Shown here one piece after another: positions 1-64,000 of a DNA stretch of 64,000 nucleotides. Location of the stretch: IMG/VR virus record IMGVR_UViG_3300037478_000510, positions 4,092-68,091 of that record; one strand, given 5' to 3'. Source of the stretch: a virus (taxonomy: Duplodnaviria > Caudoviricetes). The position numbers and the translations under genes were made by a program. Each line of letters begins with the position of its first letter. Position 1 is the first letter of the stretch. Under the pieces are notes generated by a model. It did no database searches, was not told the DNA's origin, and worked only from the letters and a program-made list of their open reading frames with translations.

Positions 1-2
1 CG

Positions 3-104
3 GATGCGGATACGCCGGTCATAGGTTCGACGGTGGTAGGCGGTGCGGCAGCGGCCGCCATGGTTTGGTACAACGGCTCCGATTGGACGGTGATCGGCGT
101 CTGA
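3..104 (+). CDS. 3' end of a truncated gene (probable tail/structural protein)
   Basis: Open frame ...AMVWYNGSDWTVIGV* runs in from the window edge; its TGA overlaps the next ATG (TGATG). Confidence 0.55.
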   Translation, partial: DADTPVIGSTVVGGAAAAAMVWYNGSDWTVIGV

Positions 105-301
105 TGCCGCAAAAGATACCACCGGGGAGGTTGAAGAAAATGGCACGACAGCTTGCTAACTGGATTGCAGTGGTGTGCGGACAGACAGCCAAGTGGCTGA
201 TCGCGCCATGGACCTGTGACGCGGACCATTTCACCTGTGACGCCGACTCCGACACGCACACCTGTGATGGTTGGCACAACGACATCGAGGACTACCCGTA
301 A
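104..301 (+). CDS. small hypothetical protein (65 aa)
   Basis: ATG overlaps the upstream stop and TAA overlaps the downstream ATG; contains a repeated TCDA(D) motif. Confidence 0.55.
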   Translation: MPQKIPPGRLKKMARQLANWIAVVCGQTAKWLIAPWTCDADHFTCDADSDTHTCDGWHNDIEDYP

Positions 302-1014
302 TGGCGAGTTCCTACACCAGCAGTCTGGGCTTTGAGAAGCCCGCAACCGGCGAACAGGCCGGTACCTGGGGCGCCACGGTCAGCAACACCTACGATCAGC
401 TTGAGCAGGCGTTGGCGGGCATTGAGCAGGTGACGCTGGGCGCGGCCGGTGATTCCGGCTCACCCAACGAAGTGAAAATCACCAACATCTCCGACCGCAC
501 CGAGTTGTCAGACGGCCGCAACCTGTACATCGAGTTCATTGATGGCGGTGATCTGGGCGCCACAGCCTACGTGCAGTTCACCCCGAACACCTCGAAGAAG
601 ATCGGCTACGTCAAGAACAGCCTGTCCGGCAGTCAGAATCTGATCCTGTTCCAGGGCACCTACAATGCGGCACGCGATCTTGAGGTGGCCAACGGCACGG
701 TGGCGCTCATCACGGTGGATGGCGGTGGTGCGGGCGCGGCCAATGTGGCACAGATCAGCTTGTCAGGTACAGGCGGCAGCGGCACAGCGATCGAGGACGG
801 CGACTTTACCAGCAACGGCCTGATGACGCGCACCGCGTCCGGCACCTACACGTCGCGCACCCTGACCGCAGGCACCACGGCAGGCGGTATCACAGTGACC
901 AACGGCAATGGGGTATCCGGCAACCCGACCGTTGATCTGGACTACACCCTGAGCACATCGGCTCCCTCCGGAACGCCTGCCAAGGGACGCTGCTGGTTCC
1001 GGTATACCCCGTAA
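301..1014 (+). CDS. virion tail-associated structural protein
   Basis: Start placed at 301 (GAGGA upstream). N-terminus MASSYTSSLGFEKPATGEQAGTWG resembles a common phage tail-module protein; Gly/Thr-rich. Confidence 0.75.
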   Translation: MASSYTSSLGFEKPATGEQAGTWGATVSNTYDQLEQALAGIEQVTLGAAGDSGSPNEVKITNISDRTELSDGRNLYIEFIDGGDLGATAYVQFTPNTSKKIGYVKNSLSGSQNLILFQGTYNAARDLEVANGTVALITVDGGGAGAANVAQISLSGTGGSGTAIEDGDFTSNGLMTRTASGTYTSRTLTAGTTAGGITVTNGNGVSGNPTVDLDYTLSTSAPSGTPAKGRCWFRYTP

Positions 1015-1551
<537 letters not shown>

Positions 1552-1561
1552 GGTTATCTGC

Positions 1562-3412
1562 ATGCTGAGAGAGATTCAAATCCACCCCGGCTTTGACCGC
1601 GAGGGTACCCAGCACAGCACCGGCTCGCGCTGGTTCGATGGCAATCGGGTGCGTTGGCGCAAGGGTAAGCCGGAAAAAATCGGCGGGTGGATGAAGTTTG
1701 TCACGGATTCCTTCAAAGGAATTGCCCGGTCCCTGTTGGACTGGGTGACGGCAGCGGGCAGCGAATACATCGGCATCGGCACCAACCTGAAGTTCTACGT
1801 CGAGAGCGACGGCGACTACTACGACATCACGCCGATCCGCCTGACCACGGGCGCCGGGGATGTGACCTTTGCGGCCACTTCCGGATCGGCCTCGCTGGTG
1901 GTGACGGAGACGGCGCACGGTGCGGCTGCCGGGGATTTCGTCACGTTCTCGGGGGCCATCTCACTGGGCGGTACCATCATTGCTACGGTGCTCAATCAGG
2001 AGTACCAGATTGACAGCATCACCGCCGCCAACACCTTCGTGATTTCAGCCAAGGACACCAACGGCGATCCGGTGCTGGCGAACGGCTCGGACACGGGCGA
2101 CGGCTTGGGCGCCACGGTGGCGGCGTATCAGATCACCACCGGACAGAATACCTATTCGTTGTCGCTGGGCTGGGGCATCGGTGGTTGGGGCGTACCGGCC
2201 TGGGGCGGTGGTGGCACGCTGGCCTTCTCGGGTCAGTTGCGCCTGTACAGTCAGGATGTGTTCGGTGACGACCTGCTGTTCAACCCGCGCGGCGGTCAGG
2301 TGTACTACTGGGACGAGAGCAGTGGAACGGGTGTGCGTGGCATCCCCCTGTCCAGTCTGGGCACCGCCTCGGATACGCCGGTAGCCTGTTTGCAAGTGAT
2401 GGTGTCGCCTATTGACCGACATGTCATCGCGTTCGGGGTCAACCCGCTGGGGTCGTCCACCATCGATCCGCTGCTGGTGCGCTGGTCGTCTCAGGAGGAC
2501 GCCGGAAACTGGACCCCGACCACCACCAACACCTCGGGCGGGCAGGTACTATCATCGGGCAATGAGATTGTTGGCGCGGTGCGAACCCGGCAGGAAATCC
2601 TGATCTTCACCGACACCTCGGTCCACGCCATGCGCTACGCGGGCGCGCCGTTCATCTTCCAGTTCTCGCCGGTCGGTGAAAAGGTCTCGATCATCGGGCC
2701 GAAGGCGGCGGTGAGTGTGGGCGATGTGGTGTACTTCATGGACCGGGGCGGCTTCTACGTCTACCAAGGCTCGCTCCAGCCCTTGCTGTGTACCGTGCTC
2801 GACTATGTACATTCCCTGATTGATTTCGATCAGGGCTTCAAGGTGCATGCAGCGCACAACATCGATTTCTCCGAGGTGACCTGGTTCTTTCAGGCGCTCG
2901 GCTCGAATGACATCTCGAACTACGTGACCTACAACTACCAGGAGGATGCGTGGTGCTACGGTGAGATGGCGCGTGGCGCGTGGATTCAGGCGCCCAGCCG
3001 GGATTATCCGATTGCCAGCAGCGCGGATATTGCCAATCCGGACACCAACTACCTGTACAACCACGAGTTCGGCTATGACGACGAAACCTCGGCGATGGGT
3101 GAGCACATCGAGTCGGGCGCGCTGGACATCGAGGACGGCTACCAGTTCATGTTCGTCAGCCGCATCCTGCCGGATTTCCGTATCGACGGCGAGACCTCGA
3201 ACGCCAACCTGACGGTTAAGCTGAAGGGCCGGGATTTCACCCGCGACACCTTTGTCGAGCGGGCCAGCAAGACGGTCGGCGCCTCCACCCAGCAATTGCA
3301 TGTGCGGGCACGCAACCGGGAATTCGCCTTGCGCATCGAGGGCAGCGGCACCGGTTACGGCTGGACCATGGGCGGCATCCGCTTCGACATCCGCACGGAC
3401 GGTCGGCGATGA
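1562..3412 (+). CDS. tail nozzle/stabilisation protein (P22 gp10/T7 gp12-like, inferred)
   Basis: 616 aa; conserved N-terminal motif PGFDREGT...W.D...VRW..GKPEKIGGW; beta-propeller-like composition; position before the ejection genes. Confidence 0.65.
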   Translation: MLREIQIHPGFDREGTQHSTGSRWFDGNRVRWRKGKPEKIGGWMKFVTDSFKGIARSLLDWVTAAGSEYIGIGTNLKFYVESDGDYYDITPIRLTTGAGDVTFAATSGSASLVVTETAHGAAAGDFVTFSGAISLGGTIIATVLNQEYQIDSITAANTFVISAKDTNGDPVLANGSDTGDGLGATVAAYQITTGQNTYSLSLGWGIGGWGVPAWGGGGTLAFSGQLRLYSQDVFGDDLLFNPRGGQVYYWDESSGTGVRGIPLSSLGTASDTPVACLQVMVSPIDRHVIAFGVNPLGSSTIDPLLVRWSSQEDAGNWTPTTTNTSGGQVLSSGNEIVGAVRTRQEILIFTDTSVHAMRYAGAPFIFQFSPVGEKVSIIGPKAAVSVGDVVYFMDRGGFYVYQGSLQPLLCTVLDYVHSLIDFDQGFKVHAAHNIDFSEVTWFFQALGSNDISNYVTYNYQEDAWCYGEMARGAWIQAPSRDYPIASSADIANPDTNYLYNHEFGYDDETSAMGEHIESGALDIEDGYQFMFVSRILPDFRIDGETSNANLTVKLKGRDFTRDTFVERASKTVGASTQQLHVRARNREFALRIEGSGTGYGWTMGGIRFDIRTDGRR

Positions 3413-3612
3413 GATCGGGCGCCCAACTCAACCTGCCGCTGGCGTTGCCGGAATACAGCCGCGAGAACGAGCAGCAATCCCGCCGGGCCATTGAGCAGCG
3501 CTTCGAGGACATCCATCTCGACATCCGGCAGGAACGCGACCTCAACACCAAGGCGTCGTCGCTGGCGCTGCGGCGGCTGCAGTTCCTGTTGATGGGAGCG
3601 GGCAATGGCTGA
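3409..3612 (+). CDS. small conserved virion-module protein
   Basis: ATGA overlaps on both sides; LPLALPEYSRENEQQ.RRAIE motif. Confidence 0.65.
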   Translation: MRSGAQLNLPLALPEYSRENEQQSRRAIEQRFEDIHLDIRQERDLNTKASSLALRRLQFLLMGAGNG

Positions 3613-3940
3613 TGTCATCAAGGTATTGGGTCAGTTGGAGGCGGCAGCCACCACCGAGGAAGACCTGTACGAGGTGCCCAGCCTGACGGTGGCGACCTGC
3701 AGCACGCTGGCCATCTGCAACCGCACGGCGGGCGCCTTGACCTTTCGGGTGAGTGTGGCGGTGGCGGGCGGTACTACTGCAAATCAGGACTACATCTATT
3801 ATGATAAACAAGTCAGTGCCAACGACTCGTTGTTCCTGACCATCGGCATGACCCTCAACGAGGGGGACGTAGTGCGAACCTACGCATCGGCAACCGGACT
3901 CAGCTTCAACCTGTTCGGGGTCGAAACCACCAACGATTAA
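3605..3940 (+). CDS. small structural protein
   Basis: KVLGQ...AATT..DLY.VP motif typical of small phage tail-module proteins. Confidence 0.7.
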   Translation: MADVIKVLGQLEAAATTEEDLYEVPSLTVATCSTLAICNRTAGALTFRVSVAVAGGTTANQDYIYYDKQVSANDSLFLTIGMTLNEGDVVRTYASATGLSFNLFGVETTND

Positions 3941-3950
3941 GGAGTGCTCG

Positions 3951-5723
3951 ATGAGTTTAGGCATCAAGGCATTGCGGTACGCGGAAGGCGGTCAGACCCC
4001 GCAAACCCTGCAGGAAAAAGCCCGCATCCGGCGCATCATGCAAGAGATTGCGATGGATGGCGAGGCGCCGGACAAGCGTCCGGACGGCCAGCCGGACATC
4101 CGCAAGGTCGGCAACGAGTGGATCATCATGGTGGGCGGCAAGCCGAGAAAGCCGCTGGGTATGGCGGCCGGTGGCCAGAGTACCGTCATCCCACAAACGA
4201 CGGGGTCAGCCGGCAACGGTGCGCAGAGCAGCCTGCGCGGCCGGTACGTGATTCCGCCGCCGCCCGGCTACATTCCCGGTTTCAACCCGGAGATGCAGTA
4301 TTTTCAGGACGACCCGGAAAACCCGGTCATCCCGCCGTACCGCGCGCCGTGGGACACCAATCTGTATGCCGGCTCGCCGCTCAACCGGTTCAATCCGTCC
4401 GGCAATACACCGTATTTCGAATCGATCATTCCGGGTGCCCAGCAGCCGCCTGCGCGTGGTGGTGGACCGCGCGGCGGCACGACGCCCGGCGGTATCGGTA
4501 GCTTGCCGCCCGCCTTCGGTGGCACGCCGGGCTGGGCCAATCCGGGGGGTGGTACAGGTAGTGGTACAGGCGGTGGCGGGCGTAGTGGGGGTGCACGGAC
4601 CCCGGTGACGCGCGGTGACATCGGTGCGTCCGCCGGACCGGATCGTGGGGTAGGCGGCAGCCTGCGGGATCAGGCGCCGGGTGGGTTCGGTCAACCGTGG
4701 GGTGGTGGGTCCATGGGTGGCGGACGCTCGACCGGCGGCTTCAATGATTACCTGAATCAGATGATTCCGTCCGGCGCCCAACAGGGCAGCGATCCCAACG
4801 CGCTCAGCCGTTGGCTGATTGAGCATCCGCGCTTGGCAGGCTCGATCGCCGGGTCGCTTACTGGCGTTCCGGGTATGGGTATGTTGGCCAAGCAACTGAC
4901 CGACCGCTACTGGCAAAACAACGCATGGCAGAGCCCGGCACCACCGTATGAGAGCACGGCCACTCAGGCGATAGATGCCTTTGTCAATGAGAACCCAGGC
5001 AGCGCGGCGGCTTTGCGTGAACTGGCCGGCGGGCAGCAGAGCGGCGCGGCGCCACAGCGCGAATACTACGGTCAGATGGGGCCGTGGACCGGTTTTGATA
5101 CGGCCGATGGGCGGCAATGGGATTATCGGTACACCGGCCCGCTGGGCGGCGGTAGTGGTGGAGGCAGCCCGACCACCAGTGCCTGGTGGGCTTTGCAGGA
5201 CAACGCAGCCGGTGGCAAGGTCACCCTGAAGGCCAAGGGCGGCCCGGTCAAGCTGCAGGCGGGTGGGATTGCCAACGTGCCGAGTGAATACATGCAGCCC
5301 CAGCAGCAGCCGGATGAGCAGGACCTGCAGATGGTGGCGGCGGCAATCACGGGCGAAGCGGGTGAGCAGGCGGACGCTATCATCAACATGTTCATCGAGA
5401 AGTACGGCCCGGAGATGTTCCAGCAGGTGCGTGAGATGGTGCTGCAGTCGATCGCGCCGAATGCGCAGACCGAAGGGATGGTGCAGGGTCAGGGCGGCGG
5501 CATGGATGATCAGGTGCCGGGCATGATCGGCAATCAGCAGCCGGTGGCGGTGTCGCCGGGTGAGTACATCGTTCCGGCTGATGTGGTGTCGGGTCTGGGC
5601 GACGGTTCCAGCGATGCGGGCGCGCAGGAACTGGACCGCATGTCGGGCAACGTGCGGATGGCTCGGCATGGCGGGCAGATGCAACCGCCGCCGATCGACG
5701 CCCGGCGGGTGATGCCCGCGTGA
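3951..5723 (+). CDS. internal virion/DNA-ejection protein
   Basis: AGGAG RBS; Gly/Pro-rich with YAEGG/MAAGG motifs; C-terminal GGMDDQVP...SPGEYIVPADVVSGLGDGSSDAGA block. Confidence 0.7.
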   Translation: MSLGIKALRYAEGGQTPQTLQEKARIRRIMQEIAMDGEAPDKRPDGQPDIRKVGNEWIIMVGGKPRKPLGMAAGGQSTVIPQTTGSAGNGAQSSLRGRYVIPPPPGYIPGFNPEMQYFQDDPENPVIPPYRAPWDTNLYAGSPLNRFNPSGNTPYFESIIPGAQQPPARGGGPRGGTTPGGIGSLPPAFGGTPGWANPGGGTGSGTGGGGRSGGARTPVTRGDIGASAGPDRGVGGSLRDQAPGGFGQPWGGGSMGGGRSTGGFNDYLNQMIPSGAQQGSDPNALSRWLIEHPRLAGSIAGSLTGVPGMGMLAKQLTDRYWQNNAWQSPAPPYESTATQAIDAFVNENPGSAAALRELAGGQQSGAAPQREYYGQMGPWTGFDTADGRQWDYRYTGPLGGGSGGGSPTTSAWWALQDNAAGGKVTLKAKGGPVKLQAGGIANVPSEYMQPQQQPDEQDLQMVAAAITGEAGEQADAIINMFIEKYGPEMFQQVREMVLQSIAPNAQTEGMVQGQGGGMDDQVPGMIGNQQPVAVSPGEYIVPADVVSGLGDGSSDAGAQELDRMSGNVRMARHGGQMQPPPIDARRVMPA

Positions 5724-6172
5724 GCGCTCAACTTGAGACAGCAACCATCCACTGCTCATTGGTGCCAGCCGAGTATGTGCCAAGAGAATGGCCACTGATC
5801 ATGGAATTCCTGCGGCCTGCGATCGAGCGTTCGCATGGGCGCTGGAATTTGCGGTATGTGCTGGCGGCCCTGTGCCGGGGCGATCACCAGTTGTGGGTGG
5901 CGTATGAAGCCGACGGAACCCGGCGGGGCGCCATGACCACGCAGATTCTCGAATACCCCTGTAGTAGTTGGGTGGCGGTGCATTTTCTCGGCGGTGATGC
6001 GTTCGAGCAGTGGTGTGACGCCATGCTGGACATGCTGGAGAGTTACGCCAAGCGACTGCGGTGTGACGGCATCGAAACGTCCGGTCGGCACGGTTTCTGG
6101 CCGTTCTTCAAGCGGCGTGGGTATGGCCGGTCGTACACGGTGTATGACCGGGTCTTCGGAGAAGAATCATGA
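5720..6172 (+). CDS. GNAT-fold putative acetyltransferase of the virion morphogenesis module
   Basis: Size, pattern (VHFLGG...W...LE.YAK..GC..IE..GR.G.W) and position between ejection genes. Confidence 0.55.
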   Translation: MSAQLETATIHCSLVPAEYVPREWPLIMEFLRPAIERSHGRWNLRYVLAALCRGDHQLWVAYEADGTRRGAMTTQILEYPCSSWVAVHFLGGDAFEQWCDAMLDMLESYAKRLRCDGIETSGRHGFWPFFKRRGYGRSYTVYDRVFGEES

Positions 6173-7524
6173 GCGGCGGTAAAGGCGGCGACAAGACGAC
6201 TACGGAGAATACCCAGTCCAGTCTGCCGGAGTGGGCACGGCCGTACTACGAGGACATGCTGGGGCGTGGCCAGCAGGAAAGCCAGCAGCCCTACCAGCCC
6301 TATCCCGGTCAGCGGCTGTCCTACTTCGCGCCCATGGAGCAGGAGTCCCTGGCGCGGATCGGCGAGTTGGGGGTCAGCGGTACCTCACCGGAACTGAACG
6401 CGGCCGGGCAGACGGCCTACCGTCTGACGGGTGGCTGGGACCCCGGTATTGCGCAACCGATTACCTCGAACTACACACCGGGCCGGCCGCCGGGCTTCAA
6501 CTATAACGCGCAGTCGCGAGAATCGGCCTACAACGCCAATCAGTTGGGTCCGGAAGGTTATTACGATGCCGGCTCTCGGGAGATGGGCTTCGATCCGGGC
6601 ACCCTGAACGACCCCACCCAGATTCAGTCCTACATGGACCCGTATTTCCAGAACGTGGTCGATGTCGAGAAGCGCGAAGCCTCTCGGCAGGGCGATATGC
6701 GCAACGCGCAGACCGGGCTGGCGGCGGCTGGTCAGGGTAGCCTCGGTGGTTATCGGGAAGCGCTGTTGCGGGCCGAGAACGAGCGCAACTTGATGCAGCA
6801 GACGGGCGACATCCAGACGCGCGGCTCGCAGTCGGCGTTTCAGAGCGCGGTGCAGCGCATGGAGCAGGACCGGCAGGCCCGTGCGCAGGCTGAGCAATTC
6901 GGCCAGTCGCAGTTCGGCATGAACGAGCAGTTCAAGCAGCGGGCGGCGGAGTTGCAGCAGCAGGGCTTCAGCGCCAACGAGGCGGCCCGGCAGGCACAGG
7001 AGGAGTTGGCACAGGGCCAGTTCGGCTTGAGCGCGCAGGACCGGCAGTACGGCGCCGGGCTGGGCCTGCAGGGCTACATGGCCTATGAGCAGGCCAAACA
7101 GGCCGCTGCCCAGATGGGCCTGAGCGCGCAGGAGATTGAGCAGGCTGGGCGGATTGCGCAGAACAGCGGCCTGCTGGGGATCGGTAGCATGAATCTCGGC
7201 GCGGCGGGTCAGTTGGGCCAGTTCGCCAATCAGCGGCAGGGCATGGAACTGGAGCGCCTCAATGCGATGCTGCAGGCGGGCGGCATGGAGCGCGGCCTGA
7301 TGCAGCAAGGGCTGGACACCGGCTACGGCGATTACATGCGCCAGCAGGCATACCCATGGCAGCAGTTGCAGAACTATGCGGGCCTGTTGACCGGCAGCCC
7401 GGTGCAGCCGAATCAGAATCAGACGGCGACCCAGCCGGGGGCTTCGTGGCTGCAGCAGGCGCTGGGCACCGGGATCGCGGCCTATGGAATGTATAACGCC
7501 TATCAAGGGGGCTGGGGGGACTGA
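6169..7524 (+). CDS. internal virion/DNA-ejection protein
   Basis: MSGGKGG...TT..QS.LPEWARPY N-terminus; Gln/Ala/Gly-rich helical body. Confidence 0.7.
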   Translation: MSGGKGGDKTTTENTQSSLPEWARPYYEDMLGRGQQESQQPYQPYPGQRLSYFAPMEQESLARIGELGVSGTSPELNAAGQTAYRLTGGWDPGIAQPITSNYTPGRPPGFNYNAQSRESAYNANQLGPEGYYDAGSREMGFDPGTLNDPTQIQSYMDPYFQNVVDVEKREASRQGDMRNAQTGLAAAGQGSLGGYREALLRAENERNLMQQTGDIQTRGSQSAFQSAVQRMEQDRQARAQAEQFGQSQFGMNEQFKQRAAELQQQGFSANEAARQAQEELAQGQFGLSAQDRQYGAGLGLQGYMAYEQAKQAAAQMGLSAQEIEQAGRIAQNSGLLGIGSMNLGAAGQLGQFANQRQGMELERLNAMLQAGGMERGLMQQGLDTGYGDYMRQQAYPWQQLQNYAGLLTGSPVQPNQNQTATQPGASWLQQALGTGIAAYGMYNAYQGGWGD

Positions 7525-9125
7525 TGATGAACATTCTGGAAGTCGAAAACCTCGTCAAGGGCATGCCGGACCAGCAGTTGATGCAGGAGGCGCAGCAGCC
7601 CTCCGGGCAGGTTCCGCAGTTTCTGACCATCTCGGAAATCCAGCGCCGGGCCGACATGCGTAAGCGCTTCGAGGCGCAACAGCAGCAGCCGCAAGGTACG
7701 GTGGCCGACCAGATCATGCAGCAGGGTATCGGCGCCATGCAACAGCAGCCCCAGCAGGGAATGCCACAACAGCCACCGATGGGCATGGCTTATGGTGGAC
7801 AAGTCAGGGGCATGGCTGCCGGTGGCCGGACCATGTGGGTGAACGATGGCTATGGCCGGATGGTCGAGATTGACGCCAGTCAGTATCCGAATCAACTGGC
7901 GGCCTATGAATCCATGTGGGCCGGAACAAACCCGCCGATTGGAATGGAACAGGGTAATTTCCGTCCCGCTGAGGACCAGACCCTGCAGTTCGATCCGCAG
8001 GGCAACCTGATTACCGACATGGGTGGCGGATCACGGCCTACCGTATCGCTGGGTGCGGAACCAATCGCCCAGAACGACGGCTTCGACTGGCAAGGTGTCG
8101 GCCTGTCGCTTAGTGGCACGGTGGATAAGTGGAACCGGGGGATTGCCAGCTTGCTGGGTCATGATCCTGATATGCCGGATGCCGAGCGGTACGCGCGCAC
8201 GCGCGAGGCTGTGCGGATGTCCCCGAAAGGCCCCAGTCCCTTCCGTAACATTACCCCGGAAGAGATCAACGCCACAGCCGCAGAGAACACGAACATCTTT
8301 TCGAACAACGCCAAACAGATTGCCAACTTCACGCTGGGTGCCGGGCGTGAGGGGGCGGGTCTTGACCCGCTTTTCGATGTGGACTTGTCGCATGTCGGGT
8401 CTCCGGGGTCATCTGGCGGCAGCGATTCGAAGGCCGAACAACTGGCGGCTGCCAGCGGCGCAGCCCAGAAGGGGGTCAAGACGCCCGGCGGTATTGGTGA
8501 TCTGATGGGTCCGCCCCCACCGGATGGTTTGACGGATGAGGCAACAGATACCCGTTCGGCACTGGAGCGCCTGCTGGAAATGGCTGACAGGGATTATCCT
8601 AAGACGCCGGACTTCAAGGACTTGATCAAGCAGGCCAACAAGGACGCTTTCAATAATGCGTTGATTCAGTTCGGTGCCGGAATCGCCAGCGACGATGTGG
8701 GTGGCGGCATTCAGCGGGCCGGTATTGCGGCGATGCAGGGTCGTGAGACAGCCCGTGAGATGGACGCCCGCAGCCGCCTGTTGGGTTACAAGGCGCAGAC
8801 GGACGATCTGGCGCGCGATATCGAGGTATACGGTCAGGCTGCAGTGGTCGAGGCGAGTTATGCCCGCAACGAAGTCGAGCGCATGCAGAACCAAGGCTAC
8901 AGCGATCGTGAGATTTTGCGGTTCGTGGACGGGCTGGTGGAGCAGGCGCTGGACGGCGTGATTACCATCAAGCCAGAAGATCGCCAGAAGGCCGTGATGG
9001 ACCTGTATCGCATGCATCTTCCCGAGGATGTGATGCAGCGGTTGCGGCTGCAGGGTCTGCTTGAGCGTCGCGCTCCCGGTGGAGAAGGAGGCGGTGGCGG
9101 CGTCGTTGACTGGAAAGACCTGTAA
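7524..9125 (+). CDS. internal virion/DNA-ejection protein
   Basis: 533 aa; coupled stop/start; MAYGG/MAAGG motifs. Confidence 0.65.
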   Translation: MMNILEVENLVKGMPDQQLMQEAQQPSGQVPQFLTISEIQRRADMRKRFEAQQQQPQGTVADQIMQQGIGAMQQQPQQGMPQQPPMGMAYGGQVRGMAAGGRTMWVNDGYGRMVEIDASQYPNQLAAYESMWAGTNPPIGMEQGNFRPAEDQTLQFDPQGNLITDMGGGSRPTVSLGAEPIAQNDGFDWQGVGLSLSGTVDKWNRGIASLLGHDPDMPDAERYARTREAVRMSPKGPSPFRNITPEEINATAAENTNIFSNNAKQIANFTLGAGREGAGLDPLFDVDLSHVGSPGSSGGSDSKAEQLAAASGAAQKGVKTPGGIGDLMGPPPPDGLTDEATDTRSALERLLEMADRDYPKTPDFKDLIKQANKDAFNNALIQFGAGIASDDVGGGIQRAGIAAMQGRETAREMDARSRLLGYKAQTDDLARDIEVYGQAAVVEASYARNEVERMQNQGYSDREILRFVDGLVEQALDGVITIKPEDRQKAVMDLYRMHLPEDVMQRLRLQGLLERRAPGGEGGGGGVVDWKDL

Positions 9126-12100
9126 TGGACATCCGGTTACCCAACGGGATGCTCATCCGGGGCGTTCCGGAAGGCACCCGTAAAGAGGATATCGCCCGCA
9201 AGGCCATCGAGCGCGGTCTGGCAACAACGGCTGATTTCCACGATCTGGAATCCGAAACCACCCTGCTGGGTCGCAGCGGTGAGTTTCTCAAAGGCATCCC
9301 GAGGGGCTTTGCGTCCAGCTTGGCGACCGGTGTCGAAGGCATCGGCGAGCTGGGTGATGCCGTCACCAACCGGCTGGGCCTCGAAGACTGGGTCGATGCC
9401 GGTGATGACAACCCGTTGGTGGCGTTCGGCCGTCGCTCCAACGAGGCGATCCAGAGTTCGCTGGCCGCCGCGCCGGGTTACGAAGACCTGTGGACTACGA
9501 AATTTGGTGACGCACTGGGGTCGCTGGCTTCCTTCCTGACCCCGGCCGGCGGCGCCAAACTGATTGGCCTGACCGGTAAGGTCGCCAAGCACCTGCCGGT
9601 GGGTGGCTTTGCGATCGGGGTGGGCGCAGGAGAGCAGACCCAGCGCATTCAACAGGCCCGTGAGCAGGGCATCGAGGTTCCGGATGAGGCTGAGGACTGG
9701 GCCACCCTGTCGGCGGGCGTGGTGGGCCTCTCAGAACTGGCCCCGGTCAGCGCCATCATGCGGGGACTGCCTGCTGATGTATTGACACAGCCGTTCATGA
9801 AGACCCTCATGCCCCGGCTGAAGTCAGCACTGGCCAGCGGCAGCGTCGAAGCGGTGCAGGAAGTCACCGCCGGGATCGCCCAGAATGCGATCGAGAAAGG
9901 TTTCTACAACCCCGATCGGCCGTTCGTCGATGGCAATGCCTGGGATGAACTGACCCTCGGCGGCGCGGCCGGTGCTACGGCTGACTTGTTACTCAATTCC
10001 ATTGCCGGACGGCGCATCACGGGCATCACCGCCCAGCAGCGCGAACTGGAGAAGAAGCTGCGTCAGGAAGAAGCAGACCGCCTCGCCAAGGTGGCGACGG
10101 CACCTTTGCCCGAAGAGGGGCCGCAGTCGATTGCCGGACTGCTCCCCACCCCTGAAGCAGTAGAACCCGTCGCTGCGGCCCGCAGGCTCGCCGAGGGGGT
10201 GGATTTTCCGACCAGCACGACGTTCACCTCACTGGACGCCGATGGCCAGCCATCGTTGACGGTGCGCGATGAGAATGGCACCACCTTCGGTCCGCAGTTC
10301 AAGGACCCGGCTGAGGCGGCGGTGTTCGCCCGCGTGCTGAACGAGGAGGCGCTGAACCGCAACGTCGATGAGGCGGTGGACTTGGCCATCAACCAGTCGG
10401 GGCAGGATTACTCACCGGGCGCCCTGCAGGGGCTGAAGAGGCTGGGCCGTCGCCTGTTCCACCCGGCCGAGAACACCGTCACCCGTGAGCAGGTGAACTA
10501 CGCGGCCGACACGGTGCTGGAGCGGGGCTACACCAACGAGCAGATGACGGCGCAGGAGGCCCTCGATGCCGGGGTCACGCCACAAAAGATGACTGCTGCA
10601 CAGCGCATCAACGCCCGGCGTCTGCGCAATGGCCAACAGGAGAGCAACCAGTTCAGCATGGCCGAGGCGCGGACTGTGTTGGGTGACAAATTTGGCAGGC
10701 TGGCCGAGTTCGACTCGATTCCGCTGGGCGCCAACGAGACCTTCGCCGCACAGAAGCACGGCGAGGGCTACATGGTGCACTCGAATCTGGGCGAGATGGT
10801 CAAGAGCCGCCCGGCCACCGCGACGGAGCAACTGAATACCCCGACCACCCGGCGCTATGCCTTCAAGACCAAAAAGGAGGCCGACAGCTACGCGGCCTAC
10901 CTGAACGGCAAGCGCAACGATCTGATTCGGCGCTCCGAACTGAAGGATGAGTCCGAAATCAGCGTGGCCGACATCCGGGGCCTGCTGAAGTCCAAAAACA
11001 TCGCTTCCGAAATCGATTCACAGGAAGTTCGCGCCATTGCCGAAGCCATTACCGGGCGCAAAGCCCGTGGTCGGTCGAGTGTGGCCGACATGTCATCGGG
11101 TGAGCGGGCCATGCTGTACCGTAAACTACGCTCTCTCCCGGCGTTTGGTCAGCCAACCCGCTTGCCCGTCTTCGGCCTGCGTCCGTACACCCCGGCGCAG
11201 TATCGCTATGCCCGACAGACCGCACTGGAGCGCGCAGGATCGATGGAGGGCACAGCGGCAGGCAAAGCGCTACCAGCGCGCGAGGATATCGAGACGCAGG
11301 CAGGGCCGCTGTCGGAGGCAGCCTACCAACAGCTTTCAAGCGACTTGGGCCTGGACGCCCGGCTGCAGCGGGACATCGAGGTCGAGCAGAACCGGGCACG
11401 GCAGTTGCGAGCGCGTGAACAGCGTCAGGCCCAGCAGACGGCGCAGAAAACTCAAGCCCAGCAGAACGAGTTCAACCGGATCATGAAGGCGCTGCGCAAG
11501 AACCTGCAGGGCTATGGTCTGGACCGCTTCAAGACGCGCGTGATGGACTACGTGCGCTTCGCCCAGCGGACCCCGGCCGGTGCCACCCGGTTGGGCGCCC
11601 GGCGCGAGGCGGAGGCCGAGGGTGGATTCGACAAGCCGCTGAACGAGATTTTCATCGCCATCGAGGCGATCAAGACCAATCCGGAATACGTCAAGGCGCC
11701 GGAGGCTGAGAAGGCCGCCACGCTGGAGCGGCTGGCGGTGGAGACGCTGAACCACGAGATGGTGCATGCCATGCGGCAGGCCGATCTTTTCACCAACATC
11801 GAGTGGCAGGTGCTGGAGCGGGCCGCGCGGTCGAAGCCGAAAACCTGGCAGGCGCGTGATGGCAGTGAGCGGCGCGGCTCCTACACCGAGTGGGCCAGCG
11901 AGTTGTACTCGGATGTGTCGCCGGTCGGCCAGATGGAGGAAGCCATTGCCGAGATGGTGCGGGACTCCCTGAGCGGGCGGCTGGACATCGGCGGGCGGCC
12001 GAAGTCCCTACTCAAGCGCATCGTCGAGTTCCTCAAGGGTATCGTCGGCCTCAAGGCCGAGGGGTATGACACCTTCGAAGACATCATTGCCGCCGTGCAG

Positions 12101-15100
12101 CGGGGCGAGGTGGGCGCCCGTGAGGAGGGGCCGGTCCGTACCCTGCGGGAGATCGAGCGGGATCGTGGAATCATCCCCGAGCGCGGCATTGTTCCACGGG
12201 TAGTAGAAGAAGAGGGTGAGGCGTCCGATTTCCTGCCCGAGGGTGCAGAAGTCGAGGAACCGGAAGGCCCGCCGCCGAAAGCGGTTGCGGTGCCCGGTCA
12301 GTCGGCGCCGGACTTCCTCGAACGGCGGGTCTACCACGGCTCGCCGTACCGCTACGCTCGTCCTGACTTGTCCAGAATAGGCACGGGTGAGGGCGCCGCC
12401 GCCTATGGCTGGGGCTACTACGTGGCCGATTCGCGCAACGTCGGCGACACCTACCGCAGGCAGTTGTCGATTCGGCAGGCCATCGAGGAGGACTACGACA
12501 ACCCGGTGGCGCGTGCAGCCAGCGCGGTAGCCACGTGGGGCAGCGAGACGGAAGCGCTGAAGGTGCTGCGGAATAATGAGTCGTCAGCGACCAATGACGC
12601 AGCCATTCAGGCCATCGAGGATGGTAGCTACAAGGACTACCCGTTCCCTGAAGGCTTCCTGTACGAGATCGAGGTGGATGACGCGGTCGTCGAGCGCATG
12701 CTGGACTGGGATAGGCCGCTGAGTGAGCAGGGCGAGCATATTCAGGCTGCTTTCAGTGAGGTTTATGAGGAACCGATCTCTGCAATGCGGCGATTTACCG
12801 GCGAAGACCTGTATCGCGACTTGGCGGCTAACCTCGAATCACAGGAGTCAGCATCTGAACGCTTGCGTGAACTCGGCATCCCCGGCATTCGTTATTTCGA
12901 TGCGTCCAGCCGCCCGTCGAGTCGGCAGGCGGCGCGCGCCACGCAAGGCTTCATCACCCCATTGGTCAATGCGGTCAAGGGCAAGGCGGAGCGTGAGCCG
13001 ACCCGCAACTACGTGCTGTTCGATGAAAGCGACATTCAGATCGTGTCGCGCAATGGTGAGCCGATCCGTGAGGATATGCTGTATCGCCGGGAGCGGCCGG
13101 GTCAGGTCAGTTGGGAGAGCGAGCCGGGCCGGACCACCGATCATTTGCCGGAGTTGCGGGACGCACCGCAGGCCATCAAAGAGACCTATCATCGTGCGCT
13201 GTCCAAGGCTTTTCTGGACGCGGAAGGCAAGGATCGGCTGGCAGCGGGTTTGAACCTGCCCTCGCCGGGCGACTTCGAGGGGCCGGGTTATTTCGAGGGC
13301 CGTTCGACGCCCGGCACGCAAACCGAGTTCACGGCAACCCATGACCTCGAAGCACGGGTCGATGCCTATGCGGCGGCGCGCGGTATTCTGTTGCGGCAGG
13401 ACGGTGTGGGTTGGCATCGTCCGTTCACCGACCGGCCGATCGACCGGGCCGACGCCAATGGCTACGAGATCGACATCGGTCGGCCCTTCACTGAACGGGA
13501 AATCGGTGATCTGGCTGATTTGATGGCGCAACGCGCCGGGCACCGCGAGTACAATCCGATCGCAACCCGTAAGGGCGTGCGGCTGATCCGCTTCGACTAC
13601 CTGACGGAAAGCAACCTGGACTTTCAGCAGTGGGTGGAATCAGCGCTCACCGAATTACGCCTTGACAGCAATGACAAGGGCATGGGAACCTTGTTCCGTG
13701 CCCAAACCGGGTATCTGGCAAACAACTGGAATGGAGGCGCCGATGGCCGCAATTACCTACAGACTGGCCGACTCGCCGAGCGACCCGATCTACAAGGAAG
13801 GGTTCGTGATCTCGTCGCCGAAATCGAACCAAGGGTTCGCTCCGTCGAAGCAGCCTTCGCCAGTCAATACGGCTGGACCCGTGGCGGCGACCTCCTCTAC
13901 TCCCGCCGACTTGCAGGACCTGCCCTTCGACCCGGCAGAGGAAGCGCTGAAGCTGATCAAGGACTGATTCTTTCCGGCCGGGTTGCACCGGGCGCAAGCA
14001 CCTTCAAAGCCGTTCATTACGGCAAGCAGCCGGTCTCCACGCTGGAGGCTGAACGTTTCGGCTCCGGCATCCGGGGTGCGGAGGCCCGGCGCCTGGCATC
14101 GGCCACCGATCCGCGCATCAAGCGCCGGGTGTATTTCTACATCGAGCCGGACTATGCGGCTGTCGATCCCTACATGAGGGACAAGCTGGCAGGCCGCACA
14201 CAGCGCCCCGAGGCGGGCTTGGGTCCGCATGTTCACACCCAGACCTTTGGCAACATCCTCGATGTCACCACGCCGGTAGCGAACCGCTTCAAGGGCCTTG
14301 GCGCCAATGAGTTCGAATCGGCGGTCATCGACGCCGGGTACGACGGCTACGCGGTGCCTTCGCAGGGCATGATGGTGGTCCTGAATCAGGATGTGCCGGT
14401 CAGTTACCTCGGTCCGCATTATGAGCTGGAGCAGCAGGGTATTCCGGCGCGTAGTGACCGGATTTCCGCGATCGTTGCTGAGAACACGTCAGCAGCAAAG
14501 CGCACCATGGCCACTCATGCGATCCCGCTGTATTCCCATCTGGCTTCGCCGGAAGCGCAGTACATCGCACGTCACCCCGAGGAGGCGCAGAAGCCGACGG
14601 ACGATTTCCTGCGCTCGCGCCTGCGTCCGGCCGACTACAATCCGGTCGCTTCAGCCGCCCCGCCGAGCGACCGTAGCCCGTATTCCTACTACGACCTGGC
14701 GACCGGCACGCTGGAGACCCCCAGCCGGTTCCAGTATTACGTGGACAAGGTGCGCCAGGCGGCGGTGACCCGCTATGCCCGGCTGGAGCGATTGGGCTGG
14801 ACCACCGATCTGCGCGAGAATCTGGCCGACACCAGTTCCCTTGCCGCTGCTCTGATGGCGGATCGTGCGCTGGCTATTGTGGCATCTTCCATCAAATCTG
14901 GGGCACCCGTGTATGTCATGGGTCAGTTATTTGTGGTCAACAAAAACACCATTCCCGAGATGATGAAGGTCAACCCGGAGATGGCAACCAAGCTGCAGCA
15001 GGCTTTGGCCGAGTACGGCATCGACCCGAATCAGGTGAAATCCTTGATTGAGGTGATGGCGCCGCTCTACTCCGAGCAGTACGGCAACCTCAAGCAAGCT

Positions 15101-17299
15101 GCACAGGACTACGCCATCGCGCAGCGCTCAATCCGGCTCAATGCGGACGGCAAAAAGGTGCCGGTGACGCCGCAGATGCGCATGCAGATCGAGCGGCAAA
15201 TTGCGCAGTTTGTCGATCCGGCGACCGGCCAGAACATCATCAAGCACTGGTACAAGGACTGGCAGGACTACAACAATCAGGTCATCACCATGGCCGAGCG
15301 GGCCGGTGTGCTGAATGACAAGACGGCGCAGTTGTGGCGCGAGATGTCCGACTACTACCCGTTCTACCGGGTGGCTGAGGGCGGCGGTGAGACCTTCCGG
15401 CAGGGCCAGCGGGTGTTCGGCGGCATGACGGCGGCGGTGTCCCTGCGCAAGTTGAAAGGCGGCGAGTCGCCGATCAACATGGACCTCGAAGAAGCCATTT
15501 CCCTTAACCTGTCAGCCATGATCCAGATGAGCATGAAGAACATCGCGCAGCAACGCATCACGCGCGACCTGGTGCATCATGGACTGGCCGAAGAACTGCA
15601 ACCGGGGCGCAACAGTCAAGCGCCCGTGGTCGAGTTTCGGGTGGCCGGACGCAAGCGGCGCTATACCATCTTCGACCCGCTGGTGTATGAATCCATGCTG
15701 CCGCTGGACGGCACCGAGGTGGTGGCGTTCATCAAGCACACCTTCGGCTTGCCCGCCACCGCCCTGCGCGAACTGGTGACCCGCGATCCCGGTTTCATGA
15801 TGGTCAACCTGCTGCGGGACAGCCTGTCGGCCTACGTTACCTCCGGGGCGAAACTCGTACCGATCGCCAGCACCTTCAAGGGCCTGTTCGATGGCGTCGA
15901 GCGGTTGGAGAAGATGGGTGTGGTCGGCGGCTACGATTACGCCAACGATCCAGACAACATCAGCGAGTTTTGGAGCAAGGCACTGCGGGCACACCACGCC
16001 AAAGGCACCACCAGCCTGAACGCCTTCAAGTTGATGTGGGATGCTCTGGGCCGGGGCACCACCGCCTCCGATGCGGCCACCCGTAACGCAGTGTTCGACG
16101 ATGTGCTGCGGCGCACCGGCAACATGGCCGAGGCCAGCTTCCAGGCCATGGAGGTGATCAACTTCGGTCGGCGCGGCCGCAGCCCGCTGGTCCGCATGCT
16201 GACCTCGGTGGTGCCGTTCCTAAACGCGCGTATTCAGGGTGTGGACCTTCTGTACCGCTCCGGTGTGGGCATGTACACCGCCGATCGCAGCAAGAACCGT
16301 GCCCAGGTGGCTGCTGCCGCTATCGCTCGTGGCAGCCTGCTGATGGGCGCCACCGCGCTGTACTGGTTGCTGGTCAGCGACGACGACCAGTACAAGGATG
16401 CGGATGACTTCGTGCGCGATAACAACTGGCTCATCCCGACGCCATGGGGCGTGCCACAGAAAATCCCGATCCCGTTCGAGGTGGGCTTGATCTTCAAGAC
16501 CCTCCCGGAGACGGTGCTGGCGACGACCTACGGTGAGAAAACCGCCAAGGAAGCCAAGGAAACTTTGAAGCGCGGGATTGGCAGCACCCTGGAACTCAGC
16601 CCGTTTCAGGTGCAGTTCATGGGGCCGCTGCTCGAAGCGACCGCCAATTACAACTCGTTCACCGGGCGGCAGGTGGTACCGCAGTACCTGATGGACACCA
16701 CCACGTCGGGCTTGCAGTCGAACCTGTATACATGGGAGATGGTGAAGTGGGCGGGCAAGAAGCTGAACATCAGCCCGATGAAGATTCAGCACGTCATCGA
16801 GGGTTACGTGGGCACCATCGGCCAGTACGCCTTCGACTGGGCGGATGTGGCGCTGAAAAGCCATACCCTCAAGGGCGACGACCGGGCGGTGCTGCCGACC
16901 CGGCAGTGGTACGAGTACCCGATGATCAAGCGGTTGGTGGGCGAGGAGAATGCCGGGGGTCTGGTGCAGGATGCCTATGACCTGTACCGGGATGTGGACA
17001 AGACCTACCAGACCATGAACTCGTTGAAGGACGATGGCCGTACCGCCGAGCTACTGGCCTACATCCGCAATCGCGAGCACCTGCTGGCGCTGCGCAAGCC
17101 GATGAACAACGTCAAGGAAGTGCTGGACACGATTCGGCGCCAGCGCGAGATGATCATGCGCGCCGATGCCCCGGCGGAGGTGAAGTTTCAGCAGATCAAG
17201 GCGCTGGAGGAGCAGACCAATATCCTGCTGCGCGGTATTGTGCCGCAATTGAAAGAGGCGGCCAAACAGCCGTTCTTCGAGCGCACCTTCTACGATTAA
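9125..17299 (+). CDS. giant polyvalent internal virion protein (HExxH peptidase-like, two ART-like segments, LPD38-like C-terminus)
   Basis: 2724 aa; HEMVH at 11753-11767; YHGSP...IGTGEG...YGWGYY segment from ~12326; second HYG...GSGIRGAE...RVYFY segment ~14000-14420; DDDQY...RDNNWLIP...IPIPFEVG near the C-terminus. Confidence 0.75.
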   Translation: MDIRLPNGMLIRGVPEGTRKEDIARKAIERGLATTADFHDLESETTLLGRSGEFLKGIPRGFASSLATGVEGIGELGDAVTNRLGLEDWVDAGDDNPLVAFGRRSNEAIQSSLAAAPGYEDLWTTKFGDALGSLASFLTPAGGAKLIGLTGKVAKHLPVGGFAIGVGAGEQTQRIQQAREQGIEVPDEAEDWATLSAGVVGLSELAPVSAIMRGLPADVLTQPFMKTLMPRLKSALASGSVEAVQEVTAGIAQNAIEKGFYNPDRPFVDGNAWDELTLGGAAGATADLLLNSIAGRRITGITAQQRELEKKLRQEEADRLAKVATAPLPEEGPQSIAGLLPTPEAVEPVAAARRLAEGVDFPTSTTFTSLDADGQPSLTVRDENGTTFGPQFKDPAEAAVFARVLNEEALNRNVDEAVDLAINQSGQDYSPGALQGLKRLGRRLFHPAENTVTREQVNYAADTVLERGYTNEQMTAQEALDAGVTPQKMTAAQRINARRLRNGQQESNQFSMAEARTVLGDKFGRLAEFDSIPLGANETFAAQKHGEGYMVHSNLGEMVKSRPATATEQLNTPTTRRYAFKTKKEADSYAAYLNGKRNDLIRRSELKDESEISVADIRGLLKSKNIASEIDSQEVRAIAEAITGRKARGRSSVADMSSGERAMLYRKLRSLPAFGQPTRLPVFGLRPYTPAQYRYARQTALERAGSMEGTAAGKALPAREDIETQAGPLSEAAYQQLSSDLGLDARLQRDIEVEQNRARQLRAREQRQAQQTAQKTQAQQNEFNRIMKALRKNLQGYGLDRFKTRVMDYVRFAQRTPAGATRLGARREAEAEGGFDKPLNEIFIAIEAIKTNPEYVKAPEAEKAATLERLAVETLNHEMVHAMRQADLFTNIEWQVLERAARSKPKTWQARDGSERRGSYTEWASELYSDVSPVGQMEEAIAEMVRDSLSGRLDIGGRPKSLLKRIVEFLKGIVGLKAEGYDTFEDIIAAVQRGEVGAREEGPVRTLREIERDRGIIPERGIVPRVVEEEGEASDFLPEGAEVEEPEGPPPKAVAVPGQSAPDFLERRVYHGSPYRYARPDLSRIGTGEGAAAYGWGYYVADSRNVGDTYRRQLSIRQAIEEDYDNPVARAASAVATWGSETEALKVLRNNESSATNDAAIQAIEDGSYKDYPFPEGFLYEIEVDDAVVERMLDWDRPLSEQGEHIQAAFSEVYEEPISAMRRFTGEDLYRDLAANLESQESASERLRELGIPGIRYFDASSRPSSRQAARATQGFITPLVNAVKGKAEREPTRNYVLFDESDIQIVSRNGEPIREDMLYRRERPGQVSWESEPGRTTDHLPELRDAPQAIKETYHRALSKAFLDAEGKDRLAAGLNLPSPGDFEGPGYFEGRSTPGTQTEFTATHDLEARVDAYAAARGILLRQDGVGWHRPFTDRPIDRADANGYEIDIGRPFTEREIGDLADLMAQRAGHREYNPIATRKGVRLIRFDYLTESNLDFQQWVESALTELRLDSNDKGMGTLFRAQTGYLANNWNGGADGRNYLQTGRLAERPDLQGRVRDLVAEIEPRVRSVEAAFASQYGWTRGGDLLYSRRLAGPALRPGRGSAEADQGLILSGRVAPGASTFKAVHYGKQPVSTLEAERFGSGIRGAEARRLASATDPRIKRRVYFYIEPDYAAVDPYMRDKLAGRTQRPEAGLGPHVHTQTFGNILDVTTPVANRFKGLGANEFESAVIDAGYDGYAVPSQGMMVVLNQDVPVSYLGPHYELEQQGIPARSDRISAIVAENTSAAKRTMATHAIPLYSHLASPEAQYIARHPEEAQKPTDDFLRSRLRPADYNPVASAAPPSDRSPYSYYDLATGTLETPSRFQYYVDKVRQAAVTRYARLERLGWTTDLRENLADTSSLAAALMADRALAIVASSIKSGAPVYVMGQLFVVNKNTIPEMMKVNPEMATKLQQALAEYGIDPNQVKSLIEVMAPLYSEQYGNLKQAAQDYAIAQRSIRLNADGKKVPVTPQMRMQIERQIAQFVDPATGQNIIKHWYKDWQDYNNQVITMAERAGVLNDKTAQLWREMSDYYPFYRVAEGGGETFRQGQRVFGGMTAAVSLRKLKGGESPINMDLEEAISLNLSAMIQMSMKNIAQQRITRDLVHHGLAEELQPGRNSQAPVVEFRVAGRKRRYTIFDPLVYESMLPLDGTEVVAFIKHTFGLPATALRELVTRDPGFMMVNLLRDSLSAYVTSGAKLVPIASTFKGLFDGVERLEKMGVVGGYDYANDPDNISEFWSKALRAHHAKGTTSLNAFKLMWDALGRGTTASDAATRNAVFDDVLRRTGNMAEASFQAMEVINFGRRGRSPLVRMLTSVVPFLNARIQGVDLLYRSGVGMYTADRSKNRAQVAAAAIARGSLLMGATALYWLLVSDDDQYKDADDFVRDNNWLIPTPWGVPQKIPIPFEVGLIFKTLPETVLATTYGEKTAKEAKETLKRGIGSTLELSPFQVQFMGPLLEATANYNSFTGRQVVPQYLMDTTTSGLQSNLYTWEMVKWAGKKLNISPMKIQHVIEGYVGTIGQYAFDWADVALKSHTLKGDDRAVLPTRQWYEYPMIKRLVGEENAGGLVQDAYDLYRDVDKTYQTMNSLKDDGRTAELLAYIRNREHLLALRKPMNNVKEVLDTIRRQREMIMRADAPAEVKFQQIKALEEQTNILLRGIVPQLKEAAKQPFFERTFYD

Positions 17300-17325
17300 A
17301 AACGCCCGGCTACCAGACCGGGCGT
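17297..17325 (-). terminator. hairpin after the giant gene (U-tract on the minus strand)
   Basis: ACGCCCGG (17302-09) / CCGGGCGT (17318-25), preceded by an A-run on the + strand. Confidence 0.5.
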
Positions 17326-17436
17326 CTGCCCACCAACATGGGAATTGGGCTTGAGGAACCCCATGAGCAAAAGGGCAAAATGGAGTATAGTTGATTTCGC
17401 GAGTGCCGTAAATTCACCAACATGGGAGATGAAGTA

Positions 17437-18138
17437 ATGGATTTCAGAGACATGACCTACAGCGAGGCCGAGACTGCGTATCTGGCCCTGTTGACCGAGA
17501 ACGAAAACCTCAAGGCGCACGTGGCTGCGCTAGAGGCCAAGCTGGGCATTAAGGAGCCATCGCCGGAAGCGCCGTTGAAGCACTTCGCAACGCTGGAGGA
17601 GCTGGAAGCGGCTGGTGAGTCGGCCTGGGAGAAGTGGCCCGATGAGCCGGCAACCTGGCGTCGGCCGGAGTTCCGGCAAATTGCCATGACGATGCAGGCT
17701 GGAGGATTCAACGAGCGGTATCGTGCAGCCGGTCACCACCTGCCCTACCGTAACGTGATCGTGGACGAATTGGCCGCTGAAGTGCGCCGCATGGGCGGCA
17801 CCGGCTGGGACGCCGAACGGAAGCGTGGTGGCAACGCCAACGAGGACATCACCAATCTGGCCAACCTGCGCCTGCTCAATTCCATCAACCCGATCTGGAT
17901 GGCGCTCGTGCAACAGGACGACGACAACTGGGAAGGCGACAAGAAAGATCAGTTGGAGTTCGTGGCGTGGTACGCGGGGCGGGTGAAAGAAGGCAAGGCC
18001 GGCCTGCGTCATTCAACCAAGCGCTGGGAGCTTTACTCGCAGTTCTCAGACCACCTGAAAGTGTTCCGCGACGTTTACGGCGGCGACTACGATCCGGGCA
18101 ATCCGAAGCGGCCGATCCCGGTGACACCGGCCCAGTAA
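17437..18138 (+). CDS. hypothetical protein
   Basis: GGAG 8 nt before the ATG at 17437; genome-typical codon usage. Confidence 0.7.
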   Translation: MDFRDMTYSEAETAYLALLTENENLKAHVAALEAKLGIKEPSPEAPLKHFATLEELEAAGESAWEKWPDEPATWRRPEFRQIAMTMQAGGFNERYRAAGHHLPYRNVIVDELAAEVRRMGGTGWDAERKRGGNANEDITNLANLRLLNSINPIWMALVQQDDDNWEGDKKDQLEFVAWYAGRVKEGKAGLRHSTKRWELYSQFSDHLKVFRDVYGGDYDPGNPKRPIPVTPAQ

Positions 18139-18163
18139 GCCGTAATCTACAACATGTCAATGA

Positions 18164-18187
18164 GAAGGCCCCCTAACCGGGGCCTTC
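18164..18187. terminator. hairpin at a convergent gene junction
   Basis: GAAGGCCCC-ctaacc-GGGGCCTTC between convergent genes. Confidence 0.5.
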
Positions 18188-18334
18188 CTCGTCCAGCCAC
18201 TGCTGATACTCCATCTCTGCCTCGAACTGCTCCATCATGCGGTGCTCGGCCTCCTCAATCTGACGCGCTACCGACTCCGCATCTTCACCACGATACCCGG
18301 CGTCCAGCGCCATCTGCATAAAGGGATCAGGCAT
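18173..18334 (-). CDS. small acidic hypothetical protein (53 aa)
   Basis: GGAG RBS; ATG overlaps the upstream TAA. Confidence 0.55.
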   Translation of the reverse strand: MPDPFMQMALDAGYRGEDAESVARQIEEAEHRMMEQFEAEMEYQQWLDEEGPG

Positions 18335-18528
18335 TACCGTGCTCCTCGCTCGATGCGGCTGATCTCTTGCCGCATGTTCTTCAGCACCGTCTGGTCGTTT
18401 TTGGGTGAACCGCAGCACACCACATTTCGTCGGCCATTACTGAGGATGCAGTGCCCGGTGTAGCGGACCAGCCGCCAGCCGGGAAAGTTTTTCAGTTCCT
18501 TGCGAATCAATAGTTCGAGTTTGCTCAT
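18334..18528 (-). CDS. small basic protein, possibly HicA-like dsRBD fold
   Basis: GW.L...TGH..L......V....SP...  ..LKN.R..I.R pattern; 64 aa. Confidence 0.45.
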   Translation of the reverse strand: MSKLELLIRKELKNFPGWRLVRYTGHCILSNGRRNVVCCGSPKNDQTVLKNMRQEISRIERGAR

Positions 18529-19175
18529 CGTCGCCCCTCCATCAACATTCTATACAGTCGGCGGTTTTGGGCATCTTCTGCGGTAATCCATGCAGTAGTC
18601 CATTCGGGAGTGAATATGGCATTCTTTAGAGCGATAACTTCTGTGGCAGCCTGCAGGGCAGCTATTGCGGTAGTCCGTGCGGCAACCTGTGCAGTGACTT
18701 TTGCGGTAGCTTGCACGACAGACCATGCGGCAGTCCGTGCGATAGTATTATTTTCGGTATTGTATTTATGTGCGGCGTTGTGTGCAGCGTTGCGCGCAGA
18801 ATCCAATAATGACTTATCCCCGTTGCGCAGGTAGCGGATTGCAATATTTGGGGCATTCCATAGGTGGGCGACATCTAATGTGCATAGCCGCGTGAATTTT
18901 TTCAACACATCGGTTGCGTCATATCCCCACAAATGGGCACACTCTGTAGCTACTACCTGGTTCTCGTCGTGCGTAATTATACCGCCCAGATCAATTCTCC
19001 ATATGTATGAGCCAAGAGCATATCTCAACGAGTCCCATGGGCGTGTGCAGCCACGCAATTTGTATGGACGCAACTCAGGATCATCCTCGACCGTGTGTGT
19101 AATTCCTGACTTGATTCTACGTTTGTCATCAAAGCTCAGATGATCCGGATTCTCGCTGAAATACCAAGCTTTCAT
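18525..19175 (-). CDS. phage protein with a degenerate Ala-rich (AAWAAA-type) C-terminal repeat
   Basis: N-terminal KAWYF...L.GC.RP.D.L.YA.G...R..L.G pattern; LDVAHLW.AP...RYL..GD; ends AQNRRL..ML. Confidence 0.7.
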   Translation of the reverse strand: MKAWYFSENPDHLSFDDKRRIKSGITHTVEDDPELRPYKLRGCTRPWDSLRYALGSYIWRIDLGGIITHDENQVVATECAHLWGYDATDVLKKFTRLCTLDVAHLWNAPNIAIRYLRNGDKSLLDSARNAAHNAAHKYNTENNTIARTAAWSVVQATAKVTAQVAARTTAIAALQAATEVIALKNAIFTPEWTTAWITAEDAQNRRLYRMLMEGRR

Positions 19176-19342
19176 AGACCCTCCTCGGTGGGTTCAATGG
19201 GGTCAACCACCGCCCCGCATTCAGGGCAGTGGCGGGCGTCGTCCTCCAGTAGTTCAACGACAGGCGCGGTGTAATGCACCGTCTTGCGCTCCGGCCCGAT
19301 CCAGGGGCACTCGCTGCAGGCGTAGTGGCGGTCGTCAGTCAT
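19172..19342 (-). CDS. small zinc-ribbon protein (56 aa; not in the ORF track)
   Basis: CSEC...CPEC; TGA overlaps the next ATG. Confidence 0.6.
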   Translation of the reverse strand: MTDDRHYACSECPWIGPERKTVHYTAPVVELLEDDARHCPECGAVVDPIEPTEEGL

Positions 19343-19730
19343 CGGATTTTTCCAGTTGATACTTAACTAGGATGACGCGGAGTTCGCTGACTTTAATCCA
19401 CCGTTCATCGTCCATCGTGAGTTCCGCGTTGGTTACAAATGCCTCTACTGCGTCATACCTACGCAACCCCCCAACCTCCCGCAGCGCGGCTTCGGCGCGG
19501 TCAAGGTTGCAGTATGGACAACCAAGCGCAGAAGCGAGTGCGTCGGCGGTGCTTAGGAACGGATGGTCATTGCAGACCATGTAGGCACCGGGCAGGCCGT
19601 TTTCCAATTGCTTCAGCCGGTCGATATCGTTGAGCCGCTGTATCACCTCGACAACGGTGAGTGGTTGGCCGTCATACAGGATGACGGCGCCATCTTCGCA
19701 CACCCCCTCTGAGTAGCGTCCGTCAGTCAC
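19335..19730 (-). CDS. hypothetical protein
   Basis: GTG start coupled to the upstream stop; CxxH...CPYC. Confidence 0.55.
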   Translation of the reverse strand: MTDGRYSEGVCEDGAVILYDGQPLTVVEVIQRLNDIDRLKQLENGLPGAYMVCNDHPFLSTADALASALGCPYCNLDRAEAALREVGGLRRYDAVEAFVTNAELTMDDERWIKVSELRVILVKYQLEKSDD

Positions 19731-19989
19731 CGGTCGTCTCCGGCGGTTTTTGCACCTCCACAATCACTGCCGCCAAACCGGATGTGTCGATGGTGTACTC
19801 GCATTCCGGATCGAGTTCATGCTGCAGCCGCAGGCGCTTCCACCACAGGTCGTTCTGCCGGCTCAGTTCGGCAAGCCGGTTGTTGACGAAATTGATGTGC
19901 AGGTTGAGAGTGATTTCGGTGATCTGCTTATCCAGCCGAATCTCGTCGAGTTCGCGAACCTCCTCAGCGGTCAAGCGGATTGGTGTCAT
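19723..19989 (-). CDS. hypothetical protein
   Basis: In-operon ORF with good codon usage. Confidence 0.55.
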   Translation of the reverse strand: MTPIRLTAEEVRELDEIRLDKQITEITLNLHINFVNNRLAELSRQNDLWWKRLRLQHELDPECEYTIDTSGLAAVIVEVQKPPETTGD

Positions 19990-20266
19990 CGTCGTTTCCT
20001 GTGTCGTCCCATGGCGCACGCTGCTCCGGCACCGACTCCTCGCCATCGGCGATGCGGGCGTAGTAGTCGGCCTTCGCCCGGTAATAGGTGCGGGTCAGCC
20101 CATCCAGTATGCGGCGCCCTTCGGGGCTGCCCTGCTCTACGAAGAAGCTCTTGATCTGATCCGCCGTGGCGGGTGTTTCCAGAGCGTTGCCCAACTCCAG
20201 CCCCAACGCCAACAGCTGGTCCTTGCTGATGGTCTCGGTGAACTCAATCTTCACTTTCATCTTCAT
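19964..20266 (-). CDS. hypothetical protein
   Basis: GGAG RBS; in-operon ORF. Confidence 0.55.
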   Translation of the reverse strand: MKMKVKIEFTETISKDQLLALGLELGNALETPATADQIKSFFVEQGSPEGRRILDGLTRTYYRAKADYYARIADGEESVPEQRAPWDDTGNDDDTNPLDR

Positions 20267-20705
20267 AATCTCCCGTGTCTTTGATGGGTGGTGGCACCAC
20301 GAATTCATGATCGGCTGCCACTCGTATTAACGTGTCAATCAGAACGCTGTACTGTATTCGGTCGGCGGTGCTGCTTCTGTTTAATGGTCGCCTTATTAAT
20401 CCGAGTTTCGTATGAATTGTTTCACTACCGTAAGCCTCACACAAAAGATACTCATGGCATTCATCAGGGTACATCCCACAGAAGCTCGCGAAGGCGTTCT
20501 TCCACTTGTGGTAATAGCCGCGCTGTGGATCGGTTTGGCGGTGCTGCAGGGCGGTCAGATTCAGCCGTACCCCGTCCTTCGCCTCCTGCACCACATCGCT
20601 CAGGGCGGCCGTTAGTTCAGGGAAGGAGTGCCGCAGCAACAGGCGGAACAGCAGCAACTGCCGCGAACCTTCTGCGCCTGCGAATATGGTCTCGTATTCC
20701 TGCAT
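20244..20705 (-). CDS. NinB-like recombination accessory protein
   Basis: RQT..Q..YY.......FCG....E.HE.L....YG...RSST.....YS.LID......A pattern of NinB-family proteins. Confidence 0.6.
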   Translation of the reverse strand: MQEYETIFAGAEGSRQLLLFRLLLRHSFPELTAALSDVVQEAKDGVRLNLTALQHRQTDPQRGYYHKWKNAFASFCGMYPDECHEYLLCEAYGSETIHTKLGLIRRPLNRSSTADRIQYSVLIDTLIRVAADHEFVVPPPIKDTGDYEDESED

Positions 20706-20718
20706 CCCTCGTCCTTTA

Positions 20719-29033: not shown

Positions 29034-29458
29034 TGGACGCGCATATCGATCTGGCGGCACAAGCCCTGTTGCGTCATCTGAACCGCATGCCACTGGGCAA
29101 GGTGCATCTCCGGCCTGCCGTGTCCGGCGCCGCTACCCATGACATCGAGGTGTGGTTCTACGACAAGTTCGTGGGGGTCGCCAAGGTCACCCACACTGAA
29201 CGGCGGCAGCACGACATTGAGGTTGAAGGGTGGACTATCCCGGTGGGTTGCCTGAGTGATGCGCGCAAGGCATTCTACGCAGCGAAACGTTGGACCAAGC
29301 GGGTAGTATTGCTACTGATTACCAGCGAACACCTTGTATACCTGATGGACATGTCAACCCTGGCGCGCGATTTCGCCAGCTACGAAAAAACGGATGATGG
29401 TCTGGCGATCTGCGTTCCGCATAGTGATCTGATTTATTTGGAGGGCGCGCCCTTCTGA
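29033..29458 (+). CDS. hypothetical protein
   Basis: Coupled to the helicase stop. Confidence 0.6.
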   Translation: MDAHIDLAAQALLRHLNRMPLGKVHLRPAVSGAATHDIEVWFYDKFVGVAKVTHTERRQHDIEVEGWTIPVGCLSDARKAFYAAKRWTKRVVLLLITSEHLVYLMDMSTLARDFASYEKTDDGLAICVPHSDLIYLEGAPF

Positions 29459-29853
29459 TACTTGTCTAGGATGGCGCGGAGTTCGTCGGCGGCTTCGATC
29501 ATGGCCCTGTGCCGCCCCAGCCATTCTGCCGCTCTGTTGTGAGCATCAAGTTCGTCCCTGCCAAATTCGTTTCGTTCGACTTTAATCTCCCAACCCAAGC
29601 ACGCATCTTGCCGCGCCTGTGAAATCCCCTGGCTATATGCATTCTCGCCGCGAGCAGTTAGGCTGTTCACAATATCACCAACCTCCCGCAGCGCGGCTCT
29701 TAGCTTCATGCGCTCGGAAACCAGCCTGTCATTCTGTTCATGGCACTGTTTTGATTCGGCAACAATTCGCTCATTCTCAGCTGTCAGTTGCGCGAGGCGC
29801 CTTTCGTAATCAAGGTCAGAGCCAATCTTGTTGTCATTACCCCAAGTTTTCAT
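29434..29853 (-). CDS. hypothetical coiled-coil protein
   Basis: GGAG RBS; leftward operon. Confidence 0.55.
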   Translation of the reverse strand: MKTWGNDNKIGSDLDYERRLAQLTAENERIVAESKQCHEQNDRLVSERMKLRAALREVGDIVNSLTARGENAYSQGISQARQDACLGWEIKVERNEFGRDELDAHNRAAEWLGRHRAMIEAADELRAILDKYQKGAPSK

Positions 29854-30190
29854 CCCCGCTCTCCTTAATCCTCACCTTGCCGCCGCAACTTGAACAATAC
29901 GGACCGATTGGCTGAAAACTGTCCCATCTTTTATTTCTACAGCCAGTCACCCAGTATGAAATAGTCCCTCCGCCGCTAACCATGGCCCACTCACACACCC
30001 GCTCGCCATCGGGCTTGGGGGCTGCTGCGTATTGTGCGAGGTGTTCAAAACATCGCTTCAGTTCATCCCATTCCACGCATAGGCGTAGAGGCCCACCATC
30101 ACACTCAAAAGTGTAATGTTCTTCAAGCCGCCGAATAAACTCACGCCCATTTTCAATGGCCCCCACAGGCACCTGTCGATATTCAGTCAT
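29837..30190 (-). CDS. hypothetical protein
   Basis: Leftward operon; C-terminal YC..CGGKV. Confidence 0.55.
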   Translation of the reverse strand: MTEYRQVPVGAIENGREFIRRLEEHYTFECDGGPLRLCVEWDELKRCFEHLAQYAAAPKPDGERVCEWAMVSGGGTISYWVTGCRNKRWDSFQPIGPYCSSCGGKVRIKESGDENLG

Positions 30191-30223
30191 GTCAGAACCT
30201 CACGTAAGGGTGCGGGCGATAGC

Positions 30224-30715
30224 TCATTCAAGATGTCCCCAGTTTTGTCTGTTGACGATCATGCTGACCATGCCAGAAGAAACACCGAATTTCTCTGCTA
30301 TTTGGGCATAAGAAACCTGCCCCTTTAGGACGCGTATCGCGCGCACATCTGCTTCCTTCAGTTTAGCCCGGCTGTTAGCTTCTCCTGTTGCGTCGCGGCC
30401 CCTGCCTTTCTTTTTCATGTCACGCATATTGTCAGCGTGGCTTCCTAAGAAAAGATGATCTGGATTAACACAAGCGGGCACATCACACCTGTGAAGAACA
30501 CACATACCCGCCGGTATTGGTCCCTTAAAAATAAGCCAGGCGAACCGGCTTGCTACCCACTGCTTATTTCTGAACCTCAACTGGCCATACCCATGGTTGT
30601 TTCTACGGCCGCTCCACAACCAGCATGATTCTCCCTTTTTTACCTTACCCATAAAGCGTTTTGTGGCGGCCTGCATATGCTCACGCTCGGCTGCGATTTC
30701 TTCAATTACGGTCAC
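30224..30715 (-). CDS. HNH homing-type endonuclease with C-terminal HTH
   Basis: CWLW.G...GYG...R..W....G.IP....VLHRCD...CVNPDHL.LG...DN..D; AT-richer than the genome. Confidence 0.9.
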   Translation of the reverse strand: MTVIEEIAAEREHMQAATKRFMGKVKKGESCWLWSGRRNNHGYGQLRFRNKQWVASRFAWLIFKGPIPAGMCVLHRCDVPACVNPDHLFLGSHADNMRDMKKKGRGRDATGEANSRAKLKEADVRAIRVLKGQVSYAQIAEKFGVSSGMVSMIVNRQNWGHLE

Positions 30716-30905
30716 AGTCTTTCTCCTCTGCCTCTCGCGCTATTTTCTCGCTCACCAGCAGCGCGTATTTCGTGTGCAGCTCGTCATAGCGGGCATAGAT
30801 TTCCGCTGCGTCGTCCGTACAGGGCTGGCAGGCGGTCAGGGTGAGCGCCAACAGGATGCCGGTGCCGCCTTTGCGAATGCGGGTCATAGCAGGCAGCTTC
30901 ATCAT
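30702..30905 (-). CDS. small putative lipoprotein
   Basis: Basic N-terminus, hydrophobic stretch, lipobox LTAC. Confidence 0.5.
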   Translation of the reverse strand: MMKLPAMTRIRKGGTGILLALTLTACQPCTDDAAEIYARYDELHTKYALLVSEKIAREAEEKDCDRN

Positions 30906-31108
30906 CTCCGCTGCTCCAGTGAGTAACGTGCGTAGGTCTTGCCACGCCGGGTGATGTAATCTGTACGAATGGAATGACCCACGGCACGAAGTTCGTGGAT
31001 GCGTGCCGCCAGTCGCAGGCAACCGGCTTGACTCAGTGCGCGCAAGGGTGTGACCGAGCCATGCTGCAGCAAACGTAGGATTTTGTGGTTCTGGGTGGTC
31101 TTTTTCAT
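30902..31108 (-). CDS. winged helix-turn-helix protein
   Basis: Q...IL..L..GS.T...A....G..RLAARI.ELR..G..I.T pattern. Confidence 0.8.
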   Translation of the reverse strand: MKKTTQNHKILRLLQHGSVTPLRALSQAGCLRLAARIHELRAVGHSIRTDYITRRGKTYARYSLEQRR

Positions 31109-31350
31109 GGGGTTTCTCCCTCAAGGAATTTCTCTAGCTTATGCAGTAGTTCTGCGTAGTCCTTGTCAGGCAGACGTAGAACATCAAGTAGCGCCTCAGC
31201 GGCACGCGCCTTGTTGGCGTCGGCCAGCAGCAGGCGGTCAAGGATTGAATCGACATCACTCTTTGTAGCTTTCTCGATCATCGTTCACCAATGTCCTTGG
31301 GTCAGCAATCTATGATGAGTATCCAAAGCTTCATGTCGTGTGCGTGCATC

Positions 31351-31722
31351 TCACCTGATCTCATCCCAACGGCGCAGCATGTTCAGCATGGTCATGAAGT
31401 TGCCCTCGATAGCCCAGTTGTCCACCAGCACCACGCAGTTAGAATGCATGTCAGCACTACGCAGGGTGCGCCAGTCCCAGCCAGGACCCATGGATTGAGG
31501 GGTTTCAAACTGGATGTGAAGGTTCTTTTTTTGATCGATCCATTCGCGCTCCAGTGCCCTAGCGTGATCCACGCTGTAACAAACGACGTAAACCGCCAAC
31601 CCGTCCTTGGCGAATGCAATAGCCTCTTCCATCATGCGGGTGGTGCGGCCGGTCGCCCGTGGGGCCATCACTTCATAGCGACGACTGTGGCCCATTACCT
31701 TCAATTTTTCGTGTAAATTCAT
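31351..31722 (-). CDS. small P-loop-like protein
   Basis: RATGRTT Walker-A-like motif; VVLVD strand. Confidence 0.5.
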   Translation of the reverse strand: MNLHEKLKVMGHSRRYEVMAPRATGRTTRMMEEAIAFAKDGLAVYVVCYSVDHARALEREWIDQKKNLHIQFETPQSMGPGWDWRTLRSADMHSNCVVLVDNWAIEGNFMTMLNMLRRWDEIR

Positions 31723-31877
31723 ACCGGTGTCCTCGGGTCAGCAATCTTAAAATCGCGCGGCTCCTCGAAGCCCAGCATCTGCTGGATCAGCTTGGCCGCT
31801 TCAAGCTGGTTCGGCGCCATCACCTCGATGGTGGTTTGGGTGCCGTCCGGCAGTTCCACTTCTGCTACCAGCAACAT
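31719..31877 (-). CDS. hypothetical protein (52 aa)
   Basis: ATG adjacent to the upstream stop. Confidence 0.45.
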   Translation of the reverse strand: MLLVAEVELPDGTQTTIEVMAPNQLEAAKLIQQMLGFEEPRDFKIADPRTPV

Positions 31878-31878
31878 G

Positions 31879-32265
31879 TCAGCAGTCGGTGTACGGCATA
31901 GTCCGATAATGCCAGCTTTTGTGCGGGGCAGAACTGGTGGGCGCCTCGTCCTGCGTTTCGATGAAGGCAATGGTGGCCTTTACCTGTTCCAACTGGCGCT
32001 CCAGGTGCTCCTGTTGGCGGCGCTTGCGTATGCAGAATGAGTTCCATGCCTTCTTCTGGGTCGGATACGCGAATCGCTTACGGGCATCCTTCAGCACGAA
32101 CTTGCGGTTCTGGATGTCGCCCCACTCGAAACCCATCTTCAGCCACACCCCCTTCGGGGTGTGCTTGACTACCTCGAAAGTCTCCAAATTGATGTGCTCG
32201 TAGCCGTCCGTGTAGCGATACCAGACTTCACGCCCATCAATGGTTTCGACTTCTACCTCAGTCAT
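31879..32265 (-). CDS. conserved phage hypothetical protein
   Basis: GGAG RBS; F.V.K.TPKG.W...KFVL...RKRFAYPT...A..SF..RK pattern. Confidence 0.7.
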   Translation of the reverse strand: MTEVEVETIDGREVWYRYTDGYEHINLETFEVVKHTPKGVWLKMGFEWGDIQNRKFVLKDARKRFAYPTQKKAWNSFCIRKRRQQEHLERQLEQVKATIAFIETQDEAPTSSAPHKSWHYRTMPYTDC

Positions 32266-32824
32266 GTTCCGGTCTCCAGTTGCGCCATTCTCCAGCCAGC
32301 CACGCTTCGAACGATGGACTGCTGGGGCCGTATTCCTTGCCGTCAACCACCATGCGCCAATCCTGCCACTCGACATGGGATGGATGGTTATGTCGCGCTT
32401 GGCGCGCTTTCGCCAATCCAGCCTGTTTCAGAACAGCCATCCCATGATTGATGATCTGAATATATTTTGATTGAGACATGTCCCCGCGATCCACCATCAT
32501 TCGCATGCGCCCGTCATGAATGAAGTTGTGACAGGCATGGCACAGCGGCACCAGATGGTCGAAGATGACCCAGCCCCTGGTATAGTCGAACAAGTAGAAC
32601 TCGTGCGCTTCTAGCCAGTGGTGGAACAGTGCATCCTGTTTATAGACACCGCAAGCGGAACAGTGAAAATCGTTCTGCGCATAGGTTTTACGTCGTTCAA
32701 CATCCCACCAATCCTTGCCGTAGATCGTGCGCGGGTTAATGCCGTGCAGCGGTTTCGGGATATTCGGGTGGCACAGGATGGAGGGGTCGATCGTCACAAT
32801 ACACTCCAAATTATCGCCAGCCAC
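32258..32824 (-). CDS. HNH-like zinc-binding protein
   Basis: IPKPLHG.NPR....WW...R......C..CG...LEAHE...L.PLC..CH..IH.GR. Confidence 0.7.
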   Translation of the reverse strand: MAGDNLECIVTIDPSILCHPNIPKPLHGINPRTIYGKDWWDVERRKTYAQNDFHCSACGVYKQDALFHHWLEAHEFYLFDYTRGWVIFDHLVPLCHACHNFIHDGRMRMMVDRGDMSQSKYIQIINHGMAVLKQAGLAKARQARHNHPSHVEWQDWRMVVDGKEYGPSSPSFEAWLAGEWRNWRPEHD

Positions 32825-32947
32825 ACCCAGCAGATCAGTAGTAGGAGGATCAGGCCGACGGCGTCGCGCAGGCCGGCGCGGAGATTCTCGAAAAAACCGA
32901 AAAACCGCTTACATTTCAATGGGACGACGGCGGCGCGGCGGATGATT

Positions 32948-33175
32948 TCAAGCGCGAGTTTCACCACCCCCCCCGCTATGATCCGGTTTCTGGCGCGACC
33001 ACACTTCACGCACCGTCATACCCTCACAAGCACAGTCTCGGCCAGTGCAGCAATACGGGACGTCCAGATTGCTGGACCACACTTCTTTGTGCCACATGCT
33101 CGCCTGCTCACATAGCATCCAGAACAGAATGCGCAACTTATAGGCGGCGTCGCGGATGATGTGAATGGGGTTCAT
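32948..33175 (-). CDS. hypothetical Cys-containing protein
   Basis: ATGA coupling; CCTGRDCAC. Confidence 0.5.
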   Translation of the reverse strand: MNPIHIIRDAAYKLRILFWMLCEQASMWHKEVWSSNLDVPYCCTGRDCACEGMTVREVWSRQKPDHSGGGGETRA

Positions 33176-33390
33176 TTGGCTTCCCACGCGGGGCAGTTGG
33201 TAAAAACGCCTGAATCGTCAGAGAACCGCATAATTGATGTCCGGCACAGATACGTACACCGCGGCAGTGGCGGAACGACAACCTCATTCCATTTACATTT
33301 GCCGCTCCTATACGGGTGCGATCCCTTGGTCGGTTCTGACCAGTCCGGCTCATACTTGCAGTTCAAGCATGATTCGTTATCCATCACCAC
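33172..33390 (-). CDS. small Cys-rich protein
   Basis: CLNCKY...C...C..WE pattern. Confidence 0.55.
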   Translation of the reverse strand: MVMDNESCLNCKYEPDWSEPTKGSHPYRSGKCKWNEVVVPPLPRCTYLCRTSIMRFSDDSGVFTNCPAWEAK

Positions 33391-33396
33391 ACCCTC

Positions 33397-33999
33397 CTAT
33401 GTTGATTCCGCCCACAACGCCACGACCTGTTCCGGGCTGATGTATTTGCGGATAATGTCGGCTTGGGTTTTGCGCGCAGCAGCCCAAGCAGCAGCCCTAA
33501 CAGCAGCCCCATCAGCAGCCCTAACAGCAGCCCTAACAGCAGCCTCAGCAGCCCTAACAGCAGCCCCATCAGCAGCCTCAGAAGCAGCCCTAACAGCAGC
33601 CCTAACAGCAGCCTCAGCAGCCCTAACAGCAGCCTCAGCAGCCCTAACAGCAGCCTCAGCAGCCCTAACAGCAGCCCTAACAGCAGCCTCAGAAGCAGCC
33701 TCAGTAGCAGCAAGAGCCTGCTTTTTGGTGTGCGTGCCTGCAACCACACCACGCGCAATCGTCAGTGTCGAGCGGCACAGGTCCGTGTATTTACCGGCGT
33801 GCGGAATAGCCCGTTCCGCGTGATCACAGGCGATCAAGATCATCGTGTTTTGCGGCGGTTCCAGCCGGCACAGCAACCAGTGCATCCAGTCGCTGCGCTC
33901 ACACTCAGCCCATGCGGTAGCCAGATCGCGGTCAGCTACCCACTCGACAGCCTCACTACAGGCGTTCATTTCACGGAGTTTTTTAGCTAGCATTACCAA
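33397..33999 (-). CDS. phage protein with an Ala-rich low-complexity repeat
   Basis: AC.EA.EW......AW..C.R.DWM.WLL...ACD.AE N-terminus; (AAVR/AAE)n repeat; QADIIR end. Confidence 0.75.
   Translation of the reverse strand: MVMLAKKLREMNACSEAVEWVADRDLATAWAECERSDWMHWLLCRLEPPQNTMILIACDHAERAIPHAGKYTDLCRSTLTIARGVVAGTHTKKQALAATEAASEAAVRAAVRAAEAAVRAAEAAVRAAEAAVRAAVRAASEAADGAAVRAAEAAVRAAVRAADGAAVRAAAWAAARKTQADIIRKYISPEQVVALWAEST
33478..33715. repeat. mixed 9/12-nt tandem repeat inside a CDS
   Basis: Units AGCAGCCCTAAC, AGCAGCCTC and AGCAGCCCCATC, all multiples of 3. Confidence 0.9.
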
Positions 34000-34085
34000 A
34001 CCCTCCTATCCCTTCCAATAAACTGGCTGGCAATAACCACAACGATTCCGGCCAGAGTGCATAAAATGATTCCGATGATTTCCAT
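33993..34085 (-). CDS. 30-aa membrane peptide
   Basis: MEIIGIILCTLAGIVVVIASQFIGRDRRVW; single hydrophobic helix. Confidence 0.45.
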   Translation of the reverse strand: MEIIGIILCTLAGIVVVIASQFIGRDRRVW

Positions 34086-34086
34086 A

Positions 34087-34344
34087 TCAGGGTTCCTCCC
34101 ATCGCGGTATGCTACTGCCCCGCGCAAAGTCGCCCGGATCGAAAGTAAAGTCCTCACCGCATTCACTGCCAAAATCCGCCATTGCTGACGCGCATTCGGG
34201 ATGCATCCAGTCGTCCATGAAATCACCCTCTGAGAGGTAAGCGCGGTAACGTGCCCGATCGCCTTTATTGATCGGCTCAGCGCACCACACGCACTGATGC
34301 GTCTTGCGGCAAACCACATCCTTGGATCGCAATTCGTTGTACAT
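34087..34344 (-). CDS. small zinc-binding protein
   Basis: RK.H.C.WC.E.I..G.......H.EC pattern; GAGGAG RBS. Confidence 0.7.
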   Translation of the reverse strand: MYNELRSKDVVCRKTHQCVWCAEPINKGDRARYRAYLSEGDFMDDWMHPECASAMADFGSECGEDFTFDPGDFARGSSIPRWEEP

Positions 34345-34370
34345 CTCCTCTCCTCTCGTTTCCTTGCCGC

Positions 34371-34727
34371 CTATGCGGGTTTGAGCAGTTCATCTAACTT
34401 CGCTTGTCGATCCGCTATTTCAGCGGTAAGCCGAGTGATTGCAGCTTGCCGCTTTTCCATTACCTCACGAGCTAACCGTTCCGTTTTTTGTTCTGCTGTT
34501 TCGCTTGGTACGGCAGAAAAATACCTTTCTCCCTTGCCTGGAATGGGGCGCACCGTCATATAGTCAAACCCCATTTTTTCGCCAAGGGAGGCCCATGCTC
34601 TATTGGCGTTCTCTTGCGGGCTCGCGCCCACGTAGTTGCCGATTTTCATCACTACCGTCGGTTTGCACGCTTCAAGGATTTTCTGAAGGTCATCGTCTGT
34701 CATTTCGTATTCGGTTCTCGGATACAT
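34371..34727 (-). CDS. hypothetical protein flanked by direct repeats
   Basis: GAGG RBS; bounded by a 24-bp exact direct repeat. Confidence 0.7.
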   Translation of the reverse strand: MYPRTEYEMTDDDLQKILEACKPTVVMKIGNYVGASPQENANRAWASLGEKMGFDYMTVRPIPGKGERYFSAVPSETAEQKTERLAREVMEKRQAAITRLTAEIADRQAKLDELLKPA

Positions 34728-34969
34728 CTCTTTTCCTCTCGTTTCCTTGCCGCCTATCCCCCGCCTTGTGACAGGGGCGGCGGCTGCGGGTGGCTGAGTT
34801 CATGCAGAGACGATAGCATCATGAGGTGATGATGTCAACGAGTAATCCAGACGGGCTTGTTGGCTTACAAATTGACCTATCATCAGGCTTGTGAGGGGCG
34901 GCTTCACACCTTGTTCCTGACATGTTATATAACCATTCTTGACACTCACTTCGTCGCAGGAGGATTGAC

Positions 34970-35083
34970 TTTCCCATTCTGCTGCTGTATTTAAACCTCT
35001 TTTCCTCCGGTGACCCCGGAATCCATCAGGGGTGGATTCCTCACCTCCTCCAAGAGGTTTAAATACAGCAGCAGAATGGGAAA
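34970..35083. repeat. perfect 32-bp inverted repeat with a 50-nt structured loop
   Basis: 34970-35001 TTTCCCATTCTGCTGCTGTATTTAAACCTCTT is the exact reverse complement of 35052-35083. Confidence 0.9.
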
Positions 35084-35223
35084 AATCCGCCCGTTTCGCT
35101 GTATCCCTGCACAGTGGTCCGCGAACCGTTTACCTGTCTTGACCTAGCTTGACGAATCCCCCCTCCCAGCCCGCCTTATTCCTGACAAGTTGAGTAGAAA
35201 GCGCAAGCCACGGATTCCGGACA

Positions 35224-35254
35224 CAAAAAAACCCCGACCGCGAAGGGCCGGGGT
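35224..35254 (-). terminator. intrinsic terminator
   Basis: Minus strand ACCCCGGCC-cttcgc-GGTCGGGGT followed by T6-7. Confidence 0.75.
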
Positions 35255-35287
35255 AAGGTCAGCGGAGTATCACCTCGCTGTATTCTT

Positions 35288-35572
35288 TCAGACGACTGCG
35301 GCGACGTTCGCCCAACGGTCCAGCGTCTCGCAGTGCTCGACCAATCGGTACAGGTCATCGCACCGCAAAGCCTCAATGACGGCCGCTTGATCCAGCTTGC
35401 GAATGGTCAGCTTTTGCAAGCGCAGATCGTAAAGGAACTTGTTCTTGTCGGCGTCGGCGCGCAGCTTGTTCGCCTCACGGCGCACCGTGACCAGGTTGGG
35501 GTCCACCACCGGGTCGATCCACGCCGGGATGTTGTGGGGCGCTACACGCCCGCTCAGTCGATATAGGATCAT
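35288..35572 (-). CDS. hypothetical protein
   Basis: GAGGAG RBS; ends just before the terminator. Confidence 0.6.
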   Translation of the reverse strand: MILYRLSGRVAPHNIPAWIDPVVDPNLVTVRREANKLRADADKNKFLYDLRLQKLTIRKLDQAAVIEALRCDDLYRLVEHCETLDRWANVAAVV

Positions 35573-35681
35573 GCCCGTCTCCTCACTTTGTAGACGGGCG
35601 GAAGCGGCCAATGGCGGAAATGGCCGCAAACCATCTGGGTGCCCACCATCGGGTGGACGCGAATGTAGGGTCGAATGTAAA

Positions 35682-35939
35682 TCATGGCGACACCTCACAT
35701 GAAAAGTGATCAGCCAGTCGCACCTCTTGCGGTGACTGGTCGGGCCGGTGGACTTCAGCGGTCACAGCGCCTAGGTCAAAGGCCCAGTTTAGCGCCTGCT
35801 GGATAGCCCCTTCGGGGTTGTTGCGCAGGGCCAGGTCGGCGGCATTCTCACCGCAGGGCCATGCAGCCGTCGCGCCCGCCAAGCGCATCGTCACATGCTG
35901 GCTGCAGTGCTCGATGTAGGCGTGGTCTCCGTTGTTCAT
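35682..35939 (-). CDS. hypothetical protein
   Basis: AAGGAG RBS. Confidence 0.55.
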   Translation of the reverse strand: MNNGDHAYIEHCSQHVTMRLAGATAAWPCGENAADLALRNNPEGAIQQALNWAFDLGAVTAEVHRPDQSPQEVRLADHFSCEVSP

Positions 35940-35999
35940 TGCGATACTCCTTACACGTTGAGTGTAGGCCCCCGGCGGACCGGGGGCGTTGATAATCGA

Positions 36000-37508
36000 T
36001 TACTGATCCAGCGCGACGATGGCGCGGGCGCCTGCACTGCGGATGTGCGCAGCGTTCCATGCGTTGATCGGGCTGCTGCAGATCACCAGTGCATCGGCAG
36101 CGGCCAGCCGCCTCCATTCGCTTGCCGGATTGATGGTCAGGTAGCCATCGGTGAAGAAGATCAGCGCGTCGTAAGTGATGCCGTTTTCTGCCAGATAATC
36201 CAGCGCCACGGACGGCTGCTCAGCGCCACCAGCGCGCGGCACTTCCAGGTCGAGCAACTCCTGCCCGGTGAACACCTCGTCAATCCGATTGATCGATTCG
36301 GTAAACCAAATCACGGTGACACCGGATTGCGGCTGGACCAGATCGATACAGGCGGCCAGGTTGTCGATGACTTGATGCAATTGCTTGTGTGAAATACTGC
36401 CGCTCAGGTCCACGCAAAACACGATGCGATCCACTGTGCCCTTACGTGACGGGCTGGCGATGCCGTACAGGGTCAGGCGGCGCCGGTTCAGGCGTGACCA
36501 GTCGGTATCCCCATCGCGGCCCAGCCGGGTGACCCAGTCGGACAGGTACTGCTGCCACTCGACGGTCGGCTCACCGGCCTCGCCGTGCCGGTATCCGGCG
36601 CGGGTAAAGCCAAAACCGACACCGCCTGGCAATTCACCACGCTCGCGCATCCGCTCAGCGATGTCCAATACCTCATCCACGGTCCGCTCAATCTCGGCGG
36701 CGTCCTCTGCGGCTTGCTGAGCGGCTTCAGCGGGCGATTCGGCGTCATACTGCGGCTCGAAGTGCCCATCGTGCCCGGCATGCGGTGACGGCTGCGGCTC
36801 AGCTTCCTCTGCACCGCTGGTGCCACCACCTTCGGAAGTGGTCTCGTCATCGGCTTCGTCAGAACCCTCTGAAGCGGCACCTGATTCATCAGAATCATTT
36901 TCGTCGGCGGCATCGGCAGCGCTGGCGCCATCTTCAGACTCTGCGGATTCATCAGTTGCATCTGAGGCGTCCGCATCATCCGACTCGCCACTGTCCGGTT
37001 CAGGTTCTTCAGCGGCATCCTCTGCGGCCAATGTCAGGTAAACCTCGTCAACCAGGTGATCGCGGCTGAAACGACGGTCCAGCAGGGCCACCGGGATGAA
37101 TTCCATGCCATGCGCGATCAAATCGGCATTGATGACATAATCGCCGGCCATGTTCCACAGCGCAGGACTCCAGCGGATGTCAGCCGCGCCCATACTGCGG
37201 CGAAAGAACCCGCGCGCCTTGTATACAGAAGCCCGGCGCATGTGCTGCAGGACGATATGCCCAACTTCATGCGCCAGCAGAAACGCCCGCTGGCCATCGT
37301 TCGGCAGGTGGAGGAAAAACGCCGGGTTGATGTAGACATAGGCGCCATCGGTCCCGGCGGTCGGGACGCGGTCGGTCCAGATGACCGGCGTGTTGATCAG
37401 GACCGCGTAGTAGGCCCATGCCTTTGATTGCAGGACGATCAGAGCCGCCATGTAGCGATCATGACGGTGCAGGTCATGGGTATCGGTGAATAGCGGTTTC
37501 GCATGCAT
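36000..37508 (-). CDS. metallopeptidase-like (HExxH) + VWA domain protein (DUF2201-like)
   Basis: PTAGTDG...INP.FF...FLLAHEVGHI...H..R...WN.AGDYVIN; acidic linker; VDLSGSIS MIDAS-like motif; FFTDGY. Confidence 0.85.
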   Translation of the reverse strand: MHAKPLFTDTHDLHRHDRYMAALIVLQSKAWAYYAVLINTPVIWTDRVPTAGTDGAYVYINPAFFLHLPNDGQRAFLLAHEVGHIVLQHMRRASVYKARGFFRRSMGAADIRWSPALWNMAGDYVINADLIAHGMEFIPVALLDRRFSRDHLVDEVYLTLAAEDAAEEPEPDSGESDDADASDATDESAESEDGASAADAADENDSDESGAASEGSDEADDETTSEGGGTSGAEEAEPQPSPHAGHDGHFEPQYDAESPAEAAQQAAEDAAEIERTVDEVLDIAERMRERGELPGGVGFGFTRAGYRHGEAGEPTVEWQQYLSDWVTRLGRDGDTDWSRLNRRRLTLYGIASPSRKGTVDRIVFCVDLSGSISHKQLHQVIDNLAACIDLVQPQSGVTVIWFTESINRIDEVFTGQELLDLEVPRAGGAEQPSVALDYLAENGITYDALIFFTDGYLTINPASEWRRLAAADALVICSSPINAWNAAHIRSAGARAIVALDQ

Positions 37509-37518
37509 GATGGTCTCC

Positions 37519-38634
37519 CTAACCCACCAGCGGCAGCAATTCATGATGCTGGCTGATAAATTCCACGGCCGCCGAATCGGTGATGATCCAGCCCTGTACC
37601 GCTGCTTTACGCAACAACTTGGCGGCCATCGGCACGCGCAGGTCGGTGCGCAAGCGCAGGATGTAATGCAGGACCGCCGTTGCCGAATGATGGTCGCGCA
37701 CTTCCGCCATGGCAATGTTGGCGGCGATCATCTGGAAGCCGGTTTGTTCGGGCACGGTCGCATTCAATGGGTCGCGCAAAATTTCATCGGCACTCGGCAC
37801 CTGGTCCCGTTGGGCGATCCATTGGGCCAGGGTGCGGGCGGCAGCGGCGCCAATATTCGCGGCCAGCATGCGTTCCATGAGCGGCGGCACAAAGCCCTGG
37901 AACTCCGCTGAGGCCATGAAGGCGTTCAGGTGGTGGCTGGCTTCCTCCAGTGAGCGCGGGGTGCAATAGGGGCCATCCTCGATGGGCACGCGATCGGCGA
38001 AAAAGCCGTTGTCTGCTTGCGCAACCGCACACTCGATGACGACGGGATTACATCCGTTCTCCTGCCACCAACGGGCCAGCCCAGCCACATCCTGAATGAT
38101 GTTGAACACCATGGCCCGGTTGGTCAAGTGGGCCATCAGGCGGCTTGAACCGGCCTTGTCGGCGGCCCGGTTACCGGTGCCGATGACGATCCAGCCATCC
38201 GGCAGCTTGTGGCCACCGATGGCATGCTCACGCGGGTCGAAGCTATCGGCACACACCTTCTGCTCCGGGTCGCGGGCAGCGGCGATTTCATCCCACAAGA
38301 GGATGCCGTAGGGTGAGCCGGTGCGTTCAATAGCCTTGATGACCGGCGACATACTGAAGGCGGTGAACACCTCGCCGTCGTCGTCGCGGCTGGGCAGCGC
38401 CACGCCTGCGATCTCGGCGGCATCGCGACGGGCCGGTTTCTCGATCAGGATGGCCACCTCATCGGCGTCCAAACCCAGCGATCCGGCATACAGGGCGCGC
38501 AGTTGGTGAACGATGTAGCTGGTTTTCCCGCTGCCCGGTGCGCCCAGCAGAATGGTTGGCTGCCATCTACCGGCTGACAAGTTGGTTCGAAACACGAAGT
38601 CCAGCTCGTGCAAAGTGATGTTTACGTGTGCCAT
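37519..38634 (-). CDS. MoxR-like AAA+ ATPase
   Basis: Walker A GAPGSGKT, Walker B ILLWDE, IGTGNRAADK, H..NR, TPRS. Confidence 0.85.
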   Translation of the reverse strand: MAHVNITLHELDFVFRTNLSAGRWQPTILLGAPGSGKTSYIVHQLRALYAGSLGLDADEVAILIEKPARRDAAEIAGVALPSRDDDGEVFTAFSMSPVIKAIERTGSPYGILLWDEIAAARDPEQKVCADSFDPREHAIGGHKLPDGWIVIGTGNRAADKAGSSRLMAHLTNRAMVFNIIQDVAGLARWWQENGCNPVVIECAVAQADNGFFADRVPIEDGPYCTPRSLEEASHHLNAFMASAEFQGFVPPLMERMLAANIGAAAARTLAQWIAQRDQVPSADEILRDPLNATVPEQTGFQMIAANIAMAEVRDHHSATAVLHYILRLRTDLRVPMAAKLLRKAAVQGWIITDSAAVEFISQHHELLPLVG

Positions 38635-38726
38635 GTGATACTCCTGACATGTTGAATGTTAGATGCCGCGCAGGCGGCGCACGATACCCACGCCGCACAG
38701 CACCGCGATGGTCCAGCAGAAGAGGG

Positions 38727-39740
38727 TCATAACAGGTCCCCCAGCAGGCCGCCAACGATAACCTTGCCCTTACCCTTGCCTTTGGGCTTCGCTGCGGCCT
38801 TGGCGTCCTTGGTGGCGGTTTTCTGCAGGTCCTTGATGCCCTTCACCACGGTTCGAGCGGCCTTCACCGATTCCTTGCGGATTTCCGGTGAATTCCTCCA
38901 GACTTCGGTGTCCTTGACGCTGGCGATTTTCGCATCGATCAGATCGGCCAATGCCAGTAGCGCGGGGTCGCGGTCATAGGATTCGGTCATCTCGCGCAGC
39001 ATGCGGGCCACCCGCTTGCTGTTCTCGATCAAGGACGGAAACAGGCGTTCGCCTTTTTCCAACTGCTTAACCACGGTGTCCATCTGCGCACGGGCGGCAT
39101 CCATCGCGGCGGCTTTCGCCCCGGTCAGTTGATCGGCCAGCAGGGCGGCGTTGGCGTCGGCAATCTGCCCGGCCAGGTCGGCAGGCAATGCGCCCAGCTT
39201 GGACAGGTCCACCGCAGGCAGCGGCGCCGGGGGCGTGATGCGGATGTAGAAGGCATCCTTGAAGGCGGCCTTGCTCGGGTATTTCATGTGCTCCGAGACC
39301 CGGACCCCCGACTTGCGCACGTTGTGGTCGGCGGCTTTGCGCCCGGCTTCGCAATAGGTGTCGAAGTGGGGCATGAAGGCGGCCATGGCCGCGTCGGCTC
39401 GATCCACCAGGGCGGCGACATCCTTGAGGAACTGCGGCAGCCGGGACACCGGCACAATGCGCCGGGTACTGCCGGTCATGGGCAGGGTGTTCTCATAGAT
39501 GTAGGTCCGCACCTTGTTGCGCGGCGCGACGACCTGCAAGTTGAAATCGGCTTGATGCGGGCCGAACAGGCCGAAGGTCAAGTCGGTGCCTTCCAGCACC
39601 TCGCCCTGAGCGGCCAATTTGCCCAGAATATCGGAACGCACCGCGCCGGAAATCTTGCACACCATCGACTTTTTCCCGATGGAAACATCGATGGTCATGA
39701 GATTCGCGGCAGCGGTCTCGACGAACTTTCGTGTTGACAC
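38727..39740 (-). CDS. helical protein associated with the MoxR-VWA pair
   Basis: 337 aa directly upstream of the ATPase; YP....FK..F motif; family assignment (DUF3150-like) is a guess. Confidence 0.65.
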   Translation of the reverse strand: MSTRKFVETAAANLMTIDVSIGKKSMVCKISGAVRSDILGKLAAQGEVLEGTDLTFGLFGPHQADFNLQVVAPRNKVRTYIYENTLPMTGSTRRIVPVSRLPQFLKDVAALVDRADAAMAAFMPHFDTYCEAGRKAADHNVRKSGVRVSEHMKYPSKAAFKDAFYIRITPPAPLPAVDLSKLGALPADLAGQIADANAALLADQLTGAKAAAMDAARAQMDTVVKQLEKGERLFPSLIENSKRVARMLREMTESYDRDPALLALADLIDAKIASVKDTEVWRNSPEIRKESVKAARTVVKGIKDLQKTATKDAKAAAKPKGKGKGKVIVGGLLGDLL

Positions 39741-39858
39741 GGCATGAACTCCTGATTGCGTCCTGTCTCTTCAGTGCCGGGTGGACGAGGGTCCGGCAGA
39801 CCCCGGCGGACCGGGGTTTCGACGGGTGGCGACGAGATTACGCGGATGGCAGGCACCA

Positions 39859-40143
39859 TCAATAAAACACAATACGGTCGATGTGGACCGAATCCCACGG
39901 CATATCGGCCGCATCTTCTGCATCGCCTTCAGCGCCTGAAAACAGGTAGTACACGACACATGGCATGCCTTGGTAGGTGCCACGTTCAGCCCATTCCTGC
40001 GGGTCAAGCGCGCTGTCAGAGCCGGGTAACGGGCGATTAGTTGGGTAGGCTGCAACGTTGGGCCGGAATGCATCGCTGATTTCGCGGATGGTGTCCGGGT
40101 CGGTAATGATGGCTCCTTCATAGCGAGAGCGAGTATGCATAAC
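39859..40143 (-). CDS. hypothetical protein
   Basis: GAGGAG RBS. Confidence 0.55.
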   Translation of the reverse strand, partial: VMHTRSRYEGAIITDPDTIREISDAFRPNVAAYPTNRPLPGSDSALDPQEWAERGTYQGMPCVVYYLFSGAEGDAEDAADMPWDSVHIDRIVFY

Positions 40144-40150
40144 AGTCTCC

Positions 40151-40243
40151 TCAGTGGGTAAGAATGTAGGCCACGGCAAAGGCGATGCCGAAGCCTGCGA
40201 ATACGGCCAGGTAGGCCAGATTCCAGAATTTGCGCTGGCTCAT
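40151..40243 (-). CDS. 30-aa membrane peptide (not in the ORF track)
   Basis: MSQRKFWNLAYLAVFAGFGIAFAVAYILTH; ATGA coupling. Confidence 0.5.
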   Translation of the reverse strand: MSQRKFWNLAYLAVFAGFGIAFAVAYILTH

Positions 40244-40524
40244 AGCGTTTTCCCGAACTCAATGCCGCTCAGGTAGGCGTGCATCTGTTCATACAGGCGA
40301 CGGGCCGGGATGTGACCCATGGACAGCGGGGTTGTTACTCCGCCACCGTCATTGACGATGCGGTGCAGGCAAAAGCCGCCATAGGCGCCGGAGACGTAGA
40401 AGTTGCCGATGTTGGCGCGCGGACCTTCGGCGGTCGGCGTCCACGGTTGCGGCGGGCTATTGGTGGCAATGTTCAGCAGGTCCGCGAGCGCTTCCAGTTG
40501 TTTTCGAGTGATACGGTCAGACAT
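40240..40524 (-). CDS. conserved phage hypothetical protein (first early gene)
   Basis: AAGGAG RBS; RIT.K.L...N......GN....AYGG..L.......GG...G...R.LY pattern. Confidence 0.7.
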   Translation of the reverse strand: MSDRITRKQLEALADLLNIATNSPPQPWTPTAEGPRANIGNFYVSGAYGGFCLHRIVNDGGGVTTPLSMGHIPARRLYEQMHAYLSGIEFGKTL

Positions 40525-41090
40525 GTGATACTCCTTACGGGTTGAATGGACAGCGGTAAACCGATGGGCTTGCCTGCTGGGCACTCAAGGGGGCGGCTAC
40601 ACGGCTCTGTCTGTCCGGGCACTTATCAGCCCCCTGATCCGGCACGTTCGACGCCCCGCCGGTTTGGGGTGCTCACTCGTTGGTGGTCGCTATCGGTGCA
40701 GCCTTCTAGCCGTCCCAGTCGCGTACTGTGACAGGCTGCAGAATCCCTACGCCCGGATGGCTAGTCCGGAGACCGCTTTGTCATGCGGTCCGCTTGCGTG
40801 CCGAACCTTCACCGGGAACTGTGCCGCTACTGAAGCCCACAAGGGGCAGCGCTGGCAGATCGGGGATGAACGATTGACCGATTCAGGTCCGAGTCCATGT
40901 GCCGTGCGTTCGCGCCTTTCGCGTCCAACACGGTCCCCGTCAGGGATCGACGGCCACACCTCCAATGGCGTTCCCGGCTGCCGTCGCGGCGCTGGTACTG
41001 GCTGGAGCCTTTCGACCTTTCGGTCAGGAGGGGCATCCCCTGCAGGCTTTGGTGAGCCGGTCCTCGTTGCCCGGCGTGCTGTGGTAGCCA
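40525..41090 (-). ncRNA. candidate long structured leader/ncRNA
   Basis: No convincing ORF; multiple nested stems (see findings); lies downstream of a sigma70 promoter. Confidence 0.35.
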
Positions 41091-41097
41091 CGAGCCA

Positions 41098-41125
41098 AGC
41101 ATAGGTGATTGCGTGATCCTGTCAA
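41098..41125 (-). promoter_or_regulatory. leftward early sigma70-type promoter
   Basis: TTGACA (41125-20), 16-nt spacer, TATGCT (41103-098). Confidence 0.6.
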
Positions 41126-41181
41126 CATGTCATAACGACGAGCGGTAGCAAAAGCGGGCTGAAGCGAAGGTTGCGCACAGG

Positions 41182-41190
41182 TTATCCACA
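41182..41190 (+). promoter_or_regulatory. DnaA box
   Basis: Exact TTATCCACA, intergenic. Confidence 0.55.
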
Positions 41191-41266
41191 GGCTGCAGCC
41201 TGTTGCCGACATGTTCGGGGCAAGGTAGGATGATGCTACCGGCAAGGGTTAGGAGTAAATCGAAGG

Positions 41267-41764
41267 ATGACACCGAAACAGGAAGCGTTCGCACGGGCTG
41301 TAGCGACCGGTAAGGTGTCACTGGCCGAAGCCTACCGCAGCGCGTATACCACAGGGAATATGGCAGCGGCTACCGTGAGGAATGAAGCCTGTAAATTGAT
41401 GGCGCGCCGCGATGTCACCGCTATGGTGATGCAGTTGAAGGAAGAAGCGGAGCGCGCGGTAGTGGCCTCTGCCCTGTCTGAGACGGACTACGTTCGCCAG
41501 CGGTTGAAGCATTTTGCCGAGCACGCAACGCCTGCAGATGCCCAGAAAATCAGAGCTACGGAGCTACTTGGAAAGACTCAGGGCATGTTCAAGGATGTGG
41601 TCCTTGGTGACCCTGACGACGCCAAGGACGCCAAGCAAATCCGTGCCGAGATGGCTGCCGTCCTGGCGAAGCTGGAGCATGCGGAAGCCACCAAGGATGA
41701 ACGTGTAGACCCCGCTCTGATTACTGCTGAACATGTCAACGAGAACGACAAGCACCTGAATTGA
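41267..41764 (+). CDS. terS: terminase small subunit
   Basis: MTPKQEAFARAVA.G.S.AEAYR.AY...A.KL...V...ATELLGK..GMF pattern. Confidence 0.85.
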   Translation: MTPKQEAFARAVATGKVSLAEAYRSAYTTGNMAAATVRNEACKLMARRDVTAMVMQLKEEAERAVVASALSETDYVRQRLKHFAEHATPADAQKIRATELLGKTQGMFKDVVLGDPDDAKDAKQIRAEMAAVLAKLEHAEATKDERVDPALITAEHVNENDKHLN

Positions 41765-41848
41765 CCCCTTTCACTGTACGCATATCAGGTACCCCTCAGG
41801 TGCCTGATCGTAAGCCATTGATATCATGTGATATCGTTAGTATGTCAT

Positions 41849-41876
41849 TGTGCCCATAATAACCATTATGTTAAAT
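41849..41876 (+). other. dif-like XerC/XerD recombination site
   Basis: TGTGCCCATAA-TAACCA-TTATGTTAAAT: XerD arm identical to E. coli dif, XerC arm 9/11, 6-bp spacer. Confidence 0.8.
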
Positions 41877-42454
41877 GGTGAGCGTGAGACCGTATAAGTA
41901 TGACAATTGAGTCAGCCTGTCCATACACGAACTGTGATTCATGTATTGCGATTCACGAATTGACGATAGTCCAGGTGGAACGCTGCGGGCTATCGTGAGC
42001 AGGCTACCGGGCCGCCCTTGCGGCAGGCTGCCGATGGTCTGAGCGCCACGGTCTGTGGGTGGTGTCCGGCGTTGGGCCAGAGCGTTTCCGGAGGGAGGGG
42101 GAGACCCCCTTTCGTGCCTGGGACTCCTGCCTACTATGAATAGTATCCCACAGCCGTAATCAGCAAGTTTTCACATCGTATAATCTGGTAATCGGATGAT
42201 TTTGTATTACACACTCGATCGTCTTTCCAGAAATTTTCCAAAAAAATTCTCCATAAAATTTCCCACTGATTTTCTCATTAAATCACCTGATGACTTAATC
42301 AGAAATCGTTCCAGGGATGGACGATGTATGCGAAGCATGGGGGGGCCTGGGGGCGGCGCCGCACGCCGTCTTTTTGGCGTGCAAGCCACTCCCCCAGCGT
42401 ACCAACGAAGGACCCCTTCACATAAAAAATAGGCTCTTTTTTGTCCGCAAAGCC

Positions 42455-42474
42455 TGTGGATAACCTGTGGATAA
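42455..42474 (-). promoter_or_regulatory. two tandem DnaA boxes
   Basis: TGTGGATAA at 42455-63 and 42466-74 (reverse complement of TTATCCACA), 11-bp period. Confidence 0.7.
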
Positions 42475-43071
42475 CTTTTTTCGAGTTACCGTTTATCTGG
42501 AAATCACTACCGTTCGTCTGATTTCTCTCGACCATTTTCCGATTTTTTGGCATCTTTCTTGCCATCTTTCTGAAGCTTTCTTCCTGAGTCAGACAGGCTT
42601 TCGTTAAGAATCGTTCCTGACGAATCAGAAAGTAGCCCCTCCCGCTTCGCTTCGGGGCAGCGGGAGGGAAACGAGTCTGAAAGCCTGCGTCACATGTCTC
42701 TCGTAAGTATCTATCGAAAGCTTTCAATACGCGCGCGGATTATCTACTTAAGTAGCACGATTCATGCCAATCGCCCATTTTCCCTGGGCGCGCTCTTCTG
42801 AATTTCCCCTGCTGGCACAGCGTTTGCATCCGTGATGGCGGTATTGCATAGATTGTGTGATTGAGTTATTCTGTCTGTAAGGTCGCGCAGGCATGCAAAA
42901 CGGGAAGCGCTCCAGGGACGGACGCTGTACGCCGTAGGCACCTCCTCCAGCTTCGGCTGGCAAATCCTGCGATGTGGCTTCGCCATACAGCGCACATCCC
43001 TGTGGCGCTTTCTGATGAGGTCAGGGTGTGGATGCGACCTTTTTTATTCATTCATTCGGAGGTAAAACCCG

Positions 43072-43572
43072 ATGGGCAAGGCAACCGTATTTATAGCAAA
43101 CACCCAGCGTGTGGTAGAGGCCCTGAACCCATGCCTCAATGAGGGGCATCGCGCTTATGCGGTTGGGCAGGCGAAGGCTGGAGCACGATTCGAGCGCATC
43201 GTGGTGTTGGCGGACCTTCGGGGGCGGCAGGCGCGCGAATGGTTCAACCATTTTCAGCTTTGCTTGGCACCCAACGGCTCGATTGTGCATGATCAAAATG
43301 GTCAACTTCCTTGGAGTAAAACCCAAATGGACAGCCAGCAGATCATCAGCAACATCGAAACCTTGATCAACAAGGCCGCCAAGGCCCAGGACGCCACCGA
43401 CGCGATGAAGTTCGCCCAGGCCGCGCTGAATGCGGCACAGGCCCTACCGATTCTGCTCGCTATTCATGACGCGCCGCAGGCCACAAACGCGCAGGACTCG
43501 TTCGAGGAGGCGCTGACGGCTATGCAGGCGCCAGCGTACCCGCAGGCCCCATACCATCTGGGGAGATTGTGA
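43072..43572 (+). CDS. hypothetical protein (possible second internal start at 43327)
   Basis: GGAGG RBS; a second GGAG precedes MDSQQII. Confidence 0.55.
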   Translation: MGKATVFIANTQRVVEALNPCLNEGHRAYAVGQAKAGARFERIVVLADLRGRQAREWFNHFQLCLAPNGSIVHDQNGQLPWSKTQMDSQQIISNIETLINKAAKAQDATDAMKFAQAALNAAQALPILLAIHDAPQATNAQDSFEEALTAMQAPAYPQAPYHLGRL

Positions 43573-43778
43573 AGGGTACGCACTATTTGGTGCGGCGCTC
43601 CCAGGCCCGCTGGACCTATGAATGGCCGTGGCAGTTGGGGTGGCGCCCAGGCTGGTTGTTCAGTAGGTGGCAGGGGCGGTTACCGAACCTGCAGGGCAAG
43701 CCGGTCGACCACCATGGTTTTCGCCTGCTGGGCCTGCGCCATGATTCATGGATCGTGTTCGAACCCCACCCTTCCTGA
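43569..43778 (+). CDS. Trp/Arg-rich hypothetical protein
   Basis: GTGA coupling. Confidence 0.4.
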   Translation: MKGTHYLVRRSQARWTYEWPWQLGWRPGWLFSRWQGRLPNLQGKPVDHHGFRLLGLRHDSWIVFEPHPS

Positions 43779-43857
43779 CATGTCCCGAATTACAGGATGA
43801 CCGCTTGACTTAGTCACCCGATCATGCTTTACTCTGTGGGTTATTGAGGAGACCGCT

Positions 43858-44027
43858 ATGGAGAAGGACAACGTCATGATCCGTGAGCTGTGCTGCGGCA
43901 GATTGTCGAGGCGCTGTACCTCCTGGCCTACGATATCCGCTTCAAGAAGGATATCAAACAGGCCGAAAATGCGGTCTGTGCGCTGCATGATGCCCTGCGT
44001 GAGCGGATCGAGAAACTGGAATCTTAG
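43858..44027 (+). pseudogene. small gene with an apparent 1-nt frameshift at ~43886 (or sequencing error)
   Basis: GAGGAG-ATG MEKDNVMIRE continues naturally as AVLRQIVEALYLLAYDIRFKK...KLES* in another frame that ends before the next RBS. Confidence 0.45.
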
Positions 44028-44038
44028 AGGAGACCGAG

Positions 44039-44287
44039 ATGAATGAGAAAACCAACGAACGGATCGAAGCCGAGAAGGCGGCTGTCAACAGCATGCGCGG
44101 CTCTGTGGTGGCCATGCGCAAGACCCTGGATCGGGTGGAGGCCCTGGAAGAGGCGCTAAATTCCCTGATCAGCCGGATGGAGAGCATGAAGCACTACATC
44201 CCTGAATCCGCCTACAGATACAACAGCAGCATACGGGCGCACGAAGAGTTCGAAGGGGCGCTGGCTAAGGCGCGGAAAGTGCTGTGA
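44039..44287 (+). CDS. hypothetical coiled-coil protein
   Basis: AGGAG RBS. Confidence 0.6.
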   Translation: MNEKTNERIEAEKAAVNSMRGSVVAMRKTLDRVEALEEALNSLISRMESMKHYIPESAYRYNSSIRAHEEFEGALAKARKVL

Positions 44288-44393
44288 TCGAGCCGACGAA
44301 ATTCGACGCTGAGATTGAGGCGCTGGAGGCCACACCAAGCTGACCCCGCACCGCCATCGTCAGATCGCTTCACGGCCCGGTTACGACTTCTGG

Positions 44394-44624
44394 TTGCTGC
44401 ACCACGCCGGGCATACCGAGTACATCGGTCGCCACAGCGGTAATGCTCACTGTCCGCAGTCATTCCGCCTGTACGACTTGAGTAATTTGGGGCTGACCGA
44501 AAGCGACTTGGCTTACGGAGATGGCGCGATCATGATGTGGGAAGGCGGCCGCTGGAACGGTTGGCGTGAAGCTGAGTTACGGCAGGCCATCGAACACTAT
44601 ATTCACAACGGGAGAAAGAAATGA
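44394..44624 (+). CDS. hypothetical protein (start uncertain)
   Basis: Stop coupled to the next ATG. Confidence 0.4.
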   Translation: MLHHAGHTEYIGRHSGNAHCPQSFRLYDLSNLGLTESDLAYGDGAIMMWEGGRWNGWREAELRQAIEHYIHNGRKK

Positions 44625-44959
44625 GTCAACATTATGTGGAACCAGAGGCGCAGCAGGCGTATCAGGTGGGTGACGCTGTAGGTCGTGGCAAAGTCCTTGG
44701 ACCGGCCAGCAAGAGCACCACGTTCGACAACCTGACGCATCAGATCAACGATGAATTGGATGCCTGCGAAAAGACTCTCGCGCACCTGATGCAGACACTG
44801 CAACCGGTGCTGATGAATGAGTCGGACGAGAAAACGCCTCCGCCAGGGCCTGAAGGCGCCATGCTGACGGAGCAGTTGCGGAACATGCGCCACCTACTGG
44901 GCCGGGTGACGGATTTTCGGCGCAGGCTGGATGGGCTGTCCGGGCGGGTGACGCTGTGA
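44621..44959 (+). CDS. hypothetical protein
   Basis: GGAG RBS; coupled genes. Confidence 0.6.
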   Translation: MSQHYVEPEAQQAYQVGDAVGRGKVLGPASKSTTFDNLTHQINDELDACEKTLAHLMQTLQPVLMNESDEKTPPPGPEGAMLTEQLRNMRHLLGRVTDFRRRLDGLSGRVTL

Positions 44960-45189
44960 GCCGTGGCTTGGTGTGGTGCATCAGCAAGGTGCATGAGGTG
45001 GCGCTCGATTTGCGTGAGCCGCAGGCGGGTTCCAGCCTGGAGCATCAGGCGAAGAAGCTGGACGAGGTGGTCGAATCGCTGGAGTCGATCAACGACAAGC
45101 TGAATGAACTCTTCGACAAGGTCACCAGCAACGCCCTGATGGATCTCAGAAATAAAGCCATCATGAACGTCCATGGTACTGACGTATGA
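44956..45189 (+). CDS. hypothetical coiled-coil protein
   Basis: GTGA coupling. Confidence 0.5.
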   Translation: MSRGLVWCISKVHEVALDLREPQAGSSLEHQAKKLDEVVESLESINDKLNELFDKVTSNALMDLRNKAIMNVHGTDV

Positions 45190-45392
45190 TCGTCGGCATG
45201 CGTGATTTCTCGCTGGAGTACAACCGGCTGCTGCAGGCGGTCAGCCGCCTCACTGGCGAAGAATTCACCCCGATCAACGCGGGCGAGGTGGCTGGCGATT
45301 GCACCGGCGACACCATCGCGGAAGCCGCCGTCAAGGCCCTGAGCAACCGGCTGAAGCTGGAGCAATACCTGCTCATGCAGGGGCGCCTCTGA
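45186..45392 (+). CDS. hypothetical protein
   Basis: ATGA coupling. Confidence 0.55.
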   Translation: MIVGMRDFSLEYNRLLQAVSRLTGEEFTPINAGEVAGDCTGDTIAEAAVKALSNRLKLEQYLLMQGRL

Positions 45393-45418
45393 TGCTATGA
45401 TTGACATGTCTGTGCTAT

Positions 45419-45514
45419 AGTTCGCTTGAATGACCCTGCTCAAGCAGGTCTCCTCACCGCACCGGGCACCCCCCACATACCGTCCGGTGTTGAGCAGGGT
45501 CACTCAAGCGAACT
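45419..45514 (+). repeat. 25-bp inverted repeat (1 mismatch) with a branched loop, between an extended -10 and an RBS
   Basis: 45419-45443 pairs with 45490-45514; inner CACCGG/CCGGTG stem; TG-C-TATAGT at 45413-21. Confidence 0.75.
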
Positions 45515-45524
45515 GGAGGTGGAC

Positions 45525-45671
45525 ATGGCGATGGGTTTCATTGATGTGGCGGTACCCTTCATCGTACTGACTCTGTTCCTGCTGTTCCTGTGCCACCAAC
45601 GGCTGGCCAAAAAGGACGGCAAAACCTTCTACACGCGCTACTTCGGCTGGATCGCCCGTGAAAGCGAGTGA
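45525..45671 (+). CDS. 48-aa single-pass membrane protein
   Basis: GGAGGT RBS; hydrophobic helix followed by a basic tail. Confidence 0.6.
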   Translation: MAMGFIDVAVPFIVLTLFLLFLCHQRLAKKDGKTFYTRYFGWIARESE

Positions 45672-45753
45672 GCAGGTTCGCTACTGCCTGCTGGGCTTGC
45701 TGATCGGGATGGCCCTGGCTCTGCTGACGCTGGTGGGTTGGCTCAACCGATGA
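45658..45753 (+). CDS. 31-aa membrane peptide (not in the ORF track)
   Basis: MKASEQVRYCLLGLLIGMALALLTLVGWLNR; TGA overlaps the next ATG. Confidence 0.4.
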   Translation: MKASEQVRYCLLGLLIGMALALLTLVGWLNR

Positions 45754-46004
45754 GTCGGCGCGGCACCATTCGTATTCCAGCGATGCAGTGGGCTGAAGAA
45801 GGCATGTCGAACCTCAAGCGGGCCTTGCGCAAGGTGGGGTTCCATGAGATCAGGTTGATTTCGACGTACAACGATCACACGGTCCTCATTCATGGTGAGT
45901 GTGACCAGTTCCCTGACACCGATGGCCCACCCCCCGAATATATCCTGCAGAAAATAGGTGAGGAGTACCTGATCGTCGGACCGCGTGCGACTGCCGTCGG
46001 TTGA
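45750..46004 (+). CDS. hypothetical protein
   Basis: ATGA coupling; overlaps the terL start. Confidence 0.55.
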   Translation: MSRRGTIRIPAMQWAEEGMSNLKRALRKVGFHEIRLISTYNDHTVLIHGECDQFPDTDGPPPEYILQKIGEEYLIVGPRATAVG

Positions 46005-48666
46005 CGACCTGGCGCGGCTGCCGATCGAGGAGCAGCGCCGCTTCCTGACGCTGGCCAAGCAACTGGCCGAGCACGAAGCCGCCGCCAAGGCGCGTGGCAA
46101 GTTCATCGACTATGTCGAGTACATGTGGCCGCCCTTCATCTCCGGGCGCCACCACAAGGTCATCGCAGACGCTTTCGATCGGGTCATTGATGGTAGTCTG
46201 AAGCGTCTGATCATCGCGCTTCCACCGAGACATTCCAAGTCGGAATTTGGTAGCTGGCTGCTGCCGTCGAAGTTCCTTGGGCACTACCCGGACCGCAAGA
46301 TCATTATGGCCTCGCACAGCGCCGACCTGGCGCAAAGCTTTGGTCGTCGGGTGCGCAATCTGGTCGATTCAGCCCCTTATCAGCGCGTCTTTCCGGGCAC
46401 TCAGTTGATGGCCGACTCCAAGGCGGCTGGGCGCTGGAGCACCTCCAAAGGCGGCGAGTACTTCGCCATCGGTGTGGGTGGTAATGTGGCGGGTCGTGGC
46501 GCGGACTTGTTTATGATGGATGATTTGCATTCTGAGCAAGACTATATCTCCGCTTTAGGTGGTGACCTAAGCACCTTCGACAAGACTTATGAATGGTATA
46601 CCTCCGGCCCGCGCCAGCGCCTTCAACCCAAGGCGGCGATGGTACTGATTGGAACAAGGTGGTCCACGCGGGATGTGCAAGGCCGTTTGATCCGCGCCAT
46701 GACCGAGCCGGGCGGTAAGCGTGAGCAGTGGGAGATTATCGAGTTCCCGGCCATCCTCAACGAAAAACCGTTGTGGCCGGAATTCTGGCCGCTGGAAGAG
46801 TTGCTGGCGATCAAGGAAACCCTTCCGGCTGCGCAGTGGAACGCCCAGTACCTCCAAAATCCGGTGATGGAAGAAGGCGCCCTGATCAAGCGCGAGTGGT
46901 GGAAAATCTGGACTGACGACAAGCCGCCGAAATTCGACTACGTCATCGACTGCTGGGACACCGCCTTTCGCAAGACGCAGATTTCCGACTACTCGGCGCG
47001 TACCTCGTGGGGAGTGTTCTACCGGCCCAACGAGAAGGGTGAGCAACGTGCCAACATCATGCTGCGGGATGCTGAGCGCGGCCGCTGGGAATTCCCCGAA
47101 CTAAAGCGGAAAGCCGCTCAGCGCTGGAAAGAGGTGCAGCCGGATTCATTGATTATCGAGGGCAAGGCGTCGGGCGACCCGTTGGCGCAGGAGTTGCGTG
47201 CGATGGGCGTGCCGGTGACGGTGGTCACGCCGACCCGTGGCAGCCGGGCCGATCCCAATGATAAGATTCACCGGGTCAACGCTATTACTGACATGTTCGC
47301 ATCAGGCATGGTATGGTGCCCAGAGACCCGCTGGGCGGACGAGGTGAAAGAGGAGTGTGCGGCGTTCCCGCGCGGTGATCACGACGACTACGTGGACACA
47401 TGTCTCGCCCCGGAAACAGGAATTATAACTGAGCGTGGTGTGGTGCCGATTAGTGAAATACAAGAAGGCGATCGGGTTATGACGCACAAGGGGCGTTTTC
47501 GTCCCGTCTTGGGTGTTGGTTCGCGGCGCTCCGATCATTGTTATCGGCTGAAAGCAAAAGGCTTGGAAGAGATCAGGATTACCGGCGAACATCCGGTGCG
47601 GGTGATGCAGGTGGCGGCGCCACAAGTTTCGGCGAAAGAATGTCGTGGTGTGCGCTGGGAGTCTGTTGCGAACCTGCGGCCGCGCCCGACGTATACGTAC
47701 CAGAGGGACGGAAAAACGGTCACTTCGCAGCGGCGGGTGAAACATGATGCTTTGGTGCTTCCGCGCCAACAAGCTGAGACGGTGAGCACACGAATCGACT
47801 TACTGGATTATGCCCCAGAAGCGGAAATTCGTGACGATGTGTTGGTTTTGCAGTGGCGGCAGCCGAGCCATTGCACATGGAAAAATCCGCGCGAAATAGT
47901 GGTAGGTCGTTTTATTGATTTGGATTATGAGGCCGGTTGGTGTTTTGGCCTGTTTGCTGCTGAGGGCTGTGTATCCAGAGGTTATGTTCATTGGTCGTGT
48001 GATCGTCTTGCTATTGAACGTGTGCAGCGGTGGGTTGCGCGTGATCTTGGGCGGGATTTAACGGTCACTGAGAATGGCAGTGTTCATTGTATTACAGTTC
48101 GTAGTGCACCAGTTGCTGGGCTGTTTAAAACATTCGGGTATTTGGCAGAAAACAAAAAGGTGCCTGGATGGGTGTTCTCATCCGGGGATGCTTGTGTTGC
48201 CGGGTTTGTGGCTGGGTTTGCGCATGGCGATGGTTATCGGCGAGGGCATAAGGTAACAGCCACGTTTACGTCTACATCTTTGTTGTGGGGAATCCGCCTT
48301 TTATTGGCTCGCTTGGGTATTCCGGCGTGGATTGGTACCACGAAGCCCGGCGGTAGACGTGAAGTGTTTGGACGGATTTGCGAATGCCTGCCGGCGTATC
48401 GCTTGGACTGGAGCGATAGAGACAGCGGCCACGCGGTAGTGACGGGTGAATACATCGGCACGCACATAGAGCGTGTTGATCGGGAGGAAGGTGATTTTGA
48501 GGTATGGAATTTGCGGGTCGAGGAAGATGAAAGTTATGTTACCGTTGGCGGCACGGTGCATAATTGTGTCATGGCAATGAGCCGGTTTCGTAATGGCGGC
48601 TTCATCCGGCTCGACACCGATCTGGAAGATCAGCCGCGTCGCAAGCGCAGCGCGAACTATTATTGA
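45985..48666 (+). CDS. terL: terminase large subunit (intein-containing)
   Basis: Walker A PPRHSKS, Walker B FMMDD, IGTRW, RNase H-like CWDTA...DYSA, IIEGKASG, FP.G.HDDYVD. Confidence 0.95.
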   Translation: MRLPSVDDLARLPIEEQRRFLTLAKQLAEHEAAAKARGKFIDYVEYMWPPFISGRHHKVIADAFDRVIDGSLKRLIIALPPRHSKSEFGSWLLPSKFLGHYPDRKIIMASHSADLAQSFGRRVRNLVDSAPYQRVFPGTQLMADSKAAGRWSTSKGGEYFAIGVGGNVAGRGADLFMMDDLHSEQDYISALGGDLSTFDKTYEWYTSGPRQRLQPKAAMVLIGTRWSTRDVQGRLIRAMTEPGGKREQWEIIEFPAILNEKPLWPEFWPLEELLAIKETLPAAQWNAQYLQNPVMEEGALIKREWWKIWTDDKPPKFDYVIDCWDTAFRKTQISDYSARTSWGVFYRPNEKGEQRANIMLRDAERGRWEFPELKRKAAQRWKEVQPDSLIIEGKASGDPLAQELRAMGVPVTVVTPTRGSRADPNDKIHRVNAITDMFASGMVWCPETRWADEVKEECAAFPRGDHDDYVDTCLAPETGIITERGVVPISEIQEGDRVMTHKGRFRPVLGVGSRRSDHCYRLKAKGLEEIRITGEHPVRVMQVAAPQVSAKECRGVRWESVANLRPRPTYTYQRDGKTVTSQRRVKHDALVLPRQQAETVSTRIDLLDYAPEAEIRDDVLVLQWRQPSHCTWKNPREIVVGRFIDLDYEAGWCFGLFAAEGCVSRGYVHWSCDRLAIERVQRWVARDLGRDLTVTENGSVHCITVRSAPVAGLFKTFGYLAENKKVPGWVFSSGDACVAGFVAGFAHGDGYRRGHKVTATFTSTSLLWGIRLLLARLGIPAWIGTTKPGGRREVFGRICECLPAYRLDWSDRDSGHAVVTGEYIGTHIERVDREEGDFEVWNLRVEEDESYVTVGGTVHNCVMAMSRFRNGGFIRLDTDLEDQPRRKRSANYY
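47401..48564 (+). mobile_element. intein with LAGLIDADG endonuclease (388 aa) in TerL
   Basis: Begins CLAPET, ends TVHN, +1 Cys; GLFAAEG and GFAHGDG dodecapeptides; VWNLRVEEDESY block F; AT-richer than the exteins. Confidence 0.9.
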
Positions 48667-48673
48667 GGTCGAG

Positions 48674-48817
48674 ATGAATCGGTCACAGCAAAGCAAGCAG
48701 ATGTTGAAGTGCGGCGGCAAGGCCAAGCCGAAGAAAATGGCGTCCGGTGGCCAAACCGGCAAATGCCGGGGTGGCGGCGCCGCTACACGCGGCCTGAAGT
48801 TCGGCAAGAACGGTTAA
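48674..48817 (+). CDS. small basic Gly-rich protein (47 aa)
   Basis: GAGG RBS; KKMASGG...RGGGAATRG motif; TAATG coupling to the portal. Confidence 0.65.
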   Translation: MNRSQQSKQMLKCGGKAKPKKMASGGQTGKCRGGGAATRGLKFGKNG

Positions 48818-51306
48818 TGGCCATCGAGCGTGCGATGGAGCCGGGCGGCCCCGCCCTGCAGCCGTTCGGCATGCCGGTTGGATTGCCGGTCAGCAGTCCC
48901 GACACCCGCGTCACCCCGACTGAAGACGGCGGTGTCGAGGTCGATTTTGACCCCGAGCGACTGAAAGAACAGGAGCGTCTGGAGGCACCCTTTGGCGCCA
49001 ACCTGGCCGAGTACATGGAAGACAGCGATCTGCAGAAGATCGCCATCGAACTGGTCGATGCCTACCTGAATGACCGCGAAAGCCGGTCGGACTGGGAGAA
49101 AACCTACCGCGACGGCCTCGAACTGCTGGGCCTGAAGTACGAGGAGCGCACCGAACCGTGGGACGGCGCCTGTGGTGTGTTCCACCCCCTCCTGACCGAA
49201 TCCATTGTCGATTTCCAGTCGCAGACCATCATGGAGGTGTTCCCGGTCAGCGGCCCGGCCAAGGCCAAGATCGAGGGTGCCAAAACCGAAGACAAGATCA
49301 AGCAGGGACACCGGGTTCAGGACTACATGAACTATGTAGCCACCGAGGAGATGGTGGAGTACCGCACCGAGACCGAGCGGCTGTTGTTCGCGCTGCCGAT
49401 CGCCGGCTCCGCCTTCCGCAAGGTCTACCACGACCCGGCCCTGCAGCGCCAGCGCTGCCTGTATGTGCCGCCCGAGGACTTGGTGGTCAATTACGGCGCT
49501 GACGACCTGACCACCGCCGAGCGTATCACCCATGTCATGCGCCGCACCAAGAACTGGCTGGATCGTCAGCAGGCGGCTGGGTTCTACCTGGATATCGAAC
49601 TGCAGGCGGCGCCCAGTTACAACGTCGACGAGGTCAAGCAGAAGCTGGAGGAACTCAGCGGACAGAAGGAGGTGCGCCCGGCGGACGATGTGTACAACCT
49701 GCTGGAGATGCACGTCAACTATGACCTGCCTGGCTTCGAGGATAAGTTCGCCCTGCCTTATGTCATCACGCTGGATTTAGACTCCGGCCAGATTCTGGGC
49801 ATCCGCCGCAACTGGCGCGAAAACGACGCGGCCTTCCGCAAGCGCGAGCACTTCGTCCACTACCAGTACATCCCCGGCCTGAGCTTCTACGCCTACGGAC
49901 TGGCCCACCTGATCGGCGGTCTGGTGCGCTCCTCCACCTCGTTGCTGCGGCAACTGGTGGATGCGGGCACGCTGGCCAACATCCCGGCCGGGTTCAAGAC
50001 GCGCGGTTTGAATATCGCGGATGACAACAAGCCGATCATGCCGGGCGAGTGGCGCGATGCGGACGTACCGGCGGGCACCCTGAAGGAAAACCTGCTGCCG
50101 CTGCCGTATAAGGAACCCTCGGCGGTGCTGTACCAGTTGCTGGGCGATCTGGTCGAGACGGGCCGTCGCTTCGCCTCGGCCGCTGACCTGAAAGCCTCCG
50201 ACATGAACAACGAGGCGCCGGTCGGCTCCACCCTGGCCATCCTGGAGCGCGCCCTGAAGACCATCAGCGCGGTGCAGACCCGCGTGCATACCGCGATCGG
50301 TCGCGAGTTGCGTATTCTGGCCGAATTGATCGGCGAATACGGTCCGGAGCAGTATCCCTACGCCAGCAACGACGAGCAATTTTCGCCGCGTCAGGACTTC
50401 GACGGCCGGGTGGACATCATCCCGGTCAGCGATCCCAACGCGGGCACCATGGCGCAGCGCATCCTGACCGCGCAGGCGGCCTTGCAGTTGGCACAGACCG
50501 CTCCACATCTCTACGACATGCGCAAGCTGCACCGGCAGATGCTGACGGCGCTGGGCCTGCAGGATGTCGAGGATATCCTGCCCTCGGAGGATGACATGGG
50601 ACCGATGGAGCCGGTGGCCGAGGACATGTCGATCATCACCGGCAAGCCGGTGCGGGCGTTCCAGTATCAGGATCACGAGGCGCACATCCAGGTGCATATG
50701 GCGACGCTGCAGAATCCCGAGATCGTCAGCCTGCTGGAGCAGAGTCCGCAGGCGCCGGCGATCATGGCGGCGATGGCGGCGCACATTCAGGAACATGTGG
50801 CAATGGGTTACCGGCAGAAGATCGAGGAGGAACTCGGTGTTCACCTGCCGCCGCCGGATCAGCCGTTGCCTGAGGACATCGAACTGCGGTTGAGCCGTCT
50901 GGTGGCGCCGGCCGCTGCACAACTGACCGGCAAGGCGCAACAGAAGGCGCAGGCCGAAGAGAACGCGCGCCAGCAGGAAGACCCGGTGATCCAGGCGCAG
51001 CAGCAGAAACTGGAGAACGAAAAAGCCGAGATCGAGCGCAAGACCCGTGCCGATCAGGCCCGAATGATGGGCGACATGCTGAAGGCGGCGCAGAAGGCCG
51101 AACTCGATTGGGCGCGGCTGGGCCTGCAGGGCAAGACCCAGATCGGCCAGTTGATGGCCAAGTTCGTCGAGATGGGCCTGAGCGCCGAAATGGGCGAGCG
51201 GGAAATCTCTTCAAAGGAGCAGATGGAAGGCATCCGCATCGGTCTGGAGATGGCGCAAAAGGTCATGGACCAGGCGGACCAGGAGCGGCAGGATGTCGCG
51301 GCCTGA
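48817..51306 (+). CDS. portal protein (P22-like)
   Basis: 829 aa from ATG 48817; F.ANLAE.M, SR.DWE..Y..GL.LLG.K.EERTEPW.GACGV.HP.L.E, GSAFRKVY.D. Confidence 0.9.
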   Translation: MAIERAMEPGGPALQPFGMPVGLPVSSPDTRVTPTEDGGVEVDFDPERLKEQERLEAPFGANLAEYMEDSDLQKIAIELVDAYLNDRESRSDWEKTYRDGLELLGLKYEERTEPWDGACGVFHPLLTESIVDFQSQTIMEVFPVSGPAKAKIEGAKTEDKIKQGHRVQDYMNYVATEEMVEYRTETERLLFALPIAGSAFRKVYHDPALQRQRCLYVPPEDLVVNYGADDLTTAERITHVMRRTKNWLDRQQAAGFYLDIELQAAPSYNVDEVKQKLEELSGQKEVRPADDVYNLLEMHVNYDLPGFEDKFALPYVITLDLDSGQILGIRRNWRENDAAFRKREHFVHYQYIPGLSFYAYGLAHLIGGLVRSSTSLLRQLVDAGTLANIPAGFKTRGLNIADDNKPIMPGEWRDADVPAGTLKENLLPLPYKEPSAVLYQLLGDLVETGRRFASAADLKASDMNNEAPVGSTLAILERALKTISAVQTRVHTAIGRELRILAELIGEYGPEQYPYASNDEQFSPRQDFDGRVDIIPVSDPNAGTMAQRILTAQAALQLAQTAPHLYDMRKLHRQMLTALGLQDVEDILPSEDDMGPMEPVAEDMSIITGKPVRAFQYQDHEAHIQVHMATLQNPEIVSLLEQSPQAPAIMAAMAAHIQEHVAMGYRQKIEEELGVHLPPPDQPLPEDIELRLSRLVAPAAAQLTGKAQQKAQAEENARQQEDPVIQAQQQKLENEKAEIERKTRADQARMMGDMLKAAQKAELDWARLGLQGKTQIGQLMAKFVEMGLSAEMGEREISSKEQMEGIRIGLEMAQKVMDQADQERQDVAA

Positions 51307-51490
51307 TACCGTTCTCGATGTGCTGCAGCGCTACGCGACCGAACGGCGCGAAGCCTCACTGGTGGCCAGCGGTGATGGCGGCGCCAAGGATTATGCTCAG
51401 TACCGCGAGTCGGTCGGCTACATCCGGGCGCTGGGTGAGGTGATCCGCGAGATCAAGGAATTGCGGCGCAAGGTCGAAGAATACGAATAG
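51293..51490 (+). CDS. small conserved head-module protein
   Basis: G.AKDYAQYRE.VG.IR.L pattern. Confidence 0.7.
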   Translation: MSRPDTVLDVLQRYATERREASLVASGDGGAKDYAQYRESVGYIRALGEVIREIKELRRKVEEYE

Positions 51491-51550
51491 TTTCGTCACA
51501 TCGGGTGACGCCAGCGACACCGGGCGCTTACCCGGCGCAATGAGGTCATT

Positions 51551-51931
51551 ATGAACGCGGAAGTGCAAGACTTGCATGAGCGGCTGGCGCAAAGCTGGCC
51601 CACCAACCTACCCCGTCCCACTGGTTATTTCCTCTTGATTGCCCTGCCCGAGGTGGAGACCAAAACCAAGGGCGGGATTGTATTGGCTGAGCAGACTGTG
51701 GATAATCAGCGCATGGCGTCTATTTGTGGACATGTCATGGACATGGGTCCGGACGCCTACAAAGACCCGCAGCGCTTTCCGTCGGGTCCGTGGTGCAAGG
51801 TGGGCGACTGGGTGCTGATGCGGGCGTATTCCGGCACCCGCTTCAAGGTGGATGGTGTCGAATACCGTATGAAACCTGACGATTCAATTGAGGGCGTAGT
51901 GGAAGACCCGCGCGGCGTGGTGATCGTATGA
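51551..51931 (+). CDS. groES: GroES-like co-chaperonin
   Basis: PRPTGYFLLI...E.KTKGGIVL...G.V...GPDAY....W.KVGD.V....YSGT.F...G.EY....DD.I.GVV. Confidence 0.85.
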   Translation: MNAEVQDLHERLAQSWPTNLPRPTGYFLLIALPEVETKTKGGIVLAEQTVDNQRMASICGHVMDMGPDAYKDPQRFPSGPWCKVGDWVLMRAYSGTRFKVDGVEYRMKPDDSIEGVVEDPRGVVIV

Positions 51932-52974
51932 ACGAGGCAGCCACCAGTCGGGAGGAGCGGTTTTTCGGCGTCCGCAACGAAATCGACCTGACCGAACCAC
52001 CGGCCAAAACAAAGGCCGAGGAGGCCGTGCCGGAAATCGTCGTCGAAGACGAGCCGAAACCACAGGCCGAGCCTGCGAAAGACAAGCCCCCGGCCAAGGT
52101 CGAGGGTGAAGATTTCGAGCCGGATTTCGGCGATGACTTCGACCCGGAACTGAAGAAACACCTCAGCGAGAAGGTGCAGAAACGGATCAGCACCCTGACC
52201 TGGGAGCGCGAGCAAGCCAAGCGGGAACGCGAGGAGGCCCGGCGCATCCAGCAGGAGGTCGAGAACTTCGCCCGGCAGACCTGGCAGAGCAACCAGGGGC
52301 TGCAGCAGACCATCCGCCATGGCGAAGCCTATCTGGTGGAAAAAATGACGGCTGCTGCCGAAGCGTCCGCCAAAAATGCCGAGGCGCAGTATCGCAAAGC
52401 CTACGAGGAAGGTGATACCGACGCCATCATTGCGGCCCAGCGCGAGATCATCCGGGCGCAGGGCGAGCAGGAATACGCGGCGGCCTACAAGGCCGATTAC
52501 GAGGCCCGCAAGCAGCAGCAGGCGCATTCGTTCGCGCAGCAGCCGCCCCGGCAGGCCCCGCAGAATTTTACGCCGAACGTGCCCAAGCCGTCGGATAAGA
52601 CGTTGGCCTGGGTGAAACAGAACCCCTGGTTCGACGACCCGGCCCACCGGAAGATGACCCGCTACGCCTACCTCGTGCATGAGGAACTGGTGGCCGACGA
52701 GGGCTTGAACCCCGAATCGGACCGCTACTTCGAGCGGCTAAACGAGGAGGTGCAGCGGCGCTTCCCCAACTATTTCGATGCGGAGTCAGGCGATGGAACG
52801 CCAACCGTCAGTGCCCCGCAGCGCTCTCCAAACCCGGTGGTCGCACCGGCCGGACGCACCAACCCCGGCTCGCGCAAGACCATCAAACTGACGCAGCGCC
52901 AAGTTGATTTAGCCAAGCGACTTGGCTTAACCGCTGAACAGTACGCAGCAGAAGTTGCCAAAGGAGGTCAATGA
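51928..52974 (+). CDS. capsid scaffolding protein
   Basis: Acidic N-terminus, coiled coil, W...NPWF, C-terminal LT..Q..LAKRLGL..E.YA. Confidence 0.75.
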   Translation: MNEAATSREERFFGVRNEIDLTEPPAKTKAEEAVPEIVVEDEPKPQAEPAKDKPPAKVEGEDFEPDFGDDFDPELKKHLSEKVQKRISTLTWEREQAKREREEARRIQQEVENFARQTWQSNQGLQQTIRHGEAYLVEKMTAAAEASAKNAEAQYRKAYEEGDTDAIIAAQREIIRAQGEQEYAAAYKADYEARKQQQAHSFAQQPPRQAPQNFTPNVPKPSDKTLAWVKQNPWFDDPAHRKMTRYAYLVHEELVADEGLNPESDRYFERLNEEVQRRFPNYFDAESGDGTPTVSAPQRSPNPVVAPAGRTNPGSRKTIKLTQRQVDLAKRLGLTAEQYAAEVAKGGQ

Positions 52975-53432
52975 TGACCGATCAGCGCACACCCCGGTCG
53001 AGCGACGACCGCACCACTGCCCAGCGTCCCAGTGACGCATGGGTTCCGCCGAGCACCTTGCCGACCCCCCAGCCGAGAGATGGTTGGGTGCATCGCTGGG
53101 TCCGCACGGCGAACATCAACGCCATCGACAACGCCAATATCTCACGCCGGCTGCGCGAGGGGTGGGAGCCGGTAGCGGCATCGGAGTATCCTGAATGCCA
53201 GGTACTGACGGACCGCAACGCGCAGTTCAAGGGTTCCATCGAGATTGGCGGGCTGTTGCTGTGCCGCATGCCGGTTGAGAAATACAACCAGCGCAAGGCG
53301 TACTACGAGAAGATGGCGGCGAACCAGATGCGGGCAGTGGACAACGACCTGTTTCGTGAAGAAGATTCGCGGATGCCGATCCTGCAACCGGAGCGGAGCA
53401 CGCGCACCACTTTTGGCAGGGGCGGCAACTGA
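52971..53432 (+). CDS. conserved head-module protein
   Basis: W.PPS.LP.P....G...RWVR...LREGWEPV...IGGLLLC motif. Confidence 0.75.
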   Translation: MMTDQRTPRSSDDRTTAQRPSDAWVPPSTLPTPQPRDGWVHRWVRTANINAIDNANISRRLREGWEPVAASEYPECQVLTDRNAQFKGSIEIGGLLLCRMPVEKYNQRKAYYEKMAANQMRAVDNDLFREEDSRMPILQPERSTRTTFGRGGN

Positions 53433-53484
53433 GGAAAAGCCTCGGGAGCAGCCTCGTACTGACAACATGTTTGGAGATTAAATA

Positions 53485-54099
53485 ATGGCATCTTCTGCTG
53501 CTCCTTACGGGCTTCGTCCCGTCAAGCGGCTCGACGGAATGCCGTATGCTGGCGCTGTTTCCCAGTACCTGATTGACCCCGCAGGCGAGGCAACGAACCT
53601 GTTCACGGGTCAGGTGGTGATTCTGGGCGCAGACGGCTACGTCGCTCTGGCAACCGCAAGCGGCGCCGATCTGACCACCAACAACCTCGGTGGTTCCTCG
53701 ATCGGCGCTTTGGGTGTGTTCATGGGCTGTGAGTATGTGAATGCTCAGGGCCAACTGATCCACGCCCCCTACTACCCGACCGGCTATGCTGCGCCGACCG
53801 GCACCGCGATCAAGGCGTTTGTGATCGATGATCCGTTCGTGCTGTTCCAGGCCCAGCTTGACGGGACCGGTGCGCAGACCATCATCGGCACCAACACCAC
53901 GTTCGCAGCGGTGCAATCGACCAGCACCGGCTCGACGACCACGGGCAACTCCACCTCTGCACTCGATGCAACCGTCCAGACCTCGGCACGGGCTTTCCGC
54001 ATCGTGGCGCATGTGTCCGATCCAGCCGACGCCTTCCCGGACGTGCTGGTTGCATTTAACGCCACGGCGCATCGTTACACTGCGCCCGTCGGCCTGTAA
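53485..54099 (+). CDS. capsid decoration/cement protein (inferred)
   Basis: APYGLRPV...V.DDP..LF..Q motif; directly before the MCP. Confidence 0.65.
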   Translation: MASSAAPYGLRPVKRLDGMPYAGAVSQYLIDPAGEATNLFTGQVVILGADGYVALATASGADLTTNNLGGSSIGALGVFMGCEYVNAQGQLIHAPYYPTGYAAPTGTAIKAFVIDDPFVLFQAQLDGTGAQTIIGTNTTFAAVQSTSTGSTTTGNSTSALDATVQTSARAFRIVAHVSDPADAFPDVLVAFNATAHRYTAPVGL

Positions 54100-54111
54100 G
54101 GAGAACTGAGC

Positions 54112-55017
54112 ATGGCTATCTCAAGAGCACAGATGCTGAAAGAACTCCTGCCGGGCCTGAACGCCCTGTTTGGTCTGACCTACCGGACCTACCCGGAGGA
54201 GCACCTCGCCATTTACGACGTGGAGAACTCCGAGCGGTCGTTCGAGGAAGAGCAGGCCCTGTCGGGCTTCGAGGCGGCACCGGTCAAGCCGGAAGGTACG
54301 GCGATCGCGTATGACCAGGCGCAGGAAGCCTACACGGCGCGCTACAACCACGAGACCATCGCACTGGGCTTCTCCATCACCGAAGAGGCGATGGAAGACA
54401 ACCTGTACGAATCGGTGTCGAAGCGTTACACCAAGGCGCTGGCGCGCTCGATGGCGCACACCAAGCAGGTCAAGGCAGCCTACCCGCTGAACAACGGCTT
54501 CTCAGCCTTTGTCACGGGTGACGGCGTGGCGCTGTTTTCGGCCAGCCACACGCAGATCGGTGGCGGTACCGTGTCCAACACCCCGTCGGTAGCAGCCGAT
54601 CTCAACGAAACTTCGCTGGAGCAGGCGGTGATCGATATCGCGGCTTTCACTGACCAGCGCGGCCTGTTGATCGCGGCCCGGCCGATGAAGCTGATCATCC
54701 CCTCGGCGCTCCAGTTCACCGCCACGCGGCTGCTGGAAACCGAAGGCCGGGTCGGTACGTCGGACAACGACATCAACGCCCTGCGCAGCAACAACGCGAT
54801 TCCGGGCGGCTATACCATCAACCACTACCTGACGGACCCCGATGCGTGGTTCCTGAAGACGGATGTGCCCAACGGCGCGAAGCACTTTAAGCGGGTTGCG
54901 TTGAGTACGTCAATGGAAGGCGACTTCGATACCGGAAACGTCAAATATAAAGCGAGGGAGAGGTTCAGCTTCGGCGTGAGCGACCCTCTCGGAATGTACG
55001 GTTCAGCCGGCGCTTAG
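54112..55017 (+). CDS. major capsid protein (HK97 fold)
   Basis: MAISRAQMLKELLPGLNALFG...S.RSFEEE..LSGF..APVK.EG...DFDTGNVKYKARERFSFG.SDP. Confidence 0.9.
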   Translation: MAISRAQMLKELLPGLNALFGLTYRTYPEEHLAIYDVENSERSFEEEQALSGFEAAPVKPEGTAIAYDQAQEAYTARYNHETIALGFSITEEAMEDNLYESVSKRYTKALARSMAHTKQVKAAYPLNNGFSAFVTGDGVALFSASHTQIGGGTVSNTPSVAADLNETSLEQAVIDIAAFTDQRGLLIAARPMKLIIPSALQFTATRLLETEGRVGTSDNDINALRSNNAIPGGYTINHYLTDPDAWFLKTDVPNGAKHFKRVALSTSMEGDFDTGNVKYKARERFSFGVSDPLGMYGSAGA

Positions 55018-55048
55018 TAGCTGATTCGTAAGCATTTTTTTAGATCAT

Positions 55049-55072
55049 AGCCCCGCTTCGGCGGGGCTTTTT
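55049..55072 (+). terminator. intrinsic terminator after the MCP
   Basis: AGCCCCGC-TTCG-GCGGGGCT-TTTT. Confidence 0.85.
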
Positions 55073-55163
55073 GTTACCAAAGTGGTGCCACTTTAACGCC
55101 ATTCGATACCGGAAATCTCGTGTACAGCTTGACACTGGAAAGGCAATATGCAAATATTGCTTC

Positions 55164-56666
55164 ATGAAGACTCTAAATGAAGTTGTTGCCGCATTTCCTG
55201 ATTCCGTTCGCGATAGGTTTGACTTCACCCAAGCGGTGTATGCGGGCGCCTTGGCGCGGATCGAGAAAGTCATTTGTCCAGATCATGGCGAGTTCAGTCA
55301 GTATGCCGCGCAGTTTCGCAAGGGACGGGGTTGTCCGCAGTGTGGGCATGACGAGCGTGGCAAAAATCGTCGCATGCTGCCTGAGCACTATTTCAGGGAT
55401 GTGCGCGAATTCCACGGGAACAAATACCGGTACGACGAGTCATCGTTCAAGACTATGCAATCGAGGGTTCGGCTGACATGTCCGTCGCACGGTGATTTCA
55501 CCATAAACGCCGCCAAGCATTACTACGCCAAGCAGGGTTGCGGTCTGTGCGAAACCGAGCGAAAGAAAGAGCGTGTTCATCACATTCGTGCCTTGGCGCC
55601 AGCCGCAAAAATCAGGAATACTCAAGAGCATTTTTTTGACGACTGCAGAACGGTGCATGGCGGGCGCTATAAATACCCTGACGAGACCTACCTTGGTTCG
55701 CGCAAGTCGATACGCATCATTTGCGCCAAGCATGGCGAATTCACCCAGCATGCGCACAAACATCTGGCGGGGCAGGGCTGCCCCCGATGTGCCGCATATG
55801 ACCCAAAATGGGAGTCTGAACTGGGTGAGTACTTGGCGGATGCCGGGTTTTCTGTGGCGCGCAAGGCGAAGGTTTTGGATGGTCGTGAGATTGACCTGTA
55901 TATCGATGAGTTGAAGGTTGGGATTGAGTTGCACGGACTGCACTGGCATACCGAAGGAAAGCTGCCGAAGTATCATCATCGGGACAAGTGGGAGTGTGCC
56001 CAGAAGAAGGGTATTCGACTGATTCAGGTGTTTGAGGATGAGTGGGCGGACAAGCGGCCGATCGTCTTGAGCAGAATTGATGCCATTACCGGGCGGTCAC
56101 CGTCGGTGATGGGGCGTAAATGTGAAGTGGTGCGTCTGGACTCTCTTGAGGCGAGAAAGTTTTTGGAGGCTCATCACATTGACGGCTTTGCAAACACGAT
56201 GTTGCACTATGGCTTGACGCATCAGGGTGATTTGCTGGGGGTGGCCAGCTTCGGTAAGCGTGCGCTCGGGCGCCCGGACCAGTGGAGTGAGTGGGAACAT
56301 ATTCGCTATGCATCAAAGAATCGCGTGGTGGGCGGTTTTTCCAAAATACTGAAGCGGTTTTTATCTGATTCCGGTGCGGAACGCCTTATCAGTTACTGTG
56401 ACCTTCGGTATGGGGACGGCTCTCTGTATGAGGCATGTGGATTCAAATTGCTGGGTATCACAGGGCCGGATTATTGGTGGGTTCCGTCGGGCAAGGTTGA
56501 GCGGGTATCCAGATACCGGACCCGCAAGAACAGGTTGGCGGCGCACCCCGTACTGGGCAAGTTCTATGCTCCGGAGAAATCCGAGCGTGAGATTTGTCAG
56601 GCTGCTGGGTGGCTGCGAATTTTTGGCGTCGGCCACCAACGCTGGCTGTTTACGACGAACACTTAA
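55164..56666 (+). CDS. free-standing homing-type endonuclease (repeated CxxHG.F/CxxC units + Vsr/EDxHD-like nuclease + C-terminal GNAT-like domain)
   Basis: Three CP.HG.F...GCP.C units; EIDLYI...IELHG.HWH...K...A..KGIRLIQVFEDEW; lower GC. Domain labels are by eye. Confidence 0.75.
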   Translation: MKTLNEVVAAFPDSVRDRFDFTQAVYAGALARIEKVICPDHGEFSQYAAQFRKGRGCPQCGHDERGKNRRMLPEHYFRDVREFHGNKYRYDESSFKTMQSRVRLTCPSHGDFTINAAKHYYAKQGCGLCETERKKERVHHIRALAPAAKIRNTQEHFFDDCRTVHGGRYKYPDETYLGSRKSIRIICAKHGEFTQHAHKHLAGQGCPRCAAYDPKWESELGEYLADAGFSVARKAKVLDGREIDLYIDELKVGIELHGLHWHTEGKLPKYHHRDKWECAQKKGIRLIQVFEDEWADKRPIVLSRIDAITGRSPSVMGRKCEVVRLDSLEARKFLEAHHIDGFANTMLHYGLTHQGDLLGVASFGKRALGRPDQWSEWEHIRYASKNRVVGGFSKILKRFLSDSGAERLISYCDLRYGDGSLYEACGFKLLGITGPDYWWVPSGKVERVSRYRTRKNRLAAHPVLGKFYAPEKSEREICQAAGWLRIFGVGHQRWLFTTNT

Positions 56667-56676
56667 CACTCTTCTC

Positions 56677-56692
56677 CCTGACATGCTATAGT
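56677..56692 (+). promoter_or_regulatory. extended -10 promoter with the TGACATG motif
   Basis: CCTGACATG-C-TATAGT upstream of the next late gene. Confidence 0.5.
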
Positions 56693-56715
56693 CAAGCCGT
56701 TCCGGGGTAACCTCA

Positions 56716-56768
56716 GCCATTCGGACGACCCGGCGACTGCATACAGACCGGATGGCGACTCGTATGCG
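56716..56768 (+). ncRNA. candidate cis-regulatory pseudoknot RNA
   Basis: GCCATTCGG/CCGGATGGC stem; loop TGCATAC pairs with the downstream GTATGCG next to the RBS. Confidence 0.45.
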
Positions 56769-56779
56769 AGGACTACAGC

Positions 56780-57415
56780 ATGGCGAATTCCACTTGGTCT
56801 GGGCCGATCCGTACTGAGGGCGGCATCCAGTTCGTTTCCGTTGATCCCAATACCGGCGCCGAAACCGTCACCGAAATCGTTGACGAGAGCGGCAATCTGG
56901 TCGCTGCCACCATGGCCACCGACGCCGTTACCGCCGAGCATGCGGCCGGCGCCATCGGCACCGGGGTGGCTCCGGTCACCCGGCGCTGGACCGAGAATGG
57001 CGTCATCATCACCCAGATCAAGATCGACCTGGCGGGTCTGGCCAGTGTGGCGACGGCCAACGATGTAATCGGCCTGGCGGCGGGTGGTGTGGCCTACATC
57101 GGCCGCAATGTGGTGGCCAGCAACGGCGTCATCTACGCGATTGAGATGGTCTGCGTCGAGACTCCGGTGGGCGGCGACGATGATGTGAACCTGGTGGCCA
57201 ACTCCAGCGGCACGCTGGAATACGACGGCGCGGGCGGCACCACCTACGGCATCAACGGCGGCGATGCCTTGGCCGGGCAGGTGATTTCGAACACCGTGCA
57301 GGGCCTGACCGCCAACCACTACTTCTACCTGACGGCCGGAACCGGCGACACGGCGGCGGCCTACACGGCGGGTCAATTCATCATCACCATGTACGGTCAC
57401 CCGGTCCTGACCTGA
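56780..57415 (+). CDS. head-associated structural protein
   Basis: MANSTWSGPIR.E.G N-terminus, typical of genes following this MCP type. Confidence 0.7.
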   Translation: MANSTWSGPIRTEGGIQFVSVDPNTGAETVTEIVDESGNLVAATMATDAVTAEHAAGAIGTGVAPVTRRWTENGVIITQIKIDLAGLASVATANDVIGLAAGGVAYIGRNVVASNGVIYAIEMVCVETPVGGDDDVNLVANSSGTLEYDGAGGTTYGINGGDALAGQVISNTVQGLTANHYFYLTAGTGDTAAAYTAGQFIITMYGHPVLT

Positions 57416-57428
57416 TAGGAGGTGTCCC

Positions 57429-57578
57429 ATGCGGATGATTCATCAGCATACACCGGGCGCCAACGGCGAGTCGGTGAAGAAGGTTGCCCGTAAGGCGACG
57501 AAGAAGGCAACGAAGAAGGTTGTCCAGAAGAAGGCGGCCAAAAAGAAAGTCGTCAAGAAAGCCGGGAGCAAGAAATGA
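57429..57578 (+). CDS. 49-aa Lys/Ala-rich histone-H1-like peptide (not in the ORF track)
   Basis: AGGAGG RBS; KKVARKATKKATKKVVQKKAAKKKVVKKAGSKK; TGA overlaps the next ATG. Confidence 0.7.
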   Translation: MRMIHQHTPGANGESVKKVARKATKKATKKVVQKKAAKKKVVKKAGSKK

Positions 57579-57898
57579 GCACGCGCGAGGCCAACGGCAC
57601 GCTGGATGCGGACGGCTCCACCACCGAAATCCTCTGCACCGGCTGGTGTACTCTGTGGGCGATCGGCGATTTCGGCGGCGGCACTCTGACCTGGCAGCAC
57701 AAAGGCATGGACGGCGCGTGGCGCTCGATCTATTCGGGCTCCACCGGCGAGACCGAGCAAGCCTTCACCGCCAACCACATGCAGAACGCCTTCTTCGGCA
57801 ACGACACCCATGTCCGTGGCACGCTGGATGGAAGTACCAGTCCCGACCTGGATTGGGAGATTCGCGGCAATCCGGCCAATCGCGGCTCGGCCAACTGA
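57575..57898 (+). CDS. small structural protein
   Basis: ATGA coupling; beta-rich. Confidence 0.65.
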   Translation: MSTREANGTLDADGSTTEILCTGWCTLWAIGDFGGGTLTWQHKGMDGAWRSIYSGSTGETEQAFTANHMQNAFFGNDTHVRGTLDGSTSPDLDWEIRGNPANRGSAN

Positions 57899-57910
57899 CG
57901 GAGGCGTGAC

Positions 57911-59143
57911 ATGTTCAGTTCGGTAATCCCTCCCGGCGGCGGCAAGGGCGGCGGCGTTAGTGAGGTGGTCGAGCAGTACGTCACCCAGAACCTGCTCGGC
58001 AATCAACTCATCTCCGGCAGTGCGGTGTGGCTGACCGGCCTGACCTTCCAAGTTTCGGATTGCATCTTCTCGATCGACGGCCAGTTGTACACCAGCGCGG
58101 CCGAGCAGGTGACGCTGGGCGCGGCTGACGGCTCGAATCCACGCATCGATGTGATCGCGGTGAATATCGACGGCACCGCCGATGTGGTGGCCGGGACGGC
58201 GGCCGCTGACCCGGTCAAGCCGGAGACCGATCCGAACACCCAGGTCGAGGTGACCTTCGTGCTGGTGGCGACCGGCGCGACTACACCATCGAATGTCAGC
58301 AACGAGGATGTCTACCTCGAAAATACCGAATGGACCAGTGCGGAGTCCGGCGCCACCGTCGATCCGGATGACACCTCCGACCCCCAGACCGACACCAAGG
58401 CGGTGCTGTTCGACGCGGCCGGGGATGCCGATTTCCTGACCCTGACCGACAGCGTCAGCCATGCCGGGTCCGAGTTCGACGCGCTGTTCTTCTCGATCAA
58501 AAACACCGTGGCGGGCACCACCACCCGCAACCGGCTGCGGATTGCCCTGTACGACACGGCCAACCGGGTCTCCGACTGGATCGACCTGCGGCCCAACCAG
58601 TACGGCTTCGACGCGGCGGATGTGGCGGATTACCAGTTGATTCAGATTCCGCTGACCGACTTCAGTCCGAGCGCGCCGTTCAACCGGATTCGCTTTCAGG
58701 TCGAGGCGGCGGGGGCCGGAACGCTCAGTTTCCTTTTGGACGACATCAAGCTGCAGTCCGGGGCGCCGGTTACCAGCAACCCGCAATATGCCCGCATCGA
58801 CCAGTCAAACGCCTTCACCAAGGCGCAGGGCAGCGCGATCACCGTCTTAACCGACGCCGCTACTGTGGCGTGGGACATGTCGGTGGGGAATGTGTTCCAA
58901 CTGACCTTGGGCGGCAACCGTACCATCGCGGCGCCGACCGGCATCATTCCCGGCTTCACCTACAACCTGTTCCTGTATCAGAGCACCGGTAGCCACACGG
59001 CGACATGGAATTCGGTGTTCAAGTGGGCGGGTGGGGTGGCGCCGACGCTTTCAACCGACGCCGGTGCGGTGGACGTTCTGAGTTTCATGGCGGACGCCAG
59101 TGGCAACCTGCACGGCACGCTGGGTATTCTGGACAGTCAGTAA
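57911..59143 (+). CDS. tail fibre/structural protein
   Basis: GGAGG RBS; PRID motif; C-terminal LTDAATVAWD...F.LTLGGNRT...G...W...FKW.GG..PTLST...AVD. Confidence 0.7.
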   Translation: MFSSVIPPGGGKGGGVSEVVEQYVTQNLLGNQLISGSAVWLTGLTFQVSDCIFSIDGQLYTSAAEQVTLGAADGSNPRIDVIAVNIDGTADVVAGTAAADPVKPETDPNTQVEVTFVLVATGATTPSNVSNEDVYLENTEWTSAESGATVDPDDTSDPQTDTKAVLFDAAGDADFLTLTDSVSHAGSEFDALFFSIKNTVAGTTTRNRLRIALYDTANRVSDWIDLRPNQYGFDAADVADYQLIQIPLTDFSPSAPFNRIRFQVEAAGAGTLSFLLDDIKLQSGAPVTSNPQYARIDQSNAFTKAQGSAITVLTDAATVAWDMSVGNVFQLTLGGNRTIAAPTGIIPGFTYNLFLYQSTGSHTATWNSVFKWAGGVAPTLSTDAGAVDVLSFMADASGNLHGTLGILDSQ

Positions 59144-60387
59144 TGTTCACCTACCCGCTGTACAGTGATGGTGGTGGCGGCCTGCCGGTTAGCTTTATCG
59201 AGTTTTCCTGTCCAACCTCGACGGGCAACATAGATATCACGGCTGACCTCGGCGGAGCAACGCCCAAGTTAGCGATTTTCATGCTTACCGGACACAGGTT
59301 TTCGCAAGACCCAAACCACAGCGGCACGGTACACATTGGGCTTTCTGCCTGTACAGCAACAAGTTCAATTAGTTCCTCAATGTCCGCAGCGAACAATTCA
59401 GCAGCTTCAAATTCAGCAAGGCAACTGAATGCCGGTGCTGTTTGCCACTTGCTCGATGAGAACGCAAATCTTTTAAGCCGGGCTTCGTTTGTATCGTTTA
59501 TCTCGGATGGCGTGCGCCTTAACTTCACCGTGGCCCCCGCACTTGCCCTTGCTGGCGTCGTTTGGTTTTTCTACGGGAGCGCTGTGTCGGCAGCCTGTGG
59601 ACGGGTAGAGTTGGATGGGGCAGTAGGGTCAAGGTCCGTTACAGGACTTGGGTTTGAGCCAGACCTGATTCTAATGAGTAATTCGGGTGATAATAATGCC
59701 GCAGGCAATCAAACAACCGGAATATTCGGGTTTGGTGCTACAGACGGAACTAGTGAGGCCGCCGTTCATCTTGGCGCGGTAGACGGGGACGCAACCGGCG
59801 CATGTAATCAGGCAATCCGCGACGATGCCATATTAAGCCTGTATTCCACGGTTACCGGCAATGCGTTGTGGAAGGTATCGTTTACGTCGTTTGATGCTGA
59901 CGGGTTTACTGTCAACATGGACACGGACCCCAGCGCAAGCCGGGAAGTATTGTGGATTGCCATCGAAATCGATGGGGCGCAGATAGGACTGATCCCCGTC
60001 GATACACCTACTGTTACCGGTAATCAAGCGTACACCGGAATGGGCTTCAGGCCAGATGCCGTGATGGGTTGGGTTACAACGCAAGAGGCGGTGAATCCTG
60101 CCAGCCCCATTTCCAGATCGACAACCCTAGCTGGCGGTAGTGGGTTTTTCATTTTCAATTCCACCGTCGAATGGGCGGCGAGTTGGTGCCATTCGGACGA
60201 CGGATTGACTACAGGCAACTCCGATTTGAAGGCGGCTGCACTAAGACTTGGTGATGGTACAGAGGGCGGGACGGGGGCCGTTGCTGCGTCACTGAACAGC
60301 ATGGACGCCGATGGCTTCACCCTGAACTATTCGGTGGTGCTTGGTGCCGCGAAAAAGGGCTGGGCACTGGGGCTGAAAATGCCATGA
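59143..60387 (+). CDS. structural protein with internal repeats (G....TGLGF.PD, SFD.DGFT.N)
   Basis: TAATG coupling; repeated modules; lower GC than its neighbours. Confidence 0.7.
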   Translation: MFTYPLYSDGGGGLPVSFIEFSCPTSTGNIDITADLGGATPKLAIFMLTGHRFSQDPNHSGTVHIGLSACTATSSISSSMSAANNSAASNSARQLNAGAVCHLLDENANLLSRASFVSFISDGVRLNFTVAPALALAGVVWFFYGSAVSAACGRVELDGAVGSRSVTGLGFEPDLILMSNSGDNNAAGNQTTGIFGFGATDGTSEAAVHLGAVDGDATGACNQAIRDDAILSLYSTVTGNALWKVSFTSFDADGFTVNMDTDPSASREVLWIAIEIDGAQIGLIPVDTPTVTGNQAYTGMGFRPDAVMGWVTTQEAVNPASPISRSTTLAGGSGFFIFNSTVEWAASWCHSDDGLTTGNSDLKAAALRLGDGTEGGTGAVAASLNSMDADGFTLNYSVVLGAAKKGWALGLKMP

Positions 60388-60449
60388 GAATCCTCCTCGC
60401 CGCCAAGCACGCCCCCAACGGCAAGCGCCCGATCGGCGGCAGCCCCTAA
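60384..60449 (+). pseudogene. 21-codon remnant resembling a GT-B glycosyltransferase N-terminus
   Basis: MRILLAAKHAPNGKRPIGGSP*; ATGA-coupled to the upstream gene. Confidence 0.35.
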
Positions 60450-60521
60450 CATGAGGCTTGTATTGCTGCTACACTGTGCCTGACATGTTAAAATAGAATA
60501 AATTGGCTAAATCAAGCACTT

Positions 60522-61049
60522 TTGCAAGGGGCGCGGCAATTGGAGCATAATCAGAAAACCCACGACGAGAGGCGGGTTCACCCGGCGGTCAAGTACGTGA
60601 CTTGGAGCGCAATCGTCAGTGCCATTCCCTTGATCCTGGTGATTCACCAGATCAATCTCGCCTATGTGGATTACCACTTGGACCTGATCTCACGCTGGTG
60701 GACTGACCACATCCCTGCTTACACCCGTGAAGAATCTGATCAACGCTACGCCCGCCGCACCGACTTTCTGACGGTTGTTGAAGCGGACGAGATCAAGAAA
60801 CAGGTCAAGGAAACATCTGACATGGCCAAGGACAGCGCCAAAAAACTCGATTCCGTGCTGATTACCGGCGCCATTCAGTTGGTGATTGCAGCCGAGCAGA
60901 ACTTGCAGTCCATTGAAGATAACCCGCAACCCACCCGTGAGTGGCGCGAACGCCGCGATGAGGCGCGTGAACGCCTGACCAAGGCGCGTGAGTATAAGGA
61001 TTGCTTGATCGCTGAGCGCGATCGTTGTGACGCTTTGCGGGTCTGGTAA
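60522..61049 (+). CDS. membrane-anchored coiled-coil protein (start may be TTG 60540)
   Basis: One hydrophobic segment followed by a coiled coil; extended -10 TG-T-TAAAAT upstream (60486-94). Confidence 0.6.
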   Translation: MQGARQLEHNQKTHDERRVHPAVKYVTWSAIVSAIPLILVIHQINLAYVDYHLDLISRWWTDHIPAYTREESDQRYARRTDFLTVVEADEIKKQVKETSDMAKDSAKKLDSVLITGAIQLVIAAEQNLQSIEDNPQPTREWRERRDEARERLTKAREYKDCLIAERDRCDALRVW

Positions 61050-61110
61050 ACGGCGGTCCCCTTCATTTGGAAATCCAACTCCCCACGGGAAGGAGGAACT
61101 CTCTTTGAAA

Positions 61111-63252
61111 ATGCTCGATACAGTGGGGGCCGCCTACATTGGCGCGCTCTGCGGGGTGATTGCCCTTTTCACGTCACCAGTGTTTGCCCAACAGCCGTTG
61201 AAAATTGCCGAGCATGTCGCCGAACGGGTGGTGGTGGATCGATCGATCACCATCCACGAGCCGGGCGCTACGTTCATCAAGGTCCACTTCGAGGCCGTCC
61301 GCTCGCCCGTCAAGGTCTGCAGCCCCGGACCAAGGGGCACCTGTAGTGGCAGCCGTGAGGTGAGGAAAATCGCCCCCGGGCAATACAAGCAGATGACTCG
61401 CCACGGCGAGCATGTAGCCGCCCTATCCATCGAGGGCGATACCGTCATTGTGGAACTTTTGGGCCGTGGCAACGTGACCATTGTCGGTTGGGACAAGGGT
61501 TGGACCGAGCAGCAGATTCAGGCGAACAACCCGACGACCGAGACGTTCTGCGGTGTGGACGATTCCCGGCCCATCGAGTGCTACAAAGATAGCGAGCCGG
61601 CGGTATATGAGCGCGCCCGTCCGGTGGGAAAACTTCTGATCGCTGGTGGAGGCTCGTGTACCACGGGGCGTTATGGTGAGGGCAACATGATGATCACCAA
61701 CAATCATTGCATGCGCCAGCCGGAAACAATCGCTGCCTCCGAAGTGTGGTTTGACTGGAAGTACACCACCTGCGGCGGAACCACGATCAACCCCGCCTTC
61801 AAGGTTCCGGCCGATCAATTGCTGGTGACCGATTTTGCCTACGATTTCACCTTGTTCACGGTGGTCGACTCCCCCGAGCTGCAGGCGCATGGCTGGCTCG
61901 GCCTGGACGTTTCGCTGCCGGAAAAGGACGAGGAGTTATACATCGTCAACCATCTTCTCGGCAGGCCGCAGTCTGGGCTGCGCGCCAGTGATATGAACAC
62001 CAGCGGCGTGTGCCAGGTGGACATCCCGAGTTATTACGGCCGTGCCCCGGATTCCGATTTCGGCTTTTACTGCGACTCGGAGGGCGGTCAGTCGGGCGCG
62101 CCGGTTTCCAACTACGCCAATCATCGGGTGTTCGGCCTGCATCATTTCGGCAACGTCGGCCGTGACGGAACGTGCGCCAATGGCGCGGTAAAGATGTCGC
62201 AAATTTGGCCTTTCATAAGCCCGTTCTTTGGTGGCGTGGTGCCCTTGGGTGACAACGAAGCGGAGGTAGAGCGCCCGAAATCGGTGCCCGCGGCGTCCTG
62301 CGTCGACAACGTGTGCCAGTACAGCGGTGAAGGGAGCATCGGCGACAGCTTCATGTGGACCCTGGGCGACGGCACCTACTCCTATGAGTTGAGCGGCACG
62401 CACACCTACACGGCACCGGGCAATGTGCAGTTGTCGTTGTTTGCCACAAAGAACGGCGTAACGGATGTGCAGTCGGTTGTGGTCAAGGTGATCGTGCCTG
62501 GTTGGAACGAGCCACCGCGCAGCCGCTTTACCTACACCGTTGACGGTTTGACCGCGCACTTTCAGGATGTCAGCGAGGATGTGGACGGCGAGGTGGTGGC
62601 GTGGACGTGGCGCATTCGCGACCCCATCGACAACGTGCGGCATGAGTACTACACCGCAACGGTCGACCACACGTTCGAAGGCTCCGGCGAGAAGAAATAC
62701 GTGGACCTGACGGTCACGGACGACGGCGGCAAGCGCAGCAGCACATATTTTGCGTACATCGATATCCCTGAGCCAACCCCCGACCCCTGTGGCAACGGCA
62801 CTTGCGACACGGATGAGACTTGGGAGTCCTGTCCTGCCGACTGCCCACCGCCGCCCGATCCGTGCGGGAATGGCGTGTGCGATGCGGGCGAGACGTACCT
62901 GACCTGCCCGGTTGATTGCCCACCCCCTGAGCCGACGTGTGGTGATGGCGAATGCAACGGTAGCGAGACGCACGCTACGTGCCCGGCTGACTGCGAAGCA
63001 CCACCGCCAGTCGTCAAGCCCATCTGGTTGACTGTGGTAGGCGGAGAGCGCCAGCCACCCTATTTCAAGGCACATTTCGAGTGGGGCGACGTGCAGGGCG
63101 AGAGTGTGACTTTGCGTGGAGAGAGGCAGACCAAGGTGACGCCCAACGACGGCAACGAAACGCTGACGCTGCACAACCGCGACCGTGGGACTTACTGGAG
63201 GCTCTGTGACCTGAGTAACCGCTGCTCCAACACCGTGCGCGTGGACTACTGA
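61111..63252 (+). CDS. secreted-type trypsin-like serine protease with PKD domains and Cys-rich repeats
   Basis: Signal peptide (...SPVFA-QQ); triad ITNNHC / DFTLF / EGGQSGAPV; two PKD-like domains; three CG(N/D)G.C...ET...CP.DC repeats; AGGAGG RBS (TTG 61105 is an alternative start). Confidence 0.85.
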   Translation: MLDTVGAAYIGALCGVIALFTSPVFAQQPLKIAEHVAERVVVDRSITIHEPGATFIKVHFEAVRSPVKVCSPGPRGTCSGSREVRKIAPGQYKQMTRHGEHVAALSIEGDTVIVELLGRGNVTIVGWDKGWTEQQIQANNPTTETFCGVDDSRPIECYKDSEPAVYERARPVGKLLIAGGGSCTTGRYGEGNMMITNNHCMRQPETIAASEVWFDWKYTTCGGTTINPAFKVPADQLLVTDFAYDFTLFTVVDSPELQAHGWLGLDVSLPEKDEELYIVNHLLGRPQSGLRASDMNTSGVCQVDIPSYYGRAPDSDFGFYCDSEGGQSGAPVSNYANHRVFGLHHFGNVGRDGTCANGAVKMSQIWPFISPFFGGVVPLGDNEAEVERPKSVPAASCVDNVCQYSGEGSIGDSFMWTLGDGTYSYELSGTHTYTAPGNVQLSLFATKNGVTDVQSVVVKVIVPGWNEPPRSRFTYTVDGLTAHFQDVSEDVDGEVVAWTWRIRDPIDNVRHEYYTATVDHTFEGSGEKKYVDLTVTDDGGKRSSTYFAYIDIPEPTPDPCGNGTCDTDETWESCPADCPPPPDPCGNGVCDAGETYLTCPVDCPPPEPTCGDGECNGSETHATCPADCEAPPPVVKPIWLTVVGGERQPPYFKAHFEWGDVQGESVTLRGERQTKVTPNDGNETLTLHNRDRGTYWRLCDLSNRCSNTVRVDY

Positions 63253-63845
63253 TGAGCCACTTCATCCTCCTCCACGGCTTCAACGACAAGTCCGCGGGCG
63301 CGAATAACATCGACAAGGTGGCGCCGCTGTTGGAGGCAAAGGGCCACACGGTCGACCGCGATGGCGAGGACTACGGCCGTTTCGGGTTGCTGAAGGCCCG
63401 GTTTGCCCGGCATTCGGTGGTGTTGCGAGTGGTCGGGGCGATCCGCCGGGCGTTGGCCGATAACCTGGACGTGGTCGTCGTGGGGTACAGCAACGGCGCT
63501 AACTACGCACTCAAAGCCCTGCATCTGGTGTTTGTCGGCAAGGTCAAGCTGGTGCTGGTCCACCCGGCGGTCAGTACGAAATTTCAACTGCCCGAATCGG
63601 TCTCGCGCTGTTGGGTCTGCTACACCGATTCAGACTGGGCGGTCCGTGCCGCCTCCTATGTCGCCTGGCTTATTCCCGGTTGGGGCCGTGCCGGGGCGGT
63701 GGGCTACAAGGGCAGCGACCCGCGCATCGGCAATATCGATTACTCCGACGTGGCCGTAAGACATGGCGGGCTGTGGGTGGATGGTCCGCTGCAGTCATTC
63801 GCTGACGACCTGCATTACTTCGCATCTGTGGAGATAACACCATGA
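63252..63845 (+). CDS. alpha/beta-hydrolase-fold protein
   Basis: LLHGF oxyanion motif; GYSNG nucleophile elbow; distal H. Confidence 0.7.
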   Translation: MSHFILLHGFNDKSAGANNIDKVAPLLEAKGHTVDRDGEDYGRFGLLKARFARHSVVLRVVGAIRRALADNLDVVVVGYSNGANYALKALHLVFVGKVKLVLVHPAVSTKFQLPESVSRCWVCYTDSDWAVRAASYVAWLIPGWGRAGAVGYKGSDPRIGNIDYSDVAVRHGGLWVDGPLQSFADDLHYFASVEITP

Positions 63846-64000
63846 CCAAACGCACATTCTATAACTGGCTGGCATCGCTGCTGGTCATCCTGTACTGGTC
63901 CGTGGTGATCGGCTTCAGCCTGAGCGCTTCGGGGTGTGCCACGACGGACGCCAGTTACACCACACCAGACGGAACCAGCGTTACGTGGCAGTCGCGGACG
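63842..64000 (+). CDS. 5' part of a putative lipoprotein (truncated by the window)
   Basis: GGAG RBS; hydrophobic signal followed by the lipobox-like ASGC. Confidence 0.5.
   Translation, partial: MTKRTFYNWLASLLVILYWSVVIGFSLSASGCATTDASYTTPDGTSVTWQSRT

Follow-up and report, generated by a model that had tools for sequence, protein, structure and literature searches.

The locus analysed here raises the question of why a large tailed phage should carry, beside its packaging genes, a sequence resembling the sites on which the bacterial recombinases XerC and XerD act, and with what partner such a site would recombine. The textbook carriers of XerCD sites are chromosomes, small plasmids and small ssDNA phages without an integrase. 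The users of XerCD described so far comprise chromosomes and plasmids (cer, psi and the xrs of large replicons; PMC11724359), filamentous and tailless Vibrio prophages (PMC11630473) and gokushoviruses (PMC7062461), and a literature search returned no description of Xer sites that lie in virulent-looking large tailed phages or within terminal repeats, or that have an IHF site as partner.

Sequence of the Xer site

The 28-bp element at positions 41849-41876 of the window (i.e., the whole stretch of 64,000 nucleotides under analysis) reads TGTGCCCATAA-TAACCA-TTATGTTAAAT on the plus strand, letter for letter as given in the earlier note that drew attention to it. Known xrs are composed of an 11-bp XerC arm, a 6-8-bp central region and an 11-bp XerD arm, the inner 5 bp of the arms being palindromic, CATAA/TTATG (PMC11724359). 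All of these features, including the inner CATAA/TTATG palindrome, are found in the element, as in other members of the dif/cer/psi superfamily. Compared with E. coli dif (reference sequence as listed among the xrs by Fournes et al. 2025, PMC11724359), the XerD arm is closer than the XerC arm (Table 1), as expected of xrs, and the central hexamers, TAACCA and TGTATA, differ at 4 of 6 positions.

A degenerate pattern allowing up to 3 mismatches matched the window only once, at this site, and had no match in 100 dinucleotide-preserving shuffles, which rules out a chance match. The site is further the sole match in the whole 68,091-bp virus record, and looser scans of the entire genome yielded neither a second site nor a pair of half-sites. 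A folded attP of the CTX type, with two inverted sites in a hairpin, can be dismissed, as there is a single site with no half-site nearby. By its sequence, the 28-bp element is a genuine XerC/XerD-type site, which these proteins would be expected to bind and recombine.

Table 1. Features of the terS-terL region and the Xer site, in window coordinates
Feature	Position	Strand	Remarks
Exact DnaA box	41182..41190	+	within 12-bp motif GTTATCCACAGG (41181-41192)
terS (small terminase subunit)	41267..41764	+	phrog_51, phrog_1595; homologue directly 5' of terL in relatives
Lineage-specific insert between terS and terL, 4.2 kb	41765..45984	+	in relatives, terL lies within ~0.5-1 kb of terS
IHF consensus TATCAATGGCTTA	41811..41823	-	fits WATCAANNNNTTR; 25 bp from XerC arm
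XerC-binding arm TGTGCCCATAA	41849..41859	+	9/11 vs E. coli dif; GTGCC-ATAA form common to psi-type plasmid and phage-plasmid sites
6-bp central (strand-exchange) region TAACCA	41860..41865	+	NNNCCA type, cf. psi GATCCA
XerD-binding arm TTATGTTAAAT	41866..41876	+	11/11 vs E. coli dif
Two tandem exact DnaA boxes	42453..42474	-	CCTGTGGATAA x2 read on the plus strand
terL (large terminase subunit, with intein)	45985..48666	+	phrog_38; Terminase_6C, Hint_2, LAGLIDADG_3

The carrier phage

The window spans bases 4092-68091 of an IMG/VR virus record with a length of 68,091 bp and a rating of complete; the genome is that of a complete 68-kb podovirus-like tailed phage. The 127-bp repeat at the ends of the record falls within a gene and is probably an assembly overlap and not the physical genome ends. 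The genes for terS, the intein-containing terL, the portal, capsid and tail proteins and a 2,724-aa polyvalent protein lie on the plus strand; the primase-helicase neighbourhood, Erf, an exonuclease, several HNH endonucleases and a TasA/TIGR locus are found on the minus strand, with the RusA and primase-helicase genes themselves being on the plus strand. The nearest cultured relatives are the HTVC023P-type pelagiphages, the Roseobacter phages CRP-901/902 and similar podoviruses, with a portal identity of 33-44%.

The earlier observation that no integrase was in view extends to the complete genome, in which neither the tyrosine nor the serine recombinase profile (PF00589 and PF00239) has a match at E<=1. 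Additionally, no ParA (AAA_31), ParB, S24 repressor or plasmid Rep was recognised in the genome. The sole HTH match in the genome is weak and lies in an HNH endonuclease. The presence of an intein and several homing endonucleases is typical of virulent phages. The phage appears virulent, with the reservation that many of its genes are ORFans.

A plasmid-type rather than a chromosome-type site

The earlier note had designated the site as a chromosome-like dif. This designation does not hold, in that the central region and the XerC arm are of the plasmid psi type and no sampled chromosomal site matches. In a sample of 201 Gammaproteobacteria (in the GTDB sense, including Burkholderiales), the pattern CATAA-N6-TTATGTTAAAT retrieved 63 chromosomal sites, 49 of which have TGTATA or TATATA as their central region and none of which has one ending in CCA. 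Comparison of the 6-bp spacer with candidate host dif sites, which had been suggested as a check, hence gave no counterpart of TAACCA (0/63). Further, the 22-bp core with TAACCA had no match in 185,579 bacterial species genomes (one genome per species), and the two results together rule out a copy of the host dif. The gamma- or beta-proteobacterial host proposed earlier is, in turn, compatible with the exact XerD arm, found in 59 of the 201 sampled Gammaproteobacteria, and with the presence of the same core in Ralstonia phages (see below).

The site falls in the psi-like class because its NNNCCA central region and its GTGCC-ATAA XerC arm fit the sites of plasmids and phage-plasmids. The psi site of pSC101 has the central region GATCCA, and the ArcA-type sites of ~48-kb enterobacterial plasmids read GGTGCCGATAA with CGTCCA or CGACCA (PMC11724359). 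Plasmid sites from Serratia, Providencia and Mesorhizobium display GAACCA, GACCCA and TATCCA, with XerC arms of the GTGCCGATAA or GTTCCCATAA type. The exact TAACCA site was not found among the PLSDB plasmids, the nearest forms being TATCCA and GAACCA. Phages also furnish examples: Yersinia phage vB_YpM_39 carries a pECO-b75-type site with its accessory sequence next to HigB, and Vibrio phage K303, which carries ParA, has a site with TGCCCA. Judged by these comparisons of sequence, the site is of the plasmid (psi) type and not of the chromosome type.

The resemblance to psi of pSC101 and to the sites of pECO-b75-type phage-plasmids (~48 kb, enterobacterial; PMC11724359) covers the 28-bp NNNCCA layout, the dif-like XerD arm and the GTGCC-ATAA XerC arm, and it extends to the carriers, which in each case are extrachromosomal replicons without a recombinase of their own. 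Unlike these, however, the phage site has no visible ArcA/PepA accessory sequence, and an IHF consensus adjoins its XerC arm instead; moreover, its carrier is a virulent-looking podovirus without partition or plasmid-replication genes. Inspection by eye of the 160 bp upstream of the site, a stretch that partly overlaps the 3' end of terS and in which the IHF consensus lies instead, revealed no TAACA-type repeat of an ArcA/ArgR-type accessory sequence, and a non-enteric host could use accessory factors other than ArcA/ArgR. As for chromosomal dif, the arms are shared with the E. coli site, but the centre is TAACCA in lieu of TGTATA, and the phage site adjoins a putative origin as opposed to lying opposite it. 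Chromosomal dif also lies where KOPS converge and is FtsK-dependent; in the phage only 4 GGGNAGGG motifs occur, 2 directed toward the site and 2 away from it, too small a number for a polarity to be judged.

Absence in relatives and the terS-terL insert

Conservation in related phages, which the earlier note had itself named as a test, is not observed: the Xer site is absent from all the relatives checked. A dif-like site was detected neither at the 80 portal-related nor at the 36 terS-related loci; 5 related records taken whole, one of them a complete genome of 82 kb, had none, and nor did 7 MAG contigs assigned to bacterial bins. Even relatives at ~55% portal identity have no Xer site. These results rule out a conserved trait of the family. 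Because these relatives have no dif-like site and terS and terL, close together in relatives, are split by 4.2 kb here, the Xer site was acquired specifically in this lineage, at one border of an accessory insert.

The site occupies the left edge of this insert, 85 bp downstream of the terS stop codon. The insert has a lower G+C content than the rest and consists of ~1.3 kb without convincing genes, followed by ~10 small ORFan genes, none of which has a PHROG or Pfam match; the first of them has no homologue among 5.8 billion proteins. The DNA of the region shows no similarity to cultured phages, and no known RNA or tRNA was found in the gap by the Xer site. All three exact DnaA boxes are embedded in the 12-bp motif GTTATCCACAGG, as a tandem pair and one inverted copy 1.27 kb apart, and an A/T tract lies near them. 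These 12-bp motifs could be host DnaA sites, or alternatively an operator or iteron of a phage protein. A further element of 35-40 nt occurs three times in that part of the gap whose ORFs are doubtful (42291-42331, 42898-42932 and 43023-42984), with two direct copies and one inverted that are 77-78% alike.

The same core in other tailed phages

The exact 22-mer recurs in 18 IMG/VR contigs, which on the basis of flanks and DNA similarity represent seven lineages unrelated to one another and to the present phage, with G+C contents from 34 to 61% and differing outer XerC arms. All seven encode tailed-phage genes (e.g., TerL, portal, tail fibre or primase-helicase), and in them the 22-mer is non-coding and situated upstream of terminase genes or beside the primase-helicase. 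An integrase is absent in five of the records, one of them complete, and one lineage (L005) has an integrase of its own.

Among cultured phages, the lytic, T7-like Ralstonia phage RpT1 (OK274245.1) has a perfect XerC/XerD-type site with the exact TAACCA core, once in each copy of its direct terminal repeat of 208 bp, by the terminase genes (positions L253:82-109 and L257:2162-2189 of the extracted loci), and related Ralstonia phages have TCACCA sites within 100-300 bp of the ends of their records. In the lytic E. coli myovirus rV5 (DQ832317.1, ~105,142-105,168; L267:1501-1528), a TAGGTA centre is flanked by dif arms identical to those of E. coli; the site lies between two converging transcription units, in a gap of 2.6 kb that is free of genes, and relatives of rV5 also have both arms intact around TAGGTA. 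A near-IHF motif is present ~30 bp upstream of the rV5 site. A BLAST match in a Kayfunavirus proved not to be a proper site.

The broader pattern CATAA-NNNCCA-TTATGTTAAAT was matched by 87 IMG/VR contigs. TAACCA is the commonest hexamer in this set, with 18 of the 87 contigs and 8 different outer arms, alongside 26 other hexamers; as one of 27 NNNCCA variants, albeit the commonest, its status as a unique standard is weakened. Among unselected viral dif-like sites, 9 of 119 are of the NNNCCA form.

Features flanking the sites

The association with IHF seen at the present site extends to other phages. An exact match to the consensus WATCAANNNNTTR, mostly in the form ATCAATGACTTA, lies at most 150 bp from the site in 20 of 51 dereplicated NNNCCA viral lineages, as against 4.4% of windows drawn at random from these contigs (p about 1e-14, binomial). 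When separated by site type, it accompanies 18 of 53 sites with other non-chromosomal central regions as opposed to 1 of 18 of the chromosome type, the latter being at the background level. In the class, the motif keeps fixed offsets, starting at -18 to -27 or +40 to +54 from the first base of the site, i.e., 12-25 bp from either arm, and the spacing in the present phage is about one helical turn beyond the commonest one. Exact DnaA boxes within 700 bp are modestly enriched, being found at 9 of 83 non-chromosomal-type viral sites versus 3.3% of background windows.

Further, G/C homopolymer runs of at least 6 within 300 bp of the site were found in 47 of 96 lineages, compared with 9.8% of background windows; the runs consist of G on the XerC side and of C on the XerD side, and are mostly opposite the IHF site. 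Near the non-chromosomal viral sites (IMG/VR loci L020-L136 and L271-L332), one to three stretches of 6-9 G are frequent within 20-100 bp, invariably on the strand reading toward the site, and two forms recur: G8-9 followed by TC, and GGGGGT-GGGGGG-CAAGGGG. These runs could serve as cohesive-end sites or form an accessory element of an unknown kind. The present phage has only GGGGGAGACCCCC, ~220 bp from its site.

Such neighbourhoods raise an architectural reading, whereby XerCD and IHF by a cos/pac site or an origin would aid the assembly of the terminase or replisome without any recombination. The location of sites by terS and terL, within the RpT1 terminal repeat or close to DnaA boxes is in keeping with it, as are the cohesive-end-like G-runs 20-100 bp away on the side opposite IHF (47/96 lineages). 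We nevertheless consider it very unlikely, as we know of no precedent for such a role of XerCD-IHF, the present phage has no G-run of at least 6 near its site, and such a role would not require the central region to stay competent for catalysis.

The flanks of the viral sites bear traces that would be expected of natural Xer-mediated joints, arising either by integration or by exchange: in several groups of viral contigs one flank is at least 90% identical and the other is unrelated from the edge of the site outward. Instances include L023/L051 versus L107/L125, L075 versus L029/L068/L086/L129, and L294/L303 versus L314. In one TAACCA lineage, lineage B, a variable segment of 0.9 to 1.5 kb abuts the XerD arm, with both sides of it being 97-99% identical; its far border has no second Xer remnant.

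These arrangements bear on the possibility that the site serves the exchange of cassettes or modules: co-infecting phages or plasmids with the same central region would cross over at it and thereby trade accessory DNA (in this phage the 4.2-kb ORFan insert) or whole blocks of genes. The placement of the site at the exact left edge of the insert splitting the otherwise adjacent terS and terL, the abutting variable segment of lineage B and the location of the site at module borders in 8 of 8 lineages all speak for such exchange, and an identical central region would make unrelated phages compatible partners. A resemblance can be drawn to the pdif modules of Acinetobacter plasmids, in which Xer sites border exchangeable accessory DNA. 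The border location is alike, but those modules have two inverted sites while the phage has one only, and the far end of its insert shows not even a degenerate second site. Moreover, the far border of the lineage-B segment is a plain gene boundary, and, with 27 kinds of NNNCCA hexamer, TAACCA is the mode and not a standard. On balance, we regard exchange as unlikely.

Alternatively, the site could be a relic without function in the phage, brought in by DNA of plasmid or phage origin, as might be thought from its absence in relatives and its location at a low-G+C ORFan insert. However, in a genome poor in AT the XerD arm and core are preserved without a change, the adjoining IHF site lies one helical turn off the spacing usual in the class, and recurrence in at least 8 lineages argues for selection. 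Taken together, these features render a relic decidedly unlikely.

Taking the phages together, we tentatively propose that tailed phages, virulent ones included, might share a class of Xer sites that is widespread but has gone undescribed, with the present phage, RpT1 and rV5 as members. The class would be marked by a non-chromosomal centre, IHF at a fixed 12-25 bp and often a polar G-run on the opposite side, and by a location beside terminase genes or in terminal repeats, and host XerCD-IHF would serve to join, circularise or resolve phage ends, in the manner of a borrowed Cre/lox, or to swap gene blocks.

Proposed mechanism and partner of the site

Lacking a recombinase, the phage would rely on host XerC and XerD to act on the arms, and, as TAACCA differs from the TGTATA/TATATA of chromosomal dif, the partner would be another phage copy. 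The reading that we favour, to which we accord slightly less than an even chance, is that host XerCD, with assistance from IHF, carries out recombination between copies of the phage and thus interconverts circles, monomers and multimers, with both binding and catalysis being predicted from the sequence. The phage lineage might have acquired a psi-like xrs with, or at the edge of, the 4.2-kb accessory insert by the packaging genes. Host XerC and XerD would then bind the two arms, IHF would probably bend the DNA at the adjacent consensus site, and the productive partner would be a second copy of the phage site and not the chromosome. One outcome could be that multimers of circular replicative DNA are resolved or formed; another, if the site were in a terminal repeat as in RpT1, that terminally repeated ends are joined or circularised.

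The whole reaction would amount to a host-supplied counterpart of the Cre/lox system of phage P1, in which one site per genome cyclises terminally redundant DNA and resolves dimers of the plasmid prophage. The function proposed here is the same, but P1 encodes its recombinase and the present phage would borrow XerCD from the host.

The points in favour of recombination between phage copies are the intact arms, the recombinase-less genome, the psi-type match, the recurrence in other phages, the IHF spacing and the nearby DnaA boxes and A/T tract. Additionally, the phage encodes Erf, exonuclease and RusA recombination genes, and recombination by these would generate multimers. Against it, lytic phages package from concatemers and have no obvious need of multimer resolution, relatives without the site evidently manage without it, and an accessory sequence of the ArcA/ArgR type is not seen upstream. 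The earlier suggestion that XerCD either resolves multimers in a plasmid-like state or integrates the phage at dif is thus sustained in part: recombination between phage copies fits better than integration, but a stable plasmid state is unsupported, with no partition, repressor, plasmid-replication or lysogeny gene being recognised.

The integration alternative supposes an attachment site of the IMEX type, i.e., integrase-less lysogeny by XerCD at host dif, as in VGJ-type filamentous phages and enterogokushoviruses. The attP of the former and the dif-motif of the latter share with the present case an integrase-less virus and one double-stranded site with a spacer unlike the host's (PMC7062461). 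The intact state of both arms is compatible with this mode, phage dif-motifs with such deviating spacers do integrate (PMC7062461), and the one-sided flank identity in several IMG/VR groups of the non-chromosomal type resembles integration junctions. Those viruses, however, are small ssDNA phages integrated at dif, whereas the carrier here is a 68-kb tailed phage for which no integrated relative was found and which has no repressor or lysogeny gene and instead contains homing endonucleases and an intein.

The search of bacterial genomes for related prophages at dif, which the earlier note had recommended, gave none in isolate genomes and no integrated copy bordered by dif or hybrid sites, a weak negative in view of the one-per-species sample; the only bacterial-bin occurrences of the phage family are the 7 MAG contigs. 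The 22-mer, which would be kept at any junction, is absent from all 185,579 species genomes, thin as a sample of one genome per species is. Further, the same core is found in the terminal repeat of a lytic T7-like phage, RpT1, and in the integrase-bearing lineage L005, and TAACCA has homology to TGTATA/TATATA over only 1-2 bases on the XerC side. Integration at dif is hence possible but less likely than recombination between phage copies, and we assign it a rather low probability.

If the sites are functional, many phages would depend on a host recombinase for the forms of their genomes, which would constitute a new host-dependency factor, and the sites could offer a route to carrier states or mosaic evolution as well as a marker of host range. 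The cultured examples rV5 (E. coli) and RpT1 (Ralstonia) make function directly testable.

Other observations on the carrier genome

The terL product, at 893 aa, contains Hint_2 (residues 472-533) and LAGLIDADG_3 (residues 737-795) past its nuclease domain, and its tblastn matches to relatives span ~470 residues; it looks like a terminase that holds an intein with a homing endonuclease inside. The protein encoded at window positions 21318-22181 has the label 'transposase' in PHROGs (phrog_4285). Homologues of this phage family's portal, with 26-33% identity, occur in the plasmid records NZ_CP133271.1, CP113869.1 and AP017967.1 (57-109 kb), from the protist endosymbionts Ca. Bealeia and Ca. Megaera, and these portal-bearing 'plasmids' may be phage genomes or phage-plasmids.
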